This document shows positions 1 to 64,000 of a stretch of 64,000 bases of DNA, one piece after another. The notes below the pieces were generated by a model that did not search any database, was not told where the DNA came from, and worked only from the letters and a program-made list of their open reading frames with translations. Both the position numbers and the translations under genes were made by a program. This DNA comes from Terriglobia bacterium (GTDB lineage Bacteria > Acidobacteriota > Terriglobia > 20CM-2-55-15), in the NCBI GenBank assembly GCA_963664115.2, contig CAXWPJ010000002.1, positions 672,001 to 736,000 on the forward strand, given 5' to 3'. Within the stretch, counting starts at the first letter, position 1, and the number at the start of each line of letters is the position of its first letter.

Positions 1-3000
1 ACAGGCGCCTTCGAGGTCGAATTGAACCTTGGTTTCGGTGTGTCGGGGGGTGTCAGCCCGATCGATTTCGATGCCAGTTTCAACGAAGTCCACACGCTGT
101 TCGATGCCATCGATGGTGGTTTTAGTGGCGGTGACGGAACTATCCAGGCATCTGAACTCAACGCTGCCCTCGCTGGAAGCTATACCGGTCCCGCTGTGAC
201 CACGGTGGACCAACTCCTGGCGGCCATGATCACCGGTCCGGCGCCCCCGCTAAACGGAATTCCTATTGCTGACGTGCAGAACGCTCTCTCCACGTCCTTC
301 AAGACTGCCAATCCGACAGCAATCGAGACGGCCGACGCGGACGGCGACGGCAAGATCGATTTGGGATTCGAAGTCAACACCGGTAATCCCGCTTCTCCTG
401 TCGTTATTGACTTCGACGATTTCCTGATCAGCATCCGACTCGGCGGCGAAATCGAATTGCAGGACGTCTTCCGCCTATTTGGCGTTTTCATCTTCGAAGC
501 GGATCCTTCCAATTTGAAGGCTTTTGTCGCTGCCGGCCTTGAATTCGGCCCCGATGTCGATGCCGCTGAAAGCAGTAAGCTCTTCACCATGAACGCCCTG
601 GGCGCCCTGGTGATCAACGGCGCCGGTATCGCGGCCGACATCGACGTCTCGGTCTCCGTCGGTGGCGCGATGAGGAGTGTTCTGAGCCTGAACGCGAGTG
701 CACGGCTGGTATTCAACACCACAAGTGCAGATCAGACGATCACCATACCGGCGCGATTTGTCGATTTCCTGACAGGGTCTACTGATTTGAGCGCGCTCCC
801 CGTCTCAACACTCGTCGATGGCAGTGACCCAGACTCACCGTTAAGAAGCCTGACCGGAACCCCCGGAACCCCCCTGGATTCTCGGTTTACAGAAAACGCC
901 GATGGTTCCGCGACTTTCACGATTCCAGGCGGAGCACCCCGGCTGGGTGGCCTTCCTAACGATCCGGCCGGAGAGTATTTCCTCGTTTCCATCAGCGGGA
1001 ATTTGACGATCGCCCAGACCTTCGTCATCAGTGGCGCCTTCCATCTCAAGGTCAGCCCAACAGGGTTAGAGCTTGGGTTCAACGGGTCGCTGGATCTTGG
1101 TGGCTTCGCTTCGGTCAGTGTGGCAGGCGCCGCCGTAATCGAGAACGGTGTTTTCGCGGCGCACGTCAGTCTGAACCTGAATCTCAACGTCGCGGGCGGC
1201 CTCAATATCAGCGGCGGAGCTATACTCGAAATAAATTCCAGTAATGCCTCCAAGACGGTCTTTGAGGCGGACGGGATTACCAGTCATACGATCCTTGCAA
1301 ATACCTTCAAAGTAACAGTCACTGCCACGTTGAATTTGTTCAATGTGTTGACCGCGAACGGGACGGTCACGCTGGGCATAGTGAACGGTAACTTCCTGAT
1401 CGACGTGAACGCCAGCATGAACTTCTTCGGCCTGGCGACCTTAAACGTCACCGGGAATTTGAACACCAACGGCACCTTCCGCTTATCAGGTACTCTCAAT
1501 CTCGATTTAACCGTCGTGGGATTTGGGATTGATGGCAGCATTGGCGTAACACTCACTGAATCAAGCCTCTCTGGGCACGGTTCAGTCGGGCTCGTCATCG
1601 CCGGCCAATCTATCCCCATCGCTTCAGCCAGCTTCAGCCTCAATTGGGTCAGCGGTACTTTTGTTATCAGGGCTGAAGGACCACTCAGTGTATTCGTTGA
1701 AGTCACCGTCACCACCAATCCCTTCAGTTTTTCTGTTACCGGAGGCTTAGGTGTCTTAGATGCCGTGTTTGAAGCGCTGGGCGCTGCCGCAGAAGCCGTC
1801 GGTGAGGCCGTCGTTGCAGCAGCTCAAGCAGTGGTGGGTGCTATTGAAGACCTGGGAGAGGCGATTCTCGACGTTGCGGGAGATATCGTCGATTTCGTTG
1901 GAGGATTTATCTCTGATATCGGTGACGTATTCTCAAGCGTTGCCAATACAATCGCCGGCTGGTTCAGCAGTCGTAAGACCGAGGTCCATCAAGTCTCGGT
2001 CGGTCCAAGATATACATATGGCACAAGCCTGTCAGGCGGAACCTTAACAGTCACCAACAACAGTTCTTCCCAACTCAATCTGGCCATTGTTGGTGGTGAC
2101 CTGATTGTCGATGCGCCAGATTTTACTGAAAGCGTTACCGTCGCTTTCAGAGTCGATTACCACAGAACTTTTGATTCGTCTGGATGGCCTCATACATGGG
2201 GCTGGAACTCCTGGAATGAAGTAGGCCGCACGAACATTAATCGAAACATCACCTTCTCGAATACGAAGAGTTTTGCTGGTGTAACGAAAATTGTCATCAT
2301 CGGAACGAATGGCCCCGAAACAATCGTTCTGGATCCGGCCAGCATCACCATCAATGCAGACGTCTATGGCAATGGTGGTAATGACACTATCGTGACCGGG
2401 CAAGGGCACGACAACGTCTGGGGCGGCGATGGTGGGGACATCATTTTCACTAATGGAGGAAACGACAAATTATTTGGTCAGAATGGCGATGACTTTTTAT
2501 TTGGCGGACTCGGAAACGATGAGCTCTATGGTGGCTCAGGAAAGGATCTGCTAAATGAGAACAAGATAACTCAGACCCTGGCGAGAAGTAATCCGCTAAA
2601 CGAAATTTCAGAAACGAATATCTTAAACGGCGGTTCTCACGACGACATGATCGTAGGGTCGCCGGGAAGAGACACAATAGAGGGTGGAAGTGGGGATGAT
2701 CTACTATTAGGCCTTGCCCATGACGATATCTATGTGTTCAAAAATGGTTATGGAACGGATCAATTTGCAGATGTCGACGGCGCACAATCCAGCGGCGAAG
2801 AGATCCTGGATTTCAGTGGCGTAACAAATGCATTAGACATATCGATGTCTATATCTGGATTTACCGCCAGTGCCGGCACAGGAAACTTACTATCGATTGG
2901 TAATGTCACTTCACCAAATGTTCCGAACTTAGTTGCTGGTTTCGTTTGGATTGATCAAATAAAGCTTGGCTCAGGAAGTGACACGTTTGCGATAACAGCA

Positions 3001-6000
3001 TTACCGTCCAACCATCGCATCGACATTATCGATGTCGGTGGCAACGATACGTACGACTTTGATTTGGATGAAGCCGATGCCGCCCAGAGCGTCGCCGGGG
3101 TGAATATCGACGATGGCGCAGGCGGTGCTGACCAGATCGATCTGGATTTGTTTTCAACAGGCTTTGATATTTACCTGCATCCTCAAGCTGTTCTACTGAA
3201 TAATCTCAACGTAACGTTTACGGGTGTTGAAACGCTCAACCTTACCGATCATGCCGTAGCGACAACAATCACTACCCAGCCAGGTAGCGGACCAACAGAA
3301 CTTCAGGTCAAGTCCGGGGTAACGATTAAGTCGCACACCGGCGGCAATATTGAGTTGCTCGCCAGGGGTGACTTCACCCTCCAGGCCGGCGGGCTCATCC
3401 AGACAACAGGAAACGTCACCATCCGCGGCGATCACACCAACGTCGTTTCGACCACGATTGATCTGCTCGGCACGATCAACGCGGATAACGTAGCGGTGTT
3501 CGGCAACACTCACAACGACACCGTGAACGTCACGAACGTGACCTCCGGCTCAGAAACGACGATTTCGACCAATGCCGGTGACGATACGATTAACATCCAG
3601 ACCATTGACGCCGATACGACCGTTCATGCCGGTACGGGTAACGATACGGTTAATGTCGGGACGCTTGCCCCAGCAACAAACGGAACCGCGAATGGCATCC
3701 GGGCGCTTCTGACCGTCAATGGCGACGGTAACTCAGGCACCGGTGACACGCTCAACGTCGATGATAGGGGAGACGGCGCGAATACCGGCATTTTGACCTT
3801 GGACGATATCGCCGGGCTGTTCGGTTTCGGCGGCAGTATCGACTACGGCACCCTGGAGACCTTAAACATCCACCTGGGAAACGCTGCCGACACCTTCACG
3901 ATCCAGAGCACGCACTCCCAAGCCACGAATCTCAACACGCGGGGCGGGGTTGACACGATCAACGTTCGGAACATTGCCGGCGTGACGACCGTCAACGGCG
4001 GGGACGGCGTCGATACGATCATTGTGGGCACAACGGCACCGACGGCTGGCGGCACCGCCAATGGCATCGCGGCGCACCTGAAGATCAACGGAAACGGGCA
4101 TACGGGTGCCGGTGACACGCTCAACGTTGATGATTTCGGAGACGGCGCGGGCGATACCGGCGGCATGACCGCGACCAGGATCACCGGGATCTTCGGCGCC
4201 GGCGGCAGTATTACCTACACCACCCTGGAGACATTGAAGATCGATCTGGGGACCGCAGGCGATACCTTCACAATCGACGGTACGCATGGTGGACCCACGA
4301 CAGTCAACGCCGGTACCGGAGAGGACACGATCAATATCAACGGATCGACCGGGACGTTGACGGTTAACGGCCAGGAAGACAACGATACCTTTAACGTCAG
4401 GGCAATCGGCGGCCCGGTAACGATCAATGCGGGTGGCGGCGACGATACGATCAACGTCGGCAGCAGCATTGGCGCCAACTTCCCGAACGTGAACGGCATC
4501 GCCGCGTTGCTGACCATCAACGGCCAGGGTGGCGGCGCTACCGGCGACACGCTCAACGTCGATGAGACCGGCGAGACTGTGGGCAACACGGGCGAGCTGA
4601 CCAATAACGAAGTTACCCTCCTGGGCATGGGCGGCAAGATCGTCTACGGCACGATCGAGACCCTGAATATCTCTCTCGGTTCGGGTGGCGATACGTTCAC
4701 GATCCAGAGTACGCACAGTGCCGACACGAACGTCAACGCAGGCTCCGGACAGGATCTGATTGTCATCAACGGAACTTCCGGAACGCTGGTCGTAAACGGC
4801 GAGAATGGTGACGACATTGTCACCGTTAATGCCACGGGCGCGAGCAGTACGACTACGCTGAACGGGCAGTCCGACAGAGACATATTCAATATCAAGGCGA
4901 TAAGCGGCCCCGTAACTATCAAGGGCGGCAATGACGACGACACCGTTAATGTCGGCAGCAACGCATCGGGTACGGTTACAAACAGAAACAACAACCAGAA
5001 CGGAACGGTCGACAACATCAAGGCGCTACTGAAGGTTGACGGCGATGCCCCCTCCGCAAGCGACATCTTGAACATCGACGATACCGGGGATGCTTCCGGC
5101 GACACGGGCCAGCTGACCTCGACACGCATCACCGGACTGTTTGGCGCCGGCGGCAGCATCACTTACGGGACCGTCGAGACGCTTAACATCGATCTGGGTA
5201 CCGGTGACGACAAGTTCAGGATACTGAGCACGCACGCGGGTCAGACCAACCTGAACACCGGCCCCGGCATCGACGAAATCAACGTCGGTTCGAATGCGCC
5301 GGCCGCCAACGGAGACGTCAACGCGATCGTCGGTCCGGTGGACATCGACGGTGATACCGAATTCGACACCCTGACCGTCGACGATACCGGTGACCCGAAT
5401 GCCAATACCGGCGTACTGACCCTGAACACTCTGACGGGTCTCGGCATGGGTTCGGGCATCACCTACGCCGGCCTTGAGGCCATCGAAATCAGCCTCGGAT
5501 CGGGCGGCAACACGTTCCGGATCGACTCGACGCACGAGGGCACGACCCTCCTCAATGCAGGGACGGTTGCCGACACGATCAACGTTCGGACGATCGACGG
5601 TGACACGACAATTAATGGCGAGACCGGTGGCGATACCATCAATGTAGGTTCGACGGCACCGGTTCACGGCGGCATTGTGGACGGTATCCGAGCTGTCTTG
5701 ACGCTCAACCTTGGCGAGGATGGTGACGGCAATGACTTTGACCAGGTAAATGTCGACGACTCGGATGACGAGAATGACAACGACGGCAGGCTCACCTTAA
5801 ATCGGATCACCGGCCTCGACATGGCCGATGGCGACTACATCGACTACTTCGATGCTGAGGATCTCAATATCGATCTGGGCAGAGGCCACGATACCTTCAC
5901 GATCGAGAGCACCCATACCGGAACGACGAAGCTCGACACCGGTCCCGGCAATGACACGATCTACGTCCAGACGATCGCGGGTGAGACAACGATTAACACC

Positions 6001-9000
6001 CAGTCTGGTGACGACACGATCAATGTCGGTGACACGGTCGACAATGTCGATGCTGGAGACGACTACAACACCACCGATCAGATATCCGCGCTCCTGAAGA
6101 TTGACGGCGGGACTCCTCCAGTCGGCAGCGACATTCTGAATATCTTCGATTCAGGCGATACGACCGACAACATCGGCTTCCTGACCGACGATGGGACCAC
6201 AACCTCGATTACGGGCCTCGACATGTCGAACGGCATCGAATACGTCGACATCGAGGAGCTGAACGTCTTCCTTGGATCGGGTGACGACATCTTCAACGTT
6301 TCCGGTACGGGCTCCGAGACGTGGATCTACGCCGGTTCGGGCGACGATGCGGTCAACATCAATCGGATCGAAGATGAAACGGTCGTGTTCGGCCAGACCG
6401 GTGATGATCGATTCCATGTTGCGGTGACAATCGACCAGGCAAGCGGCTTCCTTGTCGACGTCGATGTCAACGCCGAAGATCCGCTCATCGATCCCCGCAA
6501 TACGGGAACGGGTGCAAATGAAATTTCACCGGTCAACATCGCTCGCAACAGTCAGAACCTGATTCACGCCGAACTGACAATTGACGGCCGTGACGGTGGC
6601 GACCAGTACACGATTTGGCTTGCCAGTTCGGGCGCTGCGCTGATCAACGTCTTCGACACCGGCGCGGTCGGTGGAGATTTCCTGACCGTCTTCGGCTCGG
6701 ACGGCGATGATCTGTTCCTGATGCGTGCCGGTTTCGGCTCGAAGGACCTCAGTGCCCCGTACCAGCCGGACACACCTGCCCAGGTCACAGCGTCACGTGC
6801 GGACCTGGTCCCCGGCGACCTGGCTGCCTTTGGCACTGCGCGCGTGGGCCTGGTGGCACTGCTCAATAATGGCCGTCAGAGCACTGCAGCCGACGTCGAG
6901 CGGGTGAACTACAGCCGGAACATCGAGCTGAACTCGGGGATCAACGGCAACCTGATCGTTCAGGGTGTCGGCGGACGCGATGAATTCTACGTCGACGACA
7001 ACCTGGCGCCGACGCAGCTGTTCGGTGGCAGCACGGCCAACTACTTCCAGTTCGGGCAGCTCTACCATTCCCCGCGCGCCGACAACATCTTTGCCGGAAT
7101 TGCCGATATCGCCGACGAGTTCCAGACCGTCGAGACAACCCGCGGATTCCTGAGCAACGGCAACAGCTTCGACCTGACGGCCATCGGCGCCGTCAACGGA
7201 CCGAACGAATTCGTCGTCCTGAACAACCAGGCAACTTTGAACCTGCTTGGCGGCGACGACGACGACATGTTTACGATTCGGTCTTTCGCGCAGGTGGGCT
7301 CGGTGGATTCCTCCCGTCGCGGGGTGGATATCTCGACCGGTGGCGGAACGAACCAGATTGAGTATGTCGTCGGCGCCCCGATCAACATTGACGGCGGCGG
7401 CGGATTCAACACGCTCAAGGTCATCGGCACCGAGTTCGGAGACGATTACGTCGTTACCGAAAACGGCATTTTCGGTGCGGGCCGCACGGTCAACTTCGTC
7501 AACATCCAGCAGCTCGAGATCGATGCGGCCGAGGGCAACGACCGGTTCTTCATCGTCAGTACTTCTCCCGAGACGTCGGTCATCCTGTCGGGCGGTTTGG
7601 GATCGGACGTCTTCTTCGTCGGTGGTGATGCCCCCGACATCATCAGCCGTGACCTGCTGGGTCACAGCGGCATCATCAGCCACGGCGTCGGAAGCGACGA
7701 TGCATCATTCGACGGCACCAAGGTCAATGAGATTTCTGCGAACGTTGGTGACGACGACGAGGCCGGAATCGTCATCACCCAGTCTGAAGGCGACACGGTT
7801 GTCGTAGACGGTGTTCGGAGTGACAGCTACACGGTTGTCCTGACGCGCCAGCCGTCTGCAGATGTGACCGTGACCGCTTCGGCACCGCGCGGACTCGTCC
7901 GCGATGCTAGTGGTCGTGTCGAACTGCGGCCGACGGCGCAGCTTTTCGATTTCGAGATCGGAACCTACGCCGACACCGTCGAGTTAGTCTTTACGCCCGG
8001 CAACTGGGATACGCCGCAAACGGTCTGGATCCAGGCGGCGACCGGTCAACCGCACACAGGCATCACCAACGGATTCATCAGTCACGATGTCGCCGGAGAC
8101 CGCGTGCCGGGTACCACGACCCAGGCCCTGCGTGTGGTCGGTCAGGATCCGAATCGGCTCGTGGACACGAGTGCCAACTTCGGAGGAAACGACAGCCTGC
8201 GTGGCGCGACCGTCGTCATCACCGAAGGTCCTGGAAAGGGTCTGACGCGCAACGTCATCGGAAATACTGACACCACCTTAATCCTCGACAAGCCCTGGTT
8301 CCTGGATGAAGTGTCCGCCGGTTCGGCCGGTTCGGCGGCAAACCAGAGCGACTACGAAGTTCGACTCTATGAAGGCCTTGCGATTCCCGTCGTATCGGTG
8401 AAGGTCTACTTCCCTGACGCCGGAGCCGCCATCATCGCGCCGGGCGGAATCCTGAGCGTGATCGAGCAGCCCGAAGGCGCGGGATACGCGTTTGGTGCCC
8501 GGACCCGATTCGAGGATAGCTATCAGGTAGTTCTGACCGAGCGTCCGGGTCCGGCCGAATCGGTCACGGTGACCATTGACACGGGTTCCAGCGGACTCCG
8601 GGCCAATCAGGCCAGCCTCACTTTCGACGAAAACAATTGGGATCAGCCGCAAACGGTTCGAGTCGCGATCGGATCCGATGACATCGTCGAGAAGACGGAA
8701 CTGCTTGAGATCGAACACTCGATCGCCGGCGAAGCGATGGAGTCGCTCTTCGTTCGTGTCACCGACGGCGATTCGTCGAACGTCGTGGTCACCGAGACCG
8801 CCGGGTCGACCAGCGTCATCGAAGATTCCCTGTCGCGCACCGACATCCCGCGCGCCGATGCCTACGAAATCGTTCTGAGCCGCAGACCGACGTCAAACGT
8901 GGAAATCGTCGTCCGCGCCGAAGGCACGCGGACCAGCAAGGGCCGGGTAGTCAAGTTCGGCGAGCAGGTCGAAGTGGCCACCAACGCCTCCGGTTTCTCA

Positions 9001-12000
9001 AACACGATCACGCTCGTCTTTACGCCCGACAACTGGGATCAGGCGCAGACAGTTCGGGTCAAGGCCCTTAATGACGGTGTGGTTGACGGTGGCGACACCA
9101 AGGTCTTCCCGAGACTGGCTGACGACACGAGCCGCATCCAGGGTCCGCTCCGGATCCAGGGCGGTGGTGGCCAGGGTTCACTGGTTGGTCTGCCGATTCC
9201 AGTCTTGTTGCCCGGCGAGACGAATGAGTTCCTGCCTTCCGGCGCAATCCAGGCCCCGGAGGCAGCCGGCAGTTCGAGCGTCGTCGTCAGCGCTGACGAC
9301 TTGAGCGTCTTCATGATCAAGTACGGTCTGACGTTCGGTCAGGAGGCCGGTGCCGGGACGTTCGACGCTGTGGTAGGAAAGACGCTGCGTATACTCGACG
9401 GCCGGAACGCAACGGAGTTCGACGACCGGTTTGGCCCGCAGCCGGACGAATCTCTTCCTGAAACGTTCAACCCGGCGAATCCGGTCCACCAGCGTCTGGT
9501 GCCGTTCCGCGAGATCTTAGGCGCAACGGATTTGTTGAACGGAACCGTCAGGCTGACGTTCAACCTGAGCTGGAACTTCGCCATGACCGCCGGCGATGAA
9601 TTTGCGCTGATCAATTCCTCTCCGGCGAACTTCTTCGCCGTGGAAGATGACCAGGTCGATCTGATGCTGGTCCTCGACTCCGACGCCCGGAGCGATGAAG
9701 AAGGCCGGCTGATCTTCCATACAGAAAACGACCCCAACGTGGATATTCCGATGGCGAACCGCGGTCAGCTCATCGGTCTTGGCATGCACGACGGCCGGAC
9801 ATTGGGTGAAGGCGCCGGTGCGAAACGGCTGCCGGCGGGCATCGTCTTCGACGAGATCGAGATGCTCGACATCACGCTGGGCGGCGGCAAGGACCACTTC
9901 GTCATCGATGGAACGCACAGCGGTGCGACACGCGTCAACGGCGGAGGCGGTAACGACGTGATCGAGGTGCTCGGAATCTCCGGAGTGACGACGGTAAACG
10001 GCGGTCCGGGTGACAACACGACGACGGTCGGGGATCCGACGACCGACGGACGAACGCTTTCACGCATCGCTGCGCTGCTCAGTGTCGGTGGTGACATTCC
10101 TTCGGCGATCGCCCGGACGACGGTCCGCGGCGAACCCGATGTCTTCGCGCCCGGCGGCGGCCTGATCGCAGCGGGTTCCACCAACGAGCAGGAGATCCTG
10201 ATCAACGCCGGAGGCGGGACGTTCACGATCCGCTTCAAGGGCGTTGTTACCGACCCGGATGCGCTTCCGCCGGCCGGTGTCGAAAGCGCACCGATCAACC
10301 ACGACGCCGACGCTGCGACGATCAAGCAGGCATTGATCGATGTGGGCGGCCTGACCGACGCCGACTTCGAGGTCGTCCGGTTCGGAGACCGCATCGTCAT
10401 CCGCTTCACCGAGACAGGCCAGTTCGCCAAGAAGCCGATGCATGTCCTCGGTACGGGTTCTGGAAACCTGCTCCAGGGCGGCACGAATACGCTGAACGTC
10501 ATCGGCACGGCCGATGCGCTGAACACCTGGGCGGTTCTGACCGAGTCGACGCTGACCGGAATGGGCACGACGGTCCACAACTCGATCCAGACCGTCTTTG
10601 TCGACGACCCGCAGCAGAGGCAGGGCGAAGATGATCTCCGGAAATTCAAGCTGATCTATGACAGTGTTGAAACATCGGAGCTCGACTACTCGTCAACGGC
10701 TGCCGAGATGGAAGCGGCGCTTGAACTGCTGCCGTCGATCGGGGACGGGAACGTCAGCGTTTCCAAGGTCGACAACGTCTTCATCATTCGTTTCCAGGGC
10801 GACCTGACGAATCGGAACCTGGAACTTTCAGCAATTACGACGCGGGCTGAGGACACGCACGTCTTCGTAGGAGTCCGCGAACCCGGAATCGATAAGCTTG
10901 ACCCGACGATCTTCCCGCCGAGCGCCGAGACGCAGGCGAGAAACGATGTCCAGACCGTTCGGATCGACGCGACCGGCGGTACGTTCCGCCTCGAGGTCGC
11001 CGGCGCCTGGACGGGTGACGTAGCCTACAACGCAACGGCCGATGAAGTCCGGGATGCGCTCCAGCGCCTCGTAGGCAGCCAGTTTGCCGACGATGTCTCC
11101 GTCGTCCGGTTTGCCACGACCTACCAGGTGATGTTCCAGGGCCTGTTGCGACAGGTGATGGGCGGCGTCGGAACCGGCCTGATGAAGGTCGATACGTCCA
11201 ACCTGACCGGGACGGCCGTGATCACGACCCGGATGGACGGCATCAACTACTACTACATCGATGAGCTGAATATCGAATTCGGTTCGGGCAGCGATGTCCT
11301 GAACGTCCAGAGCACGTCGGCTGAAGAAACCAACATCGCGCTCCATGACGGCAACGACCGGATCTTTATTTCGTCCGATGCCGACCTGGATCGAAACACG
11401 CTGGCACCGGACGGCGCAGCGTACGCCTTCGACTTCCTGACCGGAAATGTTGATGGCATCGTCGGCGACCTGAACATCGATGCGGGTGACGGCCGGCACA
11501 TCATGATGATCAGCGATGAGTCGACCGAGCTCACGAAGGGTACCGAAGACGATCCGGTTACCATCCAGCGCACAGCGGCGCGGCCCGATGTCGAGATCGA
11601 GATCCTGGGCCTGAACTTCGTCGGCGGGGCGATTCGCTACGGCGCGGCCCCGGCCGGGAACTTCTTCGACGGCATCACACTGTGGGGCGGCCAGAACGGA
11701 AACGAATTCGATATCGATGCCACGCATCGGCGTGATGATGCGACGTGGCGGACGCAGACGACGCTCAACACTGGCGATGGCGCAGATACGGTCAGTGTAT
11801 CGCTGACAGCCGCAGCCGACGGATTCTTCGTTCTGAACACACAGGGAGACGGCGACGACATCGACGCCAGGACCTCGACGCTGCCGATGGTCATCTTCGG
11901 CGGTGAAGACAGCGACACGATATTCGGCGGCCAGGGTGGTGACATCATTTTCGGTGACTTGGGCAGGGTCGTTTACCGTGACGAGATCGGTGACGTATCC

Positions 12001-13758
12001 ACGGTACTCGGTCACGGCGGCACTTTCGACTCGAACAACGGCCGGAAGCTTCCCGCGTACGCCATCTTCACGGTGAATCCTCTCGTCGGCGACGTGGACA
12101 ACATTACGGCCGGAAACGGCAGCGACGTCATCGTTGGTGGTTTTGCCGGTGACACGATTTACGCCAACGAAGGCAACAACACCGTTGTGGCCGACACGGC
12201 GTGGATCGAGATTGACTTCGGCCTGAGTCACACGACGTTGCCAGACGGTCACGCGTCTGCGGTTCCGCTGAGAGTCGAGAGCGTCCTCGATACGACAGAT
12301 CTCCAGCGCGCATGGACGGACTTTGATCTTCCCATCGATCCGTTCACTCCGGCCGACCTGATCGTCGCGATCGACGGCGACACCATCGAATCCGGCTCGG
12401 GCAACGACCTGATCGCGGGCGGCCTGGGCGACGATAGGATCACAGTTGACGGTGGTGCCAACACCGTGCTGGGTGACAACGGTGTCATCACCTTCCAGGA
12501 AGGCACGCGAATCCTCAGCTCTGTCGATTCGACGTACCTGACTCGCAGTGGTGGTGCCTTCATCCAGGGTGGCAATGACACCATCACGACGGGAATCGGG
12601 TCGGACGTCGTGATCGCAGGTCTGGGTGACGACACCATCGATGCCAGCGACGGCGACAACACCGTCCTGGGTGACGACAATATTGTTATTGGCGACGAAG
12701 GTCGGATCACCTATCAGTTGACCAGCGGACTGCGGGACCGGATTGAGAGCCTGTACCTGAACGAGGACGGGTTGTCAGCGCTGGATGCGGATGGCGCTGT
12801 AGTCGGCGACGACACGATCAGCACAGGCGACGGGCACGACGTGATCATTGGCGGCCTGGGCGGACTTACGATTGAGGGCGAGGTCACGATAGCAGCCGGT
12901 GACGGCGACAACATCGTTATTGCCGATGAAGGCTTCATCCAGTACCAGGATCAGGACGACACGGACACGACGTCGGTGCTTTGGGAAGTCTCCAGTCTGT
13001 ACCTGGACAATACCGCTGAGGGCGATACTGATCTGGACACCTTTGTCCAGGGCGGCAACGAGACGATCACCACCGGTACTGGCTCCGACATCATTATTGC
13101 CGGCCTGGGTAACGACACGATCGATGCCAGCGACGGCGACAACGCCGTCCTGGGTGACGACAATATCGTTATTGGCGACGAAGGCCGGATCACCTACCAG
13201 CTGGGCAGCGGACTGCGGGACCGGATTGAGAGCCTGTACCTGAACGAGGACGGGTTCTCGGCGCTGAATGCGGATGATGCGGAAGTCGGCGACGACACGA
13301 TCAGCACAGGCGACGGGCACGACGTGATCATTGGCGGCCTGGGCGGACTTACGATTGAGGGCGAGGTCACGATAGCAGCCGGTGACGGCGACAACATCGT
13401 TATTGCCGATGAAGGCTTCATCCAGTACCAGGATCAGGACGACACGGACATGACGTCGGTGCTTTGGGAAGTCTCCAGTCTGTACCTGGACAATACCGCT
13501 GAGGGCGATGACGATCTGGACACCTTTGTCCAGGGCGGCAACGAGACGATCACCACCGGTACTGGCTCCGACATCATTATTGCCGGCCTGGGTAACGACA
13601 CGATCGATGCCAGCGACGGCGACAACGCCGTCCTGGGTGACGACAATATCGTTATTGGCGACGAAGGCCGGATCACCTACCAGCTGGGCAGCGGACTGCG
13701 GGACCGGATTGAGAGCCTGTACCTGAACGAGGACGGGTTCTCGGCGCGATGCGGATGA
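1..13758 (+). CDS. Giant secreted Ca-binding repeat protein (RTX/hemolysin-type GGxGxD repeats, Calx-beta-like domains), 5'-truncated, part 1
   Basis: Frame 1 is open from base 1 (TGAFEVELNL...) for ~4,580 codons. It has many GGxGxD nonapeptides, EF-hand-like DADGDGKID and three FTPxNWDxxQTV-type motifs. The stop at 13756-13758 lies in a garbled repeat copy. Confidence 0.85.
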   Translation, partial: TGAFEVELNLGFGVSGGVSPIDFDASFNEVHTLFDAIDGGFSGGDGTIQASELNAALAGSYTGPAVTTVDQLLAAMITGPAPPLNGIPIADVQNALSTSFKTANPTAIETADADGDGKIDLGFEVNTGNPASPVVIDFDDFLISIRLGGEIELQDVFRLFGVFIFEADPSNLKAFVAAGLEFGPDVDAAESSKLFTMNALGALVINGAGIAADIDVSVSVGGAMRSVLSLNASARLVFNTTSADQTITIPARFVDFLTGSTDLSALPVSTLVDGSDPDSPLRSLTGTPGTPLDSRFTENADGSATFTIPGGAPRLGGLPNDPAGEYFLVSISGNLTIAQTFVISGAFHLKVSPTGLELGFNGSLDLGGFASVSVAGAAVIENGVFAAHVSLNLNLNVAGGLNISGGAILEINSSNASKTVFEADGITSHTILANTFKVTVTATLNLFNVLTANGTVTLGIVNGNFLIDVNASMNFFGLATLNVTGNLNTNGTFRLSGTLNLDLTVVGFGIDGSIGVTLTESSLSGHGSVGLVIAGQSIPIASASFSLNWVSGTFVIRAEGPLSVFVEVTVTTNPFSFSVTGGLGVLDAVFEALGAAAEAVGEAVVAAAQAVVGAIEDLGEAILDVAGDIVDFVGGFISDIGDVFSSVANTIAGWFSSRKTEVHQVSVGPRYTYGTSLSGGTLTVTNNSSSQLNLAIVGGDLIVDAPDFTESVTVAFRVDYHRTFDSSGWPHTWGWNSWNEVGRTNINRNITFSNTKSFAGVTKIVIIGTNGPETIVLDPASITINADVYGNGGNDTIVTGQGHDNVWGGDGGDIIFTNGGNDKLFGQNGDDFLFGGLGNDELYGGSGKDLLNENKITQTLARSNPLNEISETNILNGGSHDDMIVGSPGRDTIEGGSGDDLLLGLAHDDIYVFKNGYGTDQFADVDGAQSSGEEILDFSGVTNALDISMSISGFTASAGTGNLLSIGNVTSPNVPNLVAGFVWIDQIKLGSGSDTFAITALPSNHRIDIIDVGGNDTYDFDLDEADAAQSVAGVNIDDGAGGADQIDLDLFSTGFDIYLHPQAVLLNNLNVTFTGVETLNLTDHAVATTITTQPGSGPTELQVKSGVTIKSHTGGNIELLARGDFTLQAGGLIQTTGNVTIRGDHTNVVSTTIDLLGTINADNVAVFGNTHNDTVNVTNVTSGSETTISTNAGDDTINIQTIDADTTVHAGTGNDTVNVGTLAPATNGTANGIRALLTVNGDGNSGTGDTLNVDDRGDGANTGILTLDDIAGLFGFGGSIDYGTLETLNIHLGNAADTFTIQSTHSQATNLNTRGGVDTINVRNIAGVTTVNGGDGVDTIIVGTTAPTAGGTANGIAAHLKINGNGHTGAGDTLNVDDFGDGAGDTGGMTATRITGIFGAGGSITYTTLETLKIDLGTAGDTFTIDGTHGGPTTVNAGTGEDTININGSTGTLTVNGQEDNDTFNVRAIGGPVTINAGGGDDTINVGSSIGANFPNVNGIAALLTINGQGGGATGDTLNVDETGETVGNTGELTNNEVTLLGMGGKIVYGTIETLNISLGSGGDTFTIQSTHSADTNVNAGSGQDLIVINGTSGTLVVNGENGDDIVTVNATGASSTTTLNGQSDRDIFNIKAISGPVTIKGGNDDDTVNVGSNASGTVTNRNNNQNGTVDNIKALLKVDGDAPSASDILNIDDTGDASGDTGQLTSTRITGLFGAGGSITYGTVETLNIDLGTGDDKFRILSTHAGQTNLNTGPGIDEINVGSNAPAANGDVNAIVGPVDIDGDTEFDTLTVDDTGDPNANTGVLTLNTLTGLGMGSGITYAGLEAIEISLGSGGNTFRIDSTHEGTTLLNAGTVADTINVRTIDGDTTINGETGGDTINVGSTAPVHGGIVDGIRAVLTLNLGEDGDGNDFDQVNVDDSDDENDNDGRLTLNRITGLDMADGDYIDYFDAEDLNIDLGRGHDTFTIESTHTGTTKLDTGPGNDTIYVQTIAGETTINTQSGDDTINVGDTVDNVDAGDDYNTTDQISALLKIDGGTPPVGSDILNIFDSGDTTDNIGFLTDDGTTTSITGLDMSNGIEYVDIEELNVFLGSGDDIFNVSGTGSETWIYAGSGDDAVNINRIEDETVVFGQTGDDRFHVAVTIDQASGFLVDVDVNAEDPLIDPRNTGTGANEISPVNIARNSQNLIHAELTIDGRDGGDQYTIWLASSGAALINVFDTGAVGGDFLTVFGSDGDDLFLMRAGFGSKDLSAPYQPDTPAQVTASRADLVPGDLAAFGTARVGLVALLNNGRQSTAADVERVNYSRNIELNSGINGNLIVQGVGGRDEFYVDDNLAPTQLFGGSTANYFQFGQLYHSPRADNIFAGIADIADEFQTVETTRGFLSNGNSFDLTAIGAVNGPNEFVVLNNQATLNLLGGDDDDMFTIRSFAQVGSVDSSRRGVDISTGGGTNQIEYVVGAPINIDGGGGFNTLKVIGTEFGDDYVVTENGIFGAGRTVNFVNIQQLEIDAAEGNDRFFIVSTSPETSVILSGGLGSDVFFVGGDAPDIISRDLLGHSGIISHGVGSDDASFDGTKVNEISANVGDDDEAGIVITQSEGDTVVVDGVRSDSYTVVLTRQPSADVTVTASAPRGLVRDASGRVELRPTAQLFDFEIGTYADTVELVFTPGNWDTPQTVWIQAATGQPHTGITNGFISHDVAGDRVPGTTTQALRVVGQDPNRLVDTSANFGGNDSLRGATVVITEGPGKGLTRNVIGNTDTTLILDKPWFLDEVSAGSAGSAANQSDYEVRLYEGLAIPVVSVKVYFPDAGAAIIAPGGILSVIEQPEGAGYAFGARTRFEDSYQVVLTERPGPAESVTVTIDTGSSGLRANQASLTFDENNWDQPQTVRVAIGSDDIVEKTELLEIEHSIAGEAMESLFVRVTDGDSSNVVVTETAGSTSVIEDSLSRTDIPRADAYEIVLSRRPTSNVEIVVRAEGTRTSKGRVVKFGEQVEVATNASGFSNTITLVFTPDNWDQAQTVRVKALNDGVVDGGDTKVFPRLADDTSRIQGPLRIQGGGGQGSLVGLPIPVLLPGETNEFLPSGAIQAPEAAGSSSVVVSADDLSVFMIKYGLTFGQEAGAGTFDAVVGKTLRILDGRNATEFDDRFGPQPDESLPETFNPANPVHQRLVPFREILGATDLLNGTVRLTFNLSWNFAMTAGDEFALINSSPANFFAVEDDQVDLMLVLDSDARSDEEGRLIFHTENDPNVDIPMANRGQLIGLGMHDGRTLGEGAGAKRLPAGIVFDEIEMLDITLGGGKDHFVIDGTHSGATRVNGGGGNDVIEVLGISGVTTVNGGPGDNTTTVGDPTTDGRTLSRIAALLSVGGDIPSAIARTTVRGEPDVFAPGGGLIAAGSTNEQEILINAGGGTFTIRFKGVVTDPDALPPAGVESAPINHDADAATIKQALIDVGGLTDADFEVVRFGDRIVIRFTETGQFAKKPMHVLGTGSGNLLQGGTNTLNVIGTADALNTWAVLTESTLTGMGTTVHNSIQTVFVDDPQQRQGEDDLRKFKLIYDSVETSELDYSSTAAEMEAALELLPSIGDGNVSVSKVDNVFIIRFQGDLTNRNLELSAITTRAEDTHVFVGVREPGIDKLDPTIFPPSAETQARNDVQTVRIDATGGTFRLEVAGAWTGDVAYNATADEVRDALQRLVGSQFADDVSVVRFATTYQVMFQGLLRQVMGGVGTGLMKVDTSNLTGTAVITTRMDGINYYYIDELNIEFGSGSDVLNVQSTSAEETNIALHDGNDRIFISSDADLDRNTLAPDGAAYAFDFLTGNVDGIVGDLNIDAGDGRHIMMISDESTELTKGTEDDPVTIQRTAARPDVEIEILGLNFVGGAIRYGAAPAGNFFDGITLWGGQNGNEFDIDATHRRDDATWRTQTTLNTGDGADTVSVSLTAAADGFFVLNTQGDGDDIDARTSTLPMVIFGGEDSDTIFGGQGGDIIFGDLGRVVYRDEIGDVSTVLGHGGTFDSNNGRKLPAYAIFTVNPLVGDVDNITAGNGSDVIVGGFAGDTIYANEGNNTVVADTAWIEIDFGLSHTTLPDGHASAVPLRVESVLDTTDLQRAWTDFDLPIDPFTPADLIVAIDGDTIESGSGNDLIAGGLGDDRITVDGGANTVLGDNGVITFQEGTRILSSVDSTYLTRSGGAFIQGGNDTITTGIGSDVVIAGLGDDTIDASDGDNTVLGDDNIVIGDEGRITYQLTSGLRDRIESLYLNEDGLSALDADGAVVGDDTISTGDGHDVIIGGLGGLTIEGEVTIAAGDGDNIVIADEGFIQYQDQDDTDTTSVLWEVSSLYLDNTAEGDTDLDTFVQGGNETITTGTGSDIIIAGLGNDTIDASDGDNAVLGDDNIVIGDEGRITYQLGSGLRDRIESLYLNEDGFSALNADDAEVGDDTISTGDGHDVIIGGLGGLTIEGEVTIAAGDGDNIVIADEGFIQYQDQDDTDMTSVLWEVSSLYLDNTAEGDDDLDTFVQGGNETITTGTGSDIIIAGLGNDTIDASDGDNAVLGDDNIVIGDEGRITYQLGSGLRDRIESLYLNEDGFSARCG

Positions 13759-14050
13759 CGACCGACACGCGAGGCGACGGGGATGACATGGATAATACCG
13801 CGGACTTACGATTGAGGGCGAGGTCACGATAGCAGCCGGTGACGGCGACAACATCGTTATTGCCGATGAAGGCTTCATCCAGTACCAGGATCAGGACGAC
13901 ACGGACATGACGTCGGTGCTTTGGGAAGTCTCCAGTCTGTACCTGGATAATACCGCTGAGGGCGATGACGATCTGGACACCTTTGTTCAGGGTGGCAACG
14001 AGACGATCACGACCGGCGAAGGGGATGACATCGTCATCGCCAGCCTGGGC
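12565..14050 (+). repeat. Near-identical 483-bp (161-aa) intragenic tandem repeat, ~3 copies
   Basis: The anchor CAGGG(T/C)GGCAA recurs at 12565, 13048, 13531 (spacing 483) and 13988 (spacing 457). Confidence 0.9.
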
Positions 14051-17000
14051 AACGATGACGTTAAAGCTGGCAACGGCGACAACGTCGTCCTGGGTGACGA
14101 GGGCTCGGTTATGTTCCAGACCGGCAGCGGGTTCCTGCATGGGATCTGGAGCGAATCTCTGAACGAAGCGGGGCAAGCGCCGCAGGAAGCAGATGACGCC
14201 TCCGTCGGCAACGACACGATCACGACAGGTTCCGGGCGCGACTACGTCCTGTTCGGCTCCGGTGACAATTCGGTCGTAACTGGCGCCGGCGATGACATCG
14301 TCCTCGCCGATGGACATATCGACTTCCATGCCGGCACGAACCTGCCGGCGGTACTGCACACTGTGTTCCTCGACGGCAACAACGTGCTCCTGCCGCCGAC
14401 CAACAACGTGCTTGACGGCGGTGAGGACCAAGACATCCTGATCGGCGGATCGGGACACGACTGGATCGAGGCGGGAAGTGGCGATGACATCGTCATCGGT
14501 GACGAAGTCCGGATCAGCTTCGATCAGGGCAGAGCAGAAGATGGCTTCGTTGTCGCGGACTTCATCCAGACCGTGTTCTTCACGCCGCTCGCTCCGGTAG
14601 GGTTGGGCGACCAACCCGTTGGCCAGCTGATTCCTGGCGGCATCGACGCCATTCTCGGCCAGGAGGGTGACGACATTCTCGCCGGTGGATCGCTCGACGA
14701 CGTCATTGACGGCGGAACGGAACGCGATCAGGTGTTCGGTGACAACGTGACGCTCGACCGGCAGGGCCGCCTTGACAACAACTCGAATCAGCGATTCCGA
14801 GCCCTCACCGGTGACGAGATTTATGCGACGGAACTCAACCAGAACGGCGATCTGCTGATCGACCGCACCGACGTCGATGGCGAATACGGGGATCCGGACT
14901 GGGCTGGAAACGCTCCGTTCTGGGCCGACTTTGTCGTCACCGGCCACGATGGCCTGACGACACCGGGGCTCGTCGACCTGGTCCAGAATGACGCGAATCG
15001 GACCTATGGCAGCGACATTCTCGCCGGCGGCAGCAACGATGACATGATCTTCGGCCAGCGCGGTGAAGACACGATTCAGGGCGACGGATCGGTGTTCTTC
15101 GACGTCTGGAAAGTGAACGTCGATTCCAGTGTCGGCGGATTCGTCGCCGAAACGCTTAACCAATCGACTTTCGAACCCTTGAACGTCGACGGATTCGCCC
15201 CGGTCGGTCTGTTCGACGCCTTCACGTTGCGGCCTGCGGCACCCGATTATCTGCCGGCGTCGTCTGAGGCGGCCACCGACGGCGACGACTACATCGAGGG
15301 TGGTGTCGACACCGACGTCATCTTCGGCGACCTGGGTCAGAATGACATCATCGGGGGCAGCTCCAACCAGTTCGGTCTCGACTTTGCCTGGCAGCGTGCG
15401 GGTCTTTCCTTAACGGCCTTCGCCGCATCCGGTCGGCCCGTCGATGGCAGTGGCGCCGACATTCTGTTCGGTGGTGCCGGCTTGCGGATCGACCACAACA
15501 ACCCGGGCTTCGACAGCGACGACTCTCTGGTGTCCTTCGAAGACCGTCATGCACGGAACGCCAACGTCATCGTGGGTGACAACGGCAACATCTTCCGCCT
15601 CACCGGAACCGGTGGCTTCGACACGGGCGCGAACCTGACATTCAACTACGATGCCCAGGATGTCACCCGTGGCGACCTGCGCGTCAAAGCACGCGGTGTG
15701 GACCTGCTCGATTACTTCCGCTGGACGATCGCCACCGCAGCCGGTGTCGCGGTTCCTTCGCACCTGGGCTTTGACGGTGAGATCGGCGCGGGCGACCTGA
15801 TCCATGGTGGCTCGGGCGACGACGTGATCTACGGCATGGGCGGCGACAACGTGATCTTCGGTCATGGTGGCGACGACGTGATCGTCGGTGGCTACGGTAA
15901 CGACTGGATATCGGGCGGTGTCGGCGACGACGGCATTCTCGGTGATGATGGTGTCATGGCGATCTCCAGAGACAGCAGCGCCTACGGTGAGCCGCTCTAC
16001 GGGATCGATCCGATCGCAACGGGCGAGTTGACTACGGAACTGGCAGCACCTGGACCGGCATTCCACGACATTATCAATGTCGAGGGCGAGTTGACGCACA
16101 CAGCCAGACTGTTCGCCTTCATCTACGAGTTCGGCGGAAACGACATCGCTTACGGCGGTCTGGGCAGCGATTCGATCCACGGTGGCGTGGGCGACGACGC
16201 CCTCTCCGGCGCAGAGGCGCTTCCCGGATACTTCTCCGGCGAGCTGAACGAGTTGCTGAAGGCCACACAGGGCGACGGAAATACCTCTACAGAGCCGTGG
16301 TTCTTCGATACAGCGCCGTTCAACCCCGGAGACATCCTCCAGTACCAGCTGGGCGAAAGCGCCTGGTTCAGGCTCTTTAATCAGCTGGATCCGCTGCGGA
16401 TGATGCTGGTCGACTCTGCCGGCAACCGGGTCGATGCCGCCGACGTGGATATCGCATTGGCCGATTCGAACGGGCAGAATGAAATCGCCAACGTCGACTA
16501 TGACGCCACGAAGTGGTCCAGCGCAGCCACCGGCGAAGAGGTCTTCGACTTCTTCCTGAACTTCGATCCGAACGAGGGTGTGCTGGATACCCGCTTCACG
16601 ACGACAGATCCGCAAATGTCCGACGGCGACGACGTGATCTTCGGCGACCTGGGTAACGACTGGATCGTCGGCGGCACGGGACGCGACCATGTGTGGGGTG
16701 GTGCCGACGATGACGTCCTCAACGTGGACGACAACCATCTGACGACTATCTTCGAACAGCAAGATCCGATCGCTAACGATTCGGCTGACCCGTTCCAGGC
16801 GTATTCGGATATCGGCTATGGCGGAATCGGACGAGATGCCTTGCTGGCAAACACGGGTGCAGATCGAGTCATTGACTGGATCGGCGAGTTTAACAGCTAC
16901 TCGGTTCCGTTCAATCCGTTCGGTGGCCACCAGATCTCACGTCAGATCTCGCCGGGCCTCCGCGAGTTCCTCTATGAACTTGCCCGGGCTGACGGTGCTG

Positions 17001-17410
17001 ACCTGCTGGTCGGTGTGGAACGCGGTGGCACACCCGAGCGCAACGGTGAGCCGTTCGGCGAGACAACCGTGGTCACGTCTGCCGATGAAGCATGGGCGGC
17101 GCAGCACGGGGCTCCTCTGGATCAGCAGCCGGGCAGCTATCCGGGACGCCGTGTCCTGATGTTGCGGGAGCTTGAAGGTCCAGTGGCTGGAACGTTGAAC
17201 GTGGATAGCCCGACGACCACCGGCGGTGACACAACTCTTGCCGGAGACTCCTCGACCGGAACGGGCGATACCGCGACGTCCGATGGCGGGGCGACCGGCG
17301 ATGGGACTGGCGGTGACACCGAAACGCCCAGCACCGGAAATAACGGAAACGGCAGCGGTGGTGGGAACAGCAACGCGGGCGGCAACGGCGGCGGTAGCAA
17401 AAAGGAATAG
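13800..17410 (+). CDS. Giant repeat protein, C-terminal part (continuation after frameshift)
   Basis: The listed ORF 13907..17410 continues the same 161-aa repeat (TSVLWEVSSLYLDNTAEG), then GGxGxD repeats and a Gly/Thr/Asn-rich tail. It is most likely the same gene as part 1. Confidence 0.8.
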
Positions 17411-17568
17411 ATCGAGAACTTCAACCCGGGAATTCACTATCCCTTTCCAAGGACCCGAATTTACCGCGCCTCTGCTCCTCGATTCCGAATCCCAGCGGCA
17501 TTAAATTTGCTCGATGAACCGTACGGTCAATCGCGGGCGGTTCTGTGTTTCGCCGCGTCGCTGGAATC

Positions 17569-18042
17569 CTAATCCAACTTGACGCCTGGTATGGTGCTCG
17601 ATCCCGGCCGGATCTGGGGCATATAGATCACACGAAACGGCAGTCTCGTTAACAGATCCGTTTTTCCGCGATCGTCGAGGAAAATCTCAAACCAATAGAC
17701 ACCGGCCATTTCGAATCGTAACTTCATCTTGCAGACGAGATCGCCAACACGGTCGTCATCGCCTTCGAAGTTGATCGCTTGGCGAATGACTTCGTTCGAA
17801 TCGCCCGACGGTGCCACAAGACGGACAACTATCGAGTACAGCCCACGCGTGGCTCCCGACGTCAATTTCATGAACAGGGCGAGTTGATAATCAAATGGCG
17901 GAAGGGTTGAGGGAGGATCCGGTCCCACGCGCACGTGAGTGACCCGATCGATTATCCGGACAGCCGTTTTGATGCCGTCTTTCTCCTCCAATACCTTCTC
18001 GCACAATAGTGCTGTGATGTATGGTCCCTGATTGTCGTTCAT
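17569..18042 (-). CDS. Hypothetical protein, DUF6941-like
   Basis: ATG at 18042 follows GGAGCAGGAAAAC. The N-terminal ALLCEKVLEEKDG and C-terminal F..AGVYWFEI.LD pattern resembles DUF6941 proteins. Confidence 0.6.
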   Translation of the reverse strand: MNDNQGPYITALLCEKVLEEKDGIKTAVRIIDRVTHVRVGPDPPSTLPPFDYQLALFMKLTSGATRGLYSIVVRLVAPSGDSNEVIRQAINFEGDDDRVGDLVCKMKLRFEMAGVYWFEIFLDDRGKTDLLTRLPFRVIYMPQIRPGSSTIPGVKLD

Positions 18043-18606
18043 GTTTTCCTGCTCCGCACAGGATTGTACCGTGTACGTCGTCAGAGTAATTGGCACAAAA
18101 TCTCAGTTTTGCTAAGAGATGGTTTTGAAGTTATAGTGATTTCGATAACGTAAAAGGGACCCACCCCTGATAGCCTCCCGGCACGTGCCCGGATGAACCG
18201 GCACGGCGGCGGTCTTACTTATGAACCACTAACCTGGGGGTGGGTCCTTTTTACTCGATCGAGGCGGGCTCTTTTTACGTTGTCAAAGCGATTGTAACAG
18301 TCCAGTCCTGAGATTGGCTATCAAGTGGTGGCAATCTCAAAGCTGTCCTGAATAGTTTGAAGAGCTGAAAGAACGTGTGCCCGTGCCCTGACTTTCTGGG
18401 TCAAGTCCTGAGAAATGATCTTCCTGACGTTGAGAACTGTAATTCCTGTTTTCTACCGCGTTAAGAACAGTCTCGAATCGAAATAGCGAAAACCCCGGCG
18501 TTTTAGTGCTTCGGAATGAACACCATGGACGCGGTTGTTCTTAGAGGTGGACCCCATACGTTGGACAGCTTGGCAGCCAATTTAAGGTGGATTCCGCGGT
18601 TCATGT

Positions 18607-19455
18607 TTATGCTGCCGAGGTCAGTGGCCGTGTTCCCGCGTAGGCTTCGCTCGGCGTGAGATCGTCGAGTTTGGAATGCGGGCGGTCGTTATTGTAATAG
18701 TTCATCCAGACACCTATGTGGTGCCGGGCATCTTTGAAGTCACTGAAGGCGTTTAGATAAACGCATTCGTATTTGATCGAGCGCCATAGGCGTTCGATGA
18801 AAACGTTGTCGATCCATTGCCCCTTGCCGTCCATGGAGATCCGGATACCTCGTTCTTTAAGTCGGTCCGTCCAGGCCCTGCTGGTGAACTGGCTGCCCTG
18901 ATCGGTGTTGAAGATTTCCGGACTGCCGTATTCCTCGATCGCCTCGTCGAGGGCTTCAAGGCAAAACGTCGTGTCCTGGGTGTTGGACAGCCGCCAGGAC
19001 AACACCTTCCGCGTATGCCAGTCCATGATCGCGACCAGATATAAGAATCCGTGCGCCATCGGGATATACGTCACGTCGGTAGACCACGCTTGATTCGCCC
19101 GCTCCACGGCAATGTCGTTGAGTAGATATGGGTACACCGGATGAGCCGGGTTTCTCCGGGACGTCTGCGGTGCCACCGAGCGCAGCCCCATCAACCGCAT
19201 TAGTCGGCGTACCCGCTTCCGGCCCACATCGTAGCCGAGACGTTTCAGATGACGCGTCATCTGCCTGGACCCATACCAGGGCATCTTCAGATACGCCTCG
19301 TCGATCACGCGCATCAGGTCCAGATTGCGATCACTCTCACCCCGTGGCCGATAGTACCAACTCGAACGGCTCAACCCGATCAAGTCGCATTGCCGGACCA
19401 CACTGAGCTGCTCATGGCCCGGTTCGACCACCTCGCGCCTTCGACCCAAGCTCAT
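18607..19455 (-). CDS. IS3-family transposase OrfB (DDE integrase core)
   Basis: Motifs WSTDVTYI, FNTDQGSQFTS, DNVFIERLWRSIKYE, YNNDRPHS. Confidence 0.95.
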   Translation of the reverse strand: MSLGRRREVVEPGHEQLSVVRQCDLIGLSRSSWYYRPRGESDRNLDLMRVIDEAYLKMPWYGSRQMTRHLKRLGYDVGRKRVRRLMRLMGLRSVAPQTSRRNPAHPVYPYLLNDIAVERANQAWSTDVTYIPMAHGFLYLVAIMDWHTRKVLSWRLSNTQDTTFCLEALDEAIEEYGSPEIFNTDQGSQFTSRAWTDRLKERGIRISMDGKGQWIDNVFIERLWRSIKYECVYLNAFSDFKDARHHIGVWMNYYNNDRPHSKLDDLTPSEAYAGTRPLTSAA

Positions 19456-19733
19456 CGATTGAAGGCTCGTGCTAAAAAATCCCGTTCCACGACCAGTTCA
19501 CCGATCTTGGCCTGCAGGTCTTTGATCTCGTCCTCGTGGTTCCGGGCCGATGGATCCCGGCCTCGCTGGAATCCTTCTTTAACGCTATCAAGCGCATCAC
19601 GCTTCCACTTCGTGATCATGTTCGGATGGATCTTGTACCGCGCCGCCAATTCGGCCATCGTGCCGTCGCCACGCATCGCGGCCAGCGCTACCTTCGCTTT
19701 GAAATCTGCTGAAAAATTCCGTCGTTTCGCCAT
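19452..19733 (-). CDS. IS3-family transposase OrfA (HTH)
   Basis: RRNFSADFKAKVAL...HPNMITKWK...KIGELVVERDFL. It overlaps orfB by ATGA and has a T6 tract (GGATTTTTTAG) near its end. Confidence 0.93.
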   Translation of the reverse strand: MAKRRNFSADFKAKVALAAMRGDGTMAELAARYKIHPNMITKWKRDALDSVKEGFQRGRDPSARNHEDEIKDLQAKIGELVVERDFLARAFNR

Positions 19734-19826
19734 CGTCGTTAGGTCCTCTCATCTATGCAGAGTCCACCTTATAACGCTGTCCTAATTTTGGGGGCCACTT
19801 CTCTTTGTTTTCAATCGACAACCAAT

Positions 19827-19869
19827 TTCCCAAGCTGGACGTCGCGGGTTCGATCCCCGTCTCCCGCTC
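19827..19869 (+). pseudogene. 3'-half tRNA-Gly(CCC) remnant (att-like site 1)
   Basis: TTCCCAAGCTGGACGTCGCGGGTTCGATCCCCGTCTCCCGCTC contains the anticodon loop, T-arm and acceptor 3' strand. No 5' half lies upstream. Confidence 0.85.
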
Positions 19870-20002
19870 TGTAGTTGCAACAACTTGGATGGTGGGCTGA
19901 AAAGCTCTACCGCATTTCTGCTGAAATTAACGCACACACGCCGATCCCAGGATCTACAAGACTTCACGCCGACACTAAAGGGACGGCCGACGTTTCCGCT
20001 GC

Positions 20003-20323
20003 TCAAACCGGCTGCAAAGCTCCCTTCTTGTCGTGGGGATGCGGGGCTATGCGTGCGGCTTGTTTGCCGACCCGATCCTTGGCCATCTCGAGATCGTAGT
20101 GAGCCTGCAGATTAATCCAGTAGCCGTCGGTAGTGCCGAAATACGCCGACAAGAGCACGGCCATTTCAGGAGACACCGCTCGTTTTTCACGCACAATGTC
20201 GTTCACCCGGGGCCGTGGCACGTCGAGTGATTTGGCGAGCGCGTACGCAGACAGACCCACAGGCTCCATGAATTCCTCACGAAGAATCTTGCCCGGATGA
20301 GCCAGTTTGAGCTTTTTTGCCAT
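20003..20323 (-). CDS. higA: HigA-family antitoxin (Xre HTH)
   Basis: HPGKILREEFMEP.GLS...LA..L.V...R...IV..KR.VS.EMA..L...FGT...YW.NLQ..YDL. The likely start is MAKK at 20323 after GGAGGA. Confidence 0.92.
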   Translation of the reverse strand: MAKKLKLAHPGKILREEFMEPVGLSAYALAKSLDVPRPRVNDIVREKRAVSPEMAVLLSAYFGTTDGYWINLQAHYDLEMAKDRVGKQAARIAPHPHDKKGALQPV

Positions 20324-20336
20324 AAATCCTCCCTGG

Positions 20337-20618
20337 TCAATGATAGTCCGCAATCTCGACATCGAAAGCATGGCCACCCTTCCATTTGAAGCAGACGCGC
20401 CATTGCCTGTTGATTCGAATGCTGTATTGGCCCTTGCGTTCACCTTTCAGGGCCTCGAGCTGATTGGAGGCCGAAATCGACAGATCCTTGAGATTGCCTG
20501 ATGCATGTAACTGCTGCATCTTCATCAGCGCCCGTTCCTGAATATCGTTCGGAAGCTTCTTGGAATGCTCGCGATCCCAGAGCCTCCCAGTCTCCTTATT
20601 CCCGAACGATCTGATCAT
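20337..20618 (-). CDS. higB: HigB (RelE/ParE superfamily, plasmid maintenance killer) toxin
   Basis: MIRSF..KET..LW...; N.LEALKG.RKGQYSIRINRQWRVCFKW...A.DVEIADYH. Toxin-first gene order. Confidence 0.93.
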   Translation of the reverse strand: MIRSFGNKETGRLWDREHSKKLPNDIQERALMKMQQLHASGNLKDLSISASNQLEALKGERKGQYSIRINRQWRVCFKWKGGHAFDVEIADYH

Positions 20619-20626
20619 CTGACTCT

Positions 20627-20655
20627 ATGGTAACGCGTCGCATTACTAGCGTCAA
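20627..20655 (-). promoter_or_regulatory. sigma70-like higBA promoter with overlapping palindromic operator
   Basis: Minus strand TTGACG-17 nt-TACCAT lies 8 nt before the higB ATG. The palindrome GTAACGCG-T-CGCATTAC (20630-20646) overlaps the spacer and -10. Confidence 0.65.
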
Positions 20656-20879
20656 TCGCCAACTGGGGGATTTGACAGTTCCGCGCCGCCGCAAGTTGTC
20701 ACGTTTTCAGCGGAAGCGGTCTACGAGTTTCGCCCTGCGGGTCGCTCCGGTTTCGACACTCGGAATCGTGTGCTCCGTTTGTGCCCCATTGATCGGGACG
20801 TTTCAGGAACTCTATAGAACCTATTGCAAGGAATCGACGCCATTGACACCAAAAAATCAGTTTACGATTTAGGGTTAAT

Positions 20880-20922
20880 TTCCCGAGCTGGACGTCGCGG
20901 GTTCGTTCCCCGTCTCCCGCTC
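20880..20922 (+). pseudogene. 3'-half tRNA-Gly(CCC) remnant (att-like site 2)
   Basis: TTCCCGAGCTGGACGTCGCGGGTTCGTTCCCCGTCTCCCGCTC, 2 mismatches to site 1. Confidence 0.85.
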
Positions 20923-21233
20923 TTTGGAATCCGTAACTTAAAGGCCCATCCGAAATCTGTACTCCATCCATCTAGTTGTCATTTGGGTGTGGTCTGAGTG
21001 TTGGGTACTGCTTTTGTATGGTCTGAGTGGGCCCGAGGGTGGGTTGTGTGGCAAGGATTGGTTTTTTTTGAGGGACCTGAAGTGGACGTTTTGCTAGGAG
21101 AATTATTGCCAGCATCGCTTTTCAGCAGGAGGCGATGAGATAGAAAAACGAACAGCGTATGGGCCGGTATCAGTGTTTCGCTGGTGGCGGCTATCGTGGT
21201 TTCTTCATCCCCTGATCAGTCCAGGAGGTTCCA

Positions 21234-21524
21234 ATGAATAAGGGAAACTTGATAGAACGAATCGCCGAAAAGACGAATCTGTCCAAGACCACGGCCGCAG
21301 ACGCATTGAATTCTGCACTCGAATGCATCGAGACGGCACTGAGTGAAGGCGACAATGTGTCGCTTGTCGGTTTCGGTACTTTCGCAGTCTCAGAACGGAA
21401 GGCCCGGATCGGTCGCAATCCGCAGACCGGCGCTGCTCTTCAAATACCCGCGCGAAGAGTTGCAAAGTTCAAACCTGGCGCGAATCTGAAGAAGCTTAAT
21501 GGAGTCGGTGGTGGAAACGGCTAG
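21234..21524 (+). CDS. hup: DNA-binding protein HU
   Basis: MNK..LI..IA...; V.LVGFGTF.V.ERKAR.GRNPQTG....IPA....KFKPG. GGAGG RBS. Confidence 0.95.
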   Translation: MNKGNLIERIAEKTNLSKTTAADALNSALECIETALSEGDNVSLVGFGTFAVSERKARIGRNPQTGAALQIPARRVAKFKPGANLKKLNGVGGGNG

Positions 21525-21664
21525 TTTGTTTTAGCGTGCCGTTTGTAGCCCGTCAGAGCATTATGTTCAGAATGCGCTGAAAAACTAAGAGACACTTTGA
21601 AAGAGAAGGTTCGGATTGTGTTGGAGGGGTCACGAGGCGAAACGGGTGTGGACCGAACGCCACT

Positions 21665-21790
21665 TCAAGTGACCACGACGATCTTGCCTTCGGCCCGGTT
21701 CTCTACCATGCAGCGGTGCGCATCGACGGTCTCCATGAGGTTGATTACCTGACGAATTCTCGTTAACTTGACAGTACCAGTATTCAGGAT
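21665..21790 (-). pseudogene. Probable C-terminal remnant of a zinc-binding/quinone oxidoreductase
   Basis: Ends ...VDAHRCMVENRAEGKIVVVT*, typical of MDR-family C-termini. The rest of the gene is absent. Confidence 0.45.
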
Positions 21791-21974
21791 GTCGCGCGTG
21801 AGGATTGACTCGTCGGTCAAGGTGAACTTGACAGTGCGTCTTCTGCCTACCATTATCAGGCCGCGTGACGCTTCGATCGAGTTTCCGAAGGGTGCGGGGT
21901 TCGGCGGCGGACACGCCCGGCGATTTGCACCACCGCAACGCCGGGTTCACTAATTCCCTTGTGGGAGGATATTC

Positions 21975-23024
21975 ATGACGGATCTTGATCGTCGAAGCTT
22001 TCTGACAAAAGTCATCGCGTCGCTGGGTCTGGCCGCAACGGCGAACGTCGACTCTCTGGCAGCGGCTGCTCAGGTGGCGCCTGCCGCGACCAACCGTATC
22101 GACGTGCACCATCATTTCTCGCCGCCGGCCTGGATTGCTGAAGTCTCAGGACGGCCCCTGCTCAACCCGGCAAACCCGAGATGGACGCCCGAGCAATCGA
22201 TTGAGGACATGGAGCGGGGTAACTGCGCGGCCGCCATGATTTCCATCACCAACCCGGGCTTGTACTTCGGTGATCGAGCGGTGACGCGTGACCTGGCTCG
22301 CGCATGCAACGAATACGGCGCGGAGCTGGTGCAAACCTATCCGACCCGCTTCGGTCTGTTTGCCGCCATGCCGTTGCCCGATGTGGACGCGACGCTGGCC
22401 GAGATCGAGTACGCCTATGACACGCTGAACGTGGACGGCATCGGCCTGATGACGAGCTACGACGAGAACATCTGGCTGGGCACCCCGGCGTTCCGGCCCG
22501 TGATGGAGGAGCTCAACCGGCGCAACGCCGTGGTCCACGTTCACCCGACGGCCGCCAACTGCTGTCGGAACCTTTCATATGGCGTGAATCCGGGGAGCAT
22601 GGAGTACGGGACCGACACGACCCGCGCCATCGTGGGCGTGTCTTTCAGCGGCGACGCGGCAATGTTTCCCAACATTCGGTTTATCTGGTCGCACGCCGGC
22701 GGGTCGCTGCCGTTCTTGGCCGGCCGCATCCACCGAGCCTCGCGCAACGCCACCGACCGCCTGCCGAACGGCTTTCTGCAAGTCGCCAGCCAGTTCTATT
22801 ACGACACGGCAGGAGCCGCTAATCGGGGCGCACTGGTTTCGCTGCTGGAACTCGTGGGGACGGACCACGTCATGTTCGGGACCGATTTTCCGCCGGGTGG
22901 GACCATACAGGCGATGGCCGAGGCCCTGCGGACACTGAACCTCTTCAACGACAGCGATCTCAGGGCGATCGAGCGCGACAACGCGGTGCGGCTCATTCCA
23001 CGACTCAGGAACTCGATTGCGTGA
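21975..23024 (+). CDS. Amidohydrolase_2 family protein (decarboxylase-like) with Tat signal
   Basis: Twin-Arg DRRSFL; IDVHHH, VHVHP, SHAGG.LPFL, FYYDTA, MFGTDFP. Confidence 0.88.
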   Translation: MTDLDRRSFLTKVIASLGLAATANVDSLAAAAQVAPAATNRIDVHHHFSPPAWIAEVSGRPLLNPANPRWTPEQSIEDMERGNCAAAMISITNPGLYFGDRAVTRDLARACNEYGAELVQTYPTRFGLFAAMPLPDVDATLAEIEYAYDTLNVDGIGLMTSYDENIWLGTPAFRPVMEELNRRNAVVHVHPTAANCCRNLSYGVNPGSMEYGTDTTRAIVGVSFSGDAAMFPNIRFIWSHAGGSLPFLAGRIHRASRNATDRLPNGFLQVASQFYYDTAGAANRGALVSLLELVGTDHVMFGTDFPPGGTIQAMAEALRTLNLFNDSDLRAIERDNAVRLIPRLRNSIA

Positions 23025-23218
23025 TGTGATCTGTGGCGTTGCGTGTCCTCTGCTGTGCGCCTGCAACCAAAACAGCGACACGATCATCAATTTTAGTGTC
23101 GATCAGGCGACCGGCTCGTTGGCGACTCCTGTGCCGGATCTGCGGCAGCAAGGTGTTGTACAATCGAAACTCCTGATCACGAGAAAGTGAGACATACAAA
23201 GAGAGTGAGACACACGAC

Positions 23219-24049
23219 ATGATAGAAATTATCGACAGCGAGCAAAAAACCAGGACCCCGATCGAGGAAGGGCAGGTGAGGAAGGTTCTCGATCCATCCG
23301 AGGACGGAACCCGGGTTCAGGTCGCCCTCAAGAACGTGGAGCCGGGCAAGACATCTCGCCTGGCTGCCAGTGACAGGACGCAGGTCGTCTACATCCTGGA
23401 AGGGACCGACGCCAAGCTTACCTACACGAGGGCCGGCACCACGACCGAGCACACCGCAGGGCGGCGGGCCGGCGTCTATCTGGAGCCCGGCGAGGAAGCG
23501 ACCGTCACCGCGTCTGAAAGCGGGCTGAGTCTTCTGCTTGTCAACGTGCCGAAGTACACGGGCAAGGCCACGGACGACGACTCACCGGCCGGCTACTTCT
23601 TCGAAGAGGCGCAACTCAGGTCGCTGATCGACGAGCGAAGTATCCGCGAGCGGACCTTCTGGGTGAACAAGGAAACGGGCATGTCCGGCTCCTGGGACCT
23701 GCAGCTCGGCCGCATGCGCTATGAACCACTTGCCGCCTCTCCCCGGCACGTCCACGTAGCCTCGGAGACCAGCTCGATCCAGCCGGAGCATTTCTACTTC
23801 ATCGAAGAAGGCACTGGAGAAGTGAAGCATGACACCGGCAGTCTTCCCGTGGGTCCCGGAAGCCTGGTGTTCATCCCGGCGGGCGAATGGCATCAGCTGA
23901 TCGCGTCCGAGACGGGATTCGATTACATCGAATTCCAGGCACCTTTCGACTTCGCCAGCACCATGGATGCCGATCCTCTCGGGAAGAACTGGTATATCAA
24001 GGGGACCGACGACGGAACAGGCAAGCCTGAGCTCTGGGTCCAGAGCTGA
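23219..24049 (+). CDS. Bicupin-like protein
   Basis: C-terminal cupin motifs PRHVH...EHFYFIEEG.G and PGSLVFIPAGEWHQ. The N-terminal half looks like a degenerate cupin. Confidence 0.7.
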   Translation: MIEIIDSEQKTRTPIEEGQVRKVLDPSEDGTRVQVALKNVEPGKTSRLAASDRTQVVYILEGTDAKLTYTRAGTTTEHTAGRRAGVYLEPGEEATVTASESGLSLLLVNVPKYTGKATDDDSPAGYFFEEAQLRSLIDERSIRERTFWVNKETGMSGSWDLQLGRMRYEPLAASPRHVHVASETSSIQPEHFYFIEEGTGEVKHDTGSLPVGPGSLVFIPAGEWHQLIASETGFDYIEFQAPFDFASTMDADPLGKNWYIKGTDDGTGKPELWVQS

Positions 24050-24111
24050 GCGTCCGGCGACTCTGCCCTTATGATCGGTGTCGAGCTGGCGTAGGGGATT
24101 CGCGTCCAAAT

Positions 24112-24155
24112 TTCTTCAGCTCGACGTCGCGGGTTCGATCCCCGTCTCCCACTCC
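24112..24155 (+). pseudogene. Degenerate 3'-half tRNA-Gly remnant (att-like site 3)
   Basis: TTCTTCAGCTCGACGTCGCGGGTTCGATCCCCGTCTCCCACTCC. The T-arm is identical to site 1 and the anticodon region is mutated. Confidence 0.75.
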
Positions 24156-24238
24156 GGAATCCCGTCGCATGGACAGTGTGTTCAGGCTGTGCTCTTTAGA
24201 AGTGTGCGCGTGTCCGTTTTCCTCGATCTGACCGGCCA

Positions 24239-25420
24239 GTGAATACAACAGAGCAATTCTTCGCCCCCTGCCCCAGAGGTCTTGAGACCGTTCTCGCATC
24301 GGAACTCGAGGCCCTCGAAGCCGAAGCTGTCAAGGCGGTGAAAGGCGGCGTTGGGTTCAGAGGTCCCTTTTCGATCTGTTACACGATCAACCTCGAAAGC
24401 CGCATCGCCAGCCGTGTGTTGTGGCGAGTGGGTTATGCGCGCTACAGTTCCGAGAAGGACATTTACGAAGCGGCGTGTGGTGTGGAGTGGTGCGATTGGT
24501 TCGATGCGAGCCGGACCATACGGGTCAACGTTTCTGCGATCAGGAGCCCGCTCCAGAGCCTGGATTTCACAACCTTGCGAATCAAAGACGCGGTGTGTGA
24601 TGTCTTCCGCGCAGTGACCTCAAGACGCCCGGACGTGAACACTCGAAACCCGGATGTGCGCATCCATGCTTTCCTGACGGCCAACGAATGCACGTTCTAC
24701 CTCGATACTTCAGGCGAGGCGCTGTTCAAGCGCGGCTATCGTGTGGGCAGGGGCGAGGCGCCGATGCGGGAAAACCTGGCGGCCGGCATCCTGCGCCTGA
24801 TCGCTTGGCAGCCCGGAGTGGCGCTGTTGGACCCGATGTGCGGGGGCGGCACTCTTCTGACGGAGGCCGCCATGATAGCCGGCGACATGGCGCCGGGTGG
24901 GTACCGCCGCTTTGGATTTGAAAAGCTCAAGGTTCATGACGCCCGGGCCTGGCAATCCCTGCGTGACCGTGTATGTGCACGGAAGAAGACCTTGAATGAA
25001 ATCGCGATCTACGGCAGCGATCAGAGTAGCGACGCCATCAATTTGGCACACGAGAATCTCGCCGCCCTGGGCATGGAGAAGGGCGTCAGCCTGAAACGCG
25101 TGAACGTACTCGAAACGTCGCCACCGGTCCCATCCGGTCTCATCGTCACCAACCCGCCCTATGGCGTGCGTATGGATGAAGAGAAACGCCTGGCTGAGTT
25201 TTATTCCCAGCTTGGCAACGTCCTCAAGAAGAAATACAGCGGCTGGACGGCCTATATCCTTACTGCCGACATGCGATTGCCCAAATTGATCCGCTTGAAT
25301 GCTTCTAAACGGACTCCGCTGTTCAACGGAGCCCTCGACTGCCGGCTGTTCGAGTTCAAATTGGTGGCCGGGAGCAACCGAAAGCCCCGAACAGCGCTGA
25401 CCCCGGCCGAGCGCGGCTGA
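24239..25420 (+). CDS. rlmL: THUMP-domain rRNA methyltransferase (RlmL-like)
   Basis: CPRGLE; YLDTSGE.LFKRGYR; APMRENLAAG; LLDPMCGGGT; IVTNPPYGVR; LFNGALDC. Confidence 0.85.
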   Translation: MNTTEQFFAPCPRGLETVLASELEALEAEAVKAVKGGVGFRGPFSICYTINLESRIASRVLWRVGYARYSSEKDIYEAACGVEWCDWFDASRTIRVNVSAIRSPLQSLDFTTLRIKDAVCDVFRAVTSRRPDVNTRNPDVRIHAFLTANECTFYLDTSGEALFKRGYRVGRGEAPMRENLAAGILRLIAWQPGVALLDPMCGGGTLLTEAAMIAGDMAPGGYRRFGFEKLKVHDARAWQSLRDRVCARKKTLNEIAIYGSDQSSDAINLAHENLAALGMEKGVSLKRVNVLETSPPVPSGLIVTNPPYGVRMDEEKRLAEFYSQLGNVLKKKYSGWTAYILTADMRLPKLIRLNASKRTPLFNGALDCRLFEFKLVAGSNRKPRTALTPAERG

Positions 25421-25426
25421 CTTCGA

Positions 25427-26326
25427 ATGCCAAAACCGAATGATGGCGACCCGCCGGTGCCTCCGCCTTCTCGCCTGTACCTTCCCAAGCTGGAATCTCC
25501 TCCCGCGACGATACTGGAACACCTGATCGGGCATTTCCCTCGAGTGTCCCCCGAAACATGGCGCAGCCGGAGCGCGCGCGGGGTGATCACGACGGATCAT
25601 GGTGACCGCGTCACCGAAAACACGCCGTATCGTCACGGCATGACGATCTTCTATCGGAGGGAGCTTGCCTCAGAACCGGAGCCGTCCGAGGAAGAGACTG
25701 TTCTTTACAGGGATGACGAGATCCTCGTCGCCGACAAACCCCACGGGATGGTCGTCACGCCTGCGGGCGACCATGTCGAGCGCTCGCTGCTGGTTCGTCT
25801 CCAGAGGCGAACCGGCTTGAACACGCTCGTACCCGTACACCGGCTGGACCGGGAGACTGCAGGGTTAGTTCTGCTGAGTGTGAATCCGAATACGCGTTCG
25901 CAATACCATGCGCTGTTCGCCGATCGGACTATAGCAAGGGAGTACAGCGCTGTGGCGCACCTTGACGGTGTACCAGCGAAGCGAGCGTGGCACGTCAACA
26001 ACCGGATAGAGGCCGGCGAACCGTGGTTCAGGAAACGGGTGGTCGACGGGCCGCCGAACGCTGTTACGGTCATCGAGCTTGTCGACGCCGGGAAAGGCGT
26101 CGGGCTCTTTCGGATCCGGCCAAAGAGCGGGAAGAAGCACCAGATCCGGGTCCATATGGCGTCGATTGGATTTCCAATCGCCGGCGACCGACTCTACCCC
26201 GAAATAAGGGACGGGAACGACAGTGAATTACCGCTGCAGCTGCTCGCGCGAGGCTTGGAGTTTTCCTGTCCGTTGAGCGGAGACTCCCGGAAGTTTCAAT
26301 CGGCAAGAGAGTTGGTGTGGAGGTGA
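25427..26326 (+). CDS. RluA-family pseudouridine synthase
   Basis: VADKPHG; HRLDRETAG (catalytic Asp); SGKKHQIRVHM; GDRLY. Confidence 0.92.
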   Translation: MPKPNDGDPPVPPPSRLYLPKLESPPATILEHLIGHFPRVSPETWRSRSARGVITTDHGDRVTENTPYRHGMTIFYRRELASEPEPSEEETVLYRDDEILVADKPHGMVVTPAGDHVERSLLVRLQRRTGLNTLVPVHRLDRETAGLVLLSVNPNTRSQYHALFADRTIAREYSAVAHLDGVPAKRAWHVNNRIEAGEPWFRKRVVDGPPNAVTVIELVDAGKGVGLFRIRPKSGKKHQIRVHMASIGFPIAGDRLYPEIRDGNDSELPLQLLARGLEFSCPLSGDSRKFQSARELVWR

Positions 26327-26470
26327 GACCAGATTCCAGCATCGAGGCAAGTATCTATTCTAGGGCCGTTTTAGATGTGATAAGAGTAGCTCGACATCGA
26401 AAAGTCGAGGACCGGACGTGGACGGAAGCGGATGGTTTTATCGAACGTTGAGCGACAGTTGGAGGCAAAC

Positions 26471-27523
26471 ATGAGTCGGACGCGCATCGTAGGGGCGGGG
26501 ATCATCGCACTGTGGGTTGGATTGTCATTTGCGGCAGCTGCCAATGCGCAGACCATATTCACGACCGAGGATTTTCGCCAGGATCGCGAGCACTGGACCG
26601 ATCCCGCCTATTACAGGAACAACACGGCCCGGGAGTTGACGGACATGCAGGTCAACAACCGGTATGGGGAAGAGGGCTCCGGCACAGACAATTTCGAAAT
26701 TAAGAGTCCATATCCCTACCCGACTGCCGAGGAACACTATGCGGCCTGGCTCGAAGCTGCGAACGGTGGAACCAGCCACACGCTTCAAACCTTGCCGGAC
26801 TGGGACGGGCTCTGGGGTGGAGGTGGCAGCTGGCTTGGAAGCCGAAACATACAGGCCAGCACAATTGCTGCTGCCATGACGCCCCTGTATCAAGAGTATT
26901 ACGTCCAGCAGGTCAAAGCCGAGGCTGAAGGCCGTCATTGGTGGGCCGCAGCGTTTTGTCTTCCCGACGGGTTAATCCGTGCCGTACAGCGTGCGCAACA
27001 GTTTATTGTCCGTCCGAACCAGGTCACGTTCATCAGCGACATGCTCACATCTATTGAGGTCCGCTGGATCTATACCGATAGCAGGGGGCATGCACCTGAG
27101 GACTTTCAGTTTCCGCAGTGGCTGGGCGAATCGATCGCGTTTTGGGACGGTGATGCGCTCGTCGTGCACACCAACCAGATCCGGCAGTGGAATGCCACGC
27201 ACTCGATGTTCGAATGGAGCGGCCAACTGACAACGGTCGAACGCTACGAGCGTGTCGACGATTCGCTCATTGGAGAGATTACTCTGTATGATCCGGTGGC
27301 ATTTCTCGAACCGCTGCATGCCGATTTCAGGTACAACCTTCAGACCAACCCTCAAACCCGGCCCGTCTTCAGTACGTGTACCGACACTAACGGACCGGCA
27401 AGCAATATCTATGTGAACGAAGAGGGTATTCTCGATGAGCGTACGCCGGGAACCCCCGGATATTGGGATCCCACCGATCCCCGTCCGTGGGCCGGGCATT
27501 ACGCCATAGGAGAGAACCGATAA
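26471..27523 (+). CDS. Secreted hypothetical protein, two-Cys DUF6152-partner family
   Basis: GGAGG RBS and signal peptide; PDWDGLW, CLPDG, WLGESIAFWDGDALVVHT, distal Cys (TCTDTN). Confidence 0.7.
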   Translation: MSRTRIVGAGIIALWVGLSFAAAANAQTIFTTEDFRQDREHWTDPAYYRNNTARELTDMQVNNRYGEEGSGTDNFEIKSPYPYPTAEEHYAAWLEAANGGTSHTLQTLPDWDGLWGGGGSWLGSRNIQASTIAAAMTPLYQEYYVQQVKAEAEGRHWWAAAFCLPDGLIRAVQRAQQFIVRPNQVTFISDMLTSIEVRWIYTDSRGHAPEDFQFPQWLGESIAFWDGDALVVHTNQIRQWNATHSMFEWSGQLTTVERYERVDDSLIGEITLYDPVAFLEPLHADFRYNLQTNPQTRPVFSTCTDTNGPASNIYVNEEGILDERTPGTPGYWDPTDPRPWAGHYAIGENR

Positions 27524-27601
27524 GCTGATAGAATTTGTTCAGGAGATCGGACAGGAATCGCGTCAGATCATGACAGGACACGACAAAGAAGAGAGGATGC
27601 C

Positions 27602-27970
27602 ATGAAGAAAACTGTTGTCGTAACTGGGCTGGCTATCGGACTGGCCCTCAGCACAACGACGCCGGTACTGTCCCATCATTCACACGCAATGTTCGACCAC
27701 CTCGTCGAGGTCACGATCACTGGAACCGTAACGTCTTTCTCTTTCCGCAACCCTCACGTCTTTCTGTATGTCGATGCCCAGGGTGAGGCCGGCGAAGTTG
27801 TGAGCTGGGTCATCGAAATGTCCAATATCGGAAACACGATTCGACGGGGCATCGGGGGCTCGACTTTCAAACCGGGTGACATCATCACCGTCACCATGAA
27901 TCCTCTGAAGAACGGCAGGTTTGGCGGCAACTTTACTTCGATAGCAACGGCGGACGGTAAGACTTACTAA
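27602..27970 (+). CDS. DUF6152 family protein
   Basis: Signal peptide then HHS..MFD; G.V..F.FRNPH; W.IE; KPGD.ITV..NP. Confidence 0.8.
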   Translation: MKKTVVVTGLAIGLALSTTTPVLSHHSHAMFDHLVEVTITGTVTSFSFRNPHVFLYVDAQGEAGEVVSWVIEMSNIGNTIRRGIGGSTFKPGDIITVTMNPLKNGRFGGNFTSIATADGKTY

Positions 27971-28149
27971 CAGGAGCCGGAACACCGCTCGTCCTCTACA
28001 CTCGTGCAGGCACCCCCAGCCACTGCGACCCTCAGAGTACGACGTCGCTTGTCATAAGCGCTTCATCATCGTTTCCCCGCGGTCCCTCGCCGTTCTATCG
28101 AAATGATCTTTATCATATACTGAGTCCATTACCGGAGGAGAGTGTCACC

Positions 28150-28770
28150 GTGAGAGTCCACTACGGGTTGATTCTGGTTCTTGCAGTCGGCTTGTTGTCG
28201 GTATCGACGAGTGCCGGTCAGGAACTGGAACTGTCCCGCAAGGTGATCGAAATCGAGGGACATCCCACACGGGGACCGGTGGATGCGCCCGTGACGATCG
28301 TCGAATTCGGAGACTTCGAATGTCCTTACTGTGGCGCATTGTTTACGACCCTGCAGGCGGTTCAAAGGAACTACCCGGACCAGGTTCGACTCGTGTTTCG
28401 GCAGTTCCCACTCATTTTTACGCATCAGCACGCGCAGAAGGCAGCCGAAGCGTCCTTGTGCGCCCATGAGCAAAATCAATTTTGGGCGTACCACGACTCT
28501 TTGTTCAGAGGCCAGGATGACATCGCTGTCCCGGCTTTAAAGCAGCGTGCGGTGGATATGGGCCTCGACACGGGCCGGTTCAATGAATGCCTGGATTCGG
28601 GTGTCAAGTGGGTCGATGCCGAGCACGACATCGACGACGGGGTGAACGCCGCGGTGTATAGCACGCCGACAATGTTCATCAACGGTCTGATACTCGAAGG
28701 CAGCCATCCTTACCAAAGCATCATTGAAGTGGTCGAGTCAGAACTGGAACGCATCGCCCTAAGCCGGTAA
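28150..28770 (+). CDS. DsbA-like thioredoxin-fold oxidoreductase
   Basis: Signal peptide; APVTIVEFGDFECPYC; FRQFPL; STPTMFING (cis-Pro loop). Confidence 0.9.
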   Translation: MRVHYGLILVLAVGLLSVSTSAGQELELSRKVIEIEGHPTRGPVDAPVTIVEFGDFECPYCGALFTTLQAVQRNYPDQVRLVFRQFPLIFTHQHAQKAAEASLCAHEQNQFWAYHDSLFRGQDDIAVPALKQRAVDMGLDTGRFNECLDSGVKWVDAEHDIDDGVNAAVYSTPTMFINGLILEGSHPYQSIIEVVESELERIALSR

Positions 28771-28827
28771 ACTCATGCGATCCAAATTCCAGACCTTATG
28801 ATCCAAAAACTGTAGCTTAGGGGGACC

Positions 28828-29964
28828 ATGAGACACCCAATACTTCTGTCACGCACTGTTGTACTGCTTGCCGGCCTGCTCGTAACCGCTTCCGGCGTCG
28901 CACAGACTCTTGAACCTTCAAAGATCGACGTGTCCGAACTCGGCCCTCAGGTGGGAGAGATCGTCCCGGATTTCAGCTTGATGGACCAGAACGGAGAAAC
29001 CTGGACGCGTGAATCGATCATGGGACCGAACGGTGCGATGCTGGTGTTTGTCCGCTCGGCTGGTTGGTGACCATATTGCCGAACGCAGCTCGTGGAGCTG
29101 CAAAGTCAGGTCGAAGAGCTCGCCGAACGGGGTATCGGGCTGGCCGTGATCAGTTACGATGCGGTCGACGTTCTGACCGCGTTCTCCCAGGATCAGGCAA
29201 TCACCTTCCCGATGCTGTCGGACCTCGGTTCCGAGACGATCCGAAGATTCGGTATTCTCAATTCGGTTCCGGAATGGGCCCTCGGGCCCAACAGCGATGA
29301 TCCTGCCGTAGCTGCCGATGTCGCGACCTACGTATCGGTCGTCAATCCAAGGGAACTTATGATCGGCATCGCGTTTCCGGGCACCTTCATTCTCGATACC
29401 GACGGTCGCGTGTCGTCGCGGTATTTCGAAGATTTCTATATCGAACGGAATACCGTGTCGAGCATTATCATGCGGCTTGGGGGTGGGGAAGCCCCCGTTG
29501 AAGCCACGAAAATATCCACTCCGCAACTCGACATCACGACCTATCCAAGCGACGCGGTTGTGGCACCGGGCAATCGTTTTTCGCTGGCTCTTGACGTCCA
29601 GCCGGGCCCCGGAATGCATGTCTATGCGCCCGGTGCGACCGGCTATCAGGTGATCTCCCTGAAGATCGATCCTCAGCCTTTCGTGAGAATCCGGTCGATG
29701 GAGTACCCCGAATCGGCGAACTATTATTTTGAGCCCCTGGACGAGACGGTGCCGGTCTACGAAGAACCATTCAAGCTGATCCAGGAGATCGTCCTGGAGG
29801 GTTCACCTCGGGCACAGGCGGCGTTTCGTGAACAAGAGTTCCTGACGCTCACAGGCACAATTGAATACCAGGCCTGCGACGCCAGCATCTGCTACATCCC
29901 CAGCTCCGTACCCGTTTCGTGGACCCTGTCGCTCGAGGGTTTGTTGCGTCGACAGCCACGCTAA
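28828..29964 (+). CDS. Probable selenoprotein: AhpC/TSA (peroxiredoxin-like) UxxC domain fused to DsbD-N-like domain, 378 aa with UGA29068 read as Sec
   Basis: ORFs 28828..29070 and 29092..29964 share a frame and join as FVRSAGW-TGA-PYCRTQLVELQ. A SECIS-like hairpin follows. The C-terminal domain has PGMHVY and YQACDASICY.P. Confidence 0.8.
29068..29112 (+). promoter_or_regulatory. Candidate bacterial SECIS element
   Basis: Perfect stem GCAGCTC-GTG-GAGCTGC (29085-29101) starts 14 nt after the UGA, with G first in the apical loop. A lower GACC/GGTC pairing is possible. Confidence 0.7.
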
Positions 29965-29971
29965 GTGTTTC

Positions 29972-29999
29972 CCTGAGAAGGGGCTCGCCCCTTCTCAGG
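29972..29999 (+). terminator. Strong hairpin after the selenoprotein gene
   Basis: CCTGAGAAGGGGC-TC-GCCCCTTCTCAGG is a perfect inverted repeat 7 nt after the stop. There is no U-tract, so it may be REP-like. Confidence 0.5.
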
Positions 30000-30249
30000 A
30001 GCTTCACCAACTCTCAAGGTCCTAAAACCGTTTATTCTGCCAACCGACTCGTGACACCGCGATCATCGCGGCCCAGCCGAATCAGGCGGTCCATGCCACC
30101 GTCATCGATAGCCGATTTGATCATCTTGACGTTATCACCGTCAACGCGTCAAACATGCACATTTTCGTCCCACCACCCGGCCTTGTTGTGTGAGTCGTTG
30201 TTATCTAACAACGACTTAAACAAAGGGCTGAATTATGCATTGATTAAAG

Positions 30250-30269
30250 ACATAAAGATATGTTTATAT
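30250..30269. promoter_or_regulatory. Probable SahR operator
   Basis: AT-rich imperfect palindrome ACATAAAGATATGTTTATAT (16/20 symmetric) directly upstream of the ArsR-methyltransferase gene. It resembles the ATATAAAG-N4-CTTTATAT type SahR motif. Confidence 0.7.
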
Positions 30270-30276
30270 ACTTATC

Positions 30277-31299
30277 GTGGCTTGGCCCTCGAATCTCCCG
30301 TTGTTGAACGCCGTACATTGCTTGTGCGCGATTGCCGAGCCCACACGTCTGCGTTTGATCCATCTATTGGCCCAGGGAGAACTGACCGTCAGCGAGATCA
30401 GTCAGATATTGGGTCAGAGTCAGCCTCGTGTCAGTCGGCATCTAAGGCTGCTGTTGGACGGCGGCTTCGTGGCGCGCCTTCCTGAAGGCGCATGGGTATT
30501 CTACCGGCTGGTTGACGCGGGTACCCGGAGCACCGCCGCAGACCTGGCGAACATGCTCGTTGAGAGGCTTGACGCGGGGGATCCCGTTCTTGCCGGTGAT
30601 CTGGAACGATTGACGTCGGTCAAGGCGGAACGGGCGGCAGAAGCGTCCGCCTATTTCGAAGCGCATGCCACCGACTGGGTGAGGGTGCGGGCTCTCTATC
30701 AACCGGTCGCCAAGGTTGAAGCTGCGATGCGTGAGCTTCTCGGACCGCAGTCGGTCGATTTTCTGGTGGATTTCGGTACCGGTACAGGGCGTGTCCTGGA
30801 GGTTCTGGGCGGCCTGTATCGGCGTGCGGTCGGGTTTGATACGAATCACGCCATGCTGAGTATTGCGCGTGTAAATTTGGATCGGGCACAGATTCGTCAT
30901 GCACGCGTGCAACATGGAAATTTCCTGTCCCTGCCGAGATCGTTGGACGAACCTGATGTTGTTGTGATCCATCAGGTCCTGCACTATCTGGACGATCCTG
31001 GGGCGGCTGTTGGGTCGGCTGCACGCCTGCTCGGGCCGAACGGTCGACTTTTGATCGTCGACTTCGCTCCTCATGAGATGGAATTTCTCCGAACGGAACA
31101 TGCGCATCGCCGACTGGGCTATTCTGACGACGAAGTGTTCGAGTGGTGTCGGGGGGCGGGACTCGAAGCCCAGGAGGTCCGTCAGGTCAAGCCACCCCGG
31201 GAACGATCCGGGGAAGTGTCGTCACCCGCCGTATCGCTGTGGCTTGCCTGCCACCCTGCGCATTCGGGCTCCGTCGAAGACCTGGAGATGGCCGGATGA
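30277..31299 (+). CDS. sahR: SahR-like regulator: ArsR HTH + SAM-binding methyltransferase domain
   Basis: EPTRLRL..LL..GELTVSE...ILGQSQPRVSRHL; DFGTGTG; HQVLHYLDDP; EHAHRRLG. First gene of the metF-metH operon. Confidence 0.85.
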   Translation: MAWPSNLPLLNAVHCLCAIAEPTRLRLIHLLAQGELTVSEISQILGQSQPRVSRHLRLLLDGGFVARLPEGAWVFYRLVDAGTRSTAADLANMLVERLDAGDPVLAGDLERLTSVKAERAAEASAYFEAHATDWVRVRALYQPVAKVEAAMRELLGPQSVDFLVDFGTGTGRVLEVLGGLYRRAVGFDTNHAMLSIARVNLDRAQIRHARVQHGNFLSLPRSLDEPDVVVIHQVLHYLDDPGAAVGSAARLLGPNGRLLIVDFAPHEMEFLRTEHAHRRLGYSDDEVFEWCRGAGLEAQEVRQVKPPRERSGEVSSPAVSLWLACHPAHSGSVEDLEMAG

Positions 31300-32204
31300 G
31301 CCGGGTGAAGACTGACACGGTCAAACCACCCCGCGTGTCGTTCGAGTTTTTTCCTCCCCGAACGCCTCAGATGGAGGTAGACCTCTGGCACTCAGTTCAA
31401 CGACTTGAGCCGCTCGAGCCCGCGTTTGTTTCGGTGACCTATGGTGCGGGTGGAAGTACCCGCGAACGCACGCACGCGACCGTCAAGCGAATCGTTAAAG
31501 AAACACCGTTGGACGTTGCCGGACACCTGACGTGTGTCGCCGCTTCACGTGAGGAAGTAAATGCGGTGATTCGGGATTACTGGAACGTGGGAGTGCGGCA
31601 CGTTGTCGCTTTGCGGGGCGATCCGCCGGCAGGGCCGGGCAGCGACTATAAACCCCATCCAGAAGGCTATGCCACGAGCGCCGATCTGGTAGCAGGGGTC
31701 AAACAGTGTGCGCCGTTTGAGGTCAGCGTCGGTTGCTACCCTGAAGTTCATCCCGAGGCCGCGAGCCCGCAGGCCGATCTGGAAATGCTCAAACGCAAGG
31801 TGGACGCCGGCGCGGACCGCGCGATTACGCAGTTCTTTTTCGAGGCGGACGTGTTCTTGCGGTTTTTGGAGAGGGTGCGCGGGGCCGGGATCACGATTCC
31901 GATTGTTCCGGGTATCATGCCGATTCCCAACTTCAAGAACATTCAAAAATTTGCGGCTAAAGTAGGGGCCAACATACCGGTCCGGCTGAGGAAGATCTTA
32001 GAAGGTCTTGACACAGACACTGTAACCCAACCGCTTGTGGCAGCAAGCTGTGCGGCCGAGCTCTGCCTCGAGCTTCGCGAGCAGGGCGTTGATGACTTCC
32101 ATTTCTATACCTTGAACCGGCCCGAACTCACTTCCGCGACCTGCCGTATGCTCGGGATCAAGCCCAACAACGTGCCCACCCCGGCAGAGGCCCCGGCGTT
32201 ATGA
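31296..32204 (+). CDS. metF: 5,10-methylenetetrahydrofolate reductase
   Basis: VSFEFFPP; [13 protein letters not shown]; ALRGDPP; YPEVHP; AITQFFF; FHFYTLN. The ATG at 31296 overlaps the upstream stop. Confidence 0.95.
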
Positions 32205-35200
32205 CACGAAGCGAACGTCTTGTTCTGCTCCATAGAGAAGCCGAATCGCGCATCCTGGTCCTCGATGGTGCGATGGGTACGATGATTCAGCAGCACCAGT
32301 TGAGTGAAGAAGATTTCCGAGGCGATCGATTCAAGGAACACAGCAGGGAAATACGAGGCAACAATGACATCGTCGCGCTGTCGCAACCTGACCTGTTGCG
32401 CGAAATCCATACGCGGTACTTTCGGGCCGGTGCGGATATCGGCAAGACGAATACCTTCAATGCGAACGCGATATCGCAAGCGGATTACGACATGGTGGAC
32501 TTCGTATACGAACTCAACCATGCGGCTGCCACGATAGCCAGGGAAGCTGCGGTGGCAGTTGAGGCCGCGGACGGCCGTCCCCGCTTTGTGGCGGGTGTTT
32601 TGGGTCCTACGAACCGGACGGCTTCAATGTCGCCCGATGTTAACGATCCTGGATTTCGGAACATCACCTTCGATCTCCTGCGGGAAGCTTACCTCAACCA
32701 GGCGCGCGCCCTTGTCGATGCCGGTGTCGACATTCTGTTGCTGGAGACGATTTTCGACACGCTCAACGCCAAGGCCGCTTTGTTTGCGATCGACGAGCTT
32801 TTCGAGGAGGTCGGGGGCAGCCTTCCGATAATGATTTCCGGTACGATCACGGATCGTTCCGGCCGGCTCCTTTCCGGACAGACAGTCGAAGCCTTTTGGA
32901 ATTCGATCCGTCATGCCGAGCCCTTTGCCGTCGGCCTCAACTGCGCCCTCGGTGCGAAAGAACTCCGTCAGTACGTCGAGGAACTGTCCGCGCTTGCCCA
33001 CTGTTTGGTCAGTGCCCATCCGAATCTCGGCCTTCCTAACGAACTCGGTGGGTACGACGAACCACCCGAAACCATGGCAGCGCTGGTGGGTGAGTTTGCA
33101 GCATCAGGCCTCGTTAATATTGTGGGTGGCTGTTGTGGTACCACGCCCGATCACATCGCGCAGATCGTAAGGACCGTCAGCGAAGTCAATCCGCGCGTAC
33201 CCCCGGCTCAGAAGAATAGATTGCAATTGTCTGGCCTCGAACCCCTCAATCATGATGCCGGCCGAGCGAGCGAACAAACGGCGACGTTCATCAACATCGG
33301 TGAGCGCGCGAACGTAACCGGTTCGGCAAAGTTCAGAAAACTGATTACTGCCGGTAATTTCGAAGCGGCCCTGGAAGTGGCCCGTCAGCAGGTCCAGAAC
33401 GGAGCCCAGATCATCGACGTCAATATGGACGAAGGCATGCTGGATTCCGAAGCGGTCATGTTGAAGTTTCTGAACCTGATCGCCGGGGAGCCGGATATTG
33501 CCCGGGTCCCGGTGATGATCGATTCGTCCAAATGGTCGGTTCTCGAAGCGGGTCTCCGATCGGTGCAGGGCAAGTCGGTCGTGAACTCGATCAGTCTCAA
33601 AGAAGGTGAAGCACCCTTCCTGCGGCAGGCGCGGCTCGCGAAACGTTACGGCGCAGCCATCGTTGTTATGGCGTTCGACGAAAGCGGCCAGGCCGACACG
33701 GCGGACCGCAAAGTCGAGATCTGCACGCGCTGCTACAAGCTGCTGACCGAGGAAGTCGGCATGCTTCCTGAAGACATCATTTTCGACCCGAACATATTTC
33801 CGGTGGCGACGGGAATCGAAGAACACAACGAATACGCCGTTGCTTACATCGAAGCTATCCACCGCATCAAAGCAACGCTCCCCCACGCGCATGTGTCCGG
33901 TGGCGTCTCGAACGTGTCGTTTTCGTTCCGGGGGAACAATGCAGTCCGCGAAGCGATGCATTCGGTGTTTCTCTATCACGCGATCCAGGCCGGGATGGAT
34001 ATGGGCATTGTCAACGCTGGTCAGTTGGCGATTTATGAGGACCTCGATTCGGAGCTTCGGGAACAAATCGAAGATGTCGTTTTAAACCGGAGGCCGGATG
34101 CAACCGACCGGCTTGTCGAGCTTGCGGAAAATCTGAAAGGCCAGAAACGCGCCGACAGCGGGCCTGACCTTAGCTGGCGGAACAAGCCTGTTGCGATGCG
34201 CATCGAGCACGCCCTCGTCCACGGTGTCGCGGAGTTCATCGTCCAGGATACGGAAGAAGCTCGAGAAGAAATAGGTAGCCCTCTGGATGTTCTGGAAGGG
34301 CCGTTGATGGACGGCATGAGCAAGGTGGGTGACCTCTTCGGTGCAGGCAAGATGTTTCTGCCGCAGGTCGTCAAGAGCGCACGTGTGATGAAGAAAGCCG
34401 TTGCTCACCTGGTTCCCTTCATGGAGAAAGAAAAGTTGGAACGGGGGGATACCTCGAAAACTGCAGGGCGCGTTGTGCTCGCCACGGCCAGGGGAGATGT
34501 TCATGACATCGGAAAAAACATCGTCGCCGTTGTGTTGCAGTGCAACAATTTCGAAGTGGTGGATCTGGGCGTCATGGTGCCCGCGGCAGAAATTCTGGAG
34601 ACGGCACGCGCCATGGAGGCAGATTTGATCGGTGTGTCGGGTTTGATTACGCCGAGCCTGGACGAGATGTGTCACGTCGCCGCAGAAATGGAAAGGGAAG
34701 GTTTCGACATACCCTTGCTGATCGGTGGTGCGACGACCAGTCGCCTGCACACCGCGGTCAAGATCAGTCCGAACTACTCGAATGGGCCGACGATTCATGT
34801 CGCCGACGCATCACGCGCTGTTGGAACCGTGGGGAACCTTATGTCCCGGGACCAGCGTGAAAACTACATAAGTGAGATCAGTAAGGAATACACGCGTATC
34901 CGGGAAACGTACCTGGCACAGGACAGGAGCCAGGCAATGTTGACGTTGACCCAGGCCCGAGCCAACCAAGTTACCATTGACTGGTCCAGGTACATCCCAC
35001 AACGACCCAGTTTCACGGGACTCAAAACGTTTACTGCATATGATCTTGCCGAATTAGTCGACTACATCGATTGGGGACCATTCTTTCATGCGTGGGAACT
35101 GTCAGGACGCTTTCCCAACATTTTGGACGATCCCAGGAAGGGGAAAGCGGCACACGCTCTGTTCGACGACGCCAAGGCGATGTTGAAGCAGATCGTCGAT

Positions 35201-35935
35201 GAAGCTTGGATTTCGGCTCGTGCCGTCATCGGTTTCTGGCCCGCGAACACTGAGGGAGACGACATTCTCGTCTACGCGGACGATGAACGAACCACCTCCC
35301 GTGGTATCTTCCACACCTTACGCCAGCAGTTGGTCAAGTCGTCTGGCCGCAGGAACGTCGCTCTTGCCGACTATATTGCGCCAGCAGAGTCTGGAGTTTC
35401 CGACTATCTCGGTGGCTTCGCCGTGACCACGGGTCACGGTGAACGCTCACGCGTGGAGCGCTTCAAAAGCGAACACGACGACTACTCGGCTCTCATACTC
35501 CAGGCGCTCACAGACCGATTTGCTGAGGCCCTTGCCGAACGTATGCACGAGCGGGTACGGCATGAATTCTGGGGTTATTCCCCCGGGGAGGATCTCGATG
35601 CGAATGAACTTATTGCCCAGCGTTATCGCGGGATTCGGCCGGCTCCCGGCTATCCTGCCCAGCCCGACCACACGGAAAAAGGCTTCCTGTTCGACATCCT
35701 TGAGGCGGAGGCCAGGACTGGCATAAAGCTCACTGAAAGCTATGCCATGTGGCCGGGTGCTTCCGTCAGCGGACTCTATTTCAGCCATCCCGAGAGCCGG
35801 TACTTCGGTGTGGGTAAGATCGCACGGGATCAGATCGAAGACTACGCGCAGCGCAAAGGCATGAGCCGTTCTGAGTGCGAAAAGTGGTTGGCCCCGATCC
35901 TGGGTTACGTACCGGACGCGCGCGACGTCGCTTAA
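32201..35935 (+). CDS. metH: Cobalamin-dependent methionine synthase
   Basis: [10 protein letters not shown]; GLNCALG; GGCCGTTP; [10 protein letters not shown]; [11 protein letters not shown] (B12-binding); [12 protein letters not shown]. Confidence 0.97.
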
Positions 35936-35984
35936 GGGTTAAGCGCTCGACGTAAAATCGACTATACGAGGAAGTGCCTTCGCC

Positions 35985-36026
35985 ATTCTCAACTCCTGAC
36001 AGACCATCCTGTCTGAAGTTGAGAAT
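35985..36026. terminator. Hairpin between convergent metH and cytochrome genes
   Basis: Imperfect inverted repeat ATTCTCAACT..GACAG/CTGTC..AGTTGAGAAT. Confidence 0.4.
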
Positions 36027-36079
36027 TTCAGCAAAGGGAAGCTAGAAGGCAGCCGGACGCTTTCTCTGCGGTACGCGGA

Positions 36080-36505
36080 TCAGTTATAGGGTACCCATGT
36101 TTCTCGTCCACCCCCCACAAACAAAGGTATATGGGGTGAGCCTTTGTGACAGGTAGCGCAACTTACCTTGACGTCGCCGGAGGCGAAGGGTTCCTGTTCG
36201 TTCAGCACCTGGACCATCCGGATCATCTGCCGAGCGGTTTGCTTCATACTGGTTTCGGGGACGTAGTCCGTCACGCCATCCTCACCAAGAAAGTGACAAT
36301 ACCTGCACCGCGCACCTAGCTGATCTCTGATCGTAGTCATCTGTGACCGCACTTCACCGTAATCCATGCCTGTGAAGATCTCGATGTTGACCAGTTCTGG
36401 TGGAGGCCCCTCCTGCCCCTGGGCATTGGTTGGCTGTGCACCAAAAACGAGCGTTACCGCGACTAGAGCAATCAATGTAACCAGTGAAAACGAATATTTC
36501 CTCAT
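36080..36505 (-). CDS. Small periplasmic diheme c-type cytochrome (photosynthetic reaction-centre cytochrome c-like domain)
   Basis: Signal peptide; CRYCH and CATCH; 'M...LG..C.YCH' and 'AR.MI.MV..LN' spacing. Confidence 0.8.
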   Translation of the reverse strand: MRKYSFSLVTLIALVAVTLVFGAQPTNAQGQEGPPPELVNIEIFTGMDYGEVRSQMTTIRDQLGARCRYCHFLGEDGVTDYVPETSMKQTARQMIRMVQVLNEQEPFASGDVKVSCATCHKGSPHIPLFVGGGRETWVPYN

Positions 36506-36567
36506 AGTTCCAGTTCCTCCCGGTGGCAAATAGTAACATAGAAGAAGTTCGTTTTGAATTGTGGCTG

Positions 36568-37722
36568 CTAGGCCAGCGCCTGTTCGAAGTCTTCAGCCAG
36601 CTCTACCTCAGATTCGATGCCGACCGACAGTCGCAACAGTGCGTCCGGGAAATCCAGGCGCCGACGCTCCTCCGGTGACATCGCAGAATGTGTCGTGATT
36701 GCGGGTCGTGTGATGAGCGTTTCGACCCCTCCCAGGCTGACCGCGTTGATTGGCAATACGACACGTTCGATGAATCGCTGGGCGGCATCGACACCGCCTT
36801 CGAGTTCGAAGCTCAGCATGCCGCCTGAGCCATCGAAAATATCTGCCGCGATCCCGTAACCGGGGTGCGATTTCAGTCCGGGGTAATGGACACCGACGAC
36901 CTTTGGGTGCGCTTCGAGCAGCCGGGCCAGCTTCAGGGCTGTGGCGTTCTGGCGTTCGACCCTCAGCGCCAGGGTCTTGATGCCACGGTGCAGGAGGAAC
37001 GCGGCATGAGGATCGAGCGACCCCCCGAGATGACTCAGCCTGTGTGTAATTCGTTCCACCAGATCGGTGCGGCCGATGCACGCTCCAGCAACGATATCGG
37101 AGTGTCCGTTCAGATATTTCGTTGCGCTGTGGAGCGACAGGTCGATGCCCACTTCGGAGGGACGGAAGTTTATCGGGCTGGCGAAGGTATTGTCGATCAT
37201 CGATATCAATCCGTTGGAGCGGGCAAACTCCACTGCGGCGCGGACGTCGGGAACGCGGAGCAAAGGGTTGGATATCGTTTCAAGGTAGATAGCTCGGGTG
37301 TTTGACCGTCTCTTATCGGCCCAGGATTGGGGGTCGGATCCGTTGACGAAATCGAAATCGATACCGAAGGCGGGGAAGTCTTCTGTAATCAGGTGGTGGG
37401 TCCCTCCATAGAGGCAGTCCTGGATGAGCAGGTGGTCTCCGGCGGAAAGGAATGTGAGGAGAGCCGTCGAAATGGCGGCCATGCCGCTCAAGGTCACGAC
37501 GGCGGCTTCAGCGTTCTCAAGTGCAGCGAGCTTCTTCGCAACCGCCTGCTGGTTCGGCGTGTTATTGAGACGGATGTAAGGGATCTCATCGTATCCAGCC
37601 TCACCACCATACTCATACATGGCTGTCTGGAAGATTGGCATCGAAATCGAGCCGCCAATCCGCGGTTGGGGTTCCCCGCTTCGGATGACCTTCGTCTGGA
37701 TGTGCCTGAATTCGTCGGGCAT
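36568..37722 (-). CDS. Cys/Met metabolism PLP enzyme (cystathionine gamma-lyase/synthase or methionine gamma-lyase family)
   Basis: SGMAAI; LYGGT; ETISNP; DNTFASP; HSATKYLNGHSD (PLP Lys); SLGGVETL; RLSVGIE. Confidence 0.92.
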   Translation of the reverse strand: MPDEFRHIQTKVIRSGEPQPRIGGSISMPIFQTAMYEYGGEAGYDEIPYIRLNNTPNQQAVAKKLAALENAEAAVVTLSGMAAISTALLTFLSAGDHLLIQDCLYGGTHHLITEDFPAFGIDFDFVNGSDPQSWADKRRSNTRAIYLETISNPLLRVPDVRAAVEFARSNGLISMIDNTFASPINFRPSEVGIDLSLHSATKYLNGHSDIVAGACIGRTDLVERITHRLSHLGGSLDPHAAFLLHRGIKTLALRVERQNATALKLARLLEAHPKVVGVHYPGLKSHPGYGIAADIFDGSGGMLSFELEGGVDAAQRFIERVVLPINAVSLGGVETLITRPAITTHSAMSPEERRRLDFPDALLRLSVGIESEVELAEDFEQALA

Positions 37723-37967
37723 CGTTTCATCTCCGGTAGCTCGAGCGTTGGGGTCTCCTGATGCTAACAGGACGGGTCGGCCTGATCGCAAGACTCGAGC
37801 TTTTTCTTGCCTGAGACCTTAAGTAATTCGACCGTTGGATTTGCTTCCAAGTCCTTCCTTTCGCGATAATTACAAAGATTTCCCCCGGGTCGTCGGGTCC
37901 TCCCCAACTGGCACGCGCTGATTCAATACCGGAAAGGGGCGGTATCCGGCCCTCGCATCAGGAGTTC

Positions 37968-39554
37968 GTGATGTCGGAGACTATCGAAGTATACGATTCC
38001 ACCTTGCGCGATGGCGCCCAGGGGGAGGGGATCGCCTTTTCCCTCAAGGACAAGCTGCTCATTGCCCGGCGGCTTGATGACCTCGGAGTTCACTATATCG
38101 AGGGGGGCTGGCCCAATCCTACCAATCCCAAGGATCTGGCGTTCTTCGAGCAAGTGGGACAACTCGGCCTCAAGGCTAAGGTGACGGCCTTCGGCAGCAC
38201 GCGCCGCGCGACGAACCGTCCCGAAGATGACGCCACGCTGAACACCTTGCTCATGGCGGGCACCCAGAGCATCGCTATATTCGGCAAGAGCTGGACCCTG
38301 CACGTCGAAGAGGTCCTGGGCACGACCCTGGAAGAAAACCTTCGGTTGATAGAAGATTCAGTGGCTTTCCTGGTGGGGCACGATCGCGAGGTCGTTTATG
38401 ACGCCGAGCACTTTTTTGACGGCTGCAAAGCTGATTCCGCTTACGCGCTGGAGACGCTTCTTGCCGCCCAGCGGGGCGGCGCGCGCATCGTCGTATTGTG
38501 CGACACCAACGGCGGAACGCTCACCACCGAAATGGGCCGCATCATCGAAGACGTGAAACAGAAAATCGATACGCCCTTTGGAATTCATGCCCACAACGAT
38601 GCGGGCGTGGGCGTCGCCAATTCGCTGATCGCCGTTGAGCTGGGAGCGGTTCAGGTGCAGGGCACGTTCAACGGTTACGGGGAGCGTTGCGGTAACGCCA
38701 GCCTGTGTTCCATCATCCCCAATCTCGAACTCAAGATGGGTAAGCAGAGTATCGGGTCTGACAAGCTCCAGGATCTTGTCGAATTCTCCCGCTTTCTCAG
38801 CGAGATTGCCAATGCGTATCACGATCACCGCCAGCCCTATGTGGGCGATAGCGCTTTCGCGCACAAAGGCGGCGCCCATATCGACGGAGTCATGAAGGTG
38901 GCACACTCCTTCGAACACGTGATTCCCGAGACTGTGGGTAACGCGCGTCGATTCCTGGTTTCGGACCAGAGCGGGGGCAGCACGATCGTGAGCAAGCTGC
39001 GTCGCTTCCTGCCTGAGATAGACAAGAAGGATCCGCTGGTGGGCGAGTTACTGGAACGCGTGAAGCAACTCGAACACGAGGGGTACCAGTTTGAAGCGGC
39101 GGAGGGTTCCTTTGAGCTGATGGCGAGGCGGGTTCAGGGTACCTACGAAGACGTGTTCCAGCTGGTGGAATTCCGCACAATCAATCGCCGGGTCGGGGAC
39201 GAGGCCGAGGCGGCGGAGGCCATCGTCAAGGTACGGGTGAACGGCCAGCTCTATCACACGGTGGCCGGGGGAGACGGTCCGGTGAACTCCCTGGACCAGG
39301 CTCTGCGCAAGGCGCTGGAGCAGGAGTATCCGAGTATTCGCGATGTGCACCTGGAAGATTACAAGGTGCGCGTGCTCTCAAGCGGTGACGGTACGGCAGG
39401 CAGGGTGCGTGTGCTGATCCAGTCTTCAGACGGGAGTGACGTGTGGGGTACGGTCGGCGTGTCGGAGAACATCATCGAGGCCAGCTGGATCGCGTTGGCG
39501 GATAGCCTGCACTTCAAATTGATGAATGATGCGCGAGAAGCGAAGCGGGGCTAA
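37968..39554 (+). CDS. cimA: Citramalate synthase (LeuA/CimA family)
   Basis: YDSTLRDGAQGEG; DAEHFFDG; LCDTNGG; HAHND; GYGERCGN; AFAHKGG.H; C-terminal LeuA regulatory domain. Confidence 0.88.
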   Translation: MMSETIEVYDSTLRDGAQGEGIAFSLKDKLLIARRLDDLGVHYIEGGWPNPTNPKDLAFFEQVGQLGLKAKVTAFGSTRRATNRPEDDATLNTLLMAGTQSIAIFGKSWTLHVEEVLGTTLEENLRLIEDSVAFLVGHDREVVYDAEHFFDGCKADSAYALETLLAAQRGGARIVVLCDTNGGTLTTEMGRIIEDVKQKIDTPFGIHAHNDAGVGVANSLIAVELGAVQVQGTFNGYGERCGNASLCSIIPNLELKMGKQSIGSDKLQDLVEFSRFLSEIANAYHDHRQPYVGDSAFAHKGGAHIDGVMKVAHSFEHVIPETVGNARRFLVSDQSGGSTIVSKLRRFLPEIDKKDPLVGELLERVKQLEHEGYQFEAAEGSFELMARRVQGTYEDVFQLVEFRTINRRVGDEAEAAEAIVKVRVNGQLYHTVAGGDGPVNSLDQALRKALEQEYPSIRDVHLEDYKVRVLSSGDGTAGRVRVLIQSSDGSDVWGTVGVSENIIEASWIALADSLHFKLMNDAREAKRG

Positions 39555-39671
39555 CAATCAGCGACGGCGGGCCGGGAGCTGATTCAATTGATGCCGTGCA
39601 TTGGATCTTGTAGACTGACGCCAACCGTAGCCGGAAGGCTCAGGTCGTTCTTGTCTGAGGAGGAGTTCTAG

Positions 39672-40391
39672 ATGAAATCCGCATTTTTGCTAAGCGCGAC
39701 CGCAGTGCTTGTCGTGTTGAGCATGGCCCCGATCACTTCCATCGCGCAATCGGAGTCCATTCCCGACCTGAGCGGCCTGTGGATGGGCGCGGGCGACGCT
39801 GTCTTGAGCCCGAACTTCGCGCGGCAACTGGGAAGAGAACTGCCGTTCACCGACTACGGCCTTGAGCGTTATGAAAACTTTGATCACGCTCTGGACACAG
39901 GCGGCCTCTGCCTGCCGCTCGGTCCCACGCGGACGATGCAGGTCAACCTTCCGTTGAGGATCGTCCAAACTCCCGATCTGCTCCTGATCGCCTACGAAAT
40001 CCGCCATACGTTTCGTGTGATCTATACCGATGGCCGGGATCATCCGGATATTGTTTTCGGTTATCCGGAATGGATGGGACATTCCGTCGGCCGTTATGAG
40101 GGTGACGCTCTCCTGGTGGAGACCGTAGGTATTAATCCCAGAGCCAACCTGGACAACCAGGGCCATGAGCACAGCGACCAGTTGCGTCTTGAGGAACGGT
40201 TTCGACGAAGCGGGGAGAACACGCTTCGGTGGGATGTGACATTCCACGATCCCGTATTTTTCACCGAACCCTTTACGATATCGAAAACTTTCGAAATTCA
40301 GGAAAACGACCGTCTCATGGACTATACGTGCACCGAGAACCAGAAGGATGCCGAACATCTGGTTCCCGGAGTCGTGATCGGCCCACAGTGA
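39672..40391 (+). CDS. Secreted hypothetical protein, two-Cys DUF6152-partner family
   Basis: Signal peptide; PDLSGLW, CLPLGPTR, RVIYTDGR.HP, WMGHSVGRYEGDALLVET, DYTCTEN. Confidence 0.75.
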   Translation: MKSAFLLSATAVLVVLSMAPITSIAQSESIPDLSGLWMGAGDAVLSPNFARQLGRELPFTDYGLERYENFDHALDTGGLCLPLGPTRTMQVNLPLRIVQTPDLLLIAYEIRHTFRVIYTDGRDHPDIVFGYPEWMGHSVGRYEGDALLVETVGINPRANLDNQGHEHSDQLRLEERFRRSGENTLRWDVTFHDPVFFTEPFTISKTFEIQENDRLMDYTCTENQKDAEHLVPGVVIGPQ

Positions 40392-40416
40392 GCACTGGAC
40401 TGGAGGATTTAAGTTT

Positions 40417-40812
40417 ATGAAACGCAATTTGTTGATTGTTTTTGCTGTTGTTCCGATTCTGGCTCTGACGGGGGCGACCCTGAGTGCCCACCATTCTTTC
40501 GCAGCCCAATACGATGTCAACAACCCCATTACGATTGAGGGCACCATAACGAAAGTCGAGTGGATGAGCCCGCACGTCTATTTCTACGTGGATGTCGAAC
40601 GCGACGGACGCGTGCTCAACTATGGAGTCGAAAACGGTGCACCAACGCGTCTTTACCGGCAGGGATGGCAGCCGGATACCTTGAAGATTGGCGACACAGT
40701 GATCGTCGAGGGATCCCTGGCGCGGGACGGGTCTCCGCTTGTGAATGCGTCGAACGTTTCCAAAGACGGGCGGCGTTTGTTCGCGGGTTCGTCGATTCCT
40801 GATCCGCAGTGA
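40417..40812 (+). CDS. DUF6152 family protein
   Basis: Signal peptide then AHHSFAAQYD; VEWMSPH; LKIGD.V.VEG..ARDG. Confidence 0.82.
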   Translation: MKRNLLIVFAVVPILALTGATLSAHHSFAAQYDVNNPITIEGTITKVEWMSPHVYFYVDVERDGRVLNYGVENGAPTRLYRQGWQPDTLKIGDTVIVEGSLARDGSPLVNASNVSKDGRRLFAGSSIPDPQ

Positions 40813-40885
40813 GGGAGTACCGGAGATAGGCGGTGCGTATTATTGGGGCCCTGAGTTGAAGGTTGTGCTAAATAATTTCGTTCTG

Positions 40886-41086
40886 TCCGATCCGATTATC
40901 TTATCACTCTGAACGCCTCGGCTACCGCCTCGTTGTTCACCCGCAGCGAGGAACGCTGCGGGTTTGTTTGAAGAACTGCATCAATTTTTCTCTTAATCCC
41001 CAATACGCCTCTCCATCAGGATGATGGAGAGGGTCGCCGGTCGTTCGGACAGGATGTCCGAATGAACGACCGAGCGAAATCTTCTA
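40886..41086 (+). repeat. ~200-bp multi-hairpin intergenic repeat, copy 1
   Basis: Contains ACCCGCAGCG-AGGAA-CGCTGCGGGT, CCTCTCCATCA-GGA-TGATGGAGAGG and GGTCGTTC...GAACGACC. Homologous to 43725-43923 and 51624-51856. Confidence 0.9.
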
Positions 41087-41207
41087 GCGCGATTTTCCAA
41101 TCTAGTTAGTTACGCTGGATCTTCAGCGAATTTGAAGACTGAGGAAACGGGATGCCAGAAAGGCATCCCGTTTTAATTTGGAGTGTGCGGTTGTCCGCGA
41201 ACTTACT

Positions 41208-42659
41208 CTAAAACTCCACCGCCGCGGCGTCGGCCATGACGACGTCTTTATATACCGGCAGAGCCCAGCCTTCCCGCACTCGCTGGTCGTAATTTTGCTC
41301 GACTTTAGCTCGGTAGTTCTGGGGGTTGCCATAAAGTTCTCTCAATTGGTCCTTGGAGAACGCGATCTCATAGCCGGCCAGTCCGCAGAGCTGGTTCTGT
41401 GCCTGCGGTCCGCGATTCCCGACGAAGGGGTGTGGATTCGTAATGGGCGGTTCGGCGCCCTGGTTACGCACAGAGATCTTCTTGATCGGAACGTCGACGT
41501 AGGGGTTGCGGATGCCCCCGATCGCGTTTCCATTCGAGTCCAGCGCCATGTGCGAGCCGTCGTTGGCTGTGTTGCGGTCCATCCAGATGCGATCCGCACG
41601 CGGCGGCGTGATGCCCGCGTCCACCCATTGAAACAGGTGGTTCAACGCGACGGACATATAGGCGGCCATCGGGAAGCGGCTGATCGGGAACTTACAGGGA
41701 TCCGGGTAATAGGCTATGGCATCCCTGGAGTCGATGTGCGCCATTCCAGCAAACTCATAGGACCTGTACTGATCACCGGGTGTGTCACCGTCCTGCCGCC
41801 GGGTGGCGTTGCCGCCATTGACTTCTGTCATGGTCGGAACCTGGATCATCGGTACATCGATAGCCTGTATCGTTGCACCCGTGCTCGTGGGCAGAAAACC
41901 ATCAAAGATGGGTTCCAGATCGGCAAGCCGCATCGACATGTGGGTCGGCAGGTAGCGGATCAACACACCGGCGGATGCCGAAGTCCCGGCAAGGACCATT
42001 TTTCTTAAGGGAAGTCCGGCCAGAGGATTGTCGGCCTGCTTCGATTTGATCAGGGCTCCGACCTGGGCAATGATCTCGCTGGATTGGCCGTTGGCGATCT
42101 GGAGATCTCCGTAGCGGCCCGGGTTGCGCTCCTCAAAAGCCGTCGGGTTGCTGGTCAGTATGTCGACCGCGATGTGTCCGGAACCGAGCGAGTACAGGTG
42201 CGTGAAATGAAGCATCCAGGCGTTCCCGCTGGGATGCATCGATTCAGCGAGCACCAGGCCGCTGAAGTCCCCGTCGTTGAGCGGTTTGCGAATGACGATA
42301 CGTGTCTTATACGGCGTACCGTTCGCGGTGCCTGAAACGAAGAATTCCTTCGATTCATAATTGAAATGTGCCAGGTTGTCCGTGGCGGGGAGTTCCATCA
42401 GTGACTCGAACATCGCGCCAGGCCCGGTGACTTCTCCTGAAACTACCGCCAGAGGAGAAACGACCTGCCGCACGGGTTCCGCCGCCTGTATCTCACCCCG
42501 ACCGCCTCGGCGCTGCCCGCCAGCGTTTCCGTCTCGCGTCGGAATAGCCGATTGTCCAAAAACAGTCATCGTGCCTATCGCCAGGACTATTGCAACCCGC
42601 GTAATGCGACGCAGTCCCCGATTTAGATTTTTCATGATCTTTTCTTCAAACCCCTTCAT
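41208..42659 (-). CDS. Secreted alpha/beta-hydrolase domain protein
   Basis: Signal peptide; YKTRIVIRKP...FSG.V..E; nucleophile-elbow-like GTSASA; YEFAGMAH; GNAIGGIR.P.VDVP. Confidence 0.7.
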   Translation of the reverse strand: MKGFEEKIMKNLNRGLRRITRVAIVLAIGTMTVFGQSAIPTRDGNAGGQRRGGRGEIQAAEPVRQVVSPLAVVSGEVTGPGAMFESLMELPATDNLAHFNYESKEFFVSGTANGTPYKTRIVIRKPLNDGDFSGLVLAESMHPSGNAWMLHFTHLYSLGSGHIAVDILTSNPTAFEERNPGRYGDLQIANGQSSEIIAQVGALIKSKQADNPLAGLPLRKMVLAGTSASAGVLIRYLPTHMSMRLADLEPIFDGFLPTSTGATIQAIDVPMIQVPTMTEVNGGNATRRQDGDTPGDQYRSYEFAGMAHIDSRDAIAYYPDPCKFPISRFPMAAYMSVALNHLFQWVDAGITPPRADRIWMDRNTANDGSHMALDSNGNAIGGIRNPYVDVPIKKISVRNQGAEPPITNPHPFVGNRGPQAQNQLCGLAGYEIAFSKDQLRELYGNPQNYRAKVEQNYDQRVREGWALPVYKDVVMADAAAVEF

Positions 42660-42912
42660 TTAAATGATGACGAACCCGTCCATCTTTAGTTCCAGACTGC
42701 TTTGGAGTCAAGCATCTTTGATCCAGGCTGTCTGGGAGGTTGACAGAAGACTGCCTCGGACCTGCATATGCAGCCTTACCCTTGTAAACGCACGTCCTGA
42801 GAGACTATGATTCGCCTATCAGCAAATGCTCAGCGGATTTCGCTTTATTGAACCGGTGCGTCAATCGGACGACATCCGGGAAAAACAAACACAAGATAAA
42901 AAGGAAAGCATT

Positions 42913-43587
42913 ATGGAAAGGTCAACAGGCATAGTCATTGCACTCGTAGTTGCAACCCTGCTCGCTGCTCCTCATATGGTCAGTGCGCAGGAGCCGATGA
43001 GTTTCTTCGTCACCAGCGCCGGTCCAGGTGATGGCGCCAACTTAGGCGGACTGGCCGGGGCCGACGCCCACTGCCAGAGTCTTGCCGCTGGCGCGGGTGC
43101 CGGCAACCGGACCTGGCGCGCCTATTTGAGCCAGACGGGAGCAGGCGGCCGAGGTGGTGTAACGCTGGCCGTCAACGCGCGTGATCGTATCGGTTCCGGC
43201 CCCTGGTACAATGCCAATGGTCAACTGATCGCCGTTAACGTCGCCGATCTCCATGGAGACATTCAGCGGGACCGCAACAACGTCAGAAAGCCGACTGCAG
43301 TCGATCAAAACGGGGATCCGGTCAACGGTGTCGGGGATCAACCCAACCAGCATGACATGCTGACCGGGTCAGACTCACGCGGCATGGCGATGATCGGCCG
43401 GCCGCAACAGACGACGTGTAACAACTGGGCCAGTAACGGTGAAGGCAACGCCATAGTCGGTCATCATGACCGTCTGGGTGGCCCGAACGCGTCATGGAAT
43501 GCCGCGCACAGTAGCAACGGTTGCAGCCAGGAGAACCTCGTAGGCACGGGCGGCAACGGCTTGTTCTACTGCTTCGCCACTGATTGA
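42913..43587 (+). CDS. Secreted lectin/endostatin-like domain protein
   Basis: MSFFVTS.G.G.GANLGGLAGADAHCQ.LA; WRAYLS; HDMLTGS; TC.NW; GLFYCFA. Confidence 0.75.
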   Translation: MERSTGIVIALVVATLLAAPHMVSAQEPMSFFVTSAGPGDGANLGGLAGADAHCQSLAAGAGAGNRTWRAYLSQTGAGGRGGVTLAVNARDRIGSGPWYNANGQLIAVNVADLHGDIQRDRNNVRKPTAVDQNGDPVNGVGDQPNQHDMLTGSDSRGMAMIGRPQQTTCNNWASNGEGNAIVGHHDRLGGPNASWNAAHSSNGCSQENLVGTGGNGLFYCFATD

Positions 43588-43615
43588 GCTAGGGTACTTT
43601 CAAGTATTTGACCGC

Positions 43616-43647
43616 GTAACCGTCGCGATTTGATTCGCGGCGGTTAC
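43616..43647 (+). terminator. Hairpin downstream of the lectin-like gene
   Basis: GTAACCGTCGCGA-TTTGAT-TCGCGGCGGTTAC, 13-bp stem with one G-U pair. Confidence 0.5.
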
Positions 43648-43724
43648 TGATCTATTGACTGCTAAGCCCCTCCATTATTGGCTCGATAATTACGGCACTA
43701 ACGTCCTGAATCAAAAGCCGGGGA

Positions 43725-43923
43725 TAGAAGGTTTCGCTGGGTCGTTCAATCGGCCATCCTGGCCGAACGACCGGCGACCCTCACCATCATCCTGATGGCG
43801 AGGCTTATTAGGCATAGCGGAATGTTGATGCAGTTCCCCAACAAAACCCGCAGCGTTCCTCGCTGCGGGTGAACAACGAGGCGGAAGCCGAGGCGTTTAG
43901 AGTAATAAAATTATCGGATCGGA
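43725..43923 (-). repeat. ~200-bp multi-hairpin intergenic repeat, copy 2 (inverted)
   Basis: The reverse complement aligns end to end with 40886-41086. Confidence 0.9.
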
Positions 43924-43964
43924 TCAGTTCGAAACTGATAGGGATTCAACTTCAGGCCAGAAGG

Positions 43965-44684
43965 CTACACCATGTGTTCGTTCAAAAACGCAATCGTCCG
44001 TTCCCATCCGTCCTGAGCAGCCTCAGCGTTATAGGATGCCCGCTCTTCACACATGAAACCGTGTCCCGCGTCCGGATAGATCTGGATTTCGGCACTCTTT
44101 CCAAGTTTCGCCAGACGATCTTCTGTGGCCTGGATGTGTTCGGCTGGAATGCTCTGGTCCTGTCCACCGTAGGCGAGGAACATCGGTGCCTGTATGGACT
44201 CGGCTTCATCCAGCGGGATTGCCGTGAGCCCCTGGAAGCGACTCCTGGTAGCGATGCCGCCACCGTAAAACGATACGCACGCTTTCAATTCCGGAGTGCG
44301 GCAGGCCGCAAGGAATGCCACGCGGCCACCCATGCAGTAGCCCACGATTCCGAGGCGGGCTTCATCGATATCCGGCTGCGACTTCAGATACTCGAACACG
44401 GAGTCGATGTCGGACATGACCGAGGCGTCGGTAATCGTGTCGGCCACTTCGAGGGCGCTGTCTCTGTTGGAGTAGGGAAGGACACGCGCGCCTTCGTATC
44501 GATGGTAAAAGTCGGGGGCCGCCGCTAAGTATCCGTTTTCCGCGAACCGGCGACAAAGGTCTTCCATATGGCGGTTGAGACCGAAGATTTCGAAGCACAG
44601 GACAACGGCACCTTTCGGGGTGCCTTCGGGCCGTGCGAGATAGGCTGCCGTTCCCTTGGCGTCGACCCTGCCTTGATCAATCAT
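43965..44684 (-). CDS. Dienelactone hydrolase family protein
   Basis: EIFGLN; GYCMGG (Cys nucleophile); FYGG; YPDAGHGF.C..R.SY. Confidence 0.92.
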   Translation of the reverse strand: MIDQGRVDAKGTAAYLARPEGTPKGAVVLCFEIFGLNRHMEDLCRRFAENGYLAAAPDFYHRYEGARVLPYSNRDSALEVADTITDASVMSDIDSVFEYLKSQPDIDEARLGIVGYCMGGRVAFLAACRTPELKACVSFYGGGIATRSRFQGLTAIPLDEAESIQAPMFLAYGGQDQSIPAEHIQATEDRLAKLGKSAEIQIYPDAGHGFMCEERASYNAEAAQDGWERTIAFLNEHMV

Positions 44685-44709
44685 TTAAATTCCTCCGGTT
44701 TTCCTGTCA

Positions 44710-46941
44710 TCAGAAGCGATGCGTGTAAACCAACTTGGCAGCCGCGCTGCGGTCCTGGATGATGAGTTCCTCTCCGGTGTCGTGCCAGTTGTTTAACCAT
44801 ACGACGTAAATGTCGTTTCCGGGATCCAGAATCCAGCGAAAGCGGAACTGCCAGCCCAGAATCCGGCTCAAGCTATCGTACTGTACATTGTTCGAGAGGG
44901 AGACGAAGGGGTTGAACTGCGTATCCACCACGGCTCTCAGGACCTTCGTTGAAAAATTGCCTTCGTCGAGTTCTATACGATTGAACGATGAACTGAGCGA
45001 GGCGACAACTCCCCGGCGCGGTCGCACATTCAAGCCTAAAGCGATTTCCCGGCGGGTTCCTGAGTAGAATGACCCCAGTGTCGCGCTGGCGTTACCAGCC
45101 ACCGCCCGCCGGCTGGCTGTGTTAAATCCGAAACGGTAGCGTGTGTACTCGTAGACGTTTCCTCTGGGAAGCGTGACCTCAGGTGTGATACGAAAGTCAC
45201 GTAGCAGGCGTTCATAAGTTGTCGACGTGATGGAGAGGTTTAATCGGTCGCCCGAGTGGAAGTCCAGGTTGAAGCTGACAGGGTAGTTCCGTTCCGCCCA
45301 ACGGCCGTCCCCGTCGGTGATCAGCGCTGCGTATCCCTGCACCCTAAAGTTGCGTATCCACGGGTGGTTTTCCGGACGCAGGACATAACCAGTCACCGGT
45401 TGTATGTGACGGTAATTGGTCCTTTGGACAAAACCTACGGCAGGATCAAAATTCTCTTCAGCTGCGTTCATCCAGATCCGAGCACTCCAGGGTTCGTTTG
45501 GAAAGACCAGGCGGAGTCCATAAGCGGCATTCTTGTCCTTGTCGTCTCCATTGTGTGTTTTGGCGTAATAGGCATTGAACTGCAGGTTCTTGTCTCCCAG
45601 GAACTGTGCCGTAGCCATTTGAAAATCCGCCCCGATCGTGTGGCGGTCCGGCGCGTTTGAATCGCGGGTCGCACGCCGCGTATAGATCAGGCCTGCATAG
45701 GATTGCGTGAAGAACTGGCGTTTGGGTCGAATAACGGTGAAATCTTCGCCGGCAACCGCAGGTTCCTCCGCGGTCCGGACCTCGAGCACTCCCAGATTGA
45801 AACCGGCGGCCTGCCCGACTAACTTCACCCCGTAATCGATCTTCTGGGGCCGCCCGTTATTCAAGCCGATACGGCGTGAAAAGAACGCGCTGATAGTTCT
45901 GCTCCCCTCGCGGGTAAAGTCGAAATCACCCGCGCCCTCGAGAAAGAAGTCTCTCTTCTCGGGGAAGAATAGAGGGAATCGCGTCAGATTGACCTGGCGG
46001 TCGTCGACTTCGGTCTGAGCAAAGTCCGTGTTGATTGTAAGGTTTGCCTGGAGTTGGGGCGTCAGTTTGTAGAAGACGTCCAGACCGACCTCTGCGTTGT
46101 AATCGGCAGGCGTAGCGTTATTTATGACATTGCTGTAGGTGCCGATGACGTAGGGCTGTATGTCGAGGCCGCGACCCTGGCTGGCTCCGGTGATTCCTTC
46201 GATACGTCCGGCCGCAGTGAGAACCATGAGGCCTTCGTTCCGTCCCCATCCGGACCAGAGGTCTTCTTCGTTTTTGCGCCGCACTGTTCTCTGAAAATTC
46301 GCGCCCCAGGCTTCGGCGTCCGGGTCGAAGTTGATTGTGCTGAAAGGAATGTCGACCTCGACGGTCCAACCCCTGTCGTGCCGGCTCACGCGCGCTGTCC
46401 AAATACCATCCCATGCCCGGTTCTGAGTGGTGCCGAACCGGCCACTGGTTCCAGGCACTAATTGGGCGTCGCCTATGGCTCCCGCCGGGTTGACTTCGAA
46501 GAAGTATCCGCTGCGTTGGTCGTAATGCGGATCGATGGTCCACATGAAACGGTCGTCCGCCTCCAGGCTTCCATCGCGAACCATCTGGTTGGCTAGCAGG
46601 CCACCGGGATCCGAGTCTGAGAGTTCCGCGCCGATGTAGAGATTGGTCTCGCTGTAGACGATGCGAATCTCCGTCTCTTCGGTGGACGGTTCTCCGCTCT
46701 GTGGATCCGACTGCCTGAAGTCCGATGCCGGCACGGCCCTTTCCCAGACAGCCTCGTCGAGACGGCCATTAAGAGTGATCTCATCTTCGGGACTCAGACG
46801 AATCGCCCGGACGCTCGGCCGGTTGCTGTTCCCTTCCGGAAGCTGCAGGGCCGAGACCTCAGGGCCGGAGACCACAGTCGTCAGTGATAGAACAGTAGCG
46901 CAGAGCCAATAGCGCAACCGCAGGGACTTTACTCTGTGCAT
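44710..46941 (-). CDS. DUF5916 / CBM9-like domain outer-membrane protein
   Basis: GRLDE..W; GYFFEVNP.G; LTINTDFAQTEVD..QVNLTRFPLFFPEKRDFFLEG; C-terminal Phe. Confidence 0.8.
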   Translation of the reverse strand: MHRVKSLRLRYWLCATVLSLTTVVSGPEVSALQLPEGNSNRPSVRAIRLSPEDEITLNGRLDEAVWERAVPASDFRQSDPQSGEPSTEETEIRIVYSETNLYIGAELSDSDPGGLLANQMVRDGSLEADDRFMWTIDPHYDQRSGYFFEVNPAGAIGDAQLVPGTSGRFGTTQNRAWDGIWTARVSRHDRGWTVEVDIPFSTINFDPDAEAWGANFQRTVRRKNEEDLWSGWGRNEGLMVLTAAGRIEGITGASQGRGLDIQPYVIGTYSNVINNATPADYNAEVGLDVFYKLTPQLQANLTINTDFAQTEVDDRQVNLTRFPLFFPEKRDFFLEGAGDFDFTREGSRTISAFFSRRIGLNNGRPQKIDYGVKLVGQAAGFNLGVLEVRTAEEPAVAGEDFTVIRPKRQFFTQSYAGLIYTRRATRDSNAPDRHTIGADFQMATAQFLGDKNLQFNAYYAKTHNGDDKDKNAAYGLRLVFPNEPWSARIWMNAAEENFDPAVGFVQRTNYRHIQPVTGYVLRPENHPWIRNFRVQGYAALITDGDGRWAERNYPVSFNLDFHSGDRLNLSITSTTYERLLRDFRITPEVTLPRGNVYEYTRYRFGFNTASRRAVAGNASATLGSFYSGTRREIALGLNVRPRRGVVASLSSSFNRIELDEGNFSTKVLRAVVDTQFNPFVSLSNNVQYDSLSRILGWQFRFRWILDPGNDIYVVWLNNWHDTGEELIIQDRSAAAKLVYTHRF

Positions 46942-47720
46942 TCCGCGGAGACCATCCCCATCGTGGTGAGCGAAAGGCTTTGGCCCTCTGACGTTCGGAT
47001 CATCAAGCCCTTGGCCTGGACCTTGTGTGCTTCATGATCGGCGGGATCGAAGCCGCGGACGAAAGCCATATCGCGCAAGCCGAACGTTTCGCTACCCAAC
47101 GGAATGGACTCTGCGGAAATCAATTCCTCGGTCGTGGCATCGAACGGGAGTGTCTGTGACCGGACGGGACGGCTCGTACGGGTCAGGATCCAATCGCTTC
47201 CGGGCGTCCGTGTCAGACAGCCCACGACCATGGCCAAAGCGCCGATCGGTAAGGGTTGAGGCCCCTCCGGTCCCACGAAGAGGACTGCGCTGAGTTGTTC
47301 CTCCGTGAGTTCCTCGCGACCGGCCTGTCCGCCGTTTCCACTGACGATATAGGCCAGGATGTCCAGGTATGTGTCGTCAGGCAGTATGAGAGGGTTTTCG
47401 TTTCGACGGGGTGGCATGGAATTGGAAATAAAACCGTAGAGCAGTTGGAGGTTGTATTCCCGCCACTTTTCGACAAAGTCCGGCCCCCGGAGCGCAGAGT
47501 TTCGACCCCCGGTCAAATTCAGACCATGACACCCGGAACATCGGACTTCAAAGGCGTCTTGTCCGCGGGCGATCTGTTCCGGGTTGGAGACGCCGTCGAG
47601 GATCGTCCGGATGTTTGCGTCCGGGGACTGCAACCGTCCGGCAACTGCCTCGGAAGTGAAGATGCTGCTTGCCGGTCCAACAATCAGGACAATCGTCGCG
47701 AGAAAGAAACGAATATGCAT
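46929..47720 (-). CDS. Monoheme c-type cytochrome domain protein
   Basis: Signal peptide; RG...F...CSGCHG..L.G; distal MP; C-terminal VVGCL domain. Confidence 0.8.
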   Translation of the reverse strand: MHIRFFLATIVLIVGPASSIFTSEAVAGRLQSPDANIRTILDGVSNPEQIARGQDAFEVRCSGCHGLNLTGGRNSALRGPDFVEKWREYNLQLLYGFISNSMPPRRNENPLILPDDTYLDILAYIVSGNGGQAGREELTEEQLSAVLFVGPEGPQPLPIGALAMVVGCLTRTPGSDWILTRTSRPVRSQTLPFDATTEELISAESIPLGSETFGLRDMAFVRGFDPADHEAHKVQAKGLMIRTSEGQSLSLTTMGMVSAECTE

Positions 47721-47894
47721 GCCAATCCTTTCAGTATAGATGGGGAGAGACAACCCGATTCCCCAGCTTTCGAATTCGATCTAAAGATATTTGCAAGTTC
47801 TGCGGTGGGTAATCAGCGTAAAACGGGACGGACACTTCATTCGAAATTCATCCCTCAGGCCAACATTTAGCAAGAAGTGTCCGTCCCTATGCGA

Positions 47895-49556
47895 TCAGTC
47901 GTCGCTCAGCTGGTTTCCTCTCAAGGCGGCCAAGGCCATCCGCGCTTCCCGGTTCGGATCGTTGACGACCCTCACTTCGTCGCCAAACATCATCGTCGGG
48001 AAGTCGGTCGGGTTGAACGCCGGCCAGGCCGGCATATCTCGGTGGTTCGGATCGCCGTTTCTAGCGAACGCAGCCCACGCCGCACTCATCACGTGAGAGA
48101 GCTGATAGCGCGATTGTGCGGAACCCGTCATCGACGCTGCGATATCCATGTTGTAGAAGACGAACGGAATATCCAGTGTGTGGTAGGCGCCCATACGGTT
48201 GTCGTGTACCGGCGAATGCCAGTCGAGGAAATACAGGTAGCTGGGTGCATCGCCCTGATCGTACTTGAGCTGACCCAGGGTCTGAGCCCTCCAGCGCCGC
48301 GAGTTGTCCGACTCTGCGGTCAGCCAGAGCATCTGGTTTCGCTTCTCCGGGTGGAGTCTTTTGTAGAGATCCAGCAACTCCTGCCCCTTTGCCGCATCGT
48401 CGTTTGCCAGTCGCGTCGTGAAACGATCGAGCATGTCGCCCTCGGACAGCTCGTAGGGCGGCGGGCCGCTCCAGCCGTTCTCCGTTTCGGTGGAGCCCAT
48501 CATCAGGGGAACACTGGACGAATAGGAGGGCGCAGTCGGATCCCACTGGTGGCGCGGAATGATGGTGCCGTCGATGACGGGACCCGAGCCCAGTCCCCGA
48601 ATCCGTGGCTCGCTATAGAAAGCGTCCTGGATCTGCCGGAAGTTCAAGCGCTGGAGTTCGTCCAACTGGTTGCTTGGGAGTCCGAGCTTTCCCAGAAATC
48701 GCTCGGCGGCTTCACTGGCATCGGATGCGAGCGTGCCTCTGAAGGCCGAACCGCTCTGGGCAATCGAGCGATGGAACAGACCCTCGGCCGAAGGCATGGC
48801 CATCATTGTGGTGGTCTTCCCGCCGCCTCCGGACTGACCGAAGATGGTCACGTTGTCGGGGTCTCCCCCAAAATTTTCAATGTTGTCCCGGATCCACTCC
48901 AATGTCGCGACGAGGTCCTGGACTCCCATGTTGGTCGACTGCGCCCACTTGTCGCCGCCGAGATCCGTCAGGTGCAGGAAACCGAAGATGTTCAGGCGGT
49001 GATTGACCACCACCACCACCACGTTTTCCTTTTTGGCCAGGTTGGTGCCGTCATAGAGAAGATAGTTTCCGGATCCTCCCGAGAATCCGCCGCCGTGCAT
49101 CCAAACCATCACCGGCCGAGCTCTGTTGTCCACCGCCGGTGTGAATATGTTCACGCTGAGGCAGTCTTCGCCCTCTTCGTCTCTGCGGTCCAGTGCCAGT
49201 ACGACTGGAGCCGGTGGGCCGGCGCCGGGTTGCAGTGGTGCGCGGTGGCCAATCTGAAAGTGGTCTCGAACTCCGGACCAGGGTGCGGGTTTCTGCGGGG
49301 GCATGAAACGGTTCGCGCCGTCGGTGGGTGCGCCATAGGGCAGGCCCCAGAACTGATGCACTCTGTCCTTAAGCAGGCCCCTGACGCGTCCCGACTGCGT
49401 CGACACGGTACCGCCCATCAGGGTCAGTCGCATATCCTGTGCGGACGCCCCGGCCCGGGCGCCGCCAACGAACAGGCCGGCAGTGGCCATCGCTCCTGTT
49501 CCAAGAAAAGTCCGGCGGTTCATCCCCGACCGCCCCTTCTTACGACTCGAACTCAT
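47895..49556 (-). CDS. Type-B carboxylesterase with Tat signal
   Basis: NRRTFL; EDCL.VN; WMHGGGF; FGGDPDNVTIFGQSGGG; AYH.LDIPFVF. Confidence 0.92.
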   Translation of the reverse strand: MSSSRKKGRSGMNRRTFLGTGAMATAGLFVGGARAGASAQDMRLTLMGGTVSTQSGRVRGLLKDRVHQFWGLPYGAPTDGANRFMPPQKPAPWSGVRDHFQIGHRAPLQPGAGPPAPVVLALDRRDEEGEDCLSVNIFTPAVDNRARPVMVWMHGGGFSGGSGNYLLYDGTNLAKKENVVVVVVNHRLNIFGFLHLTDLGGDKWAQSTNMGVQDLVATLEWIRDNIENFGGDPDNVTIFGQSGGGGKTTTMMAMPSAEGLFHRSIAQSGSAFRGTLASDASEAAERFLGKLGLPSNQLDELQRLNFRQIQDAFYSEPRIRGLGSGPVIDGTIIPRHQWDPTAPSYSSSVPLMMGSTETENGWSGPPPYELSEGDMLDRFTTRLANDDAAKGQELLDLYKRLHPEKRNQMLWLTAESDNSRRWRAQTLGQLKYDQGDAPSYLYFLDWHSPVHDNRMGAYHTLDIPFVFYNMDIAASMTGSAQSRYQLSHVMSAAWAAFARNGDPNHRDMPAWPAFNPTDFPTMMFGDEVRVVNDPNREARMALAALRGNQLSDD

Positions 49557-50061
49557 ATCCTTCCCTCCTGCACACCTACTGAAATAATTGCGGTGATGAT
49601 CAGCGTGTCGTTTGACCTGAAAACTATACAACAGGCAAATAGGGACGCCACATATTTTGTGGGCCGATGGCTGTCTTTGTCCCCAGTGATGGAGGGCCCC
49701 ATCGACACGGCTCGCGCTGCGATCAGGAGGGTCTTGCGCGTTTGAAAATCATGACACCGGGCTGACCCACACGCGCCCTTGGAATGTCTCGGTCACTTTC
49801 TCCGAGTCCAAGCTGAGGCGGGGGTCTGGGGCCGAAGATTTCAGTCGGAGCCACTGATTCCAACCCATGTTTCCACCGGTCTCGCTCCGGACGCGACCCG
49901 GTTGCCCGATTTAGAAATCTCTCGATTTTCGATGTTCGATGTAAATCTGTATGTGTTTCAATGCAGAATTCGTATCCATCGGCCCCAGGCGCGGCCCCAG
50001 GCCCGATCGGCTGATAGCTGTGACTGACAATCTGTTGGAGAAATTATCGGAGGAGTAGACG

Positions 50062-50469
50062 ATGCTTGGAACGAATCAATACATTACCTTGAAAGGCGCA
50101 CAGGCCATGATGGCGGCAGCGGATGCGGTGGCGCGAGACAATGATTGGACGGTGGCTATTGCGATCGTAGATGCGTCGGCCAACCTGATCATGTTTCAGA
50201 GAATGGACGGCGTCCAGACGGGCAGTCTGGCCGTGTCCATCGGAAAGGCGCAGACAGCGGCGAAGTTCAATCGTACCTCGAAGGAGCTGGAGGACATGGT
50301 CACCGGCCCGCGTCCAGGTTTCTTGGCTGTGGAAGGTATTGTTCCCGTCCAGGGGGGTGTGCCTGTCGTGGTCGCCGGTAAGGTCATTGGAGCGGTTGGT
50401 GTGAGCGGCGTACAGTCCGCCCAGGATGAGCAGGTAGCGATCGCGGCGATTCACGGATTACAAATCTGA
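50062..50469 (+). CDS. GlcG/HbpS family heme-binding protein
   Basis: IAIVD...NL..F.RMDG; KA.TA; GGVPV...G.VIGAVGVSG....QD. Confidence 0.9.
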   Translation: MLGTNQYITLKGAQAMMAAADAVARDNDWTVAIAIVDASANLIMFQRMDGVQTGSLAVSIGKAQTAAKFNRTSKELEDMVTGPRPGFLAVEGIVPVQGGVPVVVAGKVIGAVGVSGVQSAQDEQVAIAAIHGLQI

Positions 50470-50501
50470 AACTGTATCGGTCTATAATGGTTGTTTGACC
50501 T

Positions 50502-51581
50502 ATGACCGAGATGTTCCACAAGACCGACGACCTTCGCATTGACGACATCGAGGAGTTGTCGCCTCCGAGTCACCTGCTGAGGGAATTTCCCGTCAGCGAG
50601 GCAGTCGCCACCCTGACGCACGACACGCGGCAGGCTATCCATCAGATACTGAATGGAGCGGATGACCGCTTACTTGCCATAGTCGGTCCCTGCTCCATAC
50701 ATGATCCGGCCGCCGCGTTGGAGTATGCCGGGAGGCTCAAGGCTGAAAGAGACCGTCTGGGGGGAGACCTGGTCGTCGTAATGCGGGTGTACTTCGAGAA
50801 GCCGCGGACCACTGTGGGATGGAAGGGCCTCATCAACGATCCGCACCTGGACGGTAGCTGCCAGATCAACGAGGGCATCCGCATCGGGCGCCAGTTGCTG
50901 TTGAAACTCAACGAGCTTGGGATGCCGGCGGGTGTCGAATACCTTGACGTGATCTCCCCTCAGTATCTTGCGGATCTGGTGAGCTGGGGTGCGATCGGTG
51001 CGCGTACGACCGAAAGTCAGGTTCATCGGGAGCTCGCTTCGGGGCTGTCGTGCCCGGTAGGGTTCAAAAACGGAACCGACGGAAATTTGAAGATTGCGGT
51101 GGACGCGATCCGGACCTCCGAGCATTCGCATCATTTTTTGTCGGTGACCAAGGCCGGTCACTCTGCGATCGTAACGACGAGCGGCAACGAAGACTGCCAT
51201 CTCATCCTGAGGGGCGGTAAAGAGCCGAACTACGACGCGGCGAGTGTGGCAGCAGCTTCCGGGCAACTCTCGGCCGCCGGTTTAGCCCCACGCTTGATGA
51301 TCGACCTGAGTCATTCCAACAGTCAGAAGAACCATATGCGCCAGATTGACGTCGGGCGGGATGTCGCCTCCCAGGTTGCCGGCGGCGACGACGGGATCAT
51401 CGGAGTGATGGTCGAGAGCCATTTGAACGCGGGCCGGCAGGACCTGGAACCGGGGAAAAACCTGGCATACGGCCAGAGCATCACGGACGCCTGTATCGGC
51501 TGGGAAGATACCGTGCCCGTGTTGGACGCGTTCGCCGATGCCGTTCGTGCCCGCCGCAGCAAGCGCGAATCGGACAACTAG
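50502..51581 (+). CDS. aroG: 3-deoxy-7-phosphoheptulonate (DAHP) synthase, class I-alpha
   Basis: GPCSIHD; MRVYFEKPRTTVGWKGLINDP; AIGARTTESQVHRELASGLSCPVGFKN; YGQSITDAC. Confidence 0.93.
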   Translation: MTEMFHKTDDLRIDDIEELSPPSHLLREFPVSEAVATLTHDTRQAIHQILNGADDRLLAIVGPCSIHDPAAALEYAGRLKAERDRLGGDLVVVMRVYFEKPRTTVGWKGLINDPHLDGSCQINEGIRIGRQLLLKLNELGMPAGVEYLDVISPQYLADLVSWGAIGARTTESQVHRELASGLSCPVGFKNGTDGNLKIAVDAIRTSEHSHHFLSVTKAGHSAIVTTSGNEDCHLILRGGKEPNYDAASVAAASGQLSAAGLAPRLMIDLSHSNSQKNHMRQIDVGRDVASQVAGGDDGIIGVMVESHLNAGRQDLEPGKNLAYGQSITDACIGWEDTVPVLDAFADAVRARRSKRESDN

Positions 51582-51623
51582 CGTTCTCTGTTGAAAGTTC
51601 GGTGCGGGACAGATTTGTCCAGG

Positions 51624-51856
51624 TCAGATCGGATCATCTTCTTACTCTAAACGCCTCGGCTTCCGCCTCGTTGCTATGAAAGCCGTTCACCCGCAGCGAG
51701 GAACGCTGCGGGTTTGTTTAAAGAACTACATCAACGTTTCGTTAATCCTAATACGCCTCTCCATCAGAATGATGGAGAGGGTCGCCGGTCGTTCGGCCAA
51801 CGCGTGGAACGCGACAGAGATGGTCATCCGATTGAACGACCGAGCGAAATCTTACA
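51624..51856 (+). repeat. Multi-hairpin intergenic repeat, copy 3 (with insertions)
   Basis: Same three stems, plus a 12-bp insertion (CTATGAAAGCCG) and an expanded interior of the last stem. Confidence 0.88.
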
Positions 51857-51887
51857 CCGCGAACTTATTGCCGAGGACCCCAGAACG

Positions 51888-52685
51888 TTACAACTCACAC
51901 GGTGTCGGGTCCCATCCCGAGTCATCCGGCTCCTTCCGGAACTGCAGGGTCCGGATGTAGCGTGCTGCAAGATAGGCGGGGTCTTCAAGGATCGTCGTCA
52001 GCACAAGATACTCCACGCCTCTGTCCTCCAGCGTGATTAAGGACTCTCTGTAAACGGCCTGATCACTGTAAGGAATACCATGTCTGAAAAAGTGGCCCGC
52101 GGCGATGTGCGTGGTAACCACGTTCAACTCACCCGATGCCCTCTCTTCGGGCAACGACCCGTTCCGACGGCCACCCGTTGCGCGCCACGCCGCGAGGGAA
52201 TGGCCTTGAGGTGTCGGTGGCCCGCCTGCGGGAGGCGATCCATCGAAATGAAACAGCCGGGTTTGCATACCGGCGTCGACGTCAATCCGAAGAGTGTTGT
52301 CGTCTTCCCAGGTGATGTGGAATCTTCCGGGGATCCGCATGATTCCCGCGGCCCCGTAAGCGGCGCATTCCTCGCCCCGGGCCAGAGCTTCTTCCGGATC
52401 CCAGCTGTCGGCGACGCGGCGGCCTTCCTCGTTGAGCGGCAGATAATCGTAGTCGCCCCGTTGGGCCGTTCGCATACGCAAGCGCCAGTCTTCGCTGACG
52501 ATGGACACCCAGTATCCGGTCAAGTCGATGGGCGCAGCAACTCTCGCCGGTTCCGGAACCTGCTCTTGATTCCGCTGTGCATCCAGGGCAAGCGGCATGG
52601 CAAGAATGATCGAGGCGGTGGCTCCGATCAGCGACGTCAAAGCCGACCTGGGCAAAATCTTGGTGTTCACTATTGTTTCTTCCAA
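51888..52685 (-). CDS. Secreted hypothetical protein, divergent two-Cys DUF6152-partner family
   Basis: Signal peptide; DLTGYW, C..YGA.GIMR, QGHS.A.W, L.VVTT, EDP.YL, terminal PTPC. Confidence 0.7.
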   Translation of the reverse strand: MEETIVNTKILPRSALTSLIGATASIILAMPLALDAQRNQEQVPEPARVAAPIDLTGYWVSIVSEDWRLRMRTAQRGDYDYLPLNEEGRRVADSWDPEEALARGEECAAYGAAGIMRIPGRFHITWEDDNTLRIDVDAGMQTRLFHFDGSPPAGGPPTPQGHSLAAWRATGGRRNGSLPEERASGELNVVTTHIAAGHFFRHGIPYSDQAVYRESLITLEDRGVEYLVLTTILEDPAYLAARYIRTLQFRKEPDDSGWDPTPCEL

Positions 52686-52712
52686 CCCTAAAACAACCCG
52701 ACAATCGGCGTT

Positions 52713-53114
52713 TTAATCGAAGACTTCTCCAGGGCTTTGACCCCATCCGAAACCGTCCGATTCCCGCCGTAGAGACTCCATCTTCACCCGATGGTCAATC
52801 CCCACGTTCCGACTGGGAACCCCGGAGATCACCACCCGGTCACCCGGTCTCAGGGTTGTGCGGGTGACGCCCTGCCTTCCGAGTTGACCCGCGCCGCCCC
52901 ACTCCACACCCCAACGATGTATCTCGCCATTTGCGTCAGGAGCCATGACGTGAACGAAAGCGTGCGGGTTGCGGAACATGAAGGCGACAATTTCACCTTC
53001 GATTTCTATCGATTCGTCTTCCGCATAGGTCGATGCAAAGGAGTGGTGCGCGGTGGCCATCCCTTCCGGGAGCATTGCTCCGGCTACCAGTAGGACAAGT
53101 AGTTTTGCTTTCAT
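52713..53114 (-). CDS. DUF6152 family protein
   Basis: Signal peptide then AHHSFASTY; FMFRNPH; WGVEW; LRPGD.V.I.G.P.R. Confidence 0.82.
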   Translation of the reverse strand: MKAKLLVLLVAGAMLPEGMATAHHSFASTYAEDESIEIEGEIVAFMFRNPHAFVHVMAPDANGEIHRWGVEWGGAGQLGRQGVTRTTLRPGDRVVISGVPSRNVGIDHRVKMESLRRESDGFGWGQSPGEVFD

Positions 53115-53168
53115 CGCCAGTCCTCCAGCTTCGTACGCTGATTTTCAGACGCTAGATCTTCGGAACCC

Positions 53169-54283
53169 TTAGGGCGCATCGCTGAGACTTGTGTAAACGG
53201 CTTCGACGAAGGTATCCGTCGTCCAGAAGCCCTCGTCGCTGCCGTAGATGGTGTCGTAATCCAGCGTTGGCCGGCCCGCTTTCACCTCTTCCAGCGTCAT
53301 GCCCTGATCGATCATGTTTTGAATGCGGTCGCGGATTATCGTGATCATGTCCCTGTAGTAGCCGACATCCGCAGAATCGGAAACCCTTCCGTGGCCCGGG
53401 ATGATCATGGTGCCACCTTCAGTCCGGAACTCAGGGAAGGCCAGCTCCAGAATGAAGTTTAACGAGTCGACGACACCCTGAATGCTCCCACCGCGTTCGA
53501 GATCGATGATCGGGTAGCTCGTCGGCGTGTACAGCTCGTCGGCGTGTACAGATCGCCAGTTGCAATCACATCCGAACCCCGGAACCATACGAGAGAGTCA
53601 CCGTCGGTATGTGCTGACGGTCTGTGAATCAGTTGCACGCCCTCGCCGTTCATGTGGTGGCTGAGCTTGTACTGACTCACATAGTATGTGTCCGTCGGCC
53701 ACACATCCGTCGGCAGGTCCGCCCGCGCCATCCGCCCCAGTACGTTCTCATGCGCCCAGACCAGGGCGCCTTCGGCGGCATCCGCGATCGTTGCCGCGAC
53801 ATTGCCGCCCGTTATTGTCGCGCCCGCCGCGGACAGGACCGCATTGCCGCCGGTGTGGTCGTCATGGATATGGGTGTTGAGGATGTACCGAATCGGCTTG
53901 GGTGGAGGTGGGGTCGCCCGCCCCCGCTCCATCGACGACACCGTCTCTGAAGCAAAACCCAGGCGCTGAGGCTGAACGAATGCGAGGTTTCTCTGCAACT
54001 CCCGGACGGCCGCCAGCACGGCTTCGGCTCCGTCCGCTCTTCCCGTGTCCACAAGCAAGACGCCGTCGGGTCCGACCTGTACCGCAACGTTTCCGCCATT
54101 TCCTGCGATCAGATAGACGGATCCCTGTACATGAAGCGTCTCGATACTGGGGCTGTTTTCTTGAGCGTATGCGGAGTCGATCCATTCCATCCCCGCTCCC
54201 AGGAACAGGAGCGCCCCGCCGAAGAGGCAGACGGGCATCAATGACTTCCTGAAAATCGATGCCCTGCAGATGGCTTTCTTCAT
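53169..54283 (-). pseudogene. Secreted MBL-fold metallo-hydrolase (cyclase-like), frameshifted by a 17-bp duplication
   Basis: THIHDDHTGGN (HxHxDH), AHTDGD and ATGD are in one frame and IIPGHG is in another. The tandem copy of AGCTCGTCGGCGTGTAC is at 53516-53549. Confidence 0.8.
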
Positions 54284-54338
54284 TGCCCTCGCTCCCAATG
54301 CTGACTTGACCTGGACATGGGACCCCAATAATTTGGCG

Positions 54339-55244
54339 CTAGCACACAAGGCCCTCACACGCGATCGCTCTCAACGGCCGGGGGAAGGGCCGGTCGGTCA
54401 TTTCCTTCAATTTCTTCCGGTATTCCGGATACATCGTCTCCGCCCCACCCCGGGATGCCTCGATCGGGATGTCGTAGTAAGAGGCGAAAGCGCCGAGAGT
54501 TGGATTGGTCCCCGGCAGGTAGTGGGGGACCACCCCCGGATCCATATCGACCTCCGTCACAACAGTGCAGGGGTAAGGGGGCAGTCGTTGGTTCAGGTCC
54601 AGGAGATATTCCCGGCTCCGGATCAGCGGTTCTTCGAGATACGCGGGATCGTAGATGATGCTAGTGTAGGTGAGAACGTTTCCCCGCCGGGTCAGGAACT
54701 GCGTGATCTCGGACTTGTCGCTACGAAACACGCCCGAGCGTCTCATGTAGCCTTCTTTCAGGTGGGTCGTGCTGATCTTGAGGACATCTCCGATCCACTC
54801 CCCGCTTGAAAATCCACCCCAGCTGTGCGGGGCGTTTTCCGAAGGGTGGGGCCGTCCATCCATGTATATCGGGTAATCGACGGATCGCAGCCATTCCGTG
54901 TGTATGGCCACGGTTTCCCGTGAGACGGGATCGATCTCCTGCCAGATCTTCAGTTCTGACGGGCCTCGTTCCAGGTAGCCCAGCGGGTGGGGCCGGCATT
55001 GCCACTCGGGCAGCGTCCACCGGGTTGCGGTCCACGCATCGGCGCGCGCGCGTGCATTGTCATTGATGGGCATGCCCGCATAGTCCCCGGGCAGGACGTT
55101 CGGGCGTGGCGTCTGATCCTCGTGAGCCCGATTGGGACTCCACTCTCCGGAAAGATCCACCTGGGCGAGTGCGGGCGAACCCGCGAATAGAGTCAGAAAT
55201 AAGAACGTATACACGGAAATCTTCATGCCGTTGACCCCGCTCAT
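54339..55244 (-). CDS. Secreted hypothetical protein, two-Cys DUF6152-partner family
   Basis: GGAGGT RBS before ATG 55244; DLSGEW, QCRPHP, IYMDGRPHP, WGGFSSGEW.GD.L...TT, DP.YL.EP, PYPC. Confidence 0.75.
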   Translation of the reverse strand: MSGVNGMKISVYTFLFLTLFAGSPALAQVDLSGEWSPNRAHEDQTPRPNVLPGDYAGMPINDNARARADAWTATRWTLPEWQCRPHPLGYLERGPSELKIWQEIDPVSRETVAIHTEWLRSVDYPIYMDGRPHPSENAPHSWGGFSSGEWIGDVLKISTTHLKEGYMRRSGVFRSDKSEITQFLTRRGNVLTYTSIIYDPAYLEEPLIRSREYLLDLNQRLPPYPCTVVTEVDMDPGVVPHYLPGTNPTLGAFASYYDIPIEASRGGAETMYPEYRKKLKEMTDRPFPRPLRAIACEGLVC

Positions 55245-55454
55245 GGCCACCTCCGATTTGCGCCTGCTCGCTTTACCCATCAGGGTCTGACTATCCAATA
55301 AAGAGCTAGTTGCGGGAGTAAGATTCAGAAGGAGTGTAGTGCCAGATTCGGAGATCGTCAAGGCCTCCCCACCCTCCGGTGAAGATGGGGTTGTTCACCC
55401 TCTAAGGAAGCTCATCCCAACGCTCAAATGAAACGACGAGGTCTCACCCGAATT

Positions 55455-56036
55455 TCAGTTTGAGTTGCCCAAATTGCCCAACTCACCGTCCCAGCGGGTC
55501 GACCCTTCGGTGTGAATGCCAAACTGATCCAGCACCCGCATCACGATGTGATCCACGGCGGTGTCCAGGGATTCGGGGTGATTGTAGAACGCGGGTACCG
55601 GGGGGACGATGACGACGCCCATCCGTGAAAGCTTCAACATGTTTTCGATGTGAATGTCGCTGAGCGGAGATTCCCTCACCATCAGCACGAGCTTCCGCCT
55701 TTCCTTGAGTACGACGTCGGCCGCGCGATGTACGAGGTTGTCGCCCTGGCCGTGGGCGATCGCCGCCAGGGAGCGCACGCTACAGGGTGCGATGATCATG
55801 CCGTCGGTGACAAACGAGCCACTGGAGATCGCTGCCCCTTGATCGCTCTCCGCATATGTACACGTAGCGAGTGCTTTGACCGCGTCCACCGTGGTGGTGG
55901 TTTCATGAACCAGCGTCCGTGCACCCCACTTGCTTATCACGAGATGGCTTTCGATTTCCGAAGCCCTCAGCGCTTCCAGCAACCGGATTCCGAAGATCGT
56001 TCCGGTTGCACCTGTAATGCCGACGATGAGTTTCAT
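55455..56036 (-). CDS. ubiX: Flavin prenyltransferase
   Basis: IVGITGATG; ISSGS; IAPCS; RAADVVLKERRKLVL.VRESP; PPVPAFY. Confidence 0.95.
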   Translation of the reverse strand: MKLIVGITGATGTIFGIRLLEALRASEIESHLVISKWGARTLVHETTTTVDAVKALATCTYAESDQGAAISSGSFVTDGMIIAPCSVRSLAAIAHGQGDNLVHRAADVVLKERRKLVLMVRESPLSDIHIENMLKLSRMGVVIVPPVPAFYNHPESLDTAVDHIVMRVLDQFGIHTEGSTRWDGELGNLGNSN

Positions 56037-56040
56037 AGGG

Positions 56041-56526
56041 TCATTCCGAGAGTTCTTTCAATATCGCGCTGTAACGGTCCTGGTCTGAGCGAAGGTGCGG
56101 GTTAACGCAGGTGACGCCGCTCGAGATGTACGCTCCGGGCTCCAGCTTCGGGTCGGCATGATCGGTAAGAACCTGTGCCAGGGAAACATTGAACATGGAA
56201 TTATGGGCTGCGGATTGCATTTCCTGCCGCAACTCTGCTGCGGTTCCTTTGAGGTAGTACGTCGTGCGTGCGTCAAAGATCGAGAGTGTCACTTTTTCCC
56301 GCCGCCGCATGTTTTCGCTCGTGCGGCTGGTCTTATATGTGGCCAGCCGGATGTTTCCTCTATCAACGGCCACCACTTCAAAATAGCTCAAAACCGCCGG
56401 GTGTGGCCAGAGGTCGGCATCCAGGGTGTGAATCAGGATCACCTGATCGGAGCGTTCCTCCACAAAGCGGCCGCACAGCCGCCGTTCGAGATCCTCGGTC
56501 AGCAAAGTATCGATCAATCGGGCCAT
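56041..56526 (-). CDS. Pyridoxamine 5'-phosphate oxidase-like (FMN-binding split barrel) protein
   Basis: T.D...WPH.A.LS..EV.A; S.T..NMRR..K.TL; YYLKG.A. Confidence 0.65.
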   Translation of the reverse strand: MARLIDTLLTEDLERRLCGRFVEERSDQVILIHTLDADLWPHPAVLSYFEVVAVDRGNIRLATYKTSRTSENMRRREKVTLSIFDARTTYYLKGTAAELRQEMQSAAHNSMFNVSLAQVLTDHADPKLEPGAYISSGVTCVNPHLRSDQDRYSAILKELSE

Positions 56527-56702
56527 AGGGGCATTCCTATAAACGATTCATGATTTCACTTGCCGCTCACGGTTGCAATCGCTTGCCGGACACCTCTGCA
56601 ATCATGGACAGGCGCAAACCGGCCATGCTGGCGAGGGATGGCGCAGCCAGTGTAGGATGAGGTGGCCAAAATACCTATCGGCGTCAGACAAGGAGACGGA
56701 CC

Positions 56703-58298
56703 GTGAAAGAAGTGAAGTCAGGCGACGGGTCGCGGCTTGAGCCGGGTCAGGAACATCCCGACCGCAGTCCAATGGACGGGATCGGCCCGGCAGATCTCAG
56801 AGAGTACATCGATCGGATCGAGCGAGCCGGCGAACTCAAGCGGATCACCGCCGAGGTCGATCTGGCCGAGGAGATGTCCGCAATCGTTTATCTGGCGGCC
56901 CGCGAGGTGGGCGCACCGGCATATTTGTTTGAGAACGTGAAAGGCTACGAGACCCCCGTCCTCTGGAACATGTGGGGGTCCAGTAGCAACCGTCTGGGCG
57001 CGGCCATGGGCCTTCCTATGGGATTGAGCCTCCGCGAGCTGGTGCTGGCCACGCGGAATCGTCTGGGTCGAAAGATCGCGCCGGTGACCGTTTCCTCCGA
57101 TGGCGCCGCGGTGTTTGAAAACACGCTGACGGGAGACGATATCGACGTTTACCGTTTTCCAGCACCCCAGCACTGGCCTCTGGATGGTGGGCGCTACATC
57201 GGGACGGCGGATGCCGTCATCACGCGCGACCCCGAAGACGGCCACATGAACGTCGGGACCTACCGGATGATGATCCATGACCGCAACCACGTGGGTCTGT
57301 ATATGTCTCCCGGAAAAGACGCCCGCCTCCAGATGGAGCGCTGGTGGCAGGCCGGTAAACCCTGCGAGGTCGTGGCGGTATGGGGGGTGGACCCTGCAAC
57401 GTTCCTGCTGTCCGGGATCACGATGCCAAAAACCGAATCCGAGTGGGACTACATCGGCGGCCTCAAGGGCGAGGCCGTGAAGTTATTGAACGGGAAGTTC
57501 ACGGATCTCCAGTTTTCAGCAGGGTCCGAGATCGTCATGGAAGGCATTGTCTATCCGCAGGATTACAAAAAAGAAGGACCGTTCGGAGAGTTCACCGGGT
57601 ACTACGGCCGACCCAGCGATCCGTCGCCTCAGGTCGAAATCAAAGCGATCCATTTCAGGAACAATCCGATTCTCACTGCAGCTCTGATGGCGGATCATTG
57701 GGCTTCCAACGACAGCGCCCTGCAGTTTGCTGTCATTCGTTCCGCACGGATCTGGGACGACCTGGACCGGCTCGGCATCCCGGGCATCCGGGGAGTCTAT
57801 GCCCACCCGTCTGCTGCCGGCGGCTTCGGCATGAACGTCGTTTCCCTGGAGCAACGCTACGCCGGGCATGCGCAACAGGTCCTGGCGATCGCGGCCCAGT
57901 CCCCGGGTGGCGCGTATTTCAGCAAGTGGATCATCGCCGTCGATCACGATATCGATCCGACGGATCTCGATCAGGTCATGTGGGCGATGGCCACACGCTG
58001 CAACCCGGTCGATGACATCGATATTCTGCGCAACACCTGGTCGACGTGGCTCGATCCCGCGCAGAACCCGCCTGACAAGAGACCCTATAGTTCGAAAGCG
58101 CTGATCAACGCCTGCATGGATCACAAGCACATCAAGACCTTCTCGAAGCGGTCGAAACTGCGCAAAGAAATCTACGACAGGGTCGTCGGACGATGGAGCG
58201 AATTGGGATTTAAAGGAAAGCCGCCCGATATACCCAGCTTTGAAGAAGATAAGGAGTGGCCGCGTGTGGACACGAAAGGCGGGCGGAGCGCGATTTAG
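56703..58298 (+). CDS. UbiD family prFMN-dependent (de)carboxylase
   Basis: DLRE.I......GEL..I..EVD; DGGRYIGT; N.GTYR; EGPFGEFTGYY; IIAVD.DIDP; WA..TR..P; LDP. Confidence 0.92.
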   Translation: MKEVKSGDGSRLEPGQEHPDRSPMDGIGPADLREYIDRIERAGELKRITAEVDLAEEMSAIVYLAAREVGAPAYLFENVKGYETPVLWNMWGSSSNRLGAAMGLPMGLSLRELVLATRNRLGRKIAPVTVSSDGAAVFENTLTGDDIDVYRFPAPQHWPLDGGRYIGTADAVITRDPEDGHMNVGTYRMMIHDRNHVGLYMSPGKDARLQMERWWQAGKPCEVVAVWGVDPATFLLSGITMPKTESEWDYIGGLKGEAVKLLNGKFTDLQFSAGSEIVMEGIVYPQDYKKEGPFGEFTGYYGRPSDPSPQVEIKAIHFRNNPILTAALMADHWASNDSALQFAVIRSARIWDDLDRLGIPGIRGVYAHPSAAGGFGMNVVSLEQRYAGHAQQVLAIAAQSPGGAYFSKWIIAVDHDIDPTDLDQVMWAMATRCNPVDDIDILRNTWSTWLDPAQNPPDKRPYSSKALINACMDHKHIKTFSKRSKLRKEIYDRVVGRWSELGFKGKPPDIPSFEEDKEWPRVDTKGGRSAI

Positions 58299-58374
58299 TG
58301 CAGCTTGCTGCCAGCGATAGCCCCGGTCTGTAAAAGATCCGCGCTACCATCTGATCACAGTTTGCCCCGCGCCT

Positions 58375-60108
58375 GTGGTTGCGGCGTACTGGATTAGTGA
58401 GGTTCTCGAGGTTCTCTATGAGATGCCCGTGGAGATGGCTAACGGCATGAGACGAATATCGGCGCTCATGATCCCGGCGGCTTGCTGTGAACTCCTCTTC
58501 ACAGCGCCGGGAGCGCAATCGAGATTCTGGCCCGGAAGACGAGTTCGAGTGGGCGGTGTGCTGCTCACAGCCGCTGGACTGCTCATGTCAGCTTGCGCTA
58601 CCGACGACCGTGTGGACCCGTCAGCTTCTCCTTTTGATCTGACCGAAGCTACGATTACCCAGATTCACCGGGCGTTCGCTTCAGGAGATCTTTCCTGTGC
58701 CGAATTGATCGCTGGATACCTCGCTCGAATCGACGCCTACGACGATCGGGGTCCGGAATTGAACGCGATCATTACTGTGAATTCGCGAGCGATGGTGGTG
58801 GCCGAAGACCTGGACATGCGCTATGGGGAAAGCCCGGAAACGGTGGGTCCGCTCCACTGCGTACCCGTCATCGTGAAGGACAATTTCGATACAGCGGATC
58901 TGCCGACGACGGGTGGATCCGTAACACTGGCGAATTCCTATCCTATCGATGACGCTTTCACCGTCCGACGTCTCCGGGAAGCCGGGGCTGTTGTTCTGGC
59001 GAAGTCCAACCTGTCCGAGCTTGCCCGGGGCGGCGTGACGGCCAGTTCACTGGGAGGACAGACGAGAAATCCCTATGACCTGGGGCGGACGCCCGGGGGT
59101 TCGAGCGGCGGTACGGGCGCGGCCATCGCCGCCGGTTTCGGCATCCTCGGTACAGGGAGCGACACGGGACAATCAATCCGTTCGCCCGCATCGGCCCAAA
59201 GCCTTGTGGGAATCAGACCCACTCGGGGACTCGTGAGCCGCGACGGCGTGATCCCGAACAGCACGACTCAGGATGAGGTCGGCCCGATCACGCGCACCGT
59301 TGAAGATGCGGCCCGCATGCTGGACGTGATGGCTGGATACGATCCTGCCGATCCCATCACGGCCTTAGGAGTGCAGTACATTCCCGAAAGCTACACTCAG
59401 ACTCTCGACCCAGACGGTTTGAACCTCGCGCGCATCGGAGTGATCATGAATCTCTTCGGTGTGGAAACAATTCATGAAGTGGTCAACGTCGCCACGGAAT
59501 CCGCCATCGCTCAAATGGAGGCTGCTGGCGCAACGATGGTTCGGATCAACATCCCGTCGTTTGCCGAGATCGTGCGGGACGTTGCAGTCGCCGATTTCGA
59601 ATACAAAGATGTGTTCAAGCAGTACCTCGCGGATCTCGGGCCCAACCGACCGGTCGAGACCCTCGATGAATTTGTCACTCGCGGAGAATTCCACCCTTCG
59701 ATCCGGCAAGACCTGGAGTCGGCAGTGGCCATAGCGGACGGTCTGAACGACCCGGAGTACCGGCGTCGCCTGTTTCGCCGTGAGAACCTCCGACAGGCAT
59801 TGATGCGGGTGATCGCCGACAATGACCTGGACGCTCTCCTCTACCCGCACCAGCGTCGCCTGGTGGTGGCGATCGGCGAGGAACAACTGGAGCGCAACGG
59901 TGTGCTTTCTAATGCGACAGGCTTCCCGGCCATTACGATTCCGGGAGGGTTTTCCCCACCCACAGACTCCGCTCCGCTGGGTGTGCCGATCGGGATCGAA
60001 CTCCTGGGACCGGACTGGAGCGAGCCAACCCTCCTGAGGCTGGCCTTTGCGTTTGAACAGGTGTCGGCGATCCGGAAGTCCCCGGCTCCGACGCCGCCGT
60101 TGAACTGA
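58375..60108 (+). CDS. Amidase-signature family enzyme, probable lipoprotein (true start likely ~58550)
   Basis: GPLH.VP..VKDN; PGGSSGG; GSDTGQSIRSP; lipobox-like LMSAC. Confidence 0.9.
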   Translation: MVAAYWISEVLEVLYEMPVEMANGMRRISALMIPAACCELLFTAPGAQSRFWPGRRVRVGGVLLTAAGLLMSACATDDRVDPSASPFDLTEATITQIHRAFASGDLSCAELIAGYLARIDAYDDRGPELNAIITVNSRAMVVAEDLDMRYGESPETVGPLHCVPVIVKDNFDTADLPTTGGSVTLANSYPIDDAFTVRRLREAGAVVLAKSNLSELARGGVTASSLGGQTRNPYDLGRTPGGSSGGTGAAIAAGFGILGTGSDTGQSIRSPASAQSLVGIRPTRGLVSRDGVIPNSTTQDEVGPITRTVEDAARMLDVMAGYDPADPITALGVQYIPESYTQTLDPDGLNLARIGVIMNLFGVETIHEVVNVATESAIAQMEAAGATMVRINIPSFAEIVRDVAVADFEYKDVFKQYLADLGPNRPVETLDEFVTRGEFHPSIRQDLESAVAIADGLNDPEYRRRLFRRENLRQALMRVIADNDLDALLYPHQRRLVVAIGEEQLERNGVLSNATGFPAITIPGGFSPPTDSAPLGVPIGIELLGPDWSEPTLLRLAFAFEQVSAIRKSPAPTPPLN

Positions 60109-60139
60109 CAACGTCCGTCATTTTCTGAAGAGGGTTTCC

Positions 60140-60958
60140 ATGAAAGCACAAATCTTGTCGGGGGCTTTACTCCTCATGCTGGCTCCGAACGCCACGGCCC
60201 AGGAAGTGGACACTGTGGACACTGTGGACACGGTTTTTCTCGAAGAGCTCACCACGGTTGAGGTCCAGGACGGGATCCGGAACGGCACGACCACCGTCAT
60301 CTTGCCAACCGCGGGGACCGAACAAAACGGCCCACATCTGGTGTTGGGTAAACACAAGTACATCGTCAACTACGCGTCGGAGCAAATCGCGCGCCGCCTC
60401 GGAAACGCGCTGGTTGCTCCCGTTGTGACTTACGTGCCTGAGGGCGCAGTGGATCCGCCGTCGGGGCACATGCGATATGCGGGGACAATCACGCTTCCCA
60501 ACGAGTTCTTCATGAAGCTTGTTGAGTACGCTGCACGGAGCTTCAGGGCACACGGATTCACCGACATCGTGTTTCTCGCCGATAGTGGGGGCAATCTCGA
60601 AGGCATGGGGGCGGTTGCGGAGCAGCTCAACAGAGAATGGGCAGACGAAATCACCCGGATTCACTTTGCCGATGATTACTATTCCAACAACGGCTATAGC
60701 GAATGGTTGATCGAACAGGGTGAGACAGCGGAGACCATCGGTGGGCACGCGGGTCTCGACACGACCTCGGAGCTTCTCTTTGTCGCACCCCAACACGTCC
60801 GTCCGGACGAGCTGACGCCCGCCGGGGGAACAGACACGAGCCGCTATAGCTTTTCGGGCGATCCCACGCGTGCGACGACTGAAATTGGCCGGAACGGCCT
60901 GCGGTTAAAGATCGAGGCCGGGGTCCGACAGATCCGGTCTTTGATGGAAGCGGATTAA
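60140..60958 (+). CDS. Creatininase/creatinine amidohydrolase family protein, secreted
   Basis: LEELT..EV; P..GTEQNGPHL.LG.H; PGT-like AGTITL; DSGGN; GHAG...TSE. Confidence 0.85.
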   Translation: MKAQILSGALLLMLAPNATAQEVDTVDTVDTVFLEELTTVEVQDGIRNGTTTVILPTAGTEQNGPHLVLGKHKYIVNYASEQIARRLGNALVAPVVTYVPEGAVDPPSGHMRYAGTITLPNEFFMKLVEYAARSFRAHGFTDIVFLADSGGNLEGMGAVAEQLNREWADEITRIHFADDYYSNNGYSEWLIEQGETAETIGGHAGLDTTSELLFVAPQHVRPDELTPAGGTDTSRYSFSGDPTRATTEIGRNGLRLKIEAGVRQIRSLMEAD

Positions 60959-61041
60959 CCGGTATCGCTATTTCCGCGGTGTGTGCCCGTCACTCAATCT
61001 CCTGTCTGGACCCTCAGCCCGGGATCAGTAATAATCGCGCG

Positions 61042-63666
61042 ATGGGGAGGCGTCGCTTGTCGTCAGCGTCGGCTACGGTCTCGGTGGCCCTGCTGCTGTG
61101 GGGCTGTGGACCGGAAGGGGGAGAATTCGATATTCCGGAACCAGGAATACCGCTCGCACTGGCCCAGGAGCGTGCGCGAAGGGTCAGCGACCTGCGCTAC
61201 GGGCTGTCGTTCGACATCCCGAACGCGGTCGGGGACCCGATCAACGGTCGTGTCACGGCTCGCTTCGCACTCGAAGACGCATCGACACCCCTTGTGTTCG
61301 ATTTCGACCCGGCCGGGGGGGACGGCGATTCCGCCGAGTCCTTTGTCCGGTCGGTGAATGTGGGCGGCTCCGAAGCCGACTTCGAACTCAACAACGGACA
61401 CATCGTCATTCCCTCGTCCGCACTCGTCGCGGGTGAGAACACGGTCGAAATTATCTTTCGCGCAGGCGACGCGTCGCTGACCCGGAACCCTGAGTTTCTA
61501 TACACGCTTTTCGTCCCTGCTCTTGCCCACACAGTTTTTCCTTCTTTTGACCAGCCCGACCTCAAAGCCCGTTACTCACTCGAGCTGACGATTCCCCTGG
61601 GGTGGCAAGCCCTTGCAAACGGCGCCGAAAACGGCCGCGAGGAAATCGGGGACCGCGTCCGTATCCGCTACGCGGAGACCGAACCGATACCGACTTATCT
61701 GTTCGCGTTTGCGGCGGGCCTGTTCCAGATCGAGGAAGCGACCCGCGACGGGAGGACCTTCCGGATGTTTCATCGGGAGACGGACACTGCCAAGCTCGAG
61801 CGCAACCGCGAAGCGGTGTTCGACCTTCATGGGGCGGCTCTGCGGCAACTCGAAGACTACACCGGCATACCCTATCCCTTCGGCAAGTTCGATTTCGTTC
61901 TCATACCGGCCTTCGAATTCGGTGGCATGGAGCACCCAGGGGCGATCTTCTATCGAGACTCCGGAATTCTGCTCGAAGAGACGGCCACTGAGCAACAACG
62001 GTTGGGCCGAGCGAGCCTGATATCGCATGAGACGTCCCATATGTGGTTCGGCGACCTCGTCACCATGCAATGGTTCGACGATGTGTGGATGAAAGAAGTC
62101 TTCGCCAATTTCATGGCGGCCAAGATCGTCAATCCCTCGTTCCCCGAGGTCAACCATGATCTGCTGTTCCTGACGAACAACTACCCGGCGGCATATGGAG
62201 TCGACCGGACGGAGGGAACGCACGCGATCCGTCAGGAGTTGGACAACCTGAACGAGGCGGGGAGCCTGTACGGGGCGATCATCTACCAGAAAGCGCCCAT
62301 CGTGATGCGGCAACTGGAACGCATTGTCGGTCCGGACCGCTTTCGGGAAGGGATGCGCGTTTACCTGGACCGGTTCCGATTCTCCAATGCAAGCTGGATG
62401 GATCTGATCGAAATCCTCGACGAAAGAACGGAAACGGACCTTGTGGCCTGGAGCCGAACCTGGGTGGAGGAGTCCGGCAGACCCGTCATTCGCACGGAAA
62501 TCGAAACTGAAAGTGACGGGCGAATGACAGGGCTCGCTCTCGCCCAGTCGGACCCGGCAGAAGGACGATCCCTCCAGTGGACCCAGGAAATCGATGTCCT
62601 GATCGGTACCCCCGGACGCATCGAGACCATAAGTGTGAGCTTTGCCGAGGCGCGTGTGGATGTCCGAGCGGCCTCGGCGATGCGCCCGGACTTCGTTCTT
62701 CCCAGCGGCAGCGGGCTAGCCTATGGCGACATCGTGCTCGATGATGGAAGCCGGGCCTATCTTCTGGAGCACCTCGGGGAATTCGACGACGCCGTGACCC
62801 GCGGCGCGGTCTGGGTCACGCTCTGGGAAGAGATGCTGGGGGGGCGTGTCTTGCCAGAGACGCTGATGAACCTCGCCCTTGATGTGATCGCGAGGGAGGA
62901 CACCGAGCAAGTCGTTCAGTTGCTGCTCAACGGAGTCGGTTCGCTTTTCTGGCGCTACCTGCCGGTGTCGGAAAGGGAAGCGGTAGCGCCCAGACTCGAG
63001 CGCGTTCTTCGGGACGGAATCGGACGATCGGAGTCCTCGAGCCTGAAGTCGGCTTACTTTTCTGCTTTCCGTTCGATTGTGACACGGGCCGACGGCATCG
63101 ATTTTCTCGAAGGTGTATGGAGCCGGGAGGAGAGGATACCGGGACTGTCGCTGTCGGAAACCGATGAGACGACGATGGCGGAACAGCTCGCGCTGCGTTC
63201 GCACCCGCGCTCGTCCGAGATCCTTGACCAACAGTTGGATCGCATCGAAAATCCCGACCGGCGGGAGCGTTTCCAGTTTGTAATCCCGGCGCTCTCATCG
63301 GACCCGGAGGAGCGGTCCGCGTTCTTTGCACGGATCGGCGATCCGTCCAACCGGGGGCGCGAACCCTGGGTCCTCGACGGTTTACGTTTCCTCAACCATC
63401 CCTTGCGGGGGAGGGAATCTTTGGAGCAGATCCGTCCAGCTCTGGAGGAACTTTTAGAAGTTCGGGACACGGGCGACATCTTTTTCCCAAGGAACTGGTT
63501 GGCCGCGCTGCTGTCTGGACACAACACCCCCCGGGCAGCAGAGATCGTCCGTGAGTTTCTCGCCCGACAGGCGCCGGACTATCCGGTTCGCCTGCGGCAG
63601 ATCATTCTTCAGTCGGCGGACCCCCTGTTCCGGGCCGTCACGAATTTCGAGTCCCGGGATAACTGA
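61042..63666 (+). CDS. M1 family Zn-aminopeptidase (PepN-like), probable lipoprotein
   Basis: FP.FDQPDLKA; GGMEH; HETSHMWFGDLVTM.W..DVWMKE (HExxH-18x-E); IYQKAP; lipobox LLWGC. Confidence 0.92.
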   Translation: MGRRRLSSASATVSVALLLWGCGPEGGEFDIPEPGIPLALAQERARRVSDLRYGLSFDIPNAVGDPINGRVTARFALEDASTPLVFDFDPAGGDGDSAESFVRSVNVGGSEADFELNNGHIVIPSSALVAGENTVEIIFRAGDASLTRNPEFLYTLFVPALAHTVFPSFDQPDLKARYSLELTIPLGWQALANGAENGREEIGDRVRIRYAETEPIPTYLFAFAAGLFQIEEATRDGRTFRMFHRETDTAKLERNREAVFDLHGAALRQLEDYTGIPYPFGKFDFVLIPAFEFGGMEHPGAIFYRDSGILLEETATEQQRLGRASLISHETSHMWFGDLVTMQWFDDVWMKEVFANFMAAKIVNPSFPEVNHDLLFLTNNYPAAYGVDRTEGTHAIRQELDNLNEAGSLYGAIIYQKAPIVMRQLERIVGPDRFREGMRVYLDRFRFSNASWMDLIEILDERTETDLVAWSRTWVEESGRPVIRTEIETESDGRMTGLALAQSDPAEGRSLQWTQEIDVLIGTPGRIETISVSFAEARVDVRAASAMRPDFVLPSGSGLAYGDIVLDDGSRAYLLEHLGEFDDAVTRGAVWVTLWEEMLGGRVLPETLMNLALDVIAREDTEQVVQLLLNGVGSLFWRYLPVSEREAVAPRLERVLRDGIGRSESSSLKSAYFSAFRSIVTRADGIDFLEGVWSREERIPGLSLSETDETTMAEQLALRSHPRSSEILDQQLDRIENPDRRERFQFVIPALSSDPEERSAFFARIGDPSNRGREPWVLDGLRFLNHPLRGRESLEQIRPALEELLEVRDTGDIFFPRNWLAALLSGHNTPRAAEIVREFLARQAPDYPVRLRQIILQSADPLFRAVTNFESRDN

Positions 63667-64000
63667 TGCGCACACCGTGGTTCCTGTTCGCGAGCGCATC
63701 GGTCTTGCTCCTGATCATGGGTGCGAGCTTCTTTGTCTCTCCATCGGATCGACCGGCGTCCCAGCCTCACGCAGTCTATACTTCGTTGGAAAGTACCGAT
63801 GTCGGATCGCAGGCAACGATCTGGCTGGGCTATTCCATGGGCCTCGCGATTCTAGCTGTCATGGCTGCCCTGGTCTGGATGGGTGTAGCCAAGATGGGAA
63901 AGCTTGGCGCGCTCGGAAGATGGCTGGGGGCCGGTTTCGTGTGTCTGGGGTTGATCTTCACCGCCCTAGTCACGAGCTATGCGCGTTACGGGGCCGGAGA
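63666..64000 (+). CDS. Membrane protein, 3'-truncated by the window edge
   Basis: The ATG overlaps the upstream stop (TGATG). The frame MRTPWFLFASASVLLLIMGASFF... has several hydrophobic segments and stays open to the window end. It is absent from the ORF track. Confidence 0.6.
   Translation, partial: MRTPWFLFASASVLLLIMGASFFVSPSDRPASQPHAVYTSLESTDVGSQATIWLGYSMGLAILAVMAALVWMGVAKMGKLGALGRWLGAGFVCLGLIFTALVTSYARYGAG

What the first reader, a model, noticed from the sequence alone, without database searches (positions are those of the whole stretch)
28828..29964. Hidden selenoprotein: secreted UPYC peroxiredoxin-like domain fused to a DsbD-N-like domain
Seen: two ORFs in the same frame are separated by a single TGA that falls exactly at the first Cys position of a thioredoxin-fold motif (W-U-P-Y-C), and a perfect GCAGCTC-GTG-GAGCTGC hairpin starts 14 nt downstream. 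Known: UxxC motifs and a SECIS just 3' of the UGA are hallmarks of bacterial selenoproteins. Inference: this is one 378-aa exported protein in which a Sec redoxin is linked to a DsbD-N-like CxxxxC domain (CDASIC), forming an intramolecular electron relay. Standard gene callers would split it.
Basis: partly seen in the sequence, partly recalled or inferred. Interest (0 to 1): 0.78.

Follow-up and report, generated by a model that had tools for sequence, protein, structure and literature searches.

The report
Exported selenium redoxin with DsbD-alpha domain
The stop codon that seems to split this gene very likely encodes selenocysteine, giving one probably exported redox protein that joins a selenium-containing thioredoxin-type domain to a DsbD-alpha-type domain and likely relays electrons outside the cytoplasm; selenoproteins of this class are known, but we found no description of this two-domain design.

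Summary
Observation confirmed. Window 28828-29964 is one frame broken only by TGA at codon 81 (RSAGW*PYC), with the 7-bp hairpin 14 nt downstream. The genome has selA, selB, selD and tRNA-Sec. In 175 related loci this codon is only TGA (98) or Cys (77). A bacterial-SECIS consensus test passes in 87 of 90 distinct TGA loci and 2 of 63 Cys loci. The N-domain is a Prx-like/TlpA-like UxxC thiol-disulfide oxidoreductase without the peroxiredoxin motif. In a close homolog the C-domain folds like DsbD-alpha/ScsB-alpha (Z 11.6, 10.3), and both of its cysteines are invariant. The relay and its direction are inferred, not shown; the most likely route is CcdA/DsbD to Sec redoxin to alpha domain to envelope clients, as in DsbD and plant SOQ1. 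Novelty is modest: close homologs, one including the second domain, already stand as 'Prx-like 1' selenoproteins in the 2008 GOS supplement. My paper searches found no description of the fusion. This scan found the same family before on other DNA.

The parts
28828..29964 (+). Whole gene: 378-aa predicted exported Sec-redoxin / DsbD-alpha fusion
   Evidence: unsplit Cys homologs of about 380 aa at 54-62% identity
28819..28824 (+). Purine-rich ribosome-binding-site-like AGGGGG, 3 nt before the ATG
   Evidence: sequence; function inferred
28828..28902 (+). Predicted Sec-pathway signal peptide (residues 1-25, ending ...ASGVA-Q)
   Evidence: hydropathy peak at residues 5-23; hydrophobic N-terminus in 110 of 110 full-length homologs examined (crude test, no control, no SignalP)
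28951..29415 (+). Prx-like/TlpA-like thioredoxin-fold redoxin domain (Pfam AhpC-TSA, residues 42-196) with a two-helix insert near residues 147-168
   Evidence: PF00578 E 1.3e-24; model; Foldseek hits to BCP/AhpE/ResA
29068..29070 (+). In-frame TGA read as selenocysteine U81 of the U-P-Y-C motif (C84 at 29077-29079)
29085..29101 (+). Bacterial SECIS: 7-bp stem, GUG loop 21 nt after the UGA
   Evidence: consensus criteria from PMC13188914
29374..29382 (+). F-P-G motif (183-185), at the position of the thioredoxin-fold cis-proline
   Evidence: motif in 151 of 157 homologs; the role as cis-Pro is recalled family knowledge
29506..29934 (+). DsbD-alpha / ScsB-alpha-like Ig-fold domain (residues about 227-369) with the invariant HxYAP motif (264-268)
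   Evidence: PF11412 over cut-off; homolog model matches 6c29 Z 11.6, 1jpe Z 10.3, 2k0r Z 9.1
29875..29892 (+). CxxxxC pair C350/C355 (CDASIC)
   Evidence: Cys at both positions in 121 of 121 aligned proteins
28150..28770 (+). Upstream exported DsbA/DsbG-like thioredoxin-fold gene (CPYC), 57 nt before the start; candidate client in this lineage only
   Evidence: PF13462; among loci L027-L214 found only in L027 and L029

Best explanation
The gene very likely makes one exported selenoprotein, with UGA read as selenocysteine under an in-frame SECIS hairpin, and this protein likely works as a soluble two-step reductive relay in the cell envelope. Shown from sequence and comparison: the single in-frame TGA at the first CxxC position, the complete Sec machinery, the TGA-linked hairpin, a thioredoxin-fold domain and a DsbD-alpha-fold domain with an invariant Cys pair. 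Inferred: SelB-tRNA-Sec binds the GUG-loop hairpin and inserts U81; the chain is exported by its signal peptide; a CcdA/DsbD-type membrane conduit reduces the U81-C84 pair; U81 then reduces the C350-C355 disulfide of the alpha domain; the alpha domain passes electrons to envelope thioredoxin-fold clients (such as the DsbA/G-like protein next door) or to oxidised proteins. This is the beta-to-gamma-to-alpha order of DsbD with gamma and alpha joined in one soluble chain. Selenium would supply faster exchange at the entry step, and plain Cys replaces it where the Sec system is missing. My odds: Sec recoding about 0.97, both centres redox-active in one reductive path about 0.8, this direction about 0.55.
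For: Sec machinery: selA 523 bits, selB 384 bits, selD 360 bits with its own TGA, tRNA-Sec(UCA) 71.6 bits. Codon 81 is TGA in 68 of 68 covering loci (70 examined, own locus included) and TGA 30 / Cys 77 in the 107 covering loci (109 examined; the metagenome scan used a Cys query and is biased to Cys); no other codon occurs. SECIS consensus is met in 87 of 90 TGA and 2 of 63 Cys loci, with a compensatory third-position pair (G-C 56, A-U 30, G-U 3, mismatch 1 in TGA loci; A-U 0 of 63 in Cys loci). At least 7 TGA/Cys changes on a 157-row tree, 5 forced by well-supported branches. selB in 47 of 50 TGA-carrying genomes; the three Cys-only genomes G121, G328, G360 lack selA and selB. In G120 the gene lies beside selC-selA-selB-selD. 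The own selD and a second redoxin carry the same hairpin shape. Alpha fold. The own genome has only a 240-aa CcdA and no other PF11412 domain, and CcdA-type conduits hand electrons to thioredoxin-like proteins (PMC3322552, passages). Precedent for the direction: SOQ1 Trx-like domain reduces its nDsbD-like domain one way, -274 to -252 mV (10.1101/2024.11.01.621559, passages).
Against: No selenium, protein or activity data. The distance between the two redox centres was not measured: the model report gives only pLDDT 94.7 and pTM 0.89. 41 of 52 carrier genomes have a DsbD_TM match in a long (580 aa or more) frame, 9 only short CcdA-like frames and 2 none (my count; G251 and G439 look like one genome), so the protein is not generally a stand-in for a missing DsbD. 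selA is common in the phylum anyway (300 of 401), which weakens 47 of 51 among carriers. No redox partner gene is a conserved neighbour. E. coli nDsbD normally donates to thioredoxin-fold proteins such as CcmG (PMC7347389, passages), which fits the opposite direction. The Cys spacing is CxxxxC, against C103-C109 in E. coli.
Confidence: 0.6

Rival explanations
1. Same selenoprotein, opposite flow: the alpha domain is a built-in reductant (fed by DsbD-gamma or a ResA/TlpA-like protein) that recycles the Sec redoxin, and the Sec centre is the terminal catalyst that reduces envelope disulfides, sulfenic acids or a periplasmic peroxidase.
For: nDsbD reduces CcmG, DsbC and DsbG. The redoxin resembles ResA/TlpA/BCP folds. 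Selenium usually sits at the substrate-attacking site (general knowledge). The genome encodes several other thioredoxin-fold proteins with WCxxC motifs and N-terminal hydrophobic stretches.
Against: In this genome the only conduit is CcdA, so another thioredoxin-fold protein would be needed first. The one tested natural Trx-plus-nDsbD-like fusion I read about runs the other way.
Confidence: 0.27
2. The Sec domain is itself a peroxidase and the alpha domain recycles it.
For: The best sequence and fold matches of the N-domain are BCP/AhpE peroxiredoxins; many homologs are labelled 'peroxiredoxin'.
Against: PxxxT/SxxC is absent in 157 of 157 homologs, and a cis-Pro-type motif is present in 151. 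All NCBIfam peroxiredoxin scores are far below cut-off. Caulobacter PrxL, another Prx-like protein without the Prx residues, had no detectable peroxidase activity (PMC3322552).
Confidence: 0.09
3. The TGA is a true stop (split gene, pseudogene or assembly error), or is read as Trp or Cys.
For: Gene callers split it; an in-frame GTG at 29092 could start the second ORF; one database homolog has W at this place; three TGA loci fail the SECIS test; one TGA locus (L080) is broken further downstream.
Against: The same TGA stands in 98 loci across several phyla, and only Cys alternates with it. A split would separate the signal peptide and half of the active site from the rest. TGA is the commonest end of long open frames here (972 of 2064; all six frames, rough). 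The only UCA tRNA is a tRNA-Sec. Independent contigs agree.
Confidence: 0.03

Closest known systems
Prx-like thiol:disulfide oxidoreductase selenoproteins (PF00578, UxxC; 'Prx-like 1' of Zhang and Gladyshev 2008, PMC2398784; Table 1 of PMC13188914)
   Same: PF00578 domain, UxxC motif, in-frame UGA with a bSECIS. GOS Dataset S1 lists close homologs (RSADWUPYC...) under '#Prx-like 1', among them JCVI_READ_1599685, which runs through to QACDDAIC.
   Different: Signal peptide, two-helix insert and fused DsbD-alpha domain. The fusion is not among the four in GOS Fig. S1, 'DsbD' does not occur in that paper's main text, no such entry is in the review's Table 1, and no NCBIfam model passes its cut-off.
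DsbD / ScsB periplasmic domains (gamma and alpha)
   Same: A thioredoxin-fold pair plus an Ig-fold Cys pair; alpha fold Z 9-12. Free alpha domains served by CcdA through a thioredoxin-like protein were proposed in PMC3322552.
   Different: No transmembrane beta domain; the redoxin is of the Prx-like/TlpA type and has Sec; CxxxxC spacing; identity to solved alpha domains is only 11-21%.
SOQ1 lumenal domains (Arabidopsis; Trx-like + NHL + nDsbD-like CTD)
   Same: A Trx-like and an nDsbD-like domain in one chain across a membrane; transfer from Trx to CTD shown in vitro; CcdA proposed as donor.
   Different: Eukaryotic, has an NHL propeller, uses Cys; no SOQ1 entry is among the listed fold matches, so this is an analogy and not shown orthology.
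Caulobacter PrxL / TlpA (ScsB clients)
   Same: Exported Prx-like thioredoxin-fold proteins kept reduced by a DsbD-family alpha domain.
   Different: Separate single-domain Cys proteins; sequence relation not tested here.

Membership tests
Bacterial selenoprotein | In-frame UGA aligned with a conserved Cys of homologs | tested here: met
   TGA 98 / TGC 60 / TGT 17 in 175 loci; Cys in 111 of 120 database proteins
Bacterial selenoprotein | bSECIS: 3-9 nt loop, 4-16 bp stem, G[G/U] at the loop start, 16-37 nt from UGA, MFE at most -7.5 | tested here: met
   3-nt GUG loop, 7 bp, 21 nt, -11.6 (criteria); 87 of 90 against 2 of 63. My own script, not bSECISearch.
Bacterial selenoprotein | selA, selB, selC, selD in the genome | tested here: met
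Bacterial selenoprotein | Selenium in the protein | not testable with these tools
   needs 75Se labelling or MS
Prx-like thiol:disulfide oxidoreductase (PF00578, UxxC; GOS 'Prx-like 1') | PF00578 domain with UxxC | tested here: met
   E 1.3e-24, 86.9 bits against cut-off 26; homologs filed there in GOS Dataset S1
True peroxiredoxin (Prx, TxxU/TxxC) | PxxxT/SxxC(U) peroxidatic motif | tested here: not met
   0 of 157; NCBIfam Prx models far below cut-off
True peroxiredoxin (Prx, TxxU/TxxC) | Peroxidase activity | not testable with these tools
   needs an assay
DsbD-alpha / ScsB-alpha domain | Ig-like beta-sandwich of the nDsbD type | tested here: met
   PF11412 30.8 bits against cut-off 25; homolog P0003 model: Z 11.6 (rmsd 2.4, 124 aligned), 10.3 (2.2, 107), 9.1 (2.7, 109); next unrelated hit 7.8
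DsbD-alpha / ScsB-alpha domain | Conserved Cys pair on a late beta-hairpin | tested here: met
   C350 and C355 in 121 of 121; spacing one residue shorter than E. coli C103-C109
DsbD-alpha / ScsB-alpha domain | Cap loop shielding the pair (F70 in E. coli) | tested here: inconclusive
   The conserved YFEPLDE segment (L304 invariant) is a candidate, but no residue-level structural alignment was returned
Full DsbD/ScsB transporter | Transmembrane beta domain in the same chain | tested here: not met
   no PF02683 match in the protein; the only strong hydrophobic stretch is the N-terminus
SOQ1-like Trx-to-CTD relay | Electron transfer from the Trx-like to the nDsbD-like domain; Msr activity | not testable with these tools
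   needs in vitro exchange and Msr assays

The most novel reading that the evidence does not exclude
This family is a free, selenium-driven 'gamma-alpha' half of DsbD: a bacterial counterpart of the SOQ1 relay in which CcdA feeds a Sec redoxin that drives its own DsbD-alpha-type domain as a terminal envelope repair reductase, possibly a methionine-sulfoxide reductase with an Ig fold, widespread in Acidobacteriota and marine Pseudohongiellaceae and hidden by gene callers.
Probability: 0.15. Interest if true: 0.62.

Novelty: new variant of a known kind. Interest (0 to 1): 0.33.

Why it matters
The recoding is textbook, and homologous sequences were predicted as selenoproteins in 2008, so a specialist would not be surprised. 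What it adds: a widespread family (a match at E 1e-25 or better, some partial or to paralogs, in 52 of 401 sampled genomes of the phylum; also marine Gammaproteobacteria) that annotation cuts in two and often labels 'peroxiredoxin'; a clean natural Sec/Cys series in which the SECIS decays after the switch; and a compact two-domain protein on which the free gamma-to-alpha relay proposed in PMC3322552, and the value of selenium in envelope redox, can be tested directly.

Tried and rejected
(1) 'Replaces a missing DsbD' as a general rule: rejected, as most carriers have a long DsbD-type frame; it holds only for this genome and 9 of 52 others. (2) Conserved neighbourhood: none of redox type; the commonest neighbours (32 of 175 loci) are a mixed cluster of RTPWG/PDG-type secreted proteins and shadow frames. 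(3) De novo selenoproteome scan by hairpin: too unspecific. (4) Rfam: only a sub-threshold malK-III hit. (5) Promoter and terminator scan: nothing above chance. (6) RNA runs: near-identical short contigs lie inside the downstream part (X17-X19), none bridges the TGA at high identity, so transcription is not shown. (7) Docking of the two domains: no result was obtained, so it is no evidence either way. (8) The IQ-TREE run did not finish; FastTree was used, with 18 of 175 loci left out as truncated or duplicate; midpoint root only, so the direction Sec-to-Cys is not established. (9) Sequence searches of the PDB listed only redoxin-domain hits. (10) No DsbB match in the own genome (97% complete), and its MsrA has no evident signal peptide: no client identified. 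(11) SOQ1 is not listed in the fold searches, which does not exclude kinship. (12) G226 has TGA copies but no selA match; it has selB and tRNA-Sec and is 95% complete, so I read this as an assembly gap.

Full report
Observation. The frame 28828-29964 (+) has one internal stop, TGA at 29068-29070 (codon 81), in RSAGW*PYCRTQLVELQ. The hairpin GCAGCTC-GTG-GAGCTGC (29085-29101) begins 14 nt later and folds at -11.6 kcal/mol. C350 and C355 form CDASIC, and C84 is the only other Cys. The hairpin alone is not far above chance (z -2.24 at best; 356 of 12,246 loose candidates pass a crude genome scan), so the case rests on comparison.

The codon is real and the genome can read it. Contigs of three studies are identical across the TGA (one may be the source sample). 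The genome (4.89 Mb, 97% complete) has selA, selB, selD and a tRNA-Sec with anticodon UCA. Its selD has its own in-frame TGA followed by a 7-bp stem with a G-led triloop one base nearer, and another redoxin (C9:74840) has a near-identical hairpin at the same offset. The closest named relatives (82-83%) are Terriglobia MAGs, so the host is probably an acidobacterium (inference).

Homologs alternate between TGA and Cys only. Of 70 loci (own locus plus 69 from genomes), 68 cover the codon and all have TGA. Of 109 loci, 107 cover it: genome loci 24 TGA and 3 Cys; metagenome loci, found with a Cys query and so biased, 6 TGA and 74 Cys. Among 120 database proteins, 111 are unsplit with Cys, 8 are downstream fragments and 1 has W. 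With the site masked, a FastTree of 157 rows needs at least 7 TGA/Cys changes, 5 forced by starred branches, against 50 for shuffled labels; the root is not fixed. selB is present in 47 of 50 TGA-carrying genomes (50 of the 69 loci were given). selA is present in 47 of 51 phylum carriers against 300 of 401 in the background. More telling, the three genomes whose read copy is Cys-only lack selA and selB, and G400 holds one copy of each type along with selA and selB. In G120 the gene adjoins selC-selA-selB-selD.

The hairpin is a SECIS. It meets the four consensus criteria quoted in PMC13188914. Applied to distinct loci, 87 of 90 TGA and 2 of 63 Cys sequences pass. Five core pairs are intact in 88 of 90 against 16 of 63; the third-position pair switches between G-C (56) and A-U (30) in TGA loci, and the encoded peptide is held to xQLVEL while Cys forms drift. 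Only 1.6% of synonymous recodings fold as well. Kin are not independent, so the p-value printed overstates; the repeated loss in separate Cys clades is the better argument.

Anatomy. A hydrophobic N-terminus (110 of 110 homologs) suggests export. Residues 42-196 match PF00578 and 245-359 match PF11412; no NCBIfam family passes. The model of the mature protein is confident (pLDDT 94.7, pTM 0.89), and its best matches are BCP/AhpE/ResA folds. The peroxiredoxin motif is absent in 157 of 157 homologs and a cis-Pro-type motif is present in 151, so the domain is a thiol-disulfide oxidoreductase by motif. The model of a natural homolog fragment (P0003) matches ScsB-alpha and DsbD-alpha above all else (Z 11.6, 10.3, 9.1). 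Both alpha-domain cysteines are invariant.

Mechanism. Two conserved redox pairs of the kinds that exchange electrons in DsbD sit in one probably exported chain, so a relay is the natural reading, but it is not shown, and the distance between the centres is unmeasured. For the direction I favour redoxin to alpha: this genome has only a 240-aa CcdA and no other alpha domain; PMC3322552 proposes CcdA to thioredoxin-like protein to free alpha domain; and SOQ1 passes electrons one way from its Trx-like to its nDsbD-like domain. Against a simple 'split DsbD' story, 41 of 52 carriers also have a long DsbD-type frame, and no partner gene is a conserved neighbour; the upstream DsbA/G-like gene is shared only with L027 and L029. 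The reverse flow, as from nDsbD to CcmG, stays a serious rival.

What is known. UxxC Prx-like oxidoreductases are a listed selenoprotein family. GOS Dataset S1 already holds close homologs with U under 'Prx-like 1', one reaching the alpha-domain cysteines; 13 places match RSADW, some of them shorter single-domain relatives. The fusion is not in that paper's Fig. S1 or text nor in the 2026 review's table. Full-text searches returned no paper that describes it; the library lacks most subscription journals, and I did not search the supplements of later catalogues such as deep-Sep. What I saw of each paper: PMC13188914, passages and section 7 parts 1-2 of 3 (whole Table 1); PMC2398784, passages, supplement 1 whole, search hits in supplement 3; PMC3322552, passages and section 6; 10.1101/2024.11.01.621559, passages (supplements closed); PMC7347389, passages; PMC12013277, one passage; others, search listings only. 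Earlier notes of this scan report the same family in other genomes; they are not independent support.

Verdict. A real, well-supported hidden selenoprotein; a known class with a domain design that I found undescribed; the relay is likely and its direction open. Interest 0.33.

Noticed in passing
G000 C9:74840 (-), C12:242608-242925 (+; L023), C2:298974 (-; L024), C10:243789 (+): Further in-frame TGA redoxins in this genome: RMHT*PFC with a near-identical SECIS, RGTW*PNS (UxxS), RGHW*PYC (the frame seems broken further down) and a Grx-like KYG*GSC.
   Followed up: partly
G000 C9:453301-454224 (L010): selD is itself a selenoprotein (CAG*AGK) with a GTCCAGG-GGA-CCTGGAC hairpin.
   Followed up: partly
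L213 (G120:C15:55000-66000), 3935-9426: The family gene sits directly before tRNA-Sec (opposite strand), selA, selB and selD; in L186 a Cys form lies next to a selA homolog.
   Followed up: partly
window 29053-29110: The roughly 50 nt around the TGA and SECIS are shared at 85% or more with many otherwise unlike redoxin genes in the same metagenomes and RNA runs (summed depth 50-100 times the rest of the gene), which points to a common UGA-SECIS module in many selenoproteins.
   Followed up: no
G226 C3, C4, C6 (L205-L208): Four near-identical TGA copies of the gene in one genome with selB and tRNA-Sec but no selA match.
   Followed up: partly
G000, many contigs (e.g. C2:743546, C1:1200): One identical sequence recurs at dozens of places, likely a high-copy insertion element.
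   Followed up: no
G376:C1:91470-96836; G242:C12:45890-54703; G446:C71:5496-9431: A family copy lies within 4-8 kb of a full DsbD-type gene in two genomes, and a PF11412 match in a family-sized frame lies 2 kb from selB in a third.
   Followed up: no
window 30277-35935: Downstream ArsR-methyltransferase fusion, followed by metF-like and metH-like genes (named from their translations); no link to the finding seen.
   Followed up: no
L082 (JAKUTA010000301.1): A TGA copy with a bacterial SECIS on a 1.9-kb contig in a MAG titled Poseidoniales archaeon; probably a mis-binned contig.
   Followed up: no
homolog set: Two length classes (about 270 and about 300 aa after the Sec codon) that seem to differ by the helical insert in the redoxin domain; many genomes carry several paralogs.
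   Followed up: no
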